From Escherichia coli (GTDB lineage: Bacteria > Pseudomonadota > Gammaproteobacteria > Enterobacterales > Enterobacteriaceae), in the NCBI RefSeq assembly GCF_003334785.1, contig NZ_QOWV01000043.1: a stretch of DNA of 5,588 nucleotides; one strand, given 5' to 3'. Positions within the stretch are counted from its first letter, which is position 1, and the number at the start of each line of letters is the position of its first letter. The notes under the pieces are model-generated. The model had not been told where the DNA came from and searched no databases. It saw only the letters and a program-made list of their open reading frames with translations. The translations under genes and the position numbers were made by a program. Below are positions 1-5,588 of this stretch, piece by piece.

Positions 1-26
1 AGACGGATTCATACATGTATTCCCGG

Positions 27-68
27 TGAAAAAAGACAAAACCCCGCGCACCGGAAAGGTGGCGGGGG
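27..68 (-). terminator. Intrinsic (rho-independent) terminator downstream of the 339-aa gene
   Basis: Plus 42-68 ccccgcgcacc-ggaaa-ggtggcggggg folds into a GC-rich stem of about 10 bp (two single-base bulges) with a 5-nt loop. Read on the minus strand, the hairpin is followed directly by ttttgtctttttt (plus 29-41), about 55 bp past the TAA stop at 122-124. There is no T-run on the plus-strand side, so it is unidirectional. Confidence 0.7.
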
Positions 69-121
69 ATTCACGGAGATAATATCTGTCTGAGATTATT
101 TAGAATGTAACAGGTAATGAA

Positions 122-1141
122 TTACTTCCTTCGCTTGTGTTCAAGATATTTCTCTGTAATCAGCATTTCAAAAAACTCTCCTGTTCTCAGACCGTAAACA
201 GTTCTGAGCTCATCAAGCATTTCTTTCACATTGCTTCTTATATGTATATTAATGGCCTTTTTACCATCACTCCGATATTTTTCCTTTTGTTTTTTCTGAT
301 GCCAGGCATGATTTATTCGTGTTCTGAACAGTTCAATGGTATCAGGCACTTCTTTCCATAAAGCAAAGGCGACAAGAGAGGCAAGATAATATTCTTTCGT
401 TGAAGATGGTATGAACCACCGGGTCACTGGGTTATGTACCGGATGTGTTTCATCCTGTTTTTGTTTCAGTCTTGTCCAGAACCACTGACACATTTCATCA
501 TCGTCAGGAAGGAGCCACTTAAACTTTTGACAAGCGCTTTTCTTTTTAAGCCACGCCTGCCTGAGTTCCTCGAGGTATATGCTTTTTGCATTTTTATTAA
601 TTAAAGAATGGCAGGAGTCAAAATATGAAATGATTACTTTTATTCGTTCGTTATGGGATGATGGATTATCCGGAAGGTTACTTTTTTTGTAAGTGTTTAA
701 CGTTTCATCGGTAACTGTTCGTATTTTTCTGACTTCAATTCCGTTTTTTATTCCTGATGAATTATGGTTTATTTTCGGGAAATTTGTATGATCTTCCTTC
801 GACAGATAAATAGTAGTCCAGGTAAAGAAAGTCGCAAGTTCGTCAGTTTTCAACCAGAGAAAACTCTCTTCAGGCAGTATTGCCTGCCCTGCAATAATTT
901 CAAGTTCATTAATTTCTTTGCTGAGAGTTTCTTCTGCAGTCGAACCAAAAACACCAAAAGAATTGTTTGAAGCTTTATAATACTTTTCTTTTAAAAACGA
1001 ATTAACATTTCTGATACAGTTTTGTGGGTTGTCAGGCGCAAACTGAGGGAATTCATTGGGGTATTTGTGATTCAGATATTCGGCATAAAACCGACATTTA
1101 CGGGGATCTTTGCATTTGATAAGCATCTGTTCGTTATTCAT
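122..1141 (-). CDS. Hypothetical protein, 339 aa; Cys-containing N-terminus and a C-terminal ribbon-helix-helix-like segment (by-eye inference)
   Basis: A 340-codon open frame in AT-rich DNA (about 32% G+C in a hand-counted sample at 601-660), where stop codons are frequent, so it is unlikely to be chance. ATG at 1139-1141 is preceded by GGAG (reverse complement of plus 1149-1152) with a 7-nt spacer. The terminator at 27-68 follows the stop. C-terminal residues KAINIHIRSNVKEMLDELRTVYGLRTGEFFEMLITEKYL show a strand-helix-turn-helix pattern reminiscent of Arc/MetJ/CopG/NikR N-domain. No catalytic motif recognised. Confidence 0.8.
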   Translation of the reverse strand: MNNEQMLIKCKDPRKCRFYAEYLNHKYPNEFPQFAPDNPQNCIRNVNSFLKEKYYKASNNSFGVFGSTAEETLSKEINELEIIAGQAILPEESFLWLKTDELATFFTWTTIYLSKEDHTNFPKINHNSSGIKNGIEVRKIRTVTDETLNTYKKSNLPDNPSSHNERIKVIISYFDSCHSLINKNAKSIYLEELRQAWLKKKSACQKFKWLLPDDDEMCQWFWTRLKQKQDETHPVHNPVTRWFIPSSTKEYYLASLVAFALWKEVPDTIELFRTRINHAWHQKKQKEKYRSDGKKAINIHIRSNVKEMLDELRTVYGLRTGEFFEMLITEKYLEHKRRK

Positions 1142-1470
1142 TATCTCACTCCATGTCGCCTCTCTTATAACAAAATCGTCTCAATTTTATTTTGTCACTA
1201 AGTGATTATCAAATGTTTTTGTTGTGATTTGCTTATGTTGTTAAATGTCTATGTCATGTTATCAGTGTTTTTATATAAAGATATATTGATATTTTTATGA
1301 TGGTGAAAAATCATATTTTCTTTTATATTCATTTGGTTATGCTTGTTTGTTCTGCATTTTGGGGATGACAGAAAAGAATGGGCTGTGTTGATCACATGCG
1401 CCGTATGCGCTCTCCAGGTTACAGCGCACCTCAATATTCAGTGTTTTCCTGTTGACTGGCATTGTTAATC

Positions 1471-1546
1471 TTATGTTTTGGTTTTGTTTTATTGTGTGGT
1501 TGTGAATGTTGTGTTTAGTTTGATGGTTGAGAAAGAAAAAAGAAGA
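1471..1546 (+). repeat. 76-nt cytosine-free GT-rich tract ending in an 18-nt purine run
   Basis: By direct reading there is no C on the plus strand between the c at 1470 and the c at 1547. The tract is rich in tgtt/ttgt/gttt units and ends with gagaaagaaaaaagaaga (1529-1546). The minus strand is correspondingly G-free and CA-rich. Confidence 0.6.
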
Positions 1547-2152
1547 CTATGATGCACTAATCAGGAAATATTTTCGACGCCGGTTGAGTTAAAAGAACAG
1601 ATAGAGTGGACAGGTGTTGTGTTAATAGTTTACGGCTGACAGTATTCTTATTTTAATAACAGGTGTTATTATTTATGGATTTATACAGACGATACTCCCG
1701 ATAAATAGTCAGGTGATGATGGTCGTTGAGTGGTTTTATAAGCTACGTATAGCTCTGTAAGACTTATTAATTCAACGATGACTACCGTTTATTGATATAC
1801 CTGTATTCGGGAAATGTCATAAAAAATGTCACGTTGTTTGCAGAATCTTTTGTTTTTTAGTTTCTGATACGCAATGACTAAGCAGGAGGACTCACTTTGT
1901 TTGTATGCTGAGCGTGATCGCCAGTGGAGATGAACAATTGACTCTTACATTGAAAAATATACTCTTTTGTATTTTATCGTTTATCCGCATGAAGTAAATA
2001 ATCTTCAGCAATGTTATTTATGTAAATATTATCATCTCACCCTGAGTGTTCATTTTATCAGTGTGATATTCCATTGTTTACTGATGAAATTAACCGATAA
2101 GTGATCTTGTTAAGATTGCCAGAACGACAGTTTTTGCTGAGTCCGTGCAATG

Positions 2153-2267
2153 GAAGATGTGTTATATCATCTATTTAAGCAATAAGTTTAATACAGATTT
2201 CAGAAGATGTGTTGGTGAGTTGATGACTGATTTTCAGAGGGGTATGGGAAAGTGTATGGGATCCCAT
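2153..2267. repeat. Short direct repeats plus a 12-bp perfect palindrome
   Basis: gaagatgtgtt occurs at 2153-2163 and again at 2203-2213 (11 bp, 50-bp spacing). gtatggga occurs at 2242-2249 and 2254-2261 (12-bp period), the second copy running into the perfect palindrome atgggatcccat (2256-2267). Confidence 0.5.
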
Positions 2268-2438
2268 AAAGAAAAAATCGTTATTGTTCAGTTGACGTAT
2301 ATTTCCGGGTGATGGCTCCAGTCAGCAGAACATGTGTTTTTCGATGAATGACCCAATAACTTTTTCGTGAATTTCCACGGAGCGTGAAAAGCAAATCGTT
2401 TTTCGGTCCAGTCGTTTGATGCGGGAACGGAGTGTCAG

Positions 2439-2723
2439 ATGGTGGTGCTCAATACGCCGGGTAAATATCAATACGATTTGAGGAACCATTTGCTGGTTAA
2501 TCTCTTTCCGATAGCATTGGATGCAGAAATAACTACATCCAATGTAAATAAGCATCAATTGCACAGAAGCAATATACCTGCGGCCCTCTCCGGAAATTCC
2601 GGTATCACTGACTACGTACCGTTTTCAGCAGAACGAAATGCGGCGATGGTCATTTGGCGGACAGCCATAGATAGCCGTCCGGCTGTGTGTAACGATGAGG
2701 AAGGAACCCCGGGAACGTTATGA
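2439..2723 (+). CDS. Hypothetical 94-aa ORF, convergent with the 190-aa gene (uncertain)
   Basis: ATG at 2439 preceded by GGAG (2429-2432) with a 6-nt spacer. It lies in a G+C-normal segment, and its translation looks more protein-like than the overlapping minus-strand ORF 2322..2564, which is Cys/His/Arg/Ile-heavy. Its stop at 2721-2723 is 1 nt from the stop of the 190-aa gene (2725-2727). No recognisable family. Confidence 0.3.
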   Translation: MVVLNTPGKYQYDLRNHLLVNLFPIALDAEITTSNVNKHQLHRSNIPAALSGNSGITDYVPFSAERNAAMVIWRTAIDSRPAVCNDEEGTPGTL

Positions 2724-2724
2724 A

Positions 2725-3297
2725 TCAACAGGCGTATAACAGGTACTCGTCAATCATCAGTTCCAGCTCGCGCTTTTCCCGTTTGCGCGCCACAGCCCAG
2801 TTTTCAAGCTCTGCATGTGATTTATGCTTTAACTCTTCAGTCCAGGGCTGCATGGAGTGGGCACACATCAGATCATACCAGCACAGCCATATTAGCGTGT
2901 GGTAGAGATCACGATCGTCGAAACGCCGGAGCAGGCTGTTCAGCCTGTTTGCCAGCCGGCTTTCGCCCAGACGATGTAGCTCACTGAGTAAAACGCCGCC
3001 CAGATTAAAATGCGTAAGCAGCATGATTTCATGGGTCTGAATGCTGGTCATTAACCCTTCCTGAATGGCAGGAATGAACGGTGGCGTTCCCGGGTTGACG
3101 ACCTGATAGAGTCCCTGTGGTGCCACTGAGATGATGGTGCCTTTTTCCGGTAGAAAAAAGTGGGCCAGGGTCAGGCGGTGATAACCATGAAGATGCGGAG
3201 AGCCCATTCCATGAGCGACAATAAACCGGGTTACACTTGCCATCCATTTCTGATGCTGAATTAGCAGCAGATCACACCGGTTTTCAAGTTTTTGCAT
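2725..3297 (-). CDS. Hypothetical protein, 190 aa, likely co-transcribed downstream of alpA
   Basis: ATG at 3295-3297 preceded by AGGAG (reverse complement of plus 3306-3310) with an 8-nt spacer. It starts 85 bp after the alpA stop on the same strand, with no terminator visible between them. G+C resembles alpA. In enterobacterial islands the gene after alpA is often annotated as an inovirus Gp2 / YfjJ-YagK-type protein, but I cannot confirm that from sequence memory. Confidence 0.75.
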   Translation of the reverse strand: MQKLENRCDLLLIQHQKWMASVTRFIVAHGMGSPHLHGYHRLTLAHFFLPEKGTIISVAPQGLYQVVNPGTPPFIPAIQEGLMTSIQTHEIMLLTHFNLGGVLLSELHRLGESRLANRLNSLLRRFDDRDLYHTLIWLCWYDLMCAHSMQPWTEELKHKSHAELENWAVARKREKRELELMIDEYLLYAC

Positions 3298-3382
3298 AAT
3301 ATTCTCTCCTTTAGCACGCAGCAGAATGCCTCCGGAGGCCGGATAGTGTATTCGCTGCGGTTGAACGGATAACGGTCAGGAA

Positions 3383-3589
3383 TTACGGACGGGATTGTGC
3401 AATACGCGCCTGCAACCAGGCTTCCACTTCACTTTTCAGCCATCGGGAGCTGCGGCCGAGTTTGATGGGGGCCGGAAAGGCACCATCTTTGATGAGCTTA
3501 TAAAACCACTTATCGGTTAAGCCGGTCAGTTGAGTGATAAACGCCATGTCGACCATCTGGTCATCCATCAGCGAAACTGGGGTCTTCAT
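3383..3589 (-). CDS. alpA: AlpA-family phage/island transcriptional regulator (excision activator-like), 68 aa
   Basis: Translation MKTPVSLMDDQMVDMAFITQLTGLTDKWFYKLIKDGAFPAPIKLGRSSRWLKSEVEAWLQARIAQSRP carries the characteristic AlpA/Vis-type helix-turn-helix signature (LTGL...Y.LIK.G.FP.PIKLG..S.RW...EVEAWL). ATG at 3587-3589 is preceded by GGAGG (reverse complement of plus 3599-3603) with a 9-nt spacer. Size is typical of the family. Confidence 0.88.
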   Translation of the reverse strand: MKTPVSLMDDQMVDMAFITQLTGLTDKWFYKLIKDGAFPAPIKLGRSSRWLKSEVEAWLQARIAQSRP

Positions 3590-3971
3590 GAAAATGTTCC
3601 TCCGGATGTTGTTAATCTCAACCGGCGTTGGTGATGAAAACGACGCACCACCTTCACCGGCATAACAACCGGGGAGAAACGTAAAAAAGTTGAGGAATAT
3701 TCCTGCCAGGAGAGAAACTGTTGTGTACAGGCAATACAGGTTGTCTGTTTTGTCAGTGAAGCCGGTATAAACGGAAGATGATTTTGTGTTGCCGGAATAT
3801 GGGATGGCGTTTTGCCGTGACGGAATCAGTATTTTCAGTGATGATTATTACTGCGCAGGGGAGTATCGGAGATAAACCACGCCCTGTACCTGCCAGAGCT
3901 GTGGTTTGTATTTACTGAAAGGAAGATAAAGCAGAGGTAAACACTGTTGCGGTGAACGGAGAAGACTGAAA

Positions 3972-4763
3972 TTATTCTCTGTAATTACAAACAACAGTGA
4001 TCTGATCCGGTTTTTTTACCGTTACGGGTTTCCGGGGATCAATTTTATAGACCGGGGTAATGACCACGCCGGAATTTATGGAGAAAAGCGGGATCCAGCA
4101 ATAAACGTCCGGATATTTCTGTGTCTCCGGAATACCTTTTGCGCCAGAGGCCATCAGATCTTTAACGCTCACGAAAAATGACTGCCGCAGATCAAAAAAG
4201 TACTCGTCATATATCACGTCTTTTGCCAGCAGGATGACTGCATTACCAACAGCCACTTTTACAGGTGTTTCGCCCGATGGATTATCGTGATTGTATATTG
4301 TTCTTTCGATATAAATAAAACAGGCATATTTCGTCTTCTCCCCGGATAGCTGCATCTGGTATTCGCAAATGTCTTTGATATACCGACTTTCAACCCTTCC
4401 AATCATCTTATCCCGGCGATAGTGTCTTTTATGTTTCAGCGCGTACAGAACACCATTTGAACTGTCAAACTCCAGGACTCTTCTGGTGAAAAGTTTGTTT
4501 TCCCAGATTTCCAGACAATACTTCTCTGCACTGACGACATTGCGTTTGCGAGGAAGATCCCGTTGATACACTCCATTTAATAAGCGTGACTGCAGTTCGC
4601 CTGCAAGTTGATAATAACAGTTAATATCGTTAAGGACAGGTGCTGTGGCGCTGAGTAATGCGTCGATTACCTTAGAGCGCGAAAGTTTGTGGGTATGACA
4701 GTACTCATCCACAATTCGCAGCGTCTCATCACTAGTCATATTGAAAGTTATACGTGTTGTCAT
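3972..4763 (-). CDS. Hypothetical protein, 263 aa; N-terminal ribbon-helix-helix DNA-binding domain fused to a C-terminal domain of about 220 aa with unknown function
   Basis: A 264-codon open frame (about 43% G+C in a hand-counted sample at 4201-4260). ATG at 4761-4763 is the first possible in-frame start, since an in-frame stop lies 6 codons upstream. N-terminal residues TRITFNMTSDETLRIVDEYCHTHKLSRSKVIDALLSAT match a strand-helix-turn-helix RHH pattern (compare the NikR N-domain RVTITLDDDLLETLD...). No obvious Shine-Dalgarno: the upstream sequence is aacagaaaacttcatcATG. Confidence 0.75.
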   Translation of the reverse strand: MTTRITFNMTSDETLRIVDEYCHTHKLSRSKVIDALLSATAPVLNDINCYYQLAGELQSRLLNGVYQRDLPRKRNVVSAEKYCLEIWENKLFTRRVLEFDSSNGVLYALKHKRHYRRDKMIGRVESRYIKDICEYQMQLSGEKTKYACFIYIERTIYNHDNPSGETPVKVAVGNAVILLAKDVIYDEYFFDLRQSFFVSVKDLMASGAKGIPETQKYPDVYCWIPLFSINSGVVITPVYKIDPRKPVTVKKPDQITVVCNYRE

Positions 4764-5086
4764 GATGAAGTTTTCTGTTAATCATATTGGTTGATATGCA
4801 TAACATTCCATAAAAAACACTGTTAATTCATATAATTAATTTTTTTGTGTGTTTTTTCCTTGAGTGGTAGAAAGCAGGGTTACTGCCACTGTACTCAGCA
4901 TAACTCTATCACATAGAACCACAGAAAATGAAGCATTGCTCAGGGGGGAGGTACTTATACGAGTTCTCTGAACCGTGATAACCAGTATTTTTCATGTTGG
5001 GTGATTTGTCGTTACAGCTACAGGCAGTTCATGTACTATTAAAAAATAATTAAGGTTAATTAGTATTATTTATAGAAGTATGGTTA

Positions 5087-5286
5087 TGTAAATGAACCCT
5101 GTAATTCCACCTTGTAACCCAATCCTGTAGACGGATCTCTCATAAAGATATGCTCATAGAAGTATCTGTACAGAGATATTCTCTGTAGTAGTACTTGTAA
5201 CTCTGTCCTTAACTCTCTCTGCTGTAATGTAATCTCGTAACACCTGAATATAAATCTGTCATGTACACACACTGACTGTAATGTAC
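5087..5286. repeat. Cluster of TGTA-core short repeats (candidate operator or iteron array)
   Basis: About eleven TGTA/CGTA-core motifs in roughly 200 bp: ctgtaat at 5099, 5222 and 5276; ttgtaac at 5112 and 5195; ctgtag at 5125 and 5183; ctgtaca at 5166; tgtaca at 5262. The 10-mer ctgtaatgta recurs at 5222-5231 and 5276-5285. The cluster lies 320-520 bp upstream of the 263-aa gene start. Confidence 0.45.
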
Positions 5287-5428
5287 TTTGTTAAGTAATG
5301 CCTGTTGTGTGGAGGCTATTCTGGCTAAATAAGAGTATGAATCGTCAGTGTCAATAGTGTGGATAACGGTGGTTGAGGGAGAACTGTTAATGTTTTGCTT
5401 TTGCAGTTCACCTGATGAATTTTGGTAG

Positions 5429-5437
5429 TGATATAAT
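5429..5437 (+). promoter_or_regulatory. Candidate extended -10 promoter element (TGnTATAAT) facing the right edge of the window
   Basis: tgaTATAAT at 5429-5437 is a perfect extended -10 consensus. No good -35 is present (cacctg at a 17-bp spacing). The context is AT-rich, so a chance match is plausible. No ORF start with an SD was found downstream within the window. Confidence 0.25.
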
Positions 5438-5588
5438 ATTGTGATCGTAAAAAGTATACCTTATGCCATTAAACAGTCTTCTGGAGTGTTGTTTACTAGT
5501 AAGCGACTCGTCAGAACCGTATTGATATTTACTGAGAGCTCAGATCAACTTTCCAGGGCAACAGATCGCGTACCCGGTTTGCCGGCCA

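Follow-up and report, generated by a model that had tools for sequence, protein, structure and literature searches.

A conserved backbone gene of CP4-57-like islands encodes a predicted RHH protein with a novel all-alpha domain and has a candidate operator upstream

Introduction

Genomic islands of the CP4-57-like type are present in most Escherichia coli genomes and supply much of their anti-phage defence, adhesin and toxin-antitoxin cargo. Section 11 of PMC12458937 describes such elements as "uncharacterized integrated MGEs" with an integrase, an AlpA-like excisionase, an HUH Rep and a "moron" arm of RadC, ArdB and CbtA-CbeA, and proposes that they replicate via their own Rep-like genes. Defence-carrying islands at tmRNA genes are treated in bioRxiv 10.1101/2024.08.29.610337. 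In the accessible parts of these two sources, the regulation and the movement of the islands are still unexplained, and the protein family described below is not mentioned.

The locus considered here raises the question of what a large, AT-rich gene does in an island of this kind. The gene lies in a stretch of 5,588 nucleotides from E. coli (GCF_003334785.1 NZ_QOWV01000043.1), called the window throughout, whose fragments match 4473 of the 5426 complete E. coli genomes. A preliminary description, made from the sequence alone, had presented the gene as an orphan and as foreign cargo on an alpA backbone, had suspected an RHH motif in the last 40 or so residues of its product, and had raised the possibility of decay. 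We have followed up these points with searches for relatives, a survey of genomic context, structure prediction and an analysis of the flanking DNA.

Results

An intact gene under purifying selection

The features of the locus are given in Table 1. The reading frame on the minus strand, the Shine-Dalgarno sequence in front of it and the hairpin with a U-tract behind it are all present as first described. The product is a 339-aa protein with a pI of 9.1 (RefSeq record WP_001364486.1). Its low G+C content had been put at about 32%; the computed value is 36.9%, against 52.2% for alpA and 51.0% for ORF190, and the contrast with alpA is thus real, although smaller than claimed. The cysteines at positions 10, 16 and 42 that had drawn attention are present, but they are not conserved in the family and are accompanied by three more, at positions 177, 204 and 218. 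Cys10 is variable even within the near relatives, and Cys16 and Cys42 are invariant in the close subfamily only and do not form conserved columns in an alignment of 80 sequences, in which the cysteines gave no signature of a metal site.

The gene is carried by 256 of the 5426 complete E. coli genomes, 245 of which have an intact copy (at least 80% of the ORF covered), and all of its 263 places in E. coli are chromosomal. Between E. coli alleles about 4% apart, dN/dS was 0.18 to 0.19. The ORF is a real, functional gene under purifying selection and is not decaying. The window itself comes from a genomic island on the E. coli chromosome and has a 99.9% match over 5.5 kb to strain TW10722 and others.

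Table 1. Positions of the gene, its predicted domains and the flanking elements, counted from the first letter of the window
Feature	Position	Strand	Details
Outer helix, 70-79 paired with 21-30	21..79	minus	Encloses the terminator; 3' arm covers the GGGA ribosome-binding site
Terminator-like hairpin (42-67) with U-tract UUUUGUCUUUU (31-41)	31..67	minus	Terminator scan; downstream of the ORF
CDS, 339-aa protein	122..1141	minus	ORF list and translation; ATG start; stop codon 122-124
Predicted C-terminal RHH module, residues ~292-339	125..268	minus	Strand 294-302, helix 303-316, helix 320-338
Predicted N-terminal all-alpha domain, residues 1-291	269..1141	minus	Two helical sub-domains and a low-confidence linker (loop), ~116-148
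Shine-Dalgarno GGAG	1149..1152	minus	7 nt before the ATG; sequence reading
Best sigma-70-like promoter (predicted)	1184..1212	minus	TTGATA 1212-1207, 17-nt spacer, TAAAAT 1189-1184; consensus scan, 10/12
Candidate operator, palindrome ATCACTTAGTGAC	1194..1206	minus	Fills the 17-nt promoter spacer
Direct half-site AATCAC (weak)	1224..1229	minus	Lies upstream of the palindrome, 22 bp from its first half-site; inspection

A widespread family of full-length proteins

Single-sequence searches of Pfam, NCBIfam, PHROGs, PADLOC and PDB sequences with the ORF gave no significant match. When 1.84 billion representative proteins were scanned exhaustively with HMMER, 298 clusters of relatives (clustered at 50% identity) were recovered at an E value of ≤0.001, 117 of them at ≤1e-10. 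Nearly all of these proteins have 290 to 340 aa and can be aligned end to end, so that the gene is no orphan and its homologues are not fragments. Foldseek found the same full fold in more than 100 AFDB50 proteins from Enterobacterales, Vibrionales, Alteromonadales, Oceanospirillales, Aeromonadales and a few other groups, almost all of them labelled "uncharacterized protein." The closest subfamily (48 to 60% identity) is found in Edwardsiella, Rahnella and Yersinia. The family is thus widespread in Gammaproteobacteria and uncharacterised. A further profile search of a word-indexed protein database added no new members, and a genome-wide locus search with a 15-sequence alignment returned 9 loci only.

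The 50,697 phage records that were searched contained no homologues of the family. Members were present in 21 plasmid records, where the same island, likewise with AlpA, Gp2 and DUF932 neighbours, is embedded in large plasmids. The family HMM found no match in the whole of CP4-57 of E. coli K-12, which lacks the gene. YfjH, a protein of similar size from CP4-57 whose gene adjoins alpA, was tried as a homologue (BLASTP E value of 0.03 over 33 residues) and rejected at an hhalign probability of 0.4%.

A fixed place in the island backbone

In at least 15 loci from many genera, the gene has a fixed position at the head of a conserved arm, whose order is the family gene, a YfjP-like GTPase gene and/or a WYL gene, then the DUF932, antirestriction, RadC, DUF987 and CbeA/CbtA genes. 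On the opposite strand, divergent from the family gene, are zinc-ribbon genes, AlpA and a YagK/YfjJ gene whose product is similar to inovirus Gp2 and to HUH Rep proteins. This layout was found in Edwardsiella, Rahnella, Yersinia, Hafnia, Tenebrionibacter, Siccibacter, Superficieibacter and two Enterobacteriaceae scaffolds, as well as in Vibrio, on another chromosome and on a Klebsiella plasmid. The Gp2-like gene lies upstream on the other strand in every locus with enough flanking sequence. No relaxase or T4SS genes were found within 10 to 20 kb of the gene.

The AlpA/Gp2-like module and the family gene are separated by a spacer of 0.4 to 4 kb, which is the site of the cargo. It holds an OLD-family ATPase-like gene in one locus and, in E. 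coli, the ORF263-alpA-ORF190 block together with a remnant of IS1. Just outside the window, past its right end, come the canonical hha, Gp2-like and zinc-ribbon genes. Since the synteny of the gene is fixed and the spacer is variable, the backbone includes the AT-rich gene, and the local insertion is the alpA block with its higher G+C; this inverts the arrangement first proposed. The gene belongs to the backbone of CP4-57-like islands integrating at tRNA or tmRNA genes, with a conserved position across genera. A separate proposal, that ORF190 is a diverged Gp2/YfjJ protein, was tested and rejected.

These observations bear directly on the view that the gene is AT-rich cargo that was acquired recently, is kept silent by H-NS and has no conserved role. 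The 36.9% G+C beside the 51 to 52% of alpA and ORF190 agrees with such a view, as does the hha gene close by in the island. We nevertheless find it scarcely credible: the family is large and full length, the gene order stays the same in different genera, purifying selection acts on the gene, 245 of 256 copies are intact, and the variable part is the alpA block instead of the gene.

A predicted all-alpha domain fused to an RHH module

The AlphaFold2 model of the protein, built on the 80-sequence alignment, has a pLDDT of 90.5 and a pTM of 0.85. It contains 12 helices within residues 13 to 291, followed by an extended segment (292-302) and the two C-terminal helices listed in Table 1. For the N-terminal 290 or so residues there was no convincing structural match and no Pfam match, in line with the earlier remark that no family could be recognised; no curated family covers this large part of the protein.

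The best matches to sequence families, PF10723 and PRK13702, both fall on residues 291 to 334. The Pfam profile PF10723 scored 12.0 bits (E value of 0.21, profile positions 38 to 76 of 81), which is sub-threshold, and NCBIfam PRK13702 scored 15.5 bits against a cut-off of 87 (E value of 0.013, positions 38 to 81 of 85). Among the 80 relatives, 4 matched PF10723 at an E value of ≤0.001 and 29 at ≤0.1, while RHH_1 was matched by 9 of the 80 at ≤0.1; relatives at 48 to 59% identity have precomputed PF10723 matches. When compared with the PDB, the family profile aligned with SvtR (E value of 0.012), CopG (about 1) and MatP (0.47 over 115 columns). The RefSeq names of the E. coli protein are inconsistent, being "hypothetical protein," "transcriptional regulator" or "replication regulatory protein RepB." The last of these is misleading, because the scores are below the cut-offs, only half of the profile is matched and the gene sits in an island and not in a plasmid replicon setting; this database name is corrected here.

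Dimerisation was modelled with two copies of residues 284 to 339 joined by a Gly-Ser linker, using AlphaFold with a matching alignment. In the resulting model, the two beta-strands (294-302) pair as in an RHH protein, and the pLDDT of the helices is near 90. TraY was its best structural match, and single-chain Arc and the antitoxins TacA, KacA and MazE7 were also among the matches. Both the strand-helix-helix order and the dimer with an antiparallel two-stranded ribbon that characterise RHH proteins are therefore seen in the predicted structure. With profile matches that are weak but convergent, and with the predicted dimer, the suspected assignment of residues ~292 to 339 as an RHH module holds at the level of a model. 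The whole protein is accordingly best modelled as an RHH DNA-binding module fused to a novel all-alpha domain, which can now be defined and could become a Pfam family. An RHH theme shared with the 263-aa gene of the island, also suggested earlier, was not borne out, that gene having one weak NCBIfam match to aCcr1 (E value of 0.0025, residues 6 to 33) and no Pfam match.

A candidate operator upstream of the gene

Promoter-like matches near the gene are no more numerous than in shuffled sequence, and the promoter in Table 1, although the top match of the region, is for this reason a prediction only. Its spacer is occupied by a palindrome with the core TCACTTAGTGA (TCACT-T-AGTGA) at positions 1195 to 1205. 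An alignment of the upstream regions of E. coli, Edwardsiella and Rahnella contains a single conserved block, AATCACTTAGTGA, and AATCACT[T/G]A[G/A]TGA is the sole conserved upstream block in seven sequences (E. coli, Edwardsiella, Rahnella, Yersinia and two metagenomes) that represent five lineages with 48 to 60% protein identity. The palindrome is unique within the window and occurs once per locus of about 20 kb, 62 to 77 nt ahead of the start codon. BLAST between the spacers found no similarity in the upstream DNA other than this block.

In more distant subfamilies, different but related palindromes, such as ACTACAATGTAGT, AACTACTGTGTAGTT, AACTACTACGTAGTAGTT and TAAACTACATAGTAGTTTA, occupy the corresponding position, CTAC-N1-5-GTAG sites among them, and arrays of half-sites resembling AATCAC are found in distant loci. 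The loci, 241 kb in all, contain 7 CTAC-N1-5-GTAG sites, 6 of which fall in the 120 nt that precede the gene, where 0.05 was expected, and ACTAC/GTAGT half-sites are 13-fold enriched in the 120 nt upstream of distant members. All motif patterns were defined once the data had been inspected, and generic palindromes with 5-bp arms occur in 40% of 120-nt windows. The predicted DNA-reading strand differs together with the site, KKAINxxIR being paired with TCACTTAGTGA and KKALNTYLK with ACTAC-N3-GTAGT. A promoter overlapping the palindrome is predicted in E. coli only; in Rahnella and Edwardsiella, the scan placed promoters 70 to 90 nt upstream and not over the palindrome. A search of five loci for additional copies with at most one mismatch gave a single one, which lies 17 nt ahead of the Rahnella WYL gene and is compatible with chance.

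From its conservation and position, we regard the palindrome as the best candidate for the binding site of the 339-aa protein. AlpA, the WYL protein or some further product of the island could also be the binder. The repeats at 2153-2267 and 5087-5286, which had been put forward as targets, could not be linked to the protein, and the single palindrome takes their place as the best candidate.

The candidate site touches on the possibility of a MatP-like role, in which a helical bundle followed by an RHH would bind palindromes and organise, link or compact the island DNA. The profile alignment with MatP (E value of 0.47) takes in, over its 115 columns, a portion of the helical bundle that precedes the RHH, one relative has a Pfam MatP_C match, and the candidate site has GTCAC and GTGA(C/T) arms that are 3 bp apart, the pentamers of the matS arms in the opposite relative orientation. 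Profile-profile comparison, for its part, keeps only the 39 columns of the RHH (probability of 18%), every score falls short of significance, and the protein ends right after the second RHH helix (residue 338 of 339), leaving no place for the C-terminal coiled coil of MatP. With one site per island, there is also nothing to bridge, and we hold a role of this kind to be very improbable.

The protein could instead be an accessory DNA-binding factor for replication or transfer of the island, comparable to TraY, to VirC2 or to plasmid copy-control proteins of the RHH type. Its target would then be close to an origin in the long AT-rich spacer, and it would serve to load or control the Gp2-like HUH rolling-circle initiator encoded nearby. 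Several observations fit this: the Gp2-like gene is a constant neighbour on the opposite strand wherever the flank suffices, the closest sequence families are the plasmid replication regulators of PF10723 and PRK13702 (CopB/RepA2), TraY, a relaxosome protein, comes first among the structures matched by the dimer model, one AFDB relative bears the name "replication initiation protein," and Rep-based replication has been proposed for these islands (PMC12458937, section 11). The arrangement of the locus makes it unlikely all the same. Cargo of 0.4 to 4 kb, here the whole alpA block, stands between the family gene and the Gp2-like gene, so that the two are not a tight unit. The sole conserved DNA element is about 50 to 80 nt from the gene's own start instead of beside the Rep gene, and it is single copy, not iteron-like. 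The rest of the spacer shows no conservation from genus to genus. When the 1.6-kb spacer was compared by BLAST with its counterparts in 12 further loci, nothing conserved emerged, which makes an origin or RNA conserved at the sequence level unlikely there. Searches of the window with Rfam and Tandem Repeats Finder found nothing. The match to TraY is, moreover, partly a product of the artificial single-chain design of the dimer.

A terminator nested in a conserved helix

The next gene on the same strand encodes a YfjP-like GTPase and starts at position 12 of the window, 109 nt after the ORF. The G+C-rich terminator hairpin lies between the stop codon of the ORF and this gene, in an intergenic RNA with a predicted folding energy of -28.6 kcal/mol (z = -3.4), and an equivalent hairpin with a U-tract is present in Edwardsiella, Rahnella, the locus L016 and other genera. 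RNAalifold on sequences from six genera predicted 10 pairs of the outer helix, 6 of them with compensatory changes. The placing of the terminator within a helix that covers a ribosome-binding site hints at a regulated leader or read-through rather than at a plain stop. The gene had been called monocistronic, which is plausible with the terminator there, but the helix over the ribosome-binding site of the GTPase gene hints at regulated read-through.

The downstream gene varies among loci and can encode a GTPase, a WYL protein, a DUF3944 protein, a DUF932 protein or a membrane protein. This matters for a further reading, according to which the protein is part of a toxin-antitoxin or anti-phage system, as an RHH antitoxin or a sensor paired with the YfjP-like GTPase. 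An RHH is typical of type II antitoxins, and TacA, KacA and MazE7 are among the structural matches; the island is rich in defence and toxin-antitoxin genes, and the GTPase gene comes directly after the family gene in 8 surveyed lineages. Such a pairing is nonetheless quite improbable, as around half of the loci (L009, L011, L015, L018, L020, L022 and L023) have no GTPase gene downstream, the gap of 109 nt contains a terminator, PADLOC gave no match, and 339 aa with the RHH at the C-terminal end are unlike the usual layout of an antitoxin.

Discussion

Proposed function

We propose, with a probability of roughly 60%, that the gene encodes an autoregulating RHH transcription factor of the island backbone that also carries an all-alpha domain of about 290 residues. 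According to the structure prediction, two RHH modules would form a dimer by pairing their beta-strands. The conservation and the position of the palindrome suggest that this dimer would enter the major groove of TCACT-T-AGTGA between the -35 and -10 elements of its own promoter, and that binding would repress the gene's own transcription. Read-through of the attenuator-like terminator would probably set the level of the downstream arm, a step for which the case is weaker. More speculatively, the N-terminal domain might provide higher-order oligomerisation, or take up a signal or a partner that frees the DNA. H-NS silencing of the gene would be compatible with such an autoregulator. The main function of the protein may lie elsewhere, since a conserved domain of 290 residues far exceeds what a simple autorepressor needs.

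By analogy with prophage repressors or the Stl of SaPIs, the family could even be the master switch of the defence islands that carry AlpA and a Gp2-like Rep. The RHH would then keep the promoter of the antirestriction/RadC/toxin-antitoxin arm shut, and the all-alpha domain would detect a protein of a helper phage or plasmid, or a partner from the island itself (the GTPase or Rep, for instance), and bring about release when the island is mobilised. We consider this more ambitious role doubtful.

An autoregulator with an RHH is unsurprising in kind. The gene is of moderate interest as a concrete regulatory node, made up of a protein and a candidate operator, in elements that are little understood. 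What is added is a conserved putative DNA-binding protein at the junction of the cargo and the accessory arm, a precisely placed candidate operator and a confident model of the fold. Together, these three offer an experimental handle on the regulation of the islands.

Comparison with known systems

The island belongs to the same class as the CP4-57-like and tmRNA islands of PMC12458937 and bioRxiv 10.1101/2024.08.29.610337, which in the accessible parts of both sources have an integrase, AlpA, a Gp2-like Rep, defence cargo and the RadC/ArdB/CbtA-CbeA arm. CP4-57 of K-12 itself is without the gene, unlike related islands.

CopB/RepA2 of IncFII plasmids (PF10723, PRK13702) is the best match among protein families, but only the second half of the profiles of about 85 aa is aligned and the score is below the curated threshold. 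CopB/RepA2 are small, stand-alone control proteins of plasmids, whereas the 339-aa gene is island-borne and never in a plasmid replicon setting. With TraY and VirC2, the protein has in common the predicted RHH fold and a gene on a mobile element, near that of an HUH-type DNA-processing enzyme. TraY has two RHH units per chain and the 339-aa protein has one, and the candidate site is here at the gene's own promoter. The relaxase, coupling protein and type IV secretion genes of the TraY/VirC2 systems are absent from the island, and the Gp2-like HUH gene is separated from the family gene by cargo. Type II antitoxins are small and tightly adjacent to a constant toxin gene, which is not the situation found here.

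MatP is similar in having helices followed by an RHH and a palindromic target (a candidate one here), and there is weak similarity of sequence and fold slightly beyond the RHH. It acts at dispersed sites and has a C-terminal coiled coil, as opposed to the single site per island and the lack of a coiled coil in the present case, and significant homology does not extend over its four-helix bundle and RHH together. The autorepressors Arc, Mnt and CopG share with the 339-aa protein the beta-alpha-alpha module and the predicted dimer with a two-stranded antiparallel ribbon, as well as a short palindrome in or next to their own promoter, which corresponds to the candidate site here. They have 45 to 90 residues and consist of little besides the RHH, whereas here the RHH makes up the last 14% of 339 residues and follows a conserved all-alpha domain of about 290 residues that has no counterpart in them.

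RNA structure between ORF339 and the GTPase gene

The intergenic region between ORF339, the 339-residue gene with a predicted C-terminal RHH module, and the YfjP-like GTPase gene that follows it on the same strand folds into a nested structure, in which an outer helix encloses the terminator hairpin 3' of ORF339 and covers, with its 3' arm, the Shine-Dalgarno sequence of the GTPase gene. RNAalifold on sequences from six genera predicted 10 base pairs, of which 6 show compensatory changes. Immediately 5' of the outer helix is a conserved stretch, TCAGAYAGATATTA, a possible -10 element. As a whole, the region resembles an attenuator or leader, or else a small RNA; a search of the window against Rfam returned no match for the structure.

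Features of the window and of the loci compared with it (L-numbers; L005 is from Rahnella).
Feature	Locus	Coordinates	Strand	Remarks
Intergenic region with nested hairpin and outer helix	window	13-121	minus	RNA folds, RNAalifold
Equivalent region	L003	10982-11110		
Equivalent region	L005	10955-11063		
Equivalent region	L016	11000-11101		
Equivalent region	L017	10955-11107		
Equivalent region	L019	10949-11081		
Spacer block	window	2322-4763		compared with L001 (20709-22927), L012 and L013
IS1 remnant	window	2322-2468		annotated
ORF190	window	2725-3297	minus	190 aa; directly 3' of alpA
ORF263	window	3972-4763	minus	263 aa

Further palindrome copy and short repeats

In Rahnella, a copy with one mismatch (TCACTTAGGGA, L005 12378-12388) of the candidate operator palindrome found upstream of ORF339 (window 1195-1205, core TCACT-T-AGTGA) lies 17 nt upstream of the WYL-domain gene. 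This sequence would fit a second operator, and its single occurrence is compatible with chance. Short CTGTA[A/C/G]-like repeats are dense in the AT-rich DNA at 5087-5286, upstream of the hha and Gp2 genes, which are themselves outside the window. They are unrelated to the palindrome, and the run was not reported by Tandem Repeats Finder.

Variable spacer and defence-like cargo

The ORF263-alpA-ORF190 block and the IS1 remnant sit within a variable spacer separating two conserved island modules, the arm headed by ORF339 and the AlpA/Gp2-like module; hha, the Gp2-like gene and two zinc-ribbon genes, the canonical set, lie immediately past the right end of the window. ORF263 is absent from O104:H4. 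Defence-like genes occupy the spacer and flank adjoining the AlpA/Gp2 module in other loci (L016 6382-8352, L003 3320-6908 and L005 2142-5743), one encoding a 656-residue OLD-family-like ATPase and the others Gabija-like pairs of OLD-TOPRIM and UvrD-helicase proteins, which suggests a cargo hotspot beside the ORF339-family gene. A 7.2-kb contig binned in a 'Collinsella sp.' metagenome-assembled genome (JAIJJM010000108.1) encodes a protein 99% identical to E. coli ORF339 and has the same neighbors as in E. coli (ORF263, alpA, ORF190, a Gp2-like fragment and a zinc ribbon); the contig almost certainly comes from Enterobacteriaceae and was mis-binned.

ORF263 had no Pfam match, and its N-terminus (residues 6 to 33) gave a single weak match, to aCcr1, an NCBIfam family of RHH type (E = 0.0025). 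One of the genes in the window is named 'YagM family protein' in some RefSeq genomes. Nothing in Pfam, NCBIfam, PHROGs or PADLOC matched ORF190, and its assignment as a diverged YfjJ/Gp2 protein was tested and rejected. In CP4-57, the position 3' of alpA is occupied by yfjI and yfjJ; here the equivalent position is taken by ORF190.

What the first reader, a model, noticed from the sequence alone, without database searches (positions are those of the whole stretch)
1142..2300. About 1.2 kb of AT-rich DNA with no convincing ORF between two cargo genes
Bacterial intergenic regions are usually under 300 bp. This stretch is about 33% G+C (sample count), has no ORF with a credible start and RBS above 60 aa, and contains local repeats and a strongly strand-biased tract. 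Possible explanations are a decayed gene, a silenced promoter region serving the 339-aa gene, an unannotated non-coding RNA, or a replication/packaging cis element. I cannot distinguish these from sequence alone.
Basis: seen in the sequence. Interest (0 to 1): 0.5.

Follow-up and report, generated by a model that had tools for sequence, protein, structure and literature searches.

The report
AT-rich non-coding spacer with promoter-operator
This 1.16-kb gene-free, AT-rich stretch of an E. coli genomic island is real non-coding DNA: only the ~100 bp next to the downstream regulator gene (its promoter and a conserved 13-bp palindrome) look constrained, and the rest evolves about as fast as dead DNA, so it is largely ordinary.

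Summary
Window 1142-2298 is 1157 nt at 34% G+C. It has no ORF beyond chance length and contains a real G+T-rich tract. The "local repeats" are chance-level.

The window is a CP4-type E. coli island. The stretch lies between an IS1-family remnant (2299-2469) and a 339-aa putative ribbon-helix-helix regulator gene (122-1141, minus strand). It occurs in 246 of 5426 complete E. coli genomes and is never annotated.

Negative results:
- Six-frame searches of Rfam, NCBIfam, a 5.8-billion and a 1.84-billion protein set found only spurious short self-ORFs.
- No small ORF is intact in all 30 alleles.
- There is no RNA covariation, no iterons, no ssDNA hairpins, and no plasmid or phage homology.

Diversity (0.069) exceeds that of third codon positions in the adjacent gene (0.055).

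The one constrained piece is 1184-1224: the best sigma-70-like promoter, with the palindrome GTCACTAAGTGAT in its spacer. Homologues in Edwardsiella, Rahnella, Yersinia and three metagenome lineages carry the same palindrome 63-78 nt upstream of the start codon. Each also has a long (565-1683 nt), otherwise unalignable, AT-rich gap.

Best reading: promoter-operator plus a near-neutral spacer, probably H-NS/Hha- and Rho-silenced. This last part is inferred, not shown.

The parts
122..1141 (-). 339-aa gene served by the region. It is a putative DNA-binding regulator with a C-terminal ribbon-helix-helix-like segment (KKAINIHIR-SNVKEMLDELRTVYG-LRTGE-FFEMLITEKY).
   Evidence: ORF list. RefSeq annotates it as 'replication regulatory protein RepB', 'transcriptional regulator' or 'hypothetical protein'. 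Homologues at 48-59% identity exist in Edwardsiella, Rahnella and Yersinia; alignment A4. The Pfam RepB-RCR_reg match is weak (E 0.06-0.2). The AlphaFold model is low-confidence, with coil-helix-helix at the C-terminus.
29..67 (-). Intrinsic-terminator-like hairpin with a U-run, downstream of the 339-aa gene. It suggests the gene is a largely self-contained transcription unit.
   Evidence: Terminator scan. Fold of 20-125 minus strand: CCCCGCCACC/GGUGCGCGGGG stem followed by UUUUGUCUUUUUU, z = -3.1.
1149..1152 (-). Shine-Dalgarno GGAG, 7 nt upstream of the ATG.
   Evidence: Read directly from the sequence. Invariant in 9 E. coli alleles.
1184..1212 (-). Sigma-70-like promoter: -35 TTGATA (1212-1207), 17-nt spacer, -10 TAAAAT (1189-1184).
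   Evidence: It matches 10 of 12 positions, joint best of 17 sites in the window. The allelic variant TACAAT keeps A2 and T6 of the -10. Function is inferred, not shown.
1194..1206 (.). 13-bp palindromic operator GTCACTAAGTGAT (family consensus TAATCACTnAGTGAT), lying in the promoter spacer.
   Evidence: It is present with 0-1 mismatch 63-78 nt upstream of the start codon in all 7 lineages. It is the only k-mer set shared beyond the null. It sits in the longest invariant run of the E. coli alleles, 1195-1224 (30 nt; null 95th percentile 25, 99th percentile 31).
1213..2298 (.). AT-rich spacer that evolves near-neutrally, with no detectable gene, RNA gene or repeat.
1462..1546 (.). G+T-rich tract on the plus strand, so C+A-rich and G-poor on the sense (minus) strand. 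It is indel-prone. Composition resembles a Rho-utilisation (rut) site.
   Evidence: Minus strand 1477-1554 has C 23 and G 1. An 11-nt duplication and small indels occur among alleles.
2185..2262 (-). Second strong C>G window on the sense strand (C 26, G 4), at the upstream entry of the spacer.
   Evidence: This and 1477-1554 are the two top C>G windows of the whole 5.6-kb window on either strand.
2299..2469 (-). IS1-family element remnant (terminal inverted repeat GGTGATGGCTCC... at 2299) that bounds the region.
   Evidence: RefSeq annotates 'IS1 family transposase, incomplete'. Alleles show this segment as 90 nt (no IS1 element), ~784-786 nt, ~168-171 nt, or ~2494 nt with an added IS21.

Best explanation
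The stretch is genuine non-coding DNA with two unequal parts.

(1) Proximal part, about 1142-1224. This is the control region of the 339-aa gene. It holds a Shine-Dalgarno sequence and a sigma-70-type promoter. A 13-bp palindrome (GTCACTAAGTGAT) lies in the promoter spacer. The palindrome is most likely the operator of a dimeric ribbon-helix-helix repressor, probably the 339-aa protein itself, acting by autorepression. The gene ends at its own intrinsic terminator.

(2) Distal part, about 1.07 kb (1213-2298). This is AT-rich spacer that changes about as fast as neutral DNA. It most likely acts only through its composition. It could serve as a platform for H-NS/Hha silencing of this low-G+C module. 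Through two C-rich, G-poor untranslated tracts on the sense strand, it could also serve as a Rho-dependent stop for transcripts reading through from the upstream alpA/190-aa genes, which have no predicted intrinsic terminator.

What is shown: absence of coding or RNA-gene signal, the conservation pattern, the promoter and palindrome sequences, and the composition. What is inferred: who binds the palindrome, H-NS/Hha occupancy, and Rho termination.
For: - Non-coding status: the longest stop-free frame equals chance. No ORF is intact in all 30 distinct alleles. Indel sizes in the nine-allele alignment include 3, 4, 8, 11 and 26 nt, mostly not multiples of 3.
- Near-neutral change: pi is 0.069 in the stretch, against 0.020, 0.016 and 0.055 at codon positions 1, 2 and 3 of the adjacent gene. 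Divergence is similar to that of the dead IS1 remnant.
- Constraint only at 1195-1224.
- Promoter: 10 of 12 matches, joint best in the window.
- Palindrome: present at -63 to -78 in 7 of 7 lineages whose gaps are otherwise unalignable.
- The C-terminus of the protein has a beta-helix-helix sequence pattern that is invariant across homologues.
- Architecture: a long AT-rich gap (565-1683 nt, G+C 38-43% against about 50% for the three loci computed) precedes the homologous gene in every lineage examined. It is the largest gap in each of the five relative loci with substantial flanks, L047, L049, L052, L055 and L056.
- Composition: the sense strand has C>G in 6 of 7 lineages and in a non-homologous 1.2-kb gap of EAEC 042. 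Neighbouring 4-fold sites do not share this skew. The two top C>G windows of the window lie in the spacer.
- An hha paralogue sits about 4.7 kb away in the same island. Island-borne Hha2/Hha3 modulate Ag43 expression in EAEC 042 (PMC4864382).
Against: - No experimental data on transcription, H-NS/Hha binding or Rho were reachable. The 042 RNA-seq table could not be matched to this locus.
- The ribbon-helix-helix assignment is weak: Pfam E is 0.06-0.2, there is no PDB sequence relative, and the model has pLDDT 61.
- In other genera the palindrome lies upstream of, rather than inside, the best -10/-35 pair. Its role, repression or activation, is therefore uncertain.
- Near-neutral substitution does not explain why all but 3 of 246 genomes keep at least 80% of the length.
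- Edwardsiella has the opposite C/G skew.
- Promoter-like sites are no more frequent than in shuffles.
Confidence: 0.5

Rival explanations
1. The spacer is pure relic. It would be the fully eroded remains of former cargo at a variable hotspot of the island, with no function beyond the promoter-operator, and retained only because too little time has passed for deletion.
For: Diversity is at or above that of third codon positions and similar to the dead IS1 remnant. The gap cannot be aligned between genera, and its length varies from 565 to 1683 nt. The position sits next to variable content: IS1, IS21, defence genes, and different neighbours in different genera.
Against: No relic of any protein family is detectable, even with a full HMMER scan of 1.84 billion proteins and a profile of the neighbouring Gp2-like genes. 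The gap is long in 7 of 7 lineages and keeps 1109-1165 nt in all 38 E. coli-type copies measured at up to 15% divergence, while the adjacent ~1 kb gained or lost 85-2300 nt several times. The recurrent sense-strand C>G skew is not expected of random relics.
Confidence: 0.27
2. The spacer is transcribed as a long 5' leader of the 339-aa gene, or as an independent long non-coding RNA, from a distal promoter. It would then regulate the gene in cis by attenuation, or by binding of an sRNA or protein to the CA-rich tract.
For: The sense strand is A+C-rich and G-poor in most lineages. Sense-strand promoter-like sites lie at 2080-2052, 2026-1998 and 1998-1971. No intrinsic terminator lies between them and the gene.
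Against: There is no Rfam hit. Sense-strand folding z-scores are about zero and there is no covariation. No conserved block lies outside 1195-1224. Promoter-like sites are at chance density. A good proximal promoter with an operator already accounts for expression.
Confidence: 0.12
3. The stretch is a cis element for replication, transfer or packaging of the excised island. Candidates are an origin for the island's inovirus-Gp2-like initiator, an oriT, or a single-strand promoter like those in plasmid leading regions.
For: In Edwardsiella, Rahnella and Yersinia the gap lies directly between a Gp2-like (YagK/YfjJ) gene and the RepB-like gene. The downstream core genes (antirestriction, DUF932, RadC) resemble plasmid leading-region genes; this resemblance is from prior knowledge. 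One plus-strand window folds well as RNA (z -4.4).
Against: There are no iterons or tandem repeats. DnaA boxes are at chance frequency. There are no inverted repeats of 14 nt or more within 400 nt of each other. Folding as ssDNA is unremarkable on both strands (z -1.2 and -0.9). There is no similarity to any plasmid or phage record. In E. coli the Gp2-like gene is several kb away. No shared motif other than the operator was found.
Confidence: 0.04
4. The stretch is a frameshifted pseudogene of a known protein family.
For: Its length would fit one gene. The neighbouring DNA shows decay, in the form of the IS1 remnant.
Against: Six-frame searches found nothing in NCBIfam or in 5.8 billion proteins. 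In 1.84 billion representatives they found only 30-151-aa self-ORFs, several read with TGA as Trp. RefSeq annotation marks no pseudogene under any listed match. There are no hits to ORFs of related islands.
Confidence: 0.03

Closest known systems
Autoregulated promoter-operator of ribbon-helix-helix repressors, e.g. CopG on the Pcr promoter of plasmid pMV158, which binds a 13-bp pseudosymmetric element overlapping the promoter (comparison from prior knowledge)
   Same: A 13-bp palindrome lies inside or next to the core promoter of the gene, which encodes a protein with a beta-helix-helix C-terminus. The site is conserved with the gene across genera.
   Different: The protein is 339 aa with a large N-terminal part of unknown fold, not a ~45-aa CopG. 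The Pfam match to RepB-RCR_reg is below threshold. Binding is untested. The context is a chromosomal island, not a rolling-circle plasmid.
H-NS/Hha-silenced AT-rich upstream regions of horizontally acquired operons, e.g. the long hlyR-hlyC regulatory region of the haemolysin operon or the LEE1 regulatory region (comparison from prior knowledge); Hha2/Hha3 control of agn43 in EAEC 042 (PMC4864382)
   Same: G+C is 34% in a ~51% G+C host. The stretch is long and gene-free, lies upstream of an island transcription unit, and shares the island with an hha paralogue.
   Different: No occupancy or derepression data exist for this locus. No specific high-affinity H-NS motif or curvature was tested.
Rho-dependent terminators (rut sites) that silence or insulate foreign DNA in E. 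coli (comparison from prior knowledge: Cardinale et al. 2008; Peters et al. 2012)
   Same: The sense strand carries untranslated, C-rich, G-poor, weakly structured tracts of 78 nt or more (C 23/G 1 and C 26/G 4). They lie downstream of genes that lack an intrinsic terminator.
   Different: The resemblance is in composition only. No termination end-points and no bicyclomycin data are available.
Large intergenic region of filamentous phages (origin plus packaging signal), considered because the island encodes an inovirus Gp2-family protein
   Same: It is a long non-coding region next to a Gp2-like gene in three genera.
   Different: It has no hairpins, no repeats and no conserved nick-site-like block. 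In E. coli it is not adjacent to the Gp2-like gene.

Membership tests
Pseudogene of a known protein family | Translated similarity to a protein family in one or several frames | tested here: not met
   Six frames gave 0 hits against NCBIfam at E<=1. All six frames gave 0 hits against 5.8 billion proteins. All stop-free pieces of 24 aa or more, searched against 1.84 billion proteins, gave only 30-151-aa self-ORFs at 67-100% identity. A Gp2-like profile scored best E 0.78.
Pseudogene of a known protein family | Pseudogene call by homology-based annotation in carrier genomes | tested here: not met
   The features under the match were 'none', or only the edge of the IS1 fragment, in all ~110 listed RefSeq records.
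Small protein gene | ORF kept intact across alleles | tested here: not met
   Of the 31 ORFs of 10 codons or more scored, none is intact in all 30 alleles. The best reaches 90%, with 9-12 distinct products.
Described RNA family (Rfam 15) | Covariance-model match | tested here: not met
   No match at E<=1 on either strand of the window.
Novel structured non-coding RNA | Folding energy beyond shuffles | tested here: inconclusive
   Of 80 windows, one (1712-1831, plus strand) has z = -4.4. The tool's own fold of 1700-1840 gives z = -2.8 on the plus strand and -0.5 on the minus strand.
Novel structured non-coding RNA | Compensatory base changes supporting the helices | tested here: not met
   Across 15 distinct alleles, 1 of 40 pairs shows a double change, in one sequence only. 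The covariation term is -1.35 kcal/mol, and the consensus fold differs from the single-sequence fold. Power is limited because the alleles are at least 85% identical.
Classical sRNA gene | Intrinsic terminator at the 3' end | tested here: not met
   No terminator-like sites in 1000-2800 on either strand.
Sigma-70 promoter with repressor operator (RHH/CopG-like autoregulation) | -35 and -10 hexamers at 16-18-nt spacing upstream of the gene | tested here: met
   TTGATA-17-TAAAAT at 1212-1184, 10 of 12 matches. This is a pattern match only.
Sigma-70 promoter with repressor operator (RHH/CopG-like autoregulation) | Palindromic site overlapping the promoter and conserved with the gene | tested here: met
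   ATCACTnAGTGAT with 0-1 mismatch at -63 to -78 in 7 of 7 lineages. The longest invariant run lies at 1195-1224. It is the only over-shared k-mer set.
Sigma-70 promoter with repressor operator (RHH/CopG-like autoregulation) | Ribbon-helix-helix fold of the gene product | tested here: inconclusive
   The sequence pattern is conserved. Pfam RepB-RCR_reg scores E 0.06-0.2. There is no PDB relative. The model has pLDDT 61, with coil-helix-helix at residues 289-338.
Sigma-70 promoter with repressor operator (RHH/CopG-like autoregulation) | Binding of the protein to the site, with repression | not testable with these tools
   This needs EMSA or footprinting and reporter fusions.
H-NS/Hha xenogeneic-silencing target | AT-rich tract well below the host G+C | tested here: met
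   G+C is 34.0% over 1157 nt, and 36.9% in the adjacent gene.
H-NS/Hha xenogeneic-silencing target | H-NS/Hha occupancy, or derepression in hns or hha mutants | not testable with these tools
   The island carries hha, and Hha2/Hha3 affect agn43 in strain 042. The 042 RNA-seq table could not be matched to this locus. The 042 island examined lacks this stretch.
Rho-dependent terminator (rut site) | C-rich, G-poor, poorly structured untranslated RNA of about 80 nt | tested here: met
   Minus strand 1477-1554 has C 23/G 1, and 2185-2262 has C 26/G 4. These are the top two windows in the whole window. Minus-strand z-scores are about 0 there.
Rho-dependent terminator (rut site) | Rho-dependent 3' ends, or read-through with bicyclomycin | not testable with these tools
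   This needs Term-seq or RNA-seq with and without bicyclomycin.
Replication origin, oriT or single-strand promoter | Iterons, DnaA boxes or AT-rich repeats | tested here: not met
   No tandem repeats. Only chance-level two-copy matches. DnaA-box matches number 8 against 7.6 expected, with none exact inside the stretch.
Replication origin, oriT or single-strand promoter | Inverted repeats or a stable ssDNA hairpin | tested here: not met
   No inverted pairs of 14 nt or more. DNA folding of 1640-1900 gives z -1.2 (plus strand) and -0.9 (minus strand).
Replication origin, oriT or single-strand promoter | Homology to plasmid or phage cis elements | tested here: not met
   No blastn match in 72,556 plasmids or 50,697 phage records.
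Mobile repeat (IS, MITE or REP) | Several dispersed copies per genome | tested here: not met
   The median is 1 place per carrier genome and the maximum is 2. All copies are in the same island context.
RfaH-dependent operon leader | ops element GGCGGTAGnnT on the sense strand | tested here: not met
   At 2 or fewer mismatches there are 3 matches against 7.8 expected, and none on the sense strand of the stretch.

The most novel reading that the evidence does not exclude
The long, AT-rich gap with a C+A-rich sense strand may be a conserved functional module of CP4-type islands. It would be kept for length and strand composition rather than for sequence. It would work as a Rho/H-NS-dependent transcriptional insulator or switch, separating the excision and cargo side (alpA, Gp2-like gene, defence genes) from the core operon. 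A family-specific ribbon-helix-helix regulator bound at the TAATCACTnAGTGAT operator would act as gatekeeper.
Probability: 0.25. Interest if true: 0.5.

Novelty: new member of a known kind. Interest (0 to 1): 0.28.

Why it matters
The practical value is modest. The work removes a suspicious 1.2-kb "hole" from the list of possible hidden genes or RNAs. It also gives a concrete, testable control element for a poorly studied regulator of a widespread island family that carries Ag43, antirestriction and toxin-antitoxin genes: a promoter with a 13-bp palindrome conserved from E. coli to Yersinia, Rahnella and Edwardsiella.

One observation may be useful beyond this locus. A long AT-rich gap with a C>G sense strand recurs upstream of the core genes in several genera without any sequence conservation. 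This could help in studying how foreign DNA is kept silent or insulated by H-NS/Hha and Rho. That link is still only an inference.

Tried and rejected
- Pseudogene: six-frame translations were searched against NCBIfam, 5.8 billion proteins and 1.84 billion representatives. All ORFs of related loci were run by tblastn, and a Gp2-like HMM was tried. Only self-ORFs and noise came back.
- Small ORFs: the 30-aa hydrophobic ORF at 1905-1997, downstream of an AGGAGG, looked like a possible type I toxin. It is broken by CAA->TAA in several alleles and intact in only 67%.
- RNA gene: Rfam, a sliding z-score scan and alifold on the best window gave no support.
- Origin, oriT or Frpo-like element: tests for repeats, DnaA boxes, ssDNA folding and plasmid or phage homology were all negative. 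A loose resemblance of 1582-1612 to the f1 nick region (GTCCAC...GTTCTTTTAA) was noted by eye. It lacks the inverted repeat and was not found in the other genera, so it was dropped.
- RfaH ops element: absent.
- Replication-strand mutational skew as the cause of the G+T bias: rejected, because 4-fold sites of the four neighbouring genes show no such skew.
- A 28-nt similarity between window 1419-1446 and the Gp2-proximal end of the Rahnella and Yersinia gaps is not significant and is variable among E. coli alleles.
- Using the IS1 remnant as a deletion-rate control: only a few events (one ~615-nt and one 85-nt deletion, one IS21 insertion) were seen, too few for statistics.
- Experimental support from EAEC 042 RNA-seq (PMC5861252, Table S1): the stored table is truncated and its identifiers did not match. 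The 042 island I fetched lacks the 339-aa gene and this stretch.
- A genome-contig scan with the 339-aa protein returned only one contig, a probably mis-binned MAG.
Full report
**Context**

The window is 100% identical to the E. coli 300709 chromosome (NZ_CP025903.1) and lies in a CP4-type genomic island. All real genes in the window are on the minus strand:
- a 263-aa gene (3972-4763);
- an AlpA-like gene (3383-3589);
- a 190-aa gene (2725-3297);
- a 339-aa gene (122-1141).

Beyond the window come a YeeP/YfjP-type GTPase gene, agn43, antirestriction, RadC-like and CbtA/CbeA genes. RefSeq annotates a truncated IS1-family transposase at 2322-2468. Its terminal inverted repeat starts at 2299. 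[quoted passage not shown]

**Checking the observation**

- G+C is 34.0%, against 36.9% for the 339-aa gene and 46-52% for the genes to the right.
- The longest stop-free frame in the stretch is 69 codons. Shuffles give a mean of 74.5.
- The G+T-rich tract is real. Positions 1462-1530 are 85.5% G+T, and a 76-nt run without C spans 1471-1546. This exceeds all 1000 shuffles.
- The "local repeats" are not meaningful. There are only two-copy 14-15-nt matches and no tandem repeats.

**Distribution and rate of change**

The stretch occurs in 246 of 5426 complete E. coli genomes, always on the chromosome, with a median of one copy. Identity is 85-100%. In every listed record nothing is annotated under the match, apart from the edge of the IS1 fragment in some. 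The 339-aa gene occurs in essentially the same genomes (256), at 93.5-100% identity. There is no match in plasmid or phage collections.

I assembled 30 distinct alleles from 8 diverged RefSeq loci and 36 metagenome contigs. The metagenome contigs were fished with an exact 25-mer at 1866-1890, so that block is biased towards conservation.
- Nucleotide diversity is 0.069 in the stretch. It is 0.020, 0.016 and 0.055 at codon positions 1, 2 and 3 of the adjacent gene.
- Divergence is of the same order as in the dead IS1 remnant.
- Indel sizes in the nine-allele alignment include 3, 4, 8, 11 and 26 nt, so mostly not multiples of three.

The bulk of the stretch therefore changes about as fast as unconstrained DNA. 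One caveat applies. Some alleles are mosaics: L003 is 99% identical in the gene but 88% in the stretch. The gene and the stretch do not always share one history.

**Is it a decayed gene?**

I found no support.
- Six-frame translations gave nothing in NCBIfam at E<=1.
- They gave nothing in the word-indexed 5.8-billion-protein set.
- A full HMMER scan of 1.84 billion representatives, using every stop-free piece of 24 aa or more from both strands, returned 23 hits. All were 30-151 aa at 67-100% identity, so they are ORFs called on this same DNA. The longest ones contain Trp where the sequence has TGA, so they come from a wrong genetic code.
- tblastn of all ORFs of 70 aa or more from every fetched locus gave only self-hits and noise. 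A profile of the neighbouring Gp2-like proteins did the same.
- None of the 31 ORFs of 10 codons or more that I scored is intact in all 30 alleles. This includes a 30-aa hydrophobic ORF at 1905-1997.

**Is it an RNA gene?**

- Rfam gave no match at E<=1.
- No intrinsic terminator lies in 1000-2800.
- A sliding fold scan gave one notable window, 1712-1831 on the plus strand, with z = -4.4. The minus strand showed nothing. The tool's own shuffles give z = -2.8 for 1700-1840.
- Across 15 distinct alleles the consensus fold differs from the single-sequence fold. Only one of 40 pairs has a double change, in one sequence, and the inner hairpin is broken in several alleles.
- Statistical power is limited because the alleles are close to each other.

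**Is it an origin, transfer origin or single-strand promoter?**

- There are no iterons or tandem repeats.
- DnaA boxes are at chance frequency.
- There are no inverted repeats of 14 nt or more.
- ssDNA folding is unremarkable on both strands.
- There is no ops element.

**What is constrained**

In nine E. coli alleles, 71% of columns are invariant. The longest invariant run is 30 nt at 1195-1224; in the null the 95th percentile is 25 and the 99th is 31. Every run distal to position 1225 is 15 nt or shorter; a 20-nt run at 1158-1177 lies in the proximal control region.

This run covers the -35 box of the best sigma-70-like promoter on the sense strand: TTGATA at 1212-1207, a 17-nt spacer, and TAAAAT at 1189-1184. 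The promoter matches 10 of 12 positions, joint best of 17 sites in the window. Its spacer contains the palindrome GTCACTAAGTGAT (1194-1206). A GGAG lies 7 nt upstream of the ATG.

Downstream of the gene there is a canonical terminator hairpin with a U-run at 29-67. The 339-aa gene therefore looks like a self-contained unit.

**Relatives in other genera**

The 339-aa protein has homologues at 48-59% identity in Edwardsiella tarda, Rahnella inusitata, Yersinia kristensenii and three metagenome lineages. In the five lineages with enough downstream sequence, the GTPase gene follows the homologue. In all six, a gene-free gap precedes it: 1089, 1557, 1377, 565, 1683 and 797 nt. In each of the five loci with substantial flanks (L047, L049, L052, L055, L056), this is the largest gap.
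- G+C of the gaps is 38-43%, against about 50% for the three loci where I computed the locus value.
- In four of these lineages the gap separates the gene from a divergent Gp2-like (YagK/YfjJ)-alpA pair.
- The gaps cannot be aligned with each other or with E. coli.

The one exception is the motif TAATCACTnAGTGAT. It occurs with 0-1 mismatch 63-78 nt upstream of the start codon in all seven lineages. A k-mer census shows that this is the only motif shared beyond a Markov null. Rahnella and Yersinia carry both half-sites (ATCACT and AGTGAT) again at the far end of the gap, next to the Gp2-like gene; L055 and L057 carry an AGTGAT half-site there.

The C-terminus of the protein, KKAINIHIR / SNVKEMLDELRTVYG / LRTGE / FFEMLITEKY, is nearly invariant and reads as strand-helix-helix. 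Formal support for a ribbon-helix-helix fold is weak:
- Pfam RepB-RCR_reg scores E 0.06-0.2;
- there is no PDB sequence relative;
- the AlphaFold model has pLDDT 61, with coil-helix-helix at residues 289-338.

A 13-bp palindrome in or next to the promoter of a gene for such a protein is the classical arrangement for autoregulation by ribbon-helix-helix repressors such as CopG. That comparison comes from prior knowledge. The binding partner here is inferred.

**The remaining ~1.07 kb**

Two features argue against pure junk.
- The gap is long in every lineage examined. In 38 E. coli-type copies it keeps 1109-1165 nt at up to 15% divergence. Over the same tree, the adjacent ~1 kb shows an IS1 insertion, a ~615-nt deletion, an 85-nt deletion and an IS21 insertion. 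This is too few events for a statistical test.
- The sense strand has C>G and A>T in E. coli (C/G 1.57) and in five of the six other lineages (1.16-1.75). Edwardsiella is reversed. The same skew is found in a non-homologous 1229-nt gap upstream of the GTPase gene in an EAEC 042 island that lacks the 339-aa gene.

The skew is not a locus-wide mutational bias. Four-fold sites of the four neighbouring genes give a GC skew of -0.04 on the plus strand, against +0.22 in the stretch. The two strongest C>G 78-nt windows of the whole window, on either strand, both lie in the stretch on the sense strand: 1477-1554 (C 23, G 1) and 2185-2262 (C 26, G 4).

From prior knowledge, this is the composition of Rho-utilisation sites. 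No intrinsic terminator follows the co-directional 190-aa gene. Transcripts reading through from that gene would enter this untranslated tract.

The low G+C also fits H-NS/Hha silencing. So does the hha paralogue about 4.7 kb away in the same island, and the report that island-borne Hha2/Hha3 modulate Ag43 expression in EAEC 042 (PMC4864382). None of this was tested for this locus. My attempt to use the 042 hns/hha RNA-seq table failed.

**Verdict**

- The decayed-gene, RNA-gene and origin readings are not supported.
- The proximal ~100 bp form a promoter with a conserved palindromic operator. This is well supported by sequence and comparative evidence, but its function is inferred.
- The distal ~1 kb is near-neutral, AT-rich spacer. 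Its recurrent length and strand composition suggest a compositional role in H-NS/Hha silencing or Rho-dependent insulation, held with moderate confidence. The main rival is plain relic DNA.

This is a new example of a known kind of element. Interest is low to moderate.

Noticed in passing
window 2299-2469: This is a remnant of a diverged IS1-family element. Across alleles, the segment between the spacer and the downstream conserved flank is 90 nt (no IS1 element; L004, L029, L037, L041), about 784-786 nt (near-complete element, frameshifted; L005 and others), about 168-171 nt (as here), or about 2494 nt with an added IS21.
   Followed up: yes
window 2439-2723 (+): RefSeq annotates a 94-aa 'hypothetical protein' (WP_000261147.1) here. 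Its start codon lies inside the IS1 remnant. Many alleles carry an 85-nt deletion inside it, and it is not annotated in those records. It is probably a spurious ORF.
   Followed up: partly
window 29-67 (-): A canonical intrinsic terminator (GC-rich hairpin followed by UUUUGUCUUUUUU) lies between the 339-aa gene and the GTPase gene. The first 101 nt of the window are 98% identical to the region upstream of the GTPase gene in an EAEC 042 island that lacks the 339-aa gene.
   Followed up: partly
window 4764-5588: A second long gene-free AT-rich stretch (37% G+C, more than 800 nt) lies upstream of the 263-aa gene. It has a 10-of-12 promoter-like site at 5092-5065 (minus strand) and an exact DnaA-box match at 5358-5366. 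It was not analysed further.
   Followed up: no
window 3972-4763 (-): The N-terminus of the 263-aa protein (TRITFNMTSDETLRIVDEYCHTHKLSRSKVIDALL) weakly matches the aCcr1 family (E 0.0025). It reads like another ribbon-helix-helix DNA-binding motif.
   Followed up: no
L049 4444-4495 and L052 4624-4675: In Rahnella and Yersinia a 49-nt block (86% identical) lies at the Gp2-like-gene end of the gap. It contains the same half-sites, ATCACT and AGTGAT, about 17 nt apart. One regulator may therefore act at both ends of the divergent region.
   Followed up: partly
L056 3097-3236: The gap of this metagenome lineage contains C+A-rich 17-nt tandem-like repeats (consensus about AYTCAATTACATTCAAC). This recalls the CA-rich tract of the E. 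coli spacer.
   Followed up: no
L060 37990-39218 (E. coli 042, NC_017626.1 2332990-2334218): An island variant without the 339-aa gene has a different, non-homologous 1229-nt gene-free gap upstream of the GTPase gene. It is 38% G+C and has the same sense-strand C>G and A>T skew.
   Followed up: partly
proteins P0010, P0012, P0018: Public protein sets contain 134-151-aa 'proteins' called on this non-coding DNA with TGA read as Trp. These are artefacts of a wrong genetic code in metagenome gene calling.
   Followed up: yes
L010 (JAIJJM010000108.1): A contig labelled as a Collinsella sp. MAG carries the 339-aa gene at 99% identity, together with the spacer. It is almost certainly mis-binned E. 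coli DNA.
   Followed up: no
window 1853-1890: This is the second most conserved patch of the spacer among RefSeq alleles: three invariant runs of 11-13 nt, containing AGGAGG on the plus strand (CCTCCT on the sense strand). It is not beyond the chance run length, and no conserved ORF follows it.
   Followed up: partly

Follow-up and report, generated by a model that had tools for sequence, protein, structure and literature searches.

A 76-nt cytosine-free tract in an Escherichia coli island spacer is probably a recent, clade-specific compositional extreme

The window analysed here, a stretch of 5,588 nucleotides of Escherichia coli DNA, shares 99.9% identity with E. coli chromosomes and forms part of a chromosomal island with every gene on the minus strand. 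Read along that strand, the island carries a YagM-family gene (3972-4763), a gene for an AlpA-like excisionase-type regulator (3383-3589), a 190-aa ORF (2725-3297), the remnant of an IS1 transposase (2322-2468, minus strand, from the RefSeq annotation of matching loci), a long spacer, the gene for a RepB-like regulator of 339 aa (122-1141, minus strand) and, outside the window, genes for a YeeP-like GTPase and the Ag43/Cah autotransporter. An hha paralogue is found nearby in the same horizontally acquired island. NCBIfam and Pfam gave only weak matches for the neighbouring proteins, and a search of the literature found no report on this locus.

The spacer, which reaches from the IS1 remnant to the 339-aa gene (1142-2321), is 1.18 kb long and AT-rich (66% A+T), and its plus strand is skewed in both base pairs, with 450 T to 325 A and 247 G to 158 C. 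Of 5426 complete E. coli genomes, 246 carry it, on the chromosome in every record listed; no more distant paralogues of it came to light, searches for plasmid and phage homology found none, and its sole locus among species-representative genomes is a mis-binned E. coli contig. A contig from a metagenome-assembled genome labelled Collinsella sp. (L008, JAIJJM010000108.1) bears this segment of the E. coli island, with 99% identity in the 339-aa protein and 96% identity in DNA over 2.4 kb, and is most likely a binning contaminant. No feature is annotated within the spacer among the RefSeq E. coli matches listed, and none of its small ORFs is intact in all of the 17 alleles described below. A described RNA family, which the first-pass annotation of this DNA had thought worth looking for, did not emerge either, as a scan of the whole window against Rfam 15 on both strands returned no match at E <= 1.

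Variation is unevenly spread along the spacer. Its least variable block lies at 1840-1930, where pi is 0.03-0.05 and thus below that of the fourfold sites of the adjacent gene. A perfect AGGAGG is present on the plus strand at about 1883-1888, and the next ORF that opens with ATG, 30 aa in length (1905-1997), begins at a distance of 16 nt and is unbroken in no more than 12 of the 17 alleles. The segment 1640-1740 is hypervariable, with pi reaching 0.35 when gaps are included and a 26-nt deletion in strain MEI2A.

The gene that follows the spacer is labelled in annotations as a transcriptional regulator, as RepB or as a hypothetical protein. The C-terminus of its product shows a weak similarity to RepB-RCR_reg (PF10723, E = 0.21), and distant homologues of the protein have precomputed matches to PF10723. 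The best sigma-70-like promoter for this gene occupies 1184-1212 on the minus strand and matches the consensus at 10 of 12 positions, with a -35 hexamer TTGATA at 1212-1207, a 17-nt spacer and a -10 hexamer TAAAAT at 1189-1184. Between the two hexamers sits the palindrome AATCACTNAGTGA (1194-1206), of the form AATCACT(T/G)AGTGA, which is invariant among the E. coli alleles and in Yersinia, Rahnella, Edwardsiella and one metagenome contig, whereas its flanks diverge. The palindrome resembles an operator and is possibly a site of autoregulation. At the other end of the gene, past its stop codon, a GC-rich hairpin is predicted on the minus strand (42-56) and is followed by the T-run TTTTGTCTTT; this arrangement looks like an intrinsic terminator that would part the 339-aa gene from the GTPase gene. 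Given the promoter-like site, the palindrome and the terminator-like hairpin, the 339-aa gene appears to be a self-contained unit, which would lie wholly outside the tract that is the subject of this work. The plus strand at 28-59 is a T-free run, and this segment forms a 52-nt A-free or T-free run in several alleles. The 339-aa gene is frameshifted in STEC434, F5656C1 and HY220605 (L002, L009 and L014), and the GTPase gene of TW10722 is broken by an IS100; the regulator-GTPase module is decaying in some lineages.

Within the spacer, upstream of the regulator promoter and 259-334 bp from its -35 hexamer, lies a tract whose plus strand was said in the first-pass annotation to lack cytosine from 1471 to 1546. 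A recount by script agrees, with 35 T, 22 G, 19 A and no C over these 76 nt and a C at either border (1470 and 1547), and the minus strand is correspondingly free of G. The tract consists of a GT-rich part (1471-1528) and, at its 3' end, the 18-nt purine run that had also been described, GAGAAAGAAAAAAGAAGA, at 1529-1546; its A+T content is 71%. When the window is scanned by script for runs that lack any one of the bases, this is the longest, and the runners-up, of 60 nt at 5037-5096 and 48 nt at 1264-1311, are both C-free as well. The first of these is very AT-rich and lies in non-coding sequence past the YagM-family gene; loci from E. coli and metagenomes that cover this part keep it, at 54-60 nt. 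The plus strand is broadly C-poor over 1201-1350 and 1451-1550, where C counts range from 4 to 11 per 100 nt.

How surprising such a run is depends on the background against which it is set. At the C frequency of the whole window (18.8%), (1-p)^76 is 1.3e-7, and at that of the spacer (13.4%) it is 1.8e-5; among mononucleotide shuffles, a C-free run of at least 76 nt appears in 0.08% for the whole window and in 0.125% for the spacer. Such a run is therefore rare in a single window, with a shuffle p of about 1e-3 per window. Extrapolating these shuffle figures to the ~900 windows of a 5-Mb genome, composition alone would be expected to produce roughly one comparable run per genome.

To follow the tract among related loci, we aligned the window with 16 homologous E. 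coli loci of 85-100% identity, giving 17 alleles, and added 34 copies from metagenome contigs that were retrieved through an invariant flanking pattern, giving 51 copies and 27 distinct variants. The tract is free of C in 22 of the 51 copies, all of them closely related window and 042 types that form one clade; likewise, zero C is seen among the 17 aligned alleles in the window and 042 types only. The other 29 copies carry one to three C, placed at nine different columns of the tract. The comparison with homologues, by which the first-pass annotation had proposed to judge the tract, thus largely goes against it: the strict absence of C is lost, and only its scarcity is shared, as every variant is C-poor, with 0-3 C per ~76 nt (0-4%) against ~10 expected at the spacer's 13.4%. 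A C-poor ancestor and ~10% divergence are enough to account for the C-poverty of all homologues. The ancestral stretch was itself already C-poor to this degree, which weighs against the reading favoured below. Within the purine run, a 15-nt core does not vary across the 17 aligned alleles, the only ones on which this can be judged, as the pattern that retrieved the metagenome copies includes the core.

The step that completed the run can be traced to a single position. The T at 1528 on the plus strand bridges the purine run and a C-free run no longer than 57 nt. This position is a C, in the context GGTCG, in 15 of the 27 distinct variants, and parsimony on an NJ tree marks the T as derived in the window/042 clade; with C in the majority and T derived, the window's 76-nt run arose by one C-to-T transition. 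The lineage of MIN10 and L032 retains C at 1528 and has independently acquired a C-free run of 78 nt with shifted borders, which may point to a local propensity for the loss of C. The length of the tract also varies, through an 11-nt tandem duplication, TTTTAGTTTTG, in the EC1515-type allele, a 6-nt deletion in STEC434, deletions of 1 nt and, in the 042 allele, one extra T.

Tests of constraint have low power here and counts of changes by parsimony are rough, since the alleles recombine and their divergence is only ~10-15%. Within these bounds, the tract ranks with the spacer's more variable parts: pi is 0.112 over the whole tract, 0.125 in the GT-rich part and 0.069 in the purine run, compared with 0.085 for the whole spacer, 0.058 for the promoter-proximal 109 bp and 0.063 for fourfold sites of the adjacent gene. 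Even the purine run is thus no less diverse than fourfold synonymous sites, and we see no detectable purifying selection on the primary sequence of the tract, as far as an alignment of alleles can tell. A generic constrained non-coding element would be expected to look otherwise, as pi of the tract exceeds that of fourfold sites and its defining property is lost in homologues.

The pattern of substitution accounts for the skew of the spacer as a whole. Rough parsimony counts over the spacer give 56 C>T, 51 T>C, 70 G>A and 66 A>G changes, equivalent to per-base rates of 0.35, 0.11, 0.28 and 0.20, respectively. These rates predict a C/(C+T) ratio of 0.24, against 0.26 observed, and a G/(G+A) ratio of 0.42, against 0.43 observed. 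Since the rates reproduce the observed ratios, the excess of T over A and of G over C on the plus strand is a spacer-wide feature that is upheld by the substitution pattern. Within the tract, three T>C gains are counted against ~4 expected at the spacer-wide rate, and selection against C in the tract was rejected on this basis.

Relatives in other genera place the tract in a wider frame. Homologues of the 339-aa protein with 48-59% identity are found in Edwardsiella, Rahnella, Yersinia and metagenomes, and each of these distant homologues sits in a syntenic island with a GTPase gene next to it. In every relative an unannotated spacer of 0.6-1.6 kb precedes the RepB-like gene (L017, 3912-5000; L019, 3444-5000; L022, 3624-5000; L025, 4436-5000), and beyond the distant spacers YagK/YfjJ-like and AlpA genes are encoded on the other strand. 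An nhmmer profile built from the E. coli spacer aligns only over the gene-proximal 140-200 bp, which include the promoter and the palindrome; cross-genus homology ends ~170 bp upstream of the ATG, short of the tract. Neither the profile nor a comparison of spacers found a counterpart of the tract in the Yersinia, Rahnella and Edwardsiella relatives. A 13-mer shared with a Yersinia spacer, ACATTCACAACCA, was dropped when the profile search lent it no support. On the gene-sense strand of the relatives' spacers, the longest G-free runs measure 36-43 nt, roughly as composition predicts, and three of four distant spacers have more C than G on that strand.

Taken together, these observations speak against the proposal that the strand asymmetry of the tract reflects a selected single-strand function, given the C in 29 of 51 copies, a pi above that of fourfold sites, the indels and the lack of a cross-genus counterpart. 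We interpret the tract as probably a recent, clade-specific compositional extreme in a fast-evolving spacer, any activity of which would be generic, and not as a dedicated element. We envision that the plus strand is T- and G-rich across the spacer through substitutions of the kind that reproduce the skew among alleles, and that the ancestor would already have been poor in C over a stretch of up to 57 nt. The C-to-T change at 1528 would then, in the window/042 clade, have joined this stretch to the 18-nt purine run and so yielded 76-77 nt without C. Presence of C would carry no penalty, to judge from the nine C positions in other alleles, a drift at least as fast as the synonymous rate and the tolerance of indels. 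At the level of DNA, the tract may be one portion of the AT-rich sequence ahead of the regulator promoter, of the kind that H-NS silences, as its composition suggests. At the level of RNA, if the minus strand is transcribed, whether by read-through out of the operon upstream or from spurious promoters, the product would be G-free and unstructured with 29% C; it could offer Rho a loading site and so lead to termination of untranslated transcripts.

The last possibility deserves closer attention. The minus-sense RNA of the tract contains 22 C and no G (46% A, 29% C), its MFE is 0 kcal/mol and 95% of its ensemble is unfolded, which bears out the earlier expectation of a G-free RNA that would be unstructured if transcribed; the plus-strand RNA folds no better than shuffled sequence. 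With slightly shifted borders, the 78-nt minus-sense segment 1554-1477 holds 23 C and one G, and no segment on either strand of the window exceeds this difference of 22, which stands 3 sd over the mean. It ties with a second stretch of minus-sense RNA rich in C over G (2185-2262, minus strand, 26 C and 4 G), which lies upstream of the tract on a read-through transcript. The rut sites of Rho-dependent terminators, such as lambda tR1 and trp t', are among its nearest known parallels. The tract shares with them a length of ~76-78 nt with more C than G, depletion of G, lack of structure, a setting in untranslated acquired AT-rich DNA and a more structured segment next to it; unlike them, its RNA is A-rich (46% A) with 29% C, its regularly spaced C number five as against six, and it is not conserved. 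On these grounds the tract is plausible as a candidate Rho entry site, of a generic kind, for transcripts that read through or start spuriously.

A stronger version of this idea holds that the tract is a rut site maintained by selection to insulate the downstream regulator-GTPase-Ag43 module. The transcripts concerned would be untranslated minus-strand read-through from the operon of the AlpA-like gene and the 190-aa ORF and from the IS1 remnant, or would stem from spurious starts; Rho would load on the tract and terminate within the GC-richer, hairpin-forming 100 nt that follow, ahead of the regulator promoter. RhoTermPredict describes rut sites as ~78 nt long, unstructured and with more C than G, looks for six C each 11-13 nt apart and places a C/G of at least 3 at only few predicted sites (PMC6407284). 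The size and composition of the tract fit this description (PMC6407284), with a C/G above 1 in a ~78-nt window and little or no secondary structure, but the best chain of regularly spaced C has five members, not six (re-implemented regex, 78-nt windows over the tract). Criteria of this type are moreover unspecific, yielding 23,930 predictions in K-12 (PMC6407284). In the minus sense, the 150 nt downstream of the tract fold at -30 kcal/mol and contain GC-rich hairpins that could pause polymerase; however, they lack the pause element GGN8YG, and their main hairpin is not maintained among alleles. No intrinsic terminator is predicted to separate the 190-aa ORF from the 339-aa gene, and promoter-like sites are present on the minus strand upstream of the tract, at 2080-1971, but these occur at chance frequency (7 found against 6.2 expected in shuffles). 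All alleles keep the bias, with 21-27 G and 0-3 C on the plus strand, yet alleles with one to three G in the minus-sense RNA exist and the G-free state itself is thus dispensable; the sequence of the tract shows no detectable constraint, and a read-through transcript would encounter the equally strong stretch at 2262-2185 first. We consider selection of the tract as a rut site unlikely.

Two structural candidates in the vicinity were tried and set aside. A conserved pause or terminator hairpin at about 1409-1429, in GC-rich sequence, loses its base pairing among alleles and has no T-run. An inverted repeat (1445-1458/1555-1568, z = -1.3) that would hold the tract in a large loop loses one arm to an 11-nt deletion in the Eco889 group.

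The argument can be widened from this locus to the family. It is conceivable that the island family deliberately keeps long untranslated spacers skewed toward C over G on the gene-sense strand, in which case the tract may be the strongest of several Rho-loading sites that together insulate the autoregulated RepB-like regulator and the GTPase-Ag43 genes from AlpA/integration read-through; the G-free state of the 042/O104:H4/ETEC types would then be an improved allele. We doubt that this is so.

The tract could instead act as DNA, as an upstream element of the regulator promoter that, being AT-rich and containing T-tracts, would bind H-NS or a similar silencer, or would bend the DNA, and thereby set the expression of the 339-aa gene, a reading to which we assign a small probability. 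H-NS is established as a silencer of AT-rich horizontally acquired DNA, and the locus offers a 71% A+T tract within a 66% A+T spacer, 259-334 bp from the -35 hexamer, in an acquired island with an hha paralogue nearby. In its AT-rich non-coding spacer, its hha paralogue and its promoter-like hexamers at chance frequency, the island resembles H-NS-silenced islands. However, binding by H-NS is independent of any strand-specific absence of a base, and the missing C on one strand is therefore not required. Phased T-tracts or periodicity are absent, the block shared across genera stops ~170 bp from the ATG, short of the tract, and the tract itself belongs to the more variable portions of the spacer.

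That the tract is non-coding, as the first-pass annotation held, is borne out on both strands. The minus strand contains no G and thus offers no ATG, GTG or TTG start and no Shine-Dalgarno sequence, and the open frame of the plus strand keeps the same start and stays unbroken in no more than 7 of the 17 alleles. The plus strand could still be taken to encode a small hydrophobic peptide akin to the type I toxins, of which the Ibs, Ldr, TisB and Hok types are known examples, with the GT-rich part as transmembrane segment and the purine run as charged tail; in the 042 allele the peptide would be MFLVLFYCVVVNVVFGLMVEKEKRRL, of 26 aa. This 26-codon frame of the 042 type (L007) lies within 1473-1552 on the plus strand. 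One plus-strand frame is indeed open over 27-50 codons in 13 of the 17 alleles and ends in a conserved TGA, with the putative product ...VLVLFYCVVVNVVF(S/G/V)LMVEKEKRRL; the 6-nt deletion of STEC434 is a multiple of three, and changes in the frame number ~5 synonymous and ~9 non-synonymous (hand count from alignments). Against this, the ATG exists in the 042 clade only, where the extra T creates it, and the window has only a TTG; neither start is preceded by a Shine-Dalgarno sequence, and the conserved start and ribosome-binding site expected of a small protein or type I toxin ORF are thus missing. A TGA closes the frame in the Eco889 group, and the 1-nt and 11-nt indels shift it in other alleles. 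The peptide is absent among 15 billion collected proteins and carries no PGAP annotation. A hydrophobic-then-charged translation is expected of any GT-rich sequence joined to a purine run, and an open frame of 25 codons has a chance probability of ~0.2 at this composition (our own calculation). The likeness to type I toxins thus comes down to one allele class that could encode 26 aa, a hydrophobic part joined to a charged end, while the ribosome-binding site, a conserved start, an unbroken frame and an identified antisense RNA partner are lacking, and we regard a coding role as very improbable. A mini-ORF past the purine run, ATGATGCACTAA, was likewise discarded, as the deletion in the Eco889 group turns it into a different ORF of 10 codons.

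Least credible of all, and scarcely to be entertained, is that the tract is a decayed or active slippage-prone simple-sequence repeat without function, a reading that overlaps the one we favour save for the origin of the C-poor stretch: the length polymorphism among strains (the 11-nt duplication, the additional T of 042, the 1-nt and 6-nt deletions) and the low-complexity, GT-rich composition recall microsatellite contingency tracts, but there is no repeat unit or periodicity (Tandem Repeats Finder finds none even at a score of 30; in autocorrelation no lag from 1 to 16 reaches significance, lag 5 coming closest at z = 1.3), point substitutions make up most of the variation, and, unlike microsatellites of that kind, the tract lies outside genes and core promoters.

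The reading of the tract as a clade-specific compositional extreme carries a general caution, namely that a striking run free of a single base can arise from strand skew and one transition without marking a signal. Should the rut reading nevertheless be true, it would add one more example of Rho and H-NS policing acquired islands and not a new principle. More promising leads at this locus are the operator-like palindrome shared by four genera, the apparently self-contained RepB-like unit and the persistence of 0.6-1.6 kb spacers in front of it.

Follow-up and report, generated by a model that had tools for sequence, protein, structure and literature searches.

An integrative island of Escherichia coli carries, downstream of a conserved 190-aa gene, a segment (2300-2727) across which a 94-aa plus-strand open reading frame (ORF) runs towards the stop codon of that gene. 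The question raised by this locus is what the segment holds: an initial annotation had offered two options, a real small gene in convergent orientation and what remains of a truncated backbone gene, and had placed a likely cargo junction at its left edge. Our analysis indicates that, in all likelihood, 2300-2727 holds no gene and is made up of the scar of an IS1-family element and of native intergenic island DNA, both non-functional, and that the 94-aa ORF arose by chance.

Genomic context

The window, by which we mean the whole stretch of 5,588 nucleotides that was analysed, matches the chromosome of E. coli strain 300709 (L001) at 99.9% identity, an IS3 insertion in 300709 aside, and the host island is an integrative one located near dcuS and cadC on the E. 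coli chromosome. All local genes read on the minus strand, namely a GTPase-family gene just outside the window, the 339-aa gene, the 190-aa gene, the AlpA-type gene and the 263-aa gene (Table 1). The 190-aa gene was found in 1015 of 5426 E. coli genomes, and its product, encoded directly downstream of the alpA-like gene, shows the marks of strong purifying selection (dN/dS ~0.1; variable sites 3:3:26 over the codon phases). No Pfam, NCBIfam, PHROG or PADLOC match was obtained for this protein, and we regard the gene as a conserved island gene with a predicted protein without family match.

Several further features of the surroundings were observed. Residues 6-33 of the 263-aa protein match weakly the model of the aCcr1 family cell-cycle regulator (E=0.0025), nothing else in it being recognisable; the gene is intact in the window and is interrupted by an IS3-family element at window position ~4697 in strain 300709 (L001 14798-16130). 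The longest ORF in the AT-rich spacer (1142-2307) is at most 61 aa, and the spacer is 92-95% identical among carriers. A piece of the alpA-like gene (3495-3520) is matched in inverted orientation by the spacer at 1724-1744 (19/21) and at 2090-2108 (17/19), matches that may be due to chance or may be traces of an old alpA-like copy.

Table 1. Coordinates of the features discussed in the text (window positions)
Feature	Position	Strand	Remarks
339-aa gene	122-1141	-	
ORF-poor AT-rich spacer	1142-2307		34% G+C, ~1.16 kb; upstream of the 339-aa gene
Left copy of the 8-bp target-site duplication	2300-2307		TATTTCCG; three-way comparison with L018 and L017
Truncated IS1-family element, 162-bp right end	2308-2469	-	PGAP, blastn, Pfam
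Right terminal inverted repeat	2308-2330		GGTGATGGCTCCAGTCAGCAGAA; outer end of the element at 2308
Last ~49 InsB codons	2468-2325	-	Stop codon 2324-2322
80-aa ORF	2322-2564	-	InsB C-terminal remnant reading in frame into native DNA past the junction; pseudogene fragment
94-aa ORF	2439-2723	+	Judged spurious; codons 1-10 antisense to the IS1 remnant, codons 11-94 in native DNA
Proposed deletion junction	2462-2469		TAAATATC; the one copy left of an 8-bp direct repeat
Native intergenic island DNA	2470-2706		Found in this island type only
Start of block common to all islands with the 190-aa gene	2707-2727	-	CCCGGGAACGTTATGAATCA; includes stop 2725-2727
190-aa gene	2725-3297	-	Stop codon 2725-2727
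AlpA-type excisionase or regulator gene (alpA-like)	3383-3589	-	
263-aa gene	3972-4763	-	

The right end of an IS1-family element

The left part of the segment is the end of an insertion sequence, a fragment that is already annotated in RefSeq, where the PGAP entry for 2322-2468 (minus strand) is an 'IS1 family transposase' pseudogene that lacks the N-terminus. By blastn, 2305-2469 is 84% identical to the IS1-like copy of O157:H7 SS17 (L002), which has its full length but is degenerate, and both blastn and alignment show the DNA homology to IS1-like copies breaking abruptly at 2469. The minus-frame translation matches Pfam DDE_Tnp_IS1 (PF03400) over model positions 70-130 of 131 (E=7.2e-21), the alignment spanning the residues encoded by 2513-2325; the C-terminal half of the DDE domain is present, and the N-terminal half, with most of the catalytic residues, is missing. 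The NCBIfam model transpos_IS1 (NF033558) gave 17.8 bits, far under its cutoff of 100, a low score of the kind that a fragment should give. Searches for IS1 homology beyond 2469 (Pfam in the minus frames; tblastn against the L002 element) returned nothing past 2513, and Pfam found no InsA or other IS1 match in any of the three minus frames of 2470-2727. The initial annotation had reported no long ORF on the alpA strand here; in fact it overlooked an 80-aa minus-strand ORF at 2322-2564, which begins in the native DNA on the far side of the junction and ends with the stop codon of InsB.

The outer end of the remnant is equally characteristic of the family. IS1 inverted repeats are recognised as ~23 bp starting GGT(G/A)ATG; the remnant starts GGTGATGG at its outer end, as IS1 elements do, the sequence at 2308 reading GGTGATGGCTCC..., and 2308-2330 lines up, base by base, with the ends of the L002 copy and of the IS1A found in the same genome. 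Such a repeat is present at one end only. The orientation also agrees with that of the family, in which the transposase reads inward from the left repeat and its 3' end abuts the right repeat. IS1A-type elements are 768 bp long, with InsA and InsB' joined by frameshifting (PMC8944449). In contrast to a complete element, with its ~768 bp, two inverted repeats, insA and frameshift site, the remnant keeps 162 bp (~21% of the element) and is without InsA, the frameshift site, most of the DDE domain and the left inverted repeat.

Over these 162 bp the remnant is 95.7% identical to a copy at the same site in L017 (strain E2), 84.6% identical to L002 and 66% identical to IS1A, which also occurs as a full copy at a distance of 9 kb in L001; over full copies, identity to IS1A is 62-69%. 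On sequence identity, the remnant belongs to a divergent IS1-family lineage. Among the alleles compared it shows 18 polymorphic sites and frameshifting indels, with codon phases of 7:5:3, and it evolves neutrally. Every divergent IS1-like copy that we examined (L002 2504-3266; L017 1812-2498; L016) was degenerate, showing internal stops, frameshifts or the loss of ~80-100 bp from within the element; at 80-90% identity, the remnant has matches in ~1066 E. coli records.

Base composition can be read against this background. The G+C content of 2300-2727, previously put at about 58%, is 46.3%; no 100-bp window within the segment exceeds 53%, and the 190-aa gene, at 51%, lies above the segment mean. 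A composition step near 2300 does exist in the sense that the left flank (1142-2299 or 1142-2307) has 33.9-34.0% G+C, but it is not the sharp one first described, the rise being gradual (39%, 43%, 48%) and followed by a dip to 37% at 2450-2549. The G+C content rises near 2300 because the IS1 end (47%) abuts the 34% spacer; the relatively G+C-rich sub-segment 2622-2706 (52%) is not accounted for in this way. The suggestion of a junction at ~2300 was right insofar as an insertion junction is located there, with the inverted repeat beginning at 2308, but what was inserted is an insertion sequence and not cargo. Further junctions were located at 2469/2470, where the deletion discussed below is placed, and at 2706/2707, the boundary of the shared backbone.

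Three allelic states and the origin of the window form

Variants of the ORF that diverge to the left of 2469 in a six-frame search led us to three allelic states at this site: an empty site, a near-full IS1-like copy and the truncated remnant seen in the window, which is the form in most of the 244 genomes that carry the native segment. The empty site, a form found in 3 of 5426 genomes, is represented by L018 (strain SC407) and L015, in which the native segment is contiguous with the AT-rich region and no IS1 lies between them; it reads, from the AT-rich spacer onwards, ...GACGTA TATTGCTG TTGTTGCAGG...(72 bp)...GAAAAA TAAATATC AATACG.... At the same site L017 has a 687-bp near-full IS1-like pseudogene copy, in the order TATTTCCG, IS1-like copy, TGTTTCTG-TTATTGCAGCG, and L016 has an IS1-like copy that runs off the contig at its outer end.

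Elements of the IS1 family generate a short direct target duplication of 8-9 bp, and this trait is seen here in the alleles of relatives. The 8-bp repeats that flank the L017 copy read as such a duplication whose two copies have since drifted: they agree at 6 of 8 positions, and each copy, like the empty site, is one base from TATTTCTG. The window retains the left copy only.

The inner edge of the remnant coincides with a second repeat. L016 holds both copies of TAAATATC, one inside the IS1-like element (GGGTAAATATCCTGCC) and the other in the native flank (AAAAATAAATATCAATACG), the native copy lying 80 bp beyond the left inverted repeat (a distance measured in L017). When the window was compared with L016 by BLAST, 2354-2469 and 2462-2619 flanked a 607-bp insert and overlapped by the same 8 bp. 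In L017 the internal repeat reads GTAATATC, not GTAAATATC, and L016 is therefore the one allele from which the mechanism of the deletion is deduced.

A deletion between the two repeats is the simplest reading of the window form. The sequences of the three states and of the junctions are observed directly; the order of events and the repeat-mediated mechanism we infer as follows. In the ancestral island, the 339-aa and 190-aa genes would have been separated by a non-coding gap of ~1.5 kb, as they are in the empty-site allele. A divergent IS1-family element would have inserted at ~2300-2307, its transposase reading on the same strand as alpA, and would have duplicated the 8-bp target. In the lineage of the window, a deletion between the TAAATATC copies, located at IS1 positions 155-162 and in native DNA, would have taken about three-quarters of the element, one copy of the target duplication and 72 bp of native DNA, and the outcome would be the present fusion of the 162-bp right end (2308-2469) to native DNA (2470-2706). 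The product resembles microhomology-mediated (illegitimate) IS scars in that its junction retains once an 8-bp sequence that the undeleted allele has twice; it differs from them in that the mechanism is here deduced from sequence alone and that both copies are intact only in L016. An inverted match between 2461-2478 and 5515-5532 (17/18) was also considered as the signature of an inversion and was rejected, being within chance for AT-rich sequence by a rough estimate; an inversion is not needed, because the allele series accounts for the junction.

Native intergenic DNA and the edge of an exchangeable module

Of 5426 complete E. coli genomes, 244 contain a match to the DNA on the right of the junction, 2470-2706, and every such match lies in this island; plasmid DNA gave none. 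An 85-86-bp segment of it (2622-2706) is missing from about half of the 244 carriers. Pfam gave no hit in any minus frame of the native segment, searches with NCBIfam, PHROGs and PADLOC gave no family hit for any frame of 2470-2727, and a six-frame, word-index-free phmmer search against 1.84 billion representative proteins returned only ORFs from the same locus. Across eight full-length alleles, 30 of the 251 sites in 2470-2720 are polymorphic (12%) and are spread 11:11:8 over the codon phases, against 32 of 570 sites (5.6%) and 3:3:26 in the 190-aa gene used as a control, the counts for the segment being small (30 sites; 14-17 substitutions per pair). So even a phase spread argues against constraint in any of the six frames, which means that 2470-2720 does not mirror a working gene on the minus strand either. 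This pattern points to neutral evolution of the native segment.

The idea of a truncated gene remnant, raised initially for the segment as a whole, thus holds for 2308-2469, where the truncated gene is an IS1 transposase, and fails for 2470-2706, for which no parent gene appeared in any frame. Such a parent might nevertheless have decayed beyond recognition: downstream of the 190-aa gene there may once have been an older gene, coded on one strand or the other, of which 2470-2706 would be the residue. The 52% G+C of 2622-2706, which is like that of the neighbouring genes and unlike that of the 34% spacer, would fit this history, as would the real convergent gene, yfjI, that other island types hold at the equivalent position; yet tblastn of YfjI against the region found nothing, the Pfam and phmmer searches just described yielded neither a family match in the minus frames nor an ORF from another locus, and E. 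coli genomes and plasmids contain no DNA match outside the island. We consider such an ancestry unlikely. It would, moreover, be compatible with the main explanation, the DNA being non-functional either way.

The right edge of the native segment coincides with a boundary between island types. Homology to the ST131/Nissle-type island L011 starts at window position 2707 (CCCGGGA...), ~18 bp past the 190-aa stop, and this is also where alleles without 2622-2706 rejoin. In most of the 1015 genomes that have the 190-aa gene, a different module lies downstream of it. In ST131/Nissle-type islands (L011 1887-3498), a convergent 497-aa yfjI replaces the 339-aa gene, the spacer and this segment. From this arrangement, the ST131/Nissle-type island and the island studied here would be related by module exchange, and the edge of the exchangeable module can be placed ~18 bp downstream of the 190-aa stop codon. 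Like the 94-aa ORF, yfjI lies downstream of the 190-aa gene in convergent orientation and terminates close to the backbone boundary; in contrast to the ORF, it is a conserved gene, and the two share no DNA or protein similarity, on which ground we rejected the ORF as a yfjI remnant.

Regulatory signals and RNA folding

A scan of 2100-2900 detected no promoter-like (sigma-70-like) site and no intrinsic terminator, the hairpins at 2658-2681 and 2514-2545 having no U tract. Rfam gave no match at E up to 1 across the whole window, and the sequence that follows the 190-aa stop is no more stably folded than its shuffles (z = -0.6). In the hairpin at 2514-2545, CATTGGATG pairs with CATCCAATG over 10 to 12 bp, depending on the strand, with z ~ -3.8 on both strands; its stems are invariant among alleles, and 4 loop positions vary. 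An IS21 junction at ~2509 (L008) and an IS3 junction at 2524 (L010) lie near it, and the hairpin may be an insertion hotspot, or the proximity may be a coincidence.

The 94-aa ORF as a probable chance frame

The ORF itself is present as first described, at 2439-2723, with a GGAG at 2428-2431, 6 nt before its ATG (2439), and with a stop (2721-2723) 1 nt from the 190-aa stop (2725-2727). Both the ATG and the GGAG are inside the IS1 remnant, antisense to InsB, so that the start is an accident of the fusion, which put these antisense signals in frame with a pre-existing stop-free native stretch and so created the 94-aa ORF. The empty-site allele has no ATG and offers a TTG start only, and L017 offers internal TTG starts only. 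PGAP names the ORF of the window hypothetical protein WP_000261147.1 and calls a 92-aa TTG-start protein in the empty-site allele.

Homologs among 5.8 billion proteins are restricted to E. coli, with at least 80% identity and lengths of 60-161 aa, and their N- and C-termini are many and varied as a result of local rearrangements; no homolog outside E. coli was found among the 5.8 billion and the 1.84 billion proteins. A test for purifying selection in the 94-aa frame did not detect the expected excess of third-position changes (11:11:8), and pairwise dN/dS was 0.55-0.76 versus 0.10 for the 190-aa gene. Nor is the frame intact across close relatives, an outcome that the initial annotation had itself named as a refutation: codon 11 is a stop in L004, about half of the carriers have an altered C-terminus through the 85-86-bp deletion, and the frame is interrupted by IS21 in L008 and by IS3 in L010. 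Complete ORFs of at least 94 aa appeared in 10.5% (2300-2760) to 17.6% (2250-2800) of 2000 dinucleotide-preserving shuffles, and the length of the ORF is therefore no evidence of a gene.

We judge the 94-aa ORF to be a spurious frame, and the genuine small convergent gene of the initial annotation finds no support. The ORF shares with other spurious or orphan 'hypothetical protein' ORFs its confinement to one species, its lack of a domain, its variable ends, its neutral pattern and its inconsistent annotation; it differs in being, at 94 aa, somewhat longer than typical chance ORFs, a length that shuffles nevertheless reach at the frequencies given above.

The 94-aa ORF or its core of 84 codons could be conceived as a genuine young E. 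coli-restricted small gene, convergent with the 190-aa gene, whose N-terminus was replaced by fusion with the IS1 remnant. The open frame with its ATG and its GGAG at 6-nt spacing would suit such a gene; the core (~84 codons from KYQYDL) is open in L005, L006, L007, L014, L017 and L018, at up to ~8% divergence, and PGAP annotates the ORF in several genomes. Against these points stand the codon phases and dN/dS values, the restriction of homologs to E. coli in both protein sets, a start codon that changes from the antisense-IS1 ATG to the TTG of the empty site and the internal TTG of L017, the stop in L004, the partial loss in about half of the carriers, the IS21 and IS3 interruptions, the lack of a promoter-like site and the ease with which shuffles yield this length, and taken together they make a young gene highly improbable. 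About as improbable is the more specific idea that the stop-free 84-codon core, open in all three allelic states, is a very young E. coli proto-gene that was given an ATG and a Shine-Dalgarno motif by the antisense strand of the IS1 remnant; if true, a proto-gene would here have obtained its translation signals from an IS scar.

The view that all of 2308-2727 is one degenerate IS1-family element, with the 94-aa ORF as an antisense shadow of its transposase, could appeal to the Pfam alignment that reaches 2513, 44 bp past the DNA homology break, to a 20/24 match between 2704-2727 and the InsA region of L002 (E=0.011 in a small search) and to an extended InsB domain that would finish near 2720, but it has already been refuted by the empty-site and full-insertion alleles: L018 and L015 join 2462-2727 straight to the AT-rich spacer without IS1, the L017 copy (and that of L016) ends with the left inverted repeat 80 bp before 2462, Pfam finds no IS1 match in any frame of 2514-2727, and the 20/24 match is a chance one, sitting in sequence common to ST131-type islands that are IS1-free at this site.

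Implications

The finding is an ordinary one that does not change the understanding of any system, and its main value is for clean annotation. Neither WP_000261147.1 nor its many variants of other lengths are likely to be real proteins, and the eye-catching rise in G+C content marks the end of an insertion sequence and not a cargo boundary. For the IS1 family, the tidy series formed by the empty site, the full insertion and what we take to be a repeat-mediated deletion documents how its elements decay in E. coli islands.

Follow-up and report, generated by a model that had tools for sequence, protein, structure and literature searches.

Two adjacent minus-strand genes, an alpA-like gene and a gene of the Aec62 family, form a conserved pair inside Escherichia coli genomic islands, and we put at about one half the probability that the AlpA protein of this pair promotes excision of its island by the P4-type integrase, as directionality factor or as activator, a role proposed by analogy with AlpA-family proteins of other islands. 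The stretch of DNA analyzed here (5,588 nucleotides, hereafter the window) is the deep interior of a common tRNA-inserted E. coli genomic island of the CP4-57 type.

An AlpA-family gene followed by an Aec62-family gene

All substantial ORFs of the window lie on the minus strand. The features considered below are, in window coordinates:

122-1141, minus strand: putative regulator, 339 aa, annotated 'RepB' or 'transcriptional regulator' (TW10722 annotation, cluster names)
2322-2468, minus strand: divergent IS1-family transposase remnant, just downstream of the alpA/190-aa pair (PHROG_720, NCBIfam, RefSeq pseudogene)
2725-3297, minus strand: Aec62-family partner gene, 190 aa, product predicted mostly alpha-helical with one beta-hairpin
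3319-3357, minus strand: candidate two-tier stem-loop in the alpA/partner spacer (RNAalifold consensus; weak evidence)
3383-3589, minus strand: alpA-like gene, 68 aa, encoding a basic winged-helix/HTH_17 DNA-binding protein (Pfam, PHROG and PDB matches)
3590-3718, minus strand: conserved alpA leader/upstream block with the ribosome-binding site GGAGG, presumed promoter or operator (megablast)
3972-4763, minus strand: YagM-family gene, 263 aa, upstream of alpA (RefSeq 'YagM family protein')
5499-5588, plus strand: terminal repeat of an IS66-family (ISCro1-like) element; window 5480-5588 matches IS66/ISCro1 ends at 92-98%

A sequence-only reading of this DNA had described alpA and the ORF downstream of it on the minus strand, and both were found where it had placed them, each preceded by a GGAGG/AGGAG ribosome-binding site. 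The alpA product (computed mass 7.8 kDa, computed pI 9.6) matches the Pfam family PF05930 (Phage_AlpA) with an E value of 5e-9 and a score of 36.3 over positions 3-51 of the 51 in the model, a full-length HMM match that upholds the assignment to the AlpA family made in that reading. HTH_17 is a further Pfam match (E 6.7e-7) and PHROG excisionase/transcriptional-regulator families are matched at E 7e-10, while PADLOC gave merely weak HTH-type matches. Sequence matches in the PDB at E ≤ 10 are restricted to two proteins: 8c3t, which belongs to the AlpA family and is of unstated origin, and TorI, an excisionase (1z4h). The other solved AlpA-named chains have no sequence similarity to the alpA product at this threshold. 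The protein is of the small basic kind (about 60-80 aa) found in tyrosine-integrase elements, with a P4-type integrase present in the same island in TW10722, 300709, F41, L021 and L023. Strong purifying selection acts on alpA (dN/dS of 0.06-0.17 among island copies), and the exact protein occurs on at least 1000 contigs, where it is labelled 'AlpA family transcriptional regulator'. The alpA of the window is an ordinary, already annotated gene for an AlpA-family DNA-binding protein.

For the 190-aa product of the partner gene, currently annotated as 'hypothetical protein', Pfam, NCBIfam and PHROGs returned nothing. HMMER, run exhaustively against 1.84 billion representatives, identified 55 relatives, several of them full length at 27-42% identity, which share the invariant motifs G-[VI]-L-[LI]-S-E-C-x-R-L and L-x-W-L-C-W. 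The AlphaFold model is confident (pLDDT 86.8, pTM 0.86) and has no known fold relative. Given the full-length homologues and the confident model, this ORF is a genuine gene and not a chance ORF. Its relatives in AFDB come from Enterobacterales only and are named Aec62 or evidently misnamed; Aec62 itself, an ORF of the E. coli 'aec' island (UniProt Q5K5T0), belongs to the same family, with 36% identity and a TM-score of 0.92 to the partner protein. Values of dN/dS for Aec62 are mostly 0.2-0.4 in pairs with estimable dS, and 0.86 in one near-identical pair.

Other features of the window

The alpA/190-aa segment has a G+C content of 48-53%, and its flanks are AT-rich (29-39%). The 263-aa gene upstream of alpA is present as described earlier; its product is 25% identical to K-12 YagM (E 2e-14) and 24% identical to the UCP007319 protein of L003, and has a weak aCcr1-family match over residues 6-33, its N-terminal segment looking, from its sequence, like a ribbon-helix-helix. 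A terminator scan placed a terminator-like hairpin after this gene, at 3899-3881. The right-hand spacer of ~800 bp had been called repeat-rich, a label that we drop since Tandem Repeats Finder found nothing there; only a small YTGTAAY cluster is seen.

On the other side of the pair, the IS1 remnant matches the PHROG_720 transposase (E 9.5e-18) and, weakly, the NCBIfam IS1 family, and gave no blastn match to K-12 IS1B. The 339-aa protein shows merely a weak RepB-RCR_reg match (residues 293-331, E 0.21), and in TW10722 its gene is directly upstream of the YeeP/YfjP-type GTPase gene of the island. Two short segments of the AT-rich spacer, 1724-1744 and 2090-2108, match alpA in inverted orientation and were considered as decayed copies or antisense elements; neither tblastn nor blastn gave supporting similarity, and the matches are therefore probably due to chance.

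At the right end, homology to related islands is broken off by the IS66-family end, relatives matching to position 5498 only. We take GTAAGCG to be the usual IS66-family end. Against Rfam (E ≤ 1), the full window matched no RNA family, and no meaningful defence-system match was obtained with PADLOC for the 190-, 263- and 339-aa proteins. ARAGORN detected neither tRNA nor tmRNA in the window, which, together with the ORF list, agrees with the earlier statement that it contains no integrase or tRNA gene.

The window is island interior, with pheU as the insertion site in the closest genomes

The first 5498 bases of the window are 99.9% identical (9 differences) to the ETEC chromosomes TW10722 and 300709. 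In TW10722, the island starts at the tRNA-Phe gene pheU, followed at once by the gene of a 420-aa P4-type tyrosine integrase, which is on the strand of alpA and 44 kb upstream of it. A repeat of the final 23 nt of pheU stands at the far end of the island, where the junction is 98.8% identical to the uninterrupted pheU-yjdQ-cadC region of K-12; K-12 therefore represents the empty site and the island measures ~67 kb. The layout in 300709 is as in TW10722, with the integrase gene about 45 kb from alpA.

Downstream of the window, TW10722 carries genes for a YeeP-type GTPase, Cah/Ag43, DUF932, antirestriction, RadC/JAB, DUF987, CbeA/CbtA and DUF4942. The same 5.5-kb segment is present in F41 (98% identical, with an identical AlpA protein), but in a different island, the integrase of which is 41-42% identical to the pheU integrase and is encoded 24.6 kb from alpA on the same strand. 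The F41 backbone consists of the same genes as that of TW10722 except DUF4942, which is unannotated there. Searching with tblastn, we found no second AlpA-family gene either in the TW10722 island (both loci covering the island) or in the F41 loci examined, which include the whole stretch between integrase and alpA. A P4-type integrase, a tRNA, flanking repeats and a site empty in another strain, as in islands of the CP4-57/CP4-6/CP4-44 type, were all established for TW10722, the closest complete genome, and not on the window itself, and backbone genes of this type are found in TW10722 and F41 when compared with K-12 CP4-57 and CP4-6.

The context in TW10722 and 300709 bears out the view of the window as interior island sequence. 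It also allows the element type, previously held to be undecidable, to be assigned as CP4-57/CP4-6/CP4-44: at about 67 kb the island is neither a P4 satellite nor a PICI, which are compact (about 10-15 kb), and the island annotations include no gene for packaging, capsid redirection or a primase. The integrase and att site had been predicted beyond the right edge. The direction, the strand of alpA, the tRNA (pheU) and the 23-nt repeats are as predicted, but the distance is 24.6-45 kb, beyond the 5-10 kb of flank that had been proposed for inspection. What separates alpA from the integrase gene is not one gene and 800 bp but mobile cargo, made of anti-phage defence systems and IS elements; in TW10722 it comprises Qat, a SNF2/methyltransferase/helicase cluster (anti-phage defence), T6SS fragments, a group II intron and many IS elements. 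The K-12-type adjacency of int and alpA (about 1-2 kb, same strand) is absent from TW10722, 300709, F41, L021 and L023. Such a distance had seemed unusual, yet other island AlpA-family excision factors (VefA, SEN1998, Pseudomonas) are also distant from int.

With an IS1 remnant, IS66, an IS100 inside the GTPase gene and many pseudogenes, the surroundings of the pair are heavily degraded, and the window-type gene order is rearranged relative to that of the compact islands described below. On these grounds the pair could have lost its function, as part of an island that is decaying and no longer mobile, which we consider highly improbable: both ORFs are intact, the dN/dS values are those given above for alpA and Aec62 (including the single value of 0.86), and intact copies occur in thousands across Enterobacterales.

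Conservation of the pair across islands

Of 5426 complete E. coli genomes, 3545 (65%) carry the alpA gene with its leader of about 130 nt and a trailer of about 70 nt (window 3312-3718), almost always on the chromosome, with a median of 2 and a maximum of 7 copies. Nucleotide similarity between islands ends at about 3312-3318, just ahead of the partner gene. A gene of the Aec62 family (177-202 aa) is present downstream of alpA in every island examined, directly after it in most loci, with a zinc-ribbon or a 46-aa gene intervening in L003 and L013, and the synteny is the same in seven independent divergent loci. Aec62 comes in two deeply divergent types, and the alpA genes in front of them share 94-97% identity. 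The type of the window protein differs from the common one of L008-L010, to which it is about 35% identical.

In the compact divergent islands, the order is Gp2-like (YagK/YfjJ), AlpA, in some cases a zinc-ribbon gene, Aec62 and then cargo, which consists of type I restriction-modification, BrxR-GmrSD or a T6SS VgrG cassette. In L021 and L023, the P4-type integrase gene is 9-18 kb from alpA and convergent with it, and the GTPase/RadC backbone of the compact islands is on the side opposite the integrase.

Across islands, AlpA is 70-79% identical, as compared with 28-41% for Aec62, 32-39% for the Gp2-like protein and 30-35% for the zinc-ribbon protein. The identities of AlpA and of the integrase are 100% versus 41% between TW10722 and F41, 79% versus 42% between L021 and L023, and 78% versus 69% between TW10722 and L023; the cognate co-variation with the integrase that characterizes an excisionase was not seen in the six pairs compared, which suggests that the AlpA sequence does not track the integrase. 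We regard three points as mildly new, namely the invariable pairing of AlpA with Aec62, the orphan fold of the partner and this lack of co-variation.

The layout of the divergent islands bears on a further reading, in which the pair would be the induction switch of a phage-dependent element, either satellite-like or transduced: a phage cue would act through AlpA to bring about excision together with rolling-circle replication by the Gp2-like (YagK/YfjJ) protein, Aec62 serving as sensor or anti-repressor. There, alpA comes directly after the Gp2-like gene (weak Pfam REP_ORF2-G2P match), with zinc-ribbon genes near, and an integrase followed at a distance by Gp2-like and AlpA genes, with RadC and defence cargo, is also the layout described for Pseudomonas islands that a jumbo phage mobilizes (PMC12595487). 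In the window-type islands, however, the Gp2-like gene is apart from alpA and on the opposite strand, and the TW10722 island, at ~67 kb, is riddled with IS elements. The divergence between the window-type and L008-L010-type Aec62 proteins, where the dS of alpA is only 0.27-0.44, resembles that of a specificity determinant, but an Aec62-family gene was found in just 2 of 2.9 million viral contigs, and the islands have no annotated genes for packaging, capsid redirection or a primase. Overall, we find this reading decidedly improbable.

The alpA leader and the intergenic region

The leader co-occurs with alpA in the same 3545 of 5426 complete genomes (megablast matches spanning window 3312-3688/3718), and conserved columns remain even in L003, a relative at 79% identity. 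On the other side of alpA, the sequence block common to the islands stops at the 3' foot of the stem-loop (about 3312-3318). The RNAalifold consensus of this stem-loop over 6 loci contains 11 pairs, 3 of them with compensatory changes; single-sequence folds adopt the same shape, with z-scores of just -0.1 to -1.6. We considered the structure as a terminator or attenuator and did not retain it as such: its position is conserved, but there is no U-tract 3' of it and its folding energy is no better than that of shuffled sequences.

The main and serious rival of the excision-factor reading is that AlpA is a transcriptional regulator (activator or antiterminator-like) of backbone or cargo genes, with Aec62 as its first target and excision affected at most indirectly, a possibility to which we give odds well short of even. 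The position of alpA upstream of Aec62 is fixed in all loci examined, and in most of them the stem-loop lies between the two genes, although it has neither a U-tract nor a folding energy better than that of shuffled sequence. In the compact islands, the variable defence/T6SS cargo lies ahead of the pair in its reading direction, but the sequence after Aec62 is wholly different between islands, making a fixed downstream regulon unlikely, and in the window an IS1 remnant is found there. AlpA is uncoupled from the integrase lineage, is the best conserved protein relative to its neighbors and is under strong purifying selection, as would be expected if it contacted RNA polymerase or a conserved backbone promoter. 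AlpA proteins of PICIs act as activators and the P. aeruginosa AlpA is an antiterminator. The K-12 AlpA is itself a transcription factor (PMC2704930). Against these precedents, the window AlpA resembles no solved AlpA-named chain beyond 8c3t and TorI (E ≤ 10).

AlpA as a candidate excision factor

The reading that we prefer remains excision. The conserved gene pair, 865 bp in all, is part of the CP4-57-type island backbone. In the mechanism proposed, AlpA would bind DNA at the island ends and/or at the int promoter, as Vis, Rox, Hef, VefA, SEN1998 and TorI suggest by analogy, and would bias the P4-type integrase in favor of attL x attR excision. The partner, of the Aec62 family, probably modulates AlpA or acts downstream of it, and may be expressed by read-through past the stem-loop.

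AlpA-family proteins are known to assist P4-type integrases, as excision factors or as activators, and are often encoded at a distance from int (PMC2704930, PMC3014918, PMC8844411, PMC12595487), and promotion of excision is therefore favored for the window AlpA. We retain this role as the best guess because tblastn detected no other AlpA-family gene in the TW10722 island or the F41 loci examined; moreover, the islands have P4-type integrases and intact att repeats, and alpA is maintained. Several observations weigh against it. The window AlpA is merely 23-25% identical to K-12 AlpA. It is uncoupled from the integrase, with which, as with the att arms, a site-specific factor would be expected to co-vary. 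It is also far better conserved (70-79%) than its neighbors, a pattern easier to reconcile with a partner that every island, or the host, provides than with a private att site. Finally, the Shigella SRL island is listed with both Rox and Orf41, of which Rox is the excision stimulator, and we suspect that the present alpA type corresponds to Orf41 rather than to Rox. The description of the pair as an excision-regulator module in the sequence-only reading is thus correct as to the AlpA family; its excision part is one that we infer as well, with an AlpA uncoupled from the integrase lineage speaking against it.

A broader proposal is that alpA and Aec62 constitute a conserved control switch of widespread integrase-borne cargo/defence islands, AlpA acting via a conserved host or backbone partner instead of serving as a private excisionase, and Aec62 being the specificity or sensing component; we think it unlikely. 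The layout to which this proposal refers is int, cargo, Aec62-AlpA-Gp2-like and a RadC/CbtA backbone, and one example of a role for Aec62 within it would be to couple phage infection to activation or transfer of the island.

Significance

Reading the window as an alpA/Aec62 pair is correct but routine, the module being very common in E. coli islands and its alpA already annotated in RefSeq. It does have some, modest value, since roughly two of every three complete E. coli genomes carry this alpA subfamily, most typically as two copies. If AlpA does control excision, cross-talk would be expected between islands of the same cell that carry near-identical copies, which, if true, would bear on the loss and transfer of pathogenicity and defence islands. 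The Aec62-family partner, conserved and always after alpA in the loci examined, offers a cheap and well-defined experimental target.

Comparison with known AlpA systems

Outside E. coli, a similar layout is seen in the tmRNA-inserted islands of Pseudomonas moved by a jumbo phage, in which IntY is encoded at the 5' end and an inovirus Gp2-like protein and AlpA at the 3' end (PMC12595487). They share with the present islands a tyrosine integrase, defence cargo, a Gp2-like gene beside alpA and a RadC region (PMC12595487). They differ in genus and attachment site, and the adjacency of the Gp2-like gene to alpA has been lost from E. coli islands of the window type.

Rox (Shigella SRL), Hef (Yersinia HPI), VefA/VefB (Vibrio VPI-2), SEN1998 (Salmonella ROD21), Vis of P4 and TorI of KplE1 are, like the window AlpA, small HTH/winged-helix proteins associated with P4-type integrases; the likeness is one of description, TorI being in addition one of the two PDB sequence matches. 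Several of these factors are encoded mid-island or at the end opposite int (PMC2704930, PMC3014918, PMC8844411): VefA lies in the middle of VPI-2, and SEN1998 is about 28 locus tags from the int gene SEN1970 in ROD21 (PMC3014918, PMC8844411). For SRL, the two AlpA-like proteins Rox and Orf41 are listed (PMC2603039), stimulation of excision being documented for Rox only (PMC2704930). The window AlpA differs from these excision factors in its lack of co-variation with the integrase.

K-12 AlpA of CP4-57, an activator of intA that promotes excision, differs from the window AlpA in sequence (just 23-25% identity) and in setting, since in K-12 a distance of 1.2 kb separates alpA from intA and the next gene is yfjI (DUF3987), whereas in window-type islands int is 25-45 kb away and an Aec62-family gene follows. 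The two proteins nevertheless share PF05930, size (68 versus 70 aa for K-12) and basic character (pI 9.6 versus 10.2), and their islands are built alike, with a P4-type integrase at a tRNA/tmRNA site, then variable cargo, and then the same backbone genes (YfjP/YeeP GTPase, DUF932, antirestriction, RadC, DUF987 and CbtA-type toxin-antitoxin).

Putative flanking regulators and intergenic features

The two proteins encoded on either side of alpA, the 339-aa 'RepB'-annotated protein (window 122-1141) and the 263-aa YagM-family protein (window 3972-4763), both look like ribbon-helix-helix DNA-binding proteins. Judging from the sequences, the motif is N-terminal in the YagM-family protein, with a weak aCcr1-family match over residues 6-33, and C-terminal in the 'RepB'-annotated one, where a weak RepB-RCR_reg match covers residues 293-331. 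The window thus encodes, with alpA between the two flanking genes, three consecutive putative regulators. The other features of the window are as follows:

1142-2321: 1.2 kb of AT-rich sequence (29-39% G+C) in which all ORFs are short (≤ 61 aa)
2322-2723: region with a divergent IS1-family transposase remnant (PHROG_720, E = 1e-17)
2439-2723, + strand: 94-aa ORF overlapping the IS1-family remnant; hypothetical protein in RefSeq
3319-3357, - strand: two-tier stem-loop separating alpA from the Aec62-family gene
5086-5294: clustered short direct repeats, CTGTAAT / TTGTAAC
5499-5588: IS66-family (ISCro1-like) terminal repeat, beginning GTAAGCG and closing the window

The spacer holding the direct repeats is flanked in relatives by a yagM-like gene and hha, which are divergently oriented. 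Five YTGTAAY copies are found on the + strand inside 184 nt, and CTGTAAT occurs five times in the window versus 0.86 expected; the cluster may represent a binding array for a regulator.

In most of the loci that were folded or aligned, the stem-loop occupies the same position. It displays three compensatory pairs, and its 3' foot marks the end of the sequence block common to the islands. It lacks a U-tract and folds with no better energy than shuffles.

The AT-rich stretch has no Rfam match and shows no similarity to the other loci compared. Two short matches to the alpA sense strand were observed within it, of 19/21 nt (1724-1744) and 17/19 nt (2090-2108). A decayed copy of alpA in this stretch is unsupported by tblastn and blastn, and the two matches are thus probably due to chance. 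For the adjacent IS1-family remnant, blastn against the K-12 IS1 gave no match; the 94-aa ORF overlapping it is probably spurious.

Insertions at the window edge and at pheU

Homology of related genomes to the window stops at 5498, immediately before the IS66-family end, so the source genome carries an IS insertion there that is absent from the closest complete genomes. At the pheU site, the TW10722 island has a 'truncated integrase' at its far end (L001, 1984-2362); this is the same remnant that forms the K-12 pseudogene yjdQ (L024, 2692-3074), which adjoins pheU. An earlier P4-type element at this site had thus decayed before the present island arrived.

Comparison with compact relatives

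In compact relatives of the island, a cargo slot is located downstream of the Aec62-family gene (L021, 5473-15765; L023, 1844-21395; L013, 2081-9547), bounded on its far side in L021 and L023 by a P4-type integrase. Across these slots, the cargo comprises type I restriction-modification, BrxR-GmrSD with type I restriction-modification, a ubiquitin-like (Bub/E1/E2/JAB) system and a T6SS VgrG-effector-immunity cassette.

Follow-up and report, generated by a model that had tools for sequence, protein, structure and literature searches.

What does a protein of 263 residues, with a DNA-binding head and a large body that resembles nothing familiar, do beside the excision regulator of an Escherichia coli island? 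The question is raised by a stretch of 5,588 nucleotides of E. coli DNA (contig NZ_QOWV01000043.1), referred to here as the window, for which an earlier note had described such a gene, assigned it an N-terminal ribbon-helix-helix (RHH) domain and suggested that it might be an uncharacterised regulator or effector, possibly in phage defence. We conclude that the protein is an RHH fusion and probably a regulator, and that nothing points to phage defence.

The gene and its family

3972..4763, minus strand, stop codon included: coding sequence of a 263-aa protein of the YagM family (PF27701/UCP007319), from the ORF list, RefSeq, BLASTP and Pfam

In the ORF list of the window this reading frame starts with ATG and encodes 263 aa, exactly as the earlier note had it. 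RefSeq holds the identical protein (WP_001364476.1) as a "hypothetical protein", and newer PGAP runs label the near-identical allele WP_001375313.1 "YagM family protein". Together with its leader, the gene is present in 759 of 5,426 complete genomes, chromosomal every time, the dN/dS between its E. coli alleles is 0.23-0.32, and full-length homologues of 45-57% identity occur in Citrobacter, Pectobacterium, Hafnia, Cedecea, Klebsiella and Enterobacter. Taken together, these findings mark it as a real gene under selection. The window as a whole is chromosomal island DNA of E. coli, at least 80% of which is found in 126 complete genomes at 98-99.9% identity, and it is a mosaic with insertion sequence scars, including an IS1 transposase remnant at 2322-2468. 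Its last 90 bases (5499-5588) are unmatched in otherwise near-identical genomes, and an IS3-family element breaks this area in some of them.

The protein aligns over its full length with K-12 YagM (BLASTP, 25% identity over 262 aa, E 1e-15), and PF27701 (UCP007319) is a precomputed assignment on a 96%-identical cluster representative and on all 26 homologues. A Pfam-A scan, one of the checks proposed earlier, gave no match to the 263-aa protein at E <= 10 because the copy scanned lacks the PF27701 model; across 25 family members it gave only sub-threshold matches to DUF6364 and none to an RHH model. On sequence grounds the protein is a member of the YagM/UCP007319 family, which is catalogued and uncharacterised. 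The earlier description of the protein as uncharacterised thus holds for the function of the family but not for its existence, already recorded as YagM, PF27701 and the PGAP name, and since the matched family is itself uncharacterised, the full-length match does not displace the idea of a new regulator. A 2024 list of the E. coli K-12 genes that are still uncharacterised includes yagM (PMC11551758), and our search of the literature on yagM, UCP007319, yagK and yfjJ found no functional study, only hits in high-throughput screens and lists of Rho-termination sites. The family is rare, in that only 44 of 1.84 billion cluster representatives matched its profile at E <= 1e-3 in an exhaustive search, some 18 of them full length (230-290 aa). 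Structure-based matches in AFDB50 are the YagM family itself, all from Enterobacterales and Aeromonas, and a narrower family alignment used as the query led to six related loci.

A ribbon-helix-helix head joined to a family-specific domain

4563..4763, minus strand: RHH DNA-binding domain, residues 1-67 (strand at about 3-9, RITFNM; helix 12-25; helix 29-67)
3975..4535, minus strand: family-specific alpha/beta C-terminal domain, residues 77-263

The family alignment begins with the pattern M-x-x-R-I-T-F-N...T-L...D-x-Y.....S-R-S-x-V-I-x-x-L-L, in which S30 is invariant and which, judged by sequence, is the strand/helix/turn/helix signature of RHH proteins. In the AlphaFold2 monomer model (pLDDT 82) an extended N-terminus is followed by helix 12-25 and a long helix 29-67, which extends into a long helix that probably serves dimerisation. 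The strand-helix-helix topology, over about 45 residues, is similar to that of solved RHH domains, and in structure the N-terminal part best matches antitoxins of the ParD/PrpA type. Searched against all PDB sequences, the family profile has CopG as its best match (hmmsearch, residues 1-39) at an E value of only 0.18, and hhalign of the family with CopG gives a probability of 87% and E 3.9e-6 as a single comparison. The NCBIfam aCcr1 RHH model matches residues 6-33 weakly (E 0.0025, far below its cut-off), a match that recurs independently in a 30%-identical Providencia homologue, and UniProt calls some family members "CopG/RHH domain-containing"; NCBIfam gave no significant match to the protein. 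The evidence from sequence comparison is weak when taken by itself, with no Pfam RHH model matching, but together with the AlphaFold2 model, the structural matches and the CopG alignment it makes the RHH assignment of the earlier note well supported.

The C-terminal domain carries conserved residues at E125, R154, F190-D191, G207 and C222-W223-P225. In a fold model built on an alignment of 24 sequences it is compact and confidently predicted; it has no detectable structural relative, and PDB sequence searches with the family profiles gave no match to it. The combination of RHH and C-domain is invariant across all full-length homologues, and the C-domain is never found alone or joined to anything else. 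The fusion of an RHH domain to a large domain of no recognisable function is thus as the earlier note read it. What is new in this analysis is the lack of a detectable structural relative for the C-domain, which is a target for structure determination, and the candidate operator described below.

Such a fusion could in principle be a self-contained effector, toxin-antitoxin-like or anti-phage, in which a ParD-like head is joined to a toxic or defensive C-domain. The ParD/PrpA-type structural matches, the unassigned function of a C-domain with conserved E125, R154 and D191, and the defence systems that the islands carry nearby (BREX, type I R-M and Dpd) are all consistent with this. However, these systems lie in a variable slot and the YagM-like gene in the conserved island core, the C-domain stays with its RHH head, and no catalytic motif was found. 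Also against defence, which the earlier note had entertained, no homologue was found in 50,697 phage records, no PADLOC-DB family matched at E <= 0.1, and no PHROG family matched. There is no gene within 800 bp upstream and no adjacent toxin or partner gene. Moreover, a screen of the ASKA library recovered K-12 yagM as a resistance-conferring clone (PMC8228696), which argues indirectly against gross toxicity. We consider an effector of this kind highly improbable.

A conserved dyad precedes the start codon

4777..4804, no strand: 28-bp imperfect dyad, candidate RHH operator, at a conserved position in 12 independent homologous loci

Read along the gene strand (4804-4777), the dyad is GTTATGCAT-ATCAACCAAT-ATGATTAAC and ends 13 nt before the ATG. 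The element, whose general form is GTTATGCAT-N10-ATGCATAAC and which is perfect in locus L014, stands at this position in the 12 loci, one of which is a 4.1-kb Providencia plasmid. Its distance to the start codon is 4-13 nt in the window, in Citrobacter, in both Pectobacterium loci, in Hafnia, Cedecea, Klebsiella and Enterobacter, in L013 and L014/15 and on the Providencia plasmid. The dyad is kept before homologues of just 20-57% protein identity, where the flanking DNA cannot be aligned, and all dyad-bearing homologues retain the R-I-T-F-N/S strand. In about 230 kb of DNA from the homologous loci the pattern, allowing up to three mismatches, is found elsewhere once. An unbiased scan of 241 million metagenome records for the exact dyad gave 15 matches, a third of them (5/15) directly upstream of ORFs that match the family HMM at E 1e-54 to 1e-65, a very large enrichment given how rare the family is. 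The regulator reading of the earlier note gains support from this operator-like element.

Loci with alpA followed on the same strand by the gene (K-12 yagM, L010-L012 and L022) have no dyad, and neither does L008, in which IS1 lies upstream of the gene; an equivalent dyad was looked for upstream of alpA in loci where the gene comes after alpA, and none was found. Autoregulation through the dyad therefore cannot be universal in the family. Within the window, half-site-like sequences number 6 against 1.84 +/- 1.24 expected, a count reached in 0 of 200 shuffles, which is suggestive only. A direct pair of such sequences resembling the dyad arms (ATGCAGAAC-N4-AAGCATAAC, 1336-1357, minus strand) lies upstream of a 339-aa ORF, in about 1.2 kb of AT-rich DNA (1142-2320, 29-35% GC) that is devoid of notable ORFs and extends from that ORF to the IS1 remnant. 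Rfam has no match in this DNA or elsewhere in the window.

The 20 nt before the ATG (TTAACAGAAAACTTCATC) hold no Shine-Dalgarno sequence, whereas alpA has GGAGG and the 190-aa ORF that follows it has AAGGAG. The earlier note had made this observation correctly and took it as a hint of low or regulated translation, but a better explanation than generic low translation is that the operator-like dyad takes up the space directly in front of the start codon, a trait of the family. Only 4-5 nt separate dyad and AUG in the P0049-like clade, and the occupation of this space by the dyad implies unusual translation initiation across the dyad clade.

5050..5092, minus strand: promoter-like site directed toward the gene, TTTACA-16-AATAAT (10/12), from consensus match and conservation only

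No sigma-70 promoter consensus overlaps the dyad. The promoter-like site further upstream is overlapped by a 17-mer, ATACTAATTAACCTTAA, which occurs also in L014 (5821-5837) and L015 (5820-5836), where the YagM-like protein is about 20% identical, and a related element, TATACTAAAAACCCAAAT, is found in the Citrobacter and Pectobacterium loci. The site at 5050-5092 is a possible distal promoter with a leader of about 300 nt, and the 17-mer region may serve as such a promoter or be bound by the Gp2-like protein described below. Transcripts starting there would carry the dyad within a long leader. The non-coding region at 5099-5294, also upstream of the gene, has direct repeats rich in TACAG/CTGTAAT, a 19-mer in three copies and a 10-mer in four, that look iteron-like in sequence, and a 20-nt near-palindrome lies at 5157-5199.

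Such a leader raises the idea that the dyad acts as RNA, as a hairpin before the AUG that controls the translation or stability of an mRNA lacking a Shine-Dalgarno sequence, with or without a protein. The position of the dyad, which ends where a Shine-Dalgarno sequence usually stands, fits this idea, as does the promoter-like site 300 nt upstream, and RNA folding predicts a hairpin in the perfect-palindrome clade (L014, z -2.5) and a weaker one in the window. However, the other z-scores are -0.5 to -1.4, and the dyads of Citrobacter and Hafnia are not predicted to form a hairpin at all. Furthermore, there is almost no variation in the left arm, which is far better conserved than the right, and that in the right arm is uncompensated. 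The uncompensated arm differences and the inconsistent hairpin prediction favour a protein-DNA site over an RNA structure, and we regard an RNA function of the dyad as very unlikely.

The gene lies in the conserved core of CP4-type islands

3383..3589, minus strand: alpA, 68 aa, AlpA/excisionase-family HTH protein (TIGR01764 and phrog_66 matches, PGAP)
3881..3899, minus strand: weak terminator-like hairpin between the YagM-like gene and alpA, from a consensus scan only

The earlier note put the gene immediately upstream of alpA, and alpA is indeed the next gene on the same strand, but a 382-bp spacer and a weak hairpin lie between them. Its view of a horizontally acquired island, with the gene beside an AlpA excision regulator, is supported: each island locus that we examined has an AlpA gene no more than two genes away from the YagM-family gene, which sits at the integrase/AlpA end of a CP4-type island and adjoins a YagK/YfjJ gene (PF11726/PF23343, "inovirus-type Gp2"). 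The regulatory end of these islands is int-alpA-yagM-(yagL)-yagK, and the YagM-like gene is always there. Three arrangements are seen. In the first, alpA, the yagM-like gene, (a yagL-like gene) and yagK follow one another on one strand, as in K-12 CP4-6, L010-L012 and a Salmonella contig. In the second, the yagM-like gene is divergent from yagK-alpA and heads an array of YfjP-like GTPase, DUF932, YfjT, antirestriction, RadC and CbeA/CbtA genes. The third is that of the window, in which alpA and the 190-aa ORF come after the gene and a yagK homologue is found beyond the window, over 1.2 kb upstream.

Two further ORFs share the minus strand. The 190-aa ORF (2725-3297), directly after alpA, has no match in NCBIfam, PHROGs or PADLOC; in Citrobacter (L004) alpA is likewise followed by an ORF, of 191 aa, so that alpA and this ORF may be a conserved pair. 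The 339-aa ORF (122-1141) is named variously by PGAP ("replication regulatory protein RepB" or "hypothetical"), and its sole match is a weak one in NCBIfam to a RepA/CopB-type regulator (residues 291-334, E 0.013). Its C-terminus (KAINIHIRSNVKEMLDELRTVYGLRTGEFFEMLI) resembles a second RHH-type motif, placed at the C-terminal end of a large protein. Comparison of the YagM family with both proteins by hhalign gave no relationship.

The only true plasmid with a homologue is the circular 4,136-bp Providencia plasmid (L009, NZ_CP114799.1), which has three genes. A serine recombinase gene comes after the YagM-like gene, just as yagL comes after yagM in K-12, and the third encodes a 381-aa protein of no assigned family with distant relatives on 5.1-kb Shigella plasmids. 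With the same dyad before its YagM-family gene, this plasmid would be a minimal system for testing family function. A Salmonella match described as a plasmid was rejected as a case of plasmid carriage, since the contig is linear and has an integrase gene and is thus a fragment of a chromosomal island.

The gene order and the Providencia plasmid support another function, that of a DNA-binding accessory factor for island replication, mobilisation or recombination, the RHH domain marking a site for YagK/YfjJ, a YagL-type serine recombinase or integrase/AlpA. CopG with RepB and TraY with TraI are plasmid examples of this mode, and since CopG is also a repressor, such a function overlaps with repression. 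However, it is with the start codon of the YagM-like gene, 4-13 nt away, that the dyad is associated, and not with the YagK or recombinase genes. The window has no adjacent recombinase gene and its YagK homologue is distant, and no nick-site or iteron evidence was found. We consider an accessory role of this kind unlikely.

A proposed mechanism and its significance

We propose, as a reading that we hold to be fairly probable, that in integrative islands of the CP4-6/CP4-57 type the YagM-family protein acts as an RHH transcription factor, autoregulated via the dyad. The conserved dyad beside the gene lends indirect support to an RHH dimer that would bind repeated DNA sites through an antiparallel beta-ribbon. 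From the conserved features described above we infer that the protein binds the dyad and represses, and we infer the role of the C-domain, although another factor could recognise the dyad. Specifically, the RHH domain would dimerise and insert its two-stranded beta-ribbon (R4, T6 and N8) into the major groove, the likely target being the 28-bp dyad GTTATGCAT-N10-ATGATTAAC that lies 13 nt before its own start codon, and once bound there the protein would act as a repressor of its own gene. In the ancestral gene order, the operon with this gene at its head, from the YfjP-like GTPase to CbtA/CbeA, would come under its control as well, and perhaps the divergent yagK-alpA unit too. With a 6-N16-6 spacing the outer hexamers would be two helical turns apart, and helix 29-67 and the C-domain may join two RHH dimers so that both half-sites are bound together, may receive a signal, or both.

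A more far-reaching version would make the protein the master switch of CP4-type islands, a repressor whose C-domain senses a helper phage, a conjugative element or stress. Sensing would free the RHH domain from the dyad and turn on the genes of excision (alpA/int) and of Gp2-like replication (yagK/yfjJ). We think this version quite unlikely.

Islands of the CP4-6/CP4-57/CP4-44 type are among the commonest mobile elements of E. coli, as the frequency given above for this allele alone illustrates, and carry adhesins, toxin-antitoxin pairs and defence cargo. The RHH head and a specific candidate operator turn a "hypothetical protein" into a testable hypothesis.

Comparison with known systems

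The closest named relative is K-12 YagM (b0279, CP4-6 prophage), with which the window protein shares full-length homology, the two-domain architecture and an island module adjoining an AlpA-type gene and yagK. In contrast to YagM, it belongs to a different subclade and lacks the 35-residue N-terminal extension, and its gene is preceded by the dyad, which is absent before K-12 yagM, has no yagL-type gene after it and heads its own unit.

A type II antitoxin of the ParD kind would be a small protein encoded in an operon with a toxin, whereas the YagM-like protein is 263 aa long and the next gene in its direction is alpA, 382 bp downstream. Unlike the ParD/PrpA-type antitoxins, which are three times shorter, it has no cognate toxin gene and has a folded C-domain where they have a toxin-wrapping tail. 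If the protein were a master switch, it would be analogous to the Stl repressors of phage-inducible chromosomal islands, built from unrelated parts.

NikR likewise has an RHH head followed by a larger C-terminal domain, and its operator, GTATGA-N16-TCATAC, has the same 6-N16-6 geometry and length of 28 bp as the dyad; the ACT-like metal-binding tetramerisation domain of NikR-type proteins was not found in the C-terminal part of the YagM-like protein. The likeness to CopG of plasmid pMV158, the RHH repressor of the copG-repB operon, covers both protein and locus. Over its first 38 residues the protein aligns with CopG from one end to the other, the gene of the family adjoins one for a protein like a rolling-circle initiator (YagK/YfjJ), and a symmetric DNA element lies at the gene's own promoter region. 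CopG is a repressor, as we propose for the YagM-like protein, but it consists of 45 aa with no extra domain, whereas the YagM-like protein continues for about 220 residues more.

Follow-up and report, generated by a model that had tools for sequence, protein, structure and literature searches.

A copy-number-variable array of 13-bp TGTAA repeats, a possible promoter/operator element, between the 263-aa/alpA and hha/yfjJ genes of an Escherichia coli genomic island

What, if anything, is the role of a 200-bp intergenic segment in which TGTA recurs many times over on the same strand? The segment (5087-5286) is part of the window, by which we mean the whole 5,588-bp stretch of E. coli DNA analyzed here. 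A first-pass annotation had noted about eleven TGTA/CGTA motifs in roughly 200 bp and had interpreted them as an array of protein-binding sites. By direct count, the 200 bp contain 12 TGTA on the plus strand, versus two TACA, and a single CGTA (5236). All of the longer repeated units described earlier are present: CTGTAAT three times (5099, 5222, 5276), TTGTAAC twice (5112, 5195), CTGTAG twice (5125, 5183) and CTGTAATGTA twice at 54-bp spacing (5222, 5276). Of the 36 TGTA of the whole window, these positions account for 12:

5087, 5100, 5113, 5126, 5167, 5184, 5196, 5223, 5228, 5262, 5277, 5282, plus strand: TGTA, by direct count

Shuffled sequence had been proposed as a control, and it did not match the observed density. 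In dinucleotide-preserving shuffles of 5087-5286, the number of TGTA had a mean of 4.08 (sd 1.55, maximum 11), and 12 or more were reached in 0 of 20,000. Similarly, in a look-elsewhere control covering all 4-mers with at least three different letters and any 200-bp stretch, the top count was 11-12 in the window versus 6-9 in 200 shuffles of the whole window. The TGTA cluster is thus a real, non-random set of repeats in the same direction. By contrast, the similar motifs reported around 3736-3745 and 3884-3987 dissolve into background, with three TGTA in the 382 bp of 3590-3971, and one of the strings quoted for them, tctctgtaattac, lies within the 3' end of the 263-aa coding sequence and not in alpA/263-aa intergenic DNA. 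A 13-mer weight matrix identified no second cluster in the window, its 18.7-kb flanks, 47 kb of CFT073 or the whole 39-kb selC island of strain 164. The array is the sole TGTA cluster of that island and of the 47 kb of CFT073, and this uniqueness fits the expectation for a local control element.

The cluster is located in intergenic DNA without annotation, a region of 945-1,078 bp between a 263-aa gene on the left, of which it lies 324-523 bp upstream, and the island copy of hha on the right. In this strain, an insertion sequence intervenes:

3972-4763, minus strand: 263-aa gene (Pfam PF27701, UCP007319) with an RHH-like N terminus, the left neighbor
5499-5588, unstranded: end of an IS66-family (ISCro1-like) element that parts the array from hha in this strain

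Homology to uninterrupted loci ends at 5498, and for the last 90 bases, matches to IS66-like ISCro1 copies were obtained in 2,064 genomes. The window belongs to a tRNA-borne genomic island of E. coli, which in strain 164 is inserted at selC and adjoins a tyrosine integrase. Genes for a GTPase, Ag43, antirestriction, RadC and CbtA/CbeA are found on one side of the island, and hha, the YagK/YfjJ 'inovirus Gp2' gene and zinc-ribbon genes on the other. The island hha corresponds to the hha2 type reported by the Juárez group (PMC4864382, PMC9431211). Segments related to the cluster, at 72-100% identity, are present in 748 of 5,426 complete E. coli genomes, and the homologous segments among the matches listed carry no annotation. 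There was no match in phage records, the plasmid collection contributed two matching records only, both from E. coli (a 1-Mb and a 41-kb record), and a pattern scan of viral contigs returned 34 isolated chance matches and no array. A search of the literature, including that on hha2/hha3 and YagK/YfjJ, found no published description of the segment, nor did it yield a transcription-start data set for strains that carry it.

The feature is a copy-number-variable 13-bp TGTAA array with a tail of scattered TGTA, situated between 263-aa/alpA and hha/yfjJ. Its parts and their immediate surroundings are as follows:

5087-5138, plus strand: tandem array of four 13-bp units, TGTAAATGAACCC, TGTAATTCCACCT, TGTAACCCAATCC and TGTAGACGGATCT
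5140-5286, plus strand: non-tandem, G-poor segment of about 150 bp of unique sequence with eight further TGTA in the same orientation
5038-5086, unstranded: AT-rich block adjoining the array on its 5' side, nearly invariant in E. coli homologues
5072-5081 and 5156-5165, plus strand: 10-bp direct repeat ATAGAAGTAT bracketing the array, copies 100% identical and 84 bp apart
5169-5187, unstranded: palindrome TACAGAGA-TAT-TCTCTGTA with 8-bp arms, perfect in the window lineage only

The motifs at 5087, 5100, 5113 and 5126 keep an exact 13-bp period (P ~0.013 that 12 random sites would include three equal spacings in a row), and the units follow each other head-to-tail with the consensus TGTAA(A/T)T(G/C)NA(C/T)C(C/T). 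The 13-bp tandem period was absent from the first-pass annotation. In the tail, the eight TGTA of the window compare with 3.4 expected (P 0.003), a moderate enrichment that is weaker in other lineages (5-6 TGTA, P 0.02-0.18), and a further in-register unit match, TGTAACTCTGTCC, is found at 5196-5208. According to an alignment of twelve diverged homologues of the intergenic region, the TGTA at 5184, 5196, 5228 and 5277 are kept in most homologues, and the remaining scattered TGTA vary. The array abuts the AT-rich block, which is the most conserved of the intergenic region and contains -10-like hexamers on both strands (TATTAT at 5064-5069 on the plus strand). Of the two copies of ATAGAAGTAT, the right one has been duplicated in strain H22 and has diverged in the CFT073 type. 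The palindrome has two mismatches without compensation in other lineages, so it probably does not form a conserved hairpin. A variable T-rich stretch follows the G-poor segment and is mostly deleted in the window lineage.

Two properties of the array, a retained core and an unstable copy number, bear on its possible function. In a logo of 26 distinct units from 13 loci (11 aligned homologues and two further loci), positions 1-5 carry high and positions 11-12 moderate information. Between pairs of units within one array, the core differs in 10-20% and the other eight positions in 54-60%. TGTAA is thus the retained part of the unit, and some lineages carry mutated cores (CGTAA, TGCAG, TGTGA, TATAA). 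Homologues have from 4 to 9 units. Copy number varies among closely related strains, as in contingency-type loci: the window, strain 164 and strain 98215 have 4, 5 and 7 units, respectively, and their islands are 97-99% identical apart from this; the difference came about via slippage of an 8-bp sub-unit. Among the 40 matches listed, there are at least nine length classes, at +0, +8, +12, +24, +38, +42, +47, +54 and +55 bp relative to the query.

It is conceivable, if on balance unlikely, that the array is nothing but a slippage-prone, functionless minisatellite in the AT-rich silenced spacer of a decaying island. TGTAA would then persist since slippage at TGTAA microhomologies copies units in register, with nothing reading the core. 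The differences in copy number and length between near-identical islands are in agreement with this, as are the traces of sub-unit slippage (TGTAATTC four times, CTACCT three times), the mutation of several cores and the existence of orthologous loci without an array. The surroundings, moreover, are rich in pseudogenes and insertion sequences, and hha is cut in the CFT073 type (49 aa). The intergenic region also evolves faster than synonymous sites, its blocks being 88-91% identical among lineages versus 95.6% at third codon positions of the 263-aa gene; purifying selection on the region is therefore not demonstrated. What a minisatellite fails to predict is that the distal units TGTAACCCAATCC and TGTAGACGGATCT, which are single-copy and were never duplicated, keep the core in phase while differing at five of the eight other positions. 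Nor does it predict the excess of same-strand TGTA outside the tandem part, or the fixed junction with the invariant AT block, which recreates a promoter-like site in all lineages. Should the array be a minisatellite only, it may still serve as a typing marker.

We then consider whether the repeats encode anything. One ORF covers most of the cluster:

5084-5272, minus strand: 62-aa ORF, an artefact, disrupted in 8 of 12 homologues by a stop or a frameshift

The earlier suspicion that this ORF is an artefact is borne out by comparison. In addition to the stops and frameshifts, its variable columns are distributed 8/7/3 over the three codon positions, with the third the lowest, and array indels of 13, 8 and 6 bp, classed as not multiples of three, fall in the ORF region. 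PGAP annotates no corresponding ORF in the homologues, and no family match was obtained in NCBIfam or PHROGs. That the repeats reflect the codon periodicity of a real 62-aa minus-strand protein at 5084-5272 might be argued from the uninterrupted ORF in the window and three close relatives and from the location of 6 of the 12 TGTA in one frame. The comparative data (stops and frameshifts, codon-position variation, indels) refute this explanation, which is almost certainly wrong. A structured noncoding RNA was rejected as well: at E up to 1, Rfam gave no match anywhere in the window, and on neither strand was the fold more stable than that of shuffles (z +0.39 and +1.24), nor was that of the putative ~295-nt leader discussed below. 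The failure of coding and structured-RNA explanations speaks for an element acting at the level of DNA.

A consensus scan for promoters located the following site at the junction of array and AT-rich block:

5065-5092, minus strand: sigma-70 promoter-like site directed toward 263-aa/alpA, matching the consensus at 10 of 12 positions

Its predicted -35, TTTACA (5092-5087), is the reverse complement of the first TGTAAA unit and is separated by a 16-bp spacer from the predicted -10, AATAAT (5070-5065). This is the only good leftward promoter-like site in the window. With the same scan criteria, (T/A)TTACA-16-AATAAT is present in 12 of 12 lineages, and longer arrays contain 2-6 further minus-strand promoter-like sites in the 13-bp register, giving 1-7 in total. 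On the plus strand, there is no promoter-like site at the array in 11 of 12 lineages, and one in AST46. The extra sites of long arrays arise because two periods set TAGAAT and TTACA 16 bp apart; TGTAATTCTACC reads GGTAGAATTACA on the minus strand, that is, TAGAAT plus TTACA. The core variant TGTCA reads ATGACA on the minus strand, which is nearer to the -35 consensus.

Tandem short repeats overlapping promoters are bound by RHH repressors, such as CopG, omega and ParR, and by excisionase-type regulators, such as P2 Cox and 186 Apl. Our best explanation, which we advance tentatively and at somewhat less than even probability, is that the array is a DNA-level promoter/operator element for the leftward 263-aa/alpA operon, in which the 263-aa RHH-fusion gene would be followed by alpA and then by a 190-aa gene. 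The minus-strand TTACA in each unit would act as a -35-like element, units of the TGTAATTCTACC type would add TAGAAT as a -10-like element, and the first unit would combine with the invariant AT-rich block into the promoter-like site toward the 263-aa gene. Further units, positioned upstream at about -48, -61 and -74, could provide either extra overlapping promoters or head-to-tail sites for an island-encoded regulator, which would sit on or beside the -35. The candidate binders are the 263-aa RHH protein, AlpA, the HUH-like YagK/YfjJ protein and RNA polymerase itself. From what is directly observed, namely the repeats with their orientation, variability and position, the conservation of TGTAA and the promoter-like matches, we infer that transcription may start at the promoter-like site and that a protein may bind there. 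More generally, the array probably helps to switch neighboring genes on or off.

The promoter reading provides a concrete, strand-consistent reason for the orientation of the repeats and for the conserved core. To judge from the sequence, promoter elements with TTACA as a putative -35 are as concrete a proposal as the protein-binding array of the first-pass annotation, of which the non-random, same-direction repeats stand and binding itself is plausible only. Several observations count against a promoter/operator. Promoter-like hexamers are common in AT-rich DNA, and the sites of the ladder are not independent because the units repeat. There is only one such site in the window, and it would imply a leader of ~295 nt. 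The intergenic region is less conserved than synonymous sites (88-91% vs 95.6%), slippage by 8 or 6 bp breaks the 13-bp phase in some strains, and orthologous loci in other genera have no array. Finally, a -35 role leaves the eight scattered downstream TGTA unexplained. As to known regulators, sites of the LexA, CRP, PhoB, ArcA and TorR types were rejected by eye because the half-sites and a 10-11-bp spacing do not fit, and the region contains no site matching the IHF consensus.

The segment might instead act as RNA, as an unstructured, G-poor 5' leader of a rightward transcript toward hha and the YagK/YfjJ gene, in which an RNA-binding factor would recognize single-stranded UGUAA repeats or Rho would load. 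The composition of the segment is in line with such a leader: there is a strong strand bias, G makes up 15-16% and is mostly inside TGT, and C/G is 1.3, versus 0.46-0.78 in the flanks. The folding z of +0.39 is as expected of a single-stranded platform, and an invariant TATAAT is located on the plus strand at 4831-4836. In compact relatives, the leader after the shared TAGTATAAT block is likewise C-rich and G-poor (C/G 2.1-3.3), and this block travels with the YagK/YfjJ gene even where the left-hand gene is a different one. However, no plus-strand promoter-like site with a -35 is found near the array, a C content of only 21-23% is low for a Rho site, and to our knowledge there is no bacterial UGUAA-binding factor. 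The homology to the compact leaders is not significant (P 0.02-0.8), and we therefore abandoned the view of the cluster as an expanded version of the leader of compact relatives. Moreover, the true YagK/YfjJ leader, with a hairpin over the ribosome-binding site, is located after hha. Overall, we regard an RNA leader as quite unlikely.

If the array is a promoter/operator, which protein would bind it? The first-pass annotation had taken the 263-aa gene for an RHH fusion and had named the 263-aa and 339-aa proteins as candidate ligands. The former assignment is upheld, with moderate confidence, by similarity searches: residues 6-33 of the 263-aa protein gave a weak match to aCcr1 (E 0.0025, NCBIfam/PHROGs search), and residues 1-38 aligned with CopG in hhalign (52% probability, E 1.4e-4, with a hand-entered CopG sequence), which suggests an RHH-like N terminus. 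For the neighboring genes, NCBIfam and PHROGs returned only weak RHH and AlpA matches. A Pfam-A scan of the 263-aa protein gave no match, although a precomputed PF27701 assignment exists; its AlphaFold model is poor (pLDDT 40), and a PDB sequence search found no relative among solved structures. For the 339-aa protein, the RHH assignment fades, since its RepB-RCR_reg match has an E of only 0.21.

Orthologues of the 263-aa protein with 45-57% identity are present in Citrobacter, Hafnia, Cedecea, Klebsiella oxytoca, Enterobacter and Pectobacterium. In these other genera, the gene and a YagK/YfjJ gene followed by alpA are divergent, with ~378 bp between them and no hha; compact, hha-less variants of the locus also occur in a few E. 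coli genomes. All orthologues keep the predicted DNA-reading RHH strand RITFN/S, and their upstream regions contain no TGTA array (at most 2-3 TGTA per 200 bp). Thus, the array is not co-conserved with the RHH strand in orthologous loci, which argues against the array as the primary operator of the 263-aa protein and weakens the case for this protein as its ligand. The motif TTAAKCA-N12-TGCATAA, directly before the 263-aa start (window 4778-4803, there TTAATCA-N12-TGCATAA), is common to the other genera and E. coli, and this inverted-repeat-like motif is a better operator candidate for the 263-aa protein than the array. A second shared element, GGTT..TTAGTAT(A/T)ATT, is common to the E. coli AT-rich block, the other genera and the compact E. 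coli variants. In the last two, it precedes YagK/YfjJ-type genes, and it stays with the YagK/YfjJ gene even where another gene is found on the left.

AlpA as an excisionase-type ligand in the manner of Cox or Apl was rejected, since such an array predicts the motif at the attachment sites and none is there; the weight matrix found no motif cluster at the integrase/selC end or at the far end of the 39-kb island. The AlpA antiterminator of P. aeruginosa was set aside as a model because it is a different, larger protein with a GGGACG site (PMC9371919).

The YagK/YfjJ protein suggests yet another role. The AT-rich block, the iterons and a DnaA box might constitute a replication or nicking origin for this HUH-type protein, in analogy with the binding repeats found in rolling-circle double-strand origins. 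The invariant AT-rich block adjoins direct repeats, and a perfect DnaA box, TTATCCACA, is present at 5358-5366 and kept in 11 of 12 homologues; ~0.006 such boxes are expected by chance in 735 bp, for what is one box found post hoc. The YagK/YfjJ gene matches REP_ORF2-G2P (E 1.8e-4) and YagK_YfjJ_C (E 4.4e-4), its product carries HIHFV/HSHIV and YxxxYLAK motifs, and an RHH gene is adjacent, just as the CopG gene adjoins RepB in pMV158. On the other hand, the 13-bp units are out of helical phase and differ from the 17-22-bp phased iterons of iteron origins. The conserved nick hairpin of a pMV158-type double-strand origin was not found, the palindrome at 5169-5187 being lineage-specific. No winged-helix Rep gene was found by the array, and the HUH-like YagK/YfjJ gene is downstream of hha. 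YagK/YfjJ orthologues in other genera have no array, phage matches are absent, only two plasmid-labelled records match, and replication of the island is itself hypothetical. We consider an origin-like site very unlikely, and that the AT block, TGTAA iterons and DnaA box form a working origin of the YagK/YfjJ protein strikes us as highly improbable. If they did, selC/tRNA-borne islands, supposedly cryptic, would have a rolling-circle-like replicative or mobilization stage in about one in seven complete E. coli genomes, and the RHH-fusion protein would be a CopG-like controller. The probability that remains falls to an explanation not considered here.

Returning to the promoter/operator reading, the array marks what may be the control hub of a module present in 748 of 5,426 complete E. 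coli genomes, including CFT073 and Nissle 1917, with the RHH-fusion gene and alpA on one side and the hha2-type hha and the YagK/YfjJ HUH-like gene on the other. The AlpA-type regulator family is linked to island excision. Provided that the repeats determine promoter strength or serve as sites for a regulator, copy number could translate into strain differences in the expression of an AlpA-type regulator and, similarly, of an extra Hha silencer. Such a silencer has been reported to affect neighboring island genes (PMC9431211, PMC4864382). The repeats would then offer a simple handle on the regulation of these poorly understood islands.

In comparison with known systems, the locus resembles iteron origins (pSC101, P1, F) in its AT-rich block, direct repeats and DnaA box within ~300 bp; unlike these, its iterons fall short in length and lie out of helical phase, a winged-helix Rep gene is missing, and the DnaA box is single. 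With contingency loci such as Neisseria nadA (TAAA) and Haemophilus hmw (7-bp), it shares a repeat in the 5' control region and a strain-variable copy number. In contrast to nadA and hmw, the unit is long (13 bp) and imperfect, and the repeats contain the promoter-like hexamers instead of merely setting the distance between them. Similar to P2 Cox boxes and 186 Apl sites, the repeats run in the same direction between divergent units, in a mobile element with a gene for a small AlpA/Xis-type protein. However, Cox and Apl bind the same motif at the attachment site, where none is present here, and the spacing is 13 bp here versus ~10.5 bp.

With RHH operators (the 13-bp element of pMV158 CopG, the omega heptads of pSM19035, the ParR iterons of R1/pSK41), the array has tandem short repeats in common. 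It differs from them in being ~320 bp from the gene and not directly before it, in a unit without clear two-fold symmetry and in the orthologous RHH genes that have no array. The RHH domain, furthermore, is here the N terminus of a 263-aa protein that is a candidate binder only. Like such operators, it has at least two tandem repeats and an adjacent RHH gene, the RHH assignment of which has moderate support. The repeats are head-to-tail and predicted to lie beside or over a -35, with an RHH-type gene alongside, and the pairing of the 263-aa gene with the YagK/YfjJ gene recalls the RHH gene and HUH Rep gene of pMV158. This particular instance was not found described; the array nevertheless belongs to a known kind, that of short direct repeats at the control regions of mobile elements.

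An inverted-repeat-like motif in front of the 263-aa protein gene, TTAATCA-N12-TGCATAA, is a better candidate for the operator of this RHH-like protein than the TGTA array (13-bp TGTAA repeat units at 5087-5138 and scattered TGTA to 5286). Its 12-nt spacing is constant across E. coli, Citrobacter, Pectobacterium and Hafnia-type loci. The following features of the window are considered here.

2322-2468: IS1 transposase gene remnant, carrying a partial annotation in strain 300709
4778-4803: the inverted-repeat-like motif, 15-40 bp before the start codon of the 263-aa protein gene
5358-5366, minus strand: perfect match to the DnaA box, TTATCCACA, approximately 70 bp past the TGTA segment
5428-5436, plus strand: extended -10 TGATATAAT, predicted from sequence and directed at hha
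5499-5588: terminal part of an IS66-family ISCro1-like element, beginning GTAAGCG

The DnaA box is the sole perfect one within the window, and it is retained in 11 of the 12 homologues. The predicted extended -10 is removed by a 12-bp deletion in CFT073-type lineages; hha is annotated there as a truncated Hha/YmoA protein of 49 aa. In the window strain, the ISCro1-like insertion lies in the intergenic region and parts the array from hha. Strain 164 carries an IS2 at nearly the same position. Elsewhere in the window, an 80-aa minus-strand ORF overlies the IS1 transposase remnant.

In CFT073-type lineages, a second repeat, T-rich and made up of approximately three TCTGTTATTTTT units, follows the TGTA segment on its downstream side (L004, 3317-3361); it was deleted in the window lineage and is missing from the window. 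This E. coli island segment is also present on JAIJJM010000108.1, a contig of 7 kb whose label assigns it to a Collinsella sp. metagenome-assembled genome; there the 263-aa protein has 94% identity and the array has 6-7 units. The Collinsella label is probably a binning error.

The YagK/YfjJ gene has a leader with predicted secondary structure, and the relevant positions in the compared loci are as follows.

L021, 2618-2812, minus strand: YagK/YfjJ leader with two predicted hairpins
L003 (CFT073), approximately 4120-4162: similar predicted hairpin 5' of yfjJ
L003, 4163-4762, and L013, 4035-4613: adjoining YagK/YfjJ genes, annotated 'inovirus Gp2'

Equivalents of the two-hairpin leader are found in L013, L016, L018, L023, L024, L060 and L061. 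One predicted hairpin, UCCUUUGUA...UACAGAGGA, covers the ribosome-binding site, and a few base pairs in the predicted hairpins are altered on both sides between genera. The adjoining YagK/YfjJ proteins contain an HUH-like motif (HIHFV or HSHIV) together with YxxxYLAK and match Pfam REP_ORF2-G2P; a Rep- or nickase-type enzymatic function is possible for them.

Follow-up and report, generated by a model that had tools for sequence, protein, structure and literature searches.

Sigma-70 promoters of the TGnTATAAT class can work without a −35 element, galP1 being one example. In AT-rich DNA silenced by H-NS, spurious promoters are well documented (PMC3923964, PMC7229825), and bidirectional promoters with overlapping symmetric −10 elements and starts about 18 bp apart have been described, a layout reported to be enriched in horizontally acquired DNA (bioRxiv 10.1101/2020.01.31.928960). 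Two studies, by Prieto et al. (PMC4864382) and by Bernabeu et al. (PMC6480617), deal with the island-borne hha2/hha3 group of hha paralogues in pathogenic E. coli, whose two members in EAEC 042 are EC042_4516 (hha2) and EC042_4796 (hha3). In that strain hha2 is expressed slightly below core hha, as judged by qRT-PCR (PMC4864382), and genes of a duplicated island region, one copy of which carries hha2, are more than 2-fold up in hns and hha-null mutants (PMC6480617). Both papers are silent on a promoter for the hha2/hha3 paralogues.

Here we analyse a 5,588-nucleotide stretch of Escherichia coli DNA (contig NZ_QOWV01000043.1; hereafter the window), near the right edge of which an extended −10 motif is followed by the end of an insertion sequence. 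We propose, with a probability of roughly 45%, that this motif is an active, lineage-specific distal promoter of an island-borne hha paralogue, orphaned here by the insertion of ISCro1. The features on which the argument turns are as follows.

3972–4763, minus strand: divergent 263-aa gene, ATG at 4763
4764–5498, no strand: AT-rich intergenic region (35% GC, 735 nt) between the divergent 263-aa gene and, in relatives, hha
5407–5412, plus strand: weak −35-like hexamer TTCACC (4/6 match; 19-bp spacer, suboptimal)
5429–5437, plus strand: extended −10 motif TGATATAAT, TG at 5429–5430 and hexamer at 5432–5437, by direct reading
5433–5438, minus strand: −10-like TATTAT, overlapping the top-strand hexamer symmetrically, with its predicted start opposite T5426
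5438–5498, plus strand: 61 nt of island DNA between motif and insertion sequence, identical to L001 6679–6739
5444, plus strand: predicted transcription start, an A 7 nt past the hexamer, placed by sequence geometry
5491–5498, no strand: GTTTACTA, presumed 8-bp target site of the insertion sequence, one end of which lies in the window and the other beyond its edge
5499–5588, minus strand: end of an IS66-family, ISCro1-like element, terminus GTAAGCGACTCG from 5499 and 3′ end of tnpC at 5529–5588

On direct reading, the plus strand from 5401 to 5450 is TTGCAGTTCACCTGATGAATTTTGGTAGTGATATAATATTGTGATCGTAA, and the bases T5429, G5430, A5431, T5432, A5433, T5434, A5435, A5436 and T5437 spell TGnTATAAT. 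The initial annotation had claimed an exact extended −10 consensus, tgaTATAAT at 5429–5437 on the plus strand, and this is confirmed: a sigma-70 extended −10 element has TG at −15/−14, one base 5′ of a near-TATAAT hexamer, and TGATATAAT matches that description exactly, as the single occurrence of TGNTATAAT on both strands of the whole window. The lack of −35 support is likewise borne out, there being no −35 hexamer at 16–18 bp from TATAAT (a consensus scan requiring that spacer does not list the site); the best available hexamer is TTCACC, 19 bp away. Position −18 is a T (5426), and positions −23 to −17 read TTTGGTA, which is partly A/T. The site thus resembles galP1-type extended −10 promoters in its exact TGnTATAAT, its want of a usable −35, the T at −18 and the A 7 nt further on, but it differs from them in that the window motif has no gene ahead of it and faces only the end of an insertion sequence.

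The top-strand TATAAT (5432–5437) and the bottom-strand TATTAT (5438 to 5433) are paired through their positions 2 and 6, which puts the predicted starts at 5444 on the plus strand and 5426 on the minus strand, 18 bp apart; as far as sequence geometry alone goes, this is the bidirectional symmetric −10 layout. The GC fraction over 4700–5499 is 0.33–0.39, an AT content well above that of the host genome, and the context is that of a horizontally acquired island, with alpA, insertion sequence remnants and, in relatives, an Ag43 island.

Across the window 0.30 motifs of the TGNTATAAT type are expected, and at least one occurs in 54 of 200 dinucleotide shuffles (27%), so that the motif is not unusual at the level of the whole window and the earlier remark that chance occurrence in AT-rich DNA is plausible holds good. 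Within the 735-nt intergenic region, first-order Markov simulation gives a probability of 0.064 on the plus strand and 0.090 on either strand, while a plain TATAAT turns up in 53% of the simulated plus strands of this region; the real strand has a second one at 4831. A sigma-70 position-weight scan of the plus strand from 4764 to 5498 ranks the motif first, at 11.4 against 7.5 for the next site, and at the intact locus L001 it is again top on the plus strand, at 11.4 against at most 7.6; the scan is rough, and these scores serve for ranking only. RNA polymerase can probably bind the motif.

The same intergenic region contains other sequence features upstream of the motif. Four TGTAA/TGTAG units recur at 13-bp spacing (TGTAAATGAACCC, TGTAATTCCACCT, TGTAACCCAATCC and TGTAGACGGATCT), together with further CTGTAATGTA units, the repeats lying at 5086–5138, 5222–5241 and 5276–5294 of the window; their copy number varies among island lineages, one of which adds a CTCTAC microsatellite. 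The 263-aa protein has a weak N-terminal match to a ribbon-helix-helix-like domain, and the repeats might be operator sites for it. About 70 bp upstream of the motif, at 5358–5366 on the minus strand, there is a perfect DnaA box, TTATCCACA; most island lineages retain TGTGGATAA here, and one has CCTGGATAA. The box, the repeats and the AT-rich DNA loosely resemble an origin-like or regulatory hub. P4-type iterons (TGTTCACC) were also considered around AGTTCACC at 5405 and were rejected, with 8 matches (at most one mismatch) against 5.2 expected.

Immediately downstream of the motif the picture changes. The motif had been said to point out of the window, which is correct geometrically, but the DNA flanking it stops at 5498 and insertion sequence begins at 5499. 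GTAAGCG is typical of the ends of IS66 elements, and the sequence from 5499 has both a terminal repeat of this type and the 3′ end of a tnpC gene. Matches to IS66/ISCro1 in thousands of E. coli records start at window positions 5497–5501, and translation of the minus strand from 5529 to 5588 gives ...WPANRVRDLLPWKVDLSSQ*, identical to the C-terminus of the annotated ISCro1 transposase in L104. In its GTAAGCG terminus and its tnpC C-terminus the element agrees with ISCro1, although the window holds just 90 bp of it, as compared with the full 2,699-bp copy in L104, where the 8-bp flanks TTTTGTTA and TCTTGTTA are alike at 7 of 8 positions. The uninterrupted sequence at the insertion point is ...GTTGTTTACTA|TCTGATTG. 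ISCro1 starts 61 bp downstream of the motif, at +56 of the predicted transcript, and its genes run toward the motif; instead of a plus-strand transcription unit, what follows the motif in the window is an ISCro1 end with genes on the opposite strand, and the motif is therefore cut off from any hha gene. The insertion would separate motif and gene by 2.7 kb, and in the source genome hha would still lie about 2.9 kb beyond the motif.

None of 5,426 complete E. coli genomes contains the junction between insertion sequence and flank, nor do the metagenome contigs, which were probed with a 32-mer and a 19-mer spanning it; the insertion looks strain-specific and recent. A conserved 21-mer from upstream is absent from viral contigs. 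The segment from alpA to hha is a recurrent target of insertion sequences across E. coli loci: besides ISCro1 in the window, there are two independent IS2 insertions in the hha leader, in opposite orientations and 7–8 bp apart, and IS3-family elements in three places, namely in the repeat region, inside hha and inside the 263-aa gene. The coordinates of these insertions are window 5499, L006 ~4654, L106 1413, L005 3025–4253, L107 1616 onward and L001 4694–5922.

What the insertion interrupted can be read in its uninterrupted relatives (L001, which is strain 300709; L003, which is AMSCJX03; and the lineage-A loci among L094–L101), which are identical to the window up to 5498 and then continue with TCTGATTG... 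The next plus-strand gene in these intact loci encodes a 70-aa Hha protein (PF05321), with its ATG 277 bp from TATAAT and zero annotated genes in between; a transcript starting at the equivalent of 5444 would have a leader of 265 nt to hha, and window positions 5438–5498 correspond to the beginning of this 265-nt region, where they hold a small, non-conserved ORF (ATG at 5463). The suggestion in the initial annotation of a gene beyond the right edge therefore stands in part: an hha paralogue does face the motif in relatives, but in the window ISCro1 intervenes. Gene order in the relatives runs alpA, the divergent 263-aa UCP007319 gene, about 950 bp of AT-rich intergenic DNA, hha, a yfjJ/inovirus-Gp2-like gene and zinc-ribbon genes, in an island of the Ag43/CP4-44 type.

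Positions 1–3718 of the window, comprising a 339-aa gene, an IS1 remnant region, a 190-aa gene and alpA, share 95–97% identity with the island of EAEC 042 in which hha2 (EC042_4516), Ag43 and irmA lie (L102 44307–47936), and because of this identity we place the downstream gene of the relatives in the hha2/hha3 group. Like hha2 and hha3, it encodes a 70-aa PF05321 protein, lies by alpA and is found upstream of a yfjJ/inovirus-Gp2-like gene. The EAEC 042 loci differ, however, in having no 263-aa gene and in an upstream region that is different, GC-richer and devoid of the motif, hha3 being similar to hha2 in this regard. Since the EAEC 042 island has neither the 263-aa gene nor the AT-rich intergenic region, the island here is a mosaic, and because neither EAEC 042 copy has an upstream region of the motif-bearing type, the published qRT-PCR of hha2/hha3 is uninformative on the motif. 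A scan of genome contigs across species with the Hha paralogue as query returned only relatives of at most 71% identity, whose upstream ORFs went into the TomB search that follows. Core hha has tomB upstream, whereas the island hha of the relatives has no tomB-like gene or remnant; a tomB remnant between motif and hha was rejected after a tblastn search whose queries were a TomB sequence and 54 ORFs that precede hha homologues and at some loci are TomB-like, the best match in the upstream regions having E = 0.09.

Comparison across island lineages shows how narrowly the motif is distributed. The 60-mer bearing it occurs in 58 of 5,426 genomes, and all ten lineage-A loci that were read (L001, L003, L006, L094, L095, L097, L098, L100, L101 and the TG-less variant L002) have an intact hha, with an IS2 between motif and gene in L006. 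The close variant L002 reads TAATATAAT, with TG changed to TA, and the L105 lineage, also with an intact hha, reads ATACATAAT, in which CATAAT is displaced by 2 nt from the same spot. A 12-bp deletion (GGTAGTAATACGTAAAAG) that removes the hexamer is present in 615 genomes, most of which have a truncated hha (ATG GAA TTT TAA); at four loci (L092, L093, L096 and L099) the deletion is combined with an intact Hha that is 100% identical. These four look like mosaics, with sister-lineage sequence distally and lineage-A-like sequence proximally, so that the intact hha there may be recent. Variation peaks in the patch of about 20 nt that includes the motif, between flanks that are otherwise well conserved.

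The motif is therefore not retained upstream of intact hha across island lineages, given substitution, displacement, deletion and the unrelated upstream region of EAEC 042. Non-conservation in related sequences had been named at the outset as grounds for giving the element up, and this is largely what is seen: TG is lost in one variant, the hexamer is shifted and altered in another lineage, and it is deleted in 615 genomes. Among the loci compared, the motif reads as lineage-specific and not as a conserved element; since it is not conserved in sister lineages and is cut off by the insertion sequence, it may be regarded as an ordinary promoter candidate. A second such candidate for hha, and a competing one, is a proximal TATTAT some 42 nt ahead of the start codon of hha; every lineage in which hha is intact retains it, and the decayed lineages have lost it by deletion. 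In the commonest sister lineage (L007, L088 and L005; ~519 genomes) hha has decayed to ATG GAA TTT TAA and is annotated as just a 49-aa fragment from a downstream start codon, and deletions of 12, 5 and 6 bp remove the distal motif, part of a hairpin and the proximal TATTAT.

The reading that we consider best, that of a distal hha promoter orphaned by an insertion sequence, would run as follows. The motif would be a sigma-70 extended −10 element in the AT-rich DNA preceding an island-borne hha paralogue. Polymerase bound to it in intact relatives would initiate close to the position matching window 5444, transcribe the 265-nt leader and run on into hha, which would make the motif a distal promoter of hha, in the motif-bearing lineage only. 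In the window, ISCro1 at 5499 (+56) has severed the motif from hha, leaving at most a read-in transcript antisense to the 3′ end of tnpC. Any activity of the motif is inferred, and for its contribution to hha expression in intact relatives we would offer odds just short of even. Counting in favour are the exact motif, accompanied by a T at −18 and an A at the predicted start, its top sigma-70 score and the chance level of ~0.064 for this strand and region, as well as hha being the next gene in intact loci, the intact hha at 10 of 10 lineage-A loci, the CATAAT of L105 and a predicted leader helix, described below, that is better kept where hha is intact. Counting against are the lost TG of L002, the variability of the patch around the motif, the deletion found with an identical, intact Hha, the rarity of the motif (58 of 5,426), the proximal TATTAT, the weak fold of the leader and the expression of hha2 in EAEC 042 from an unrelated upstream region that has no such motif. 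Nothing in this result departs from known biology.

The alternative that survives best is that the motif arose by chance in AT-rich, acquired and probably H-NS/Hha-silenced DNA and serves no dedicated purpose, whatever transcription starts there being spurious noise and possibly bidirectional, an account that we find credible at somewhat less than an even chance. It draws on the 35% GC of the intergenic region, where a plain TATAAT is expected about half the time, and on the 27% of window shuffles that carry at least one extended motif, as well as on the restriction of the motif to one lineage, its place in the least conserved patch, the missing −35 and the symmetric pairing of its hexamer with the bottom-strand TATTAT, the predicted starts being 18 bp apart. 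Spurious promoters of H-NS-silenced AT-rich DNA (PMC3923964, PMC7229825) offer a precedent, as does the de-repression of the related duplicated island region of EAEC 042 in hns and hha-null mutants (PMC6480617). In common with the sites of three studies (PMC3923964; PMC7229825; bioRxiv 10.1101/2020.01.31.928960) the window has an island intergenic region of 35% GC, a −23 to −17 tract that is partly A/T and a lineage-specific symmetric −10, but those sites are mostly intragenic, whereas the motif is intergenic and, in intact relatives, oriented toward a gene. It is, moreover, the best sigma-70 match on the hha-facing strand, expected by chance in only ~6% of cases for that strand and region, and hha is intact at every lineage-A locus examined; a spurious origin would in any case be compatible with a contribution to hha expression.

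A more elaborate account builds on predicted RNA structure. RNAalifold proposes a long-range helix of 22 pairs in the leader, joining L001 6717–6741 with 6857–6883; its 5′ arm corresponds to window 5476–5498, just downstream of the motif, with ISCro1 sitting at the 3′ edge of the arm. Between 21 and 22 of the 22 pairs are kept in lineages with an intact hha, as against 15–19 of 22 in decayed ones, a pattern that would fit transcripts starting upstream of the 5′ arm. A hairpin of 9–10 bp is also predicted just before the hha ribosome-binding site (L001 6883–6905) and is better kept in lineages with an intact hha. Fold stability is not significant for the leader (z = −1.56), nor is it for the window's own 5444–5588 (z = +0.37), and neither helix nor hairpin is callable as structure, because variation is too low and a z of −1.56 too weak. 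On these models the motif might start a structured leader of ~265 nt (the 22-bp helix plus the hairpin before the ribosome-binding site) controlling the island hha, and the insertions and deletions that recur in precisely this leader across E. coli might be the mark of selection for uncoupling, or retuning, a cofactor of xenogeneic silencing; we consider this unlikely. The events that such selection would conceivably have favoured, and we are just as doubtful of their being its product, are the ISCro1 insertion of the window, the two IS2 insertions and the 12-, 5- and 6-bp deletions.

We think it improbable that the motif is instead the promoter of an unannotated RNA of ~230 nt ending at the hairpin before hha, or of a Cys-rich ORF of 31 codons (ATG at 5463). 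Intact loci do have a terminator-like hairpin, CGTCAGAATACGTTATTCTGACG, with a weak T run, ~45 nt before hha, the long-range helix is predicted in the same leader stretch, and lineages A, A2, D and B′ all retain an open frame of 28–31 codons. Yet the hairpin is followed by a poor T run, the fold z-scores are those given above for the leader and for 5444–5588, and neither the window nor L001 6000–7400 matches any Rfam family at E ≤ 1. Nor is there a terminator-like site in 4700–5588, and with the Rfam result this leaves the possible small RNA raised by the initial annotation without backing. The ORF from 5463, open though it is in several lineages, has no Shine-Dalgarno sequence and shows substitutions that are not coding-like, with changes at codon positions 1 and 2 (P to S, L to P, N to K), and we reject it as a gene; in the window both candidates, RNA and ORF, are truncated by the insertion sequence.

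On the minus strand, TATTAT (5438 to 5433) is very unlikely to serve as a far-upstream promoter of the divergent 263-aa gene, for although the bidirectional geometry is exact and that gene is the divergent neighbour, the start would lie ~660 nt from the ATG at 4763, the bottom hexamer has neither TG nor −35, better minus-strand candidates lie nearer the gene (for example TTTACA-16-AATAAT at 5092–5065) and lineages with the 12-bp deletion retain an intact 263-aa gene.

The locus carries a general caution, in that an extended −10 lying in AT-rich island DNA, even a textbook-perfect one, is no evidence of a conserved transcription unit. Should the motif fire, one lineage of hha2/hha3-type paralogues would have its first candidate promoter, and the window would provide a tidy example of an insertion sequence uncoupling a nucleoid-associated regulator from its promoter. 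The hha2/hha3-type paralogues have been proposed as virulence indicators and, together with H-NS, modulate the expression of Ag43 and IrmA.
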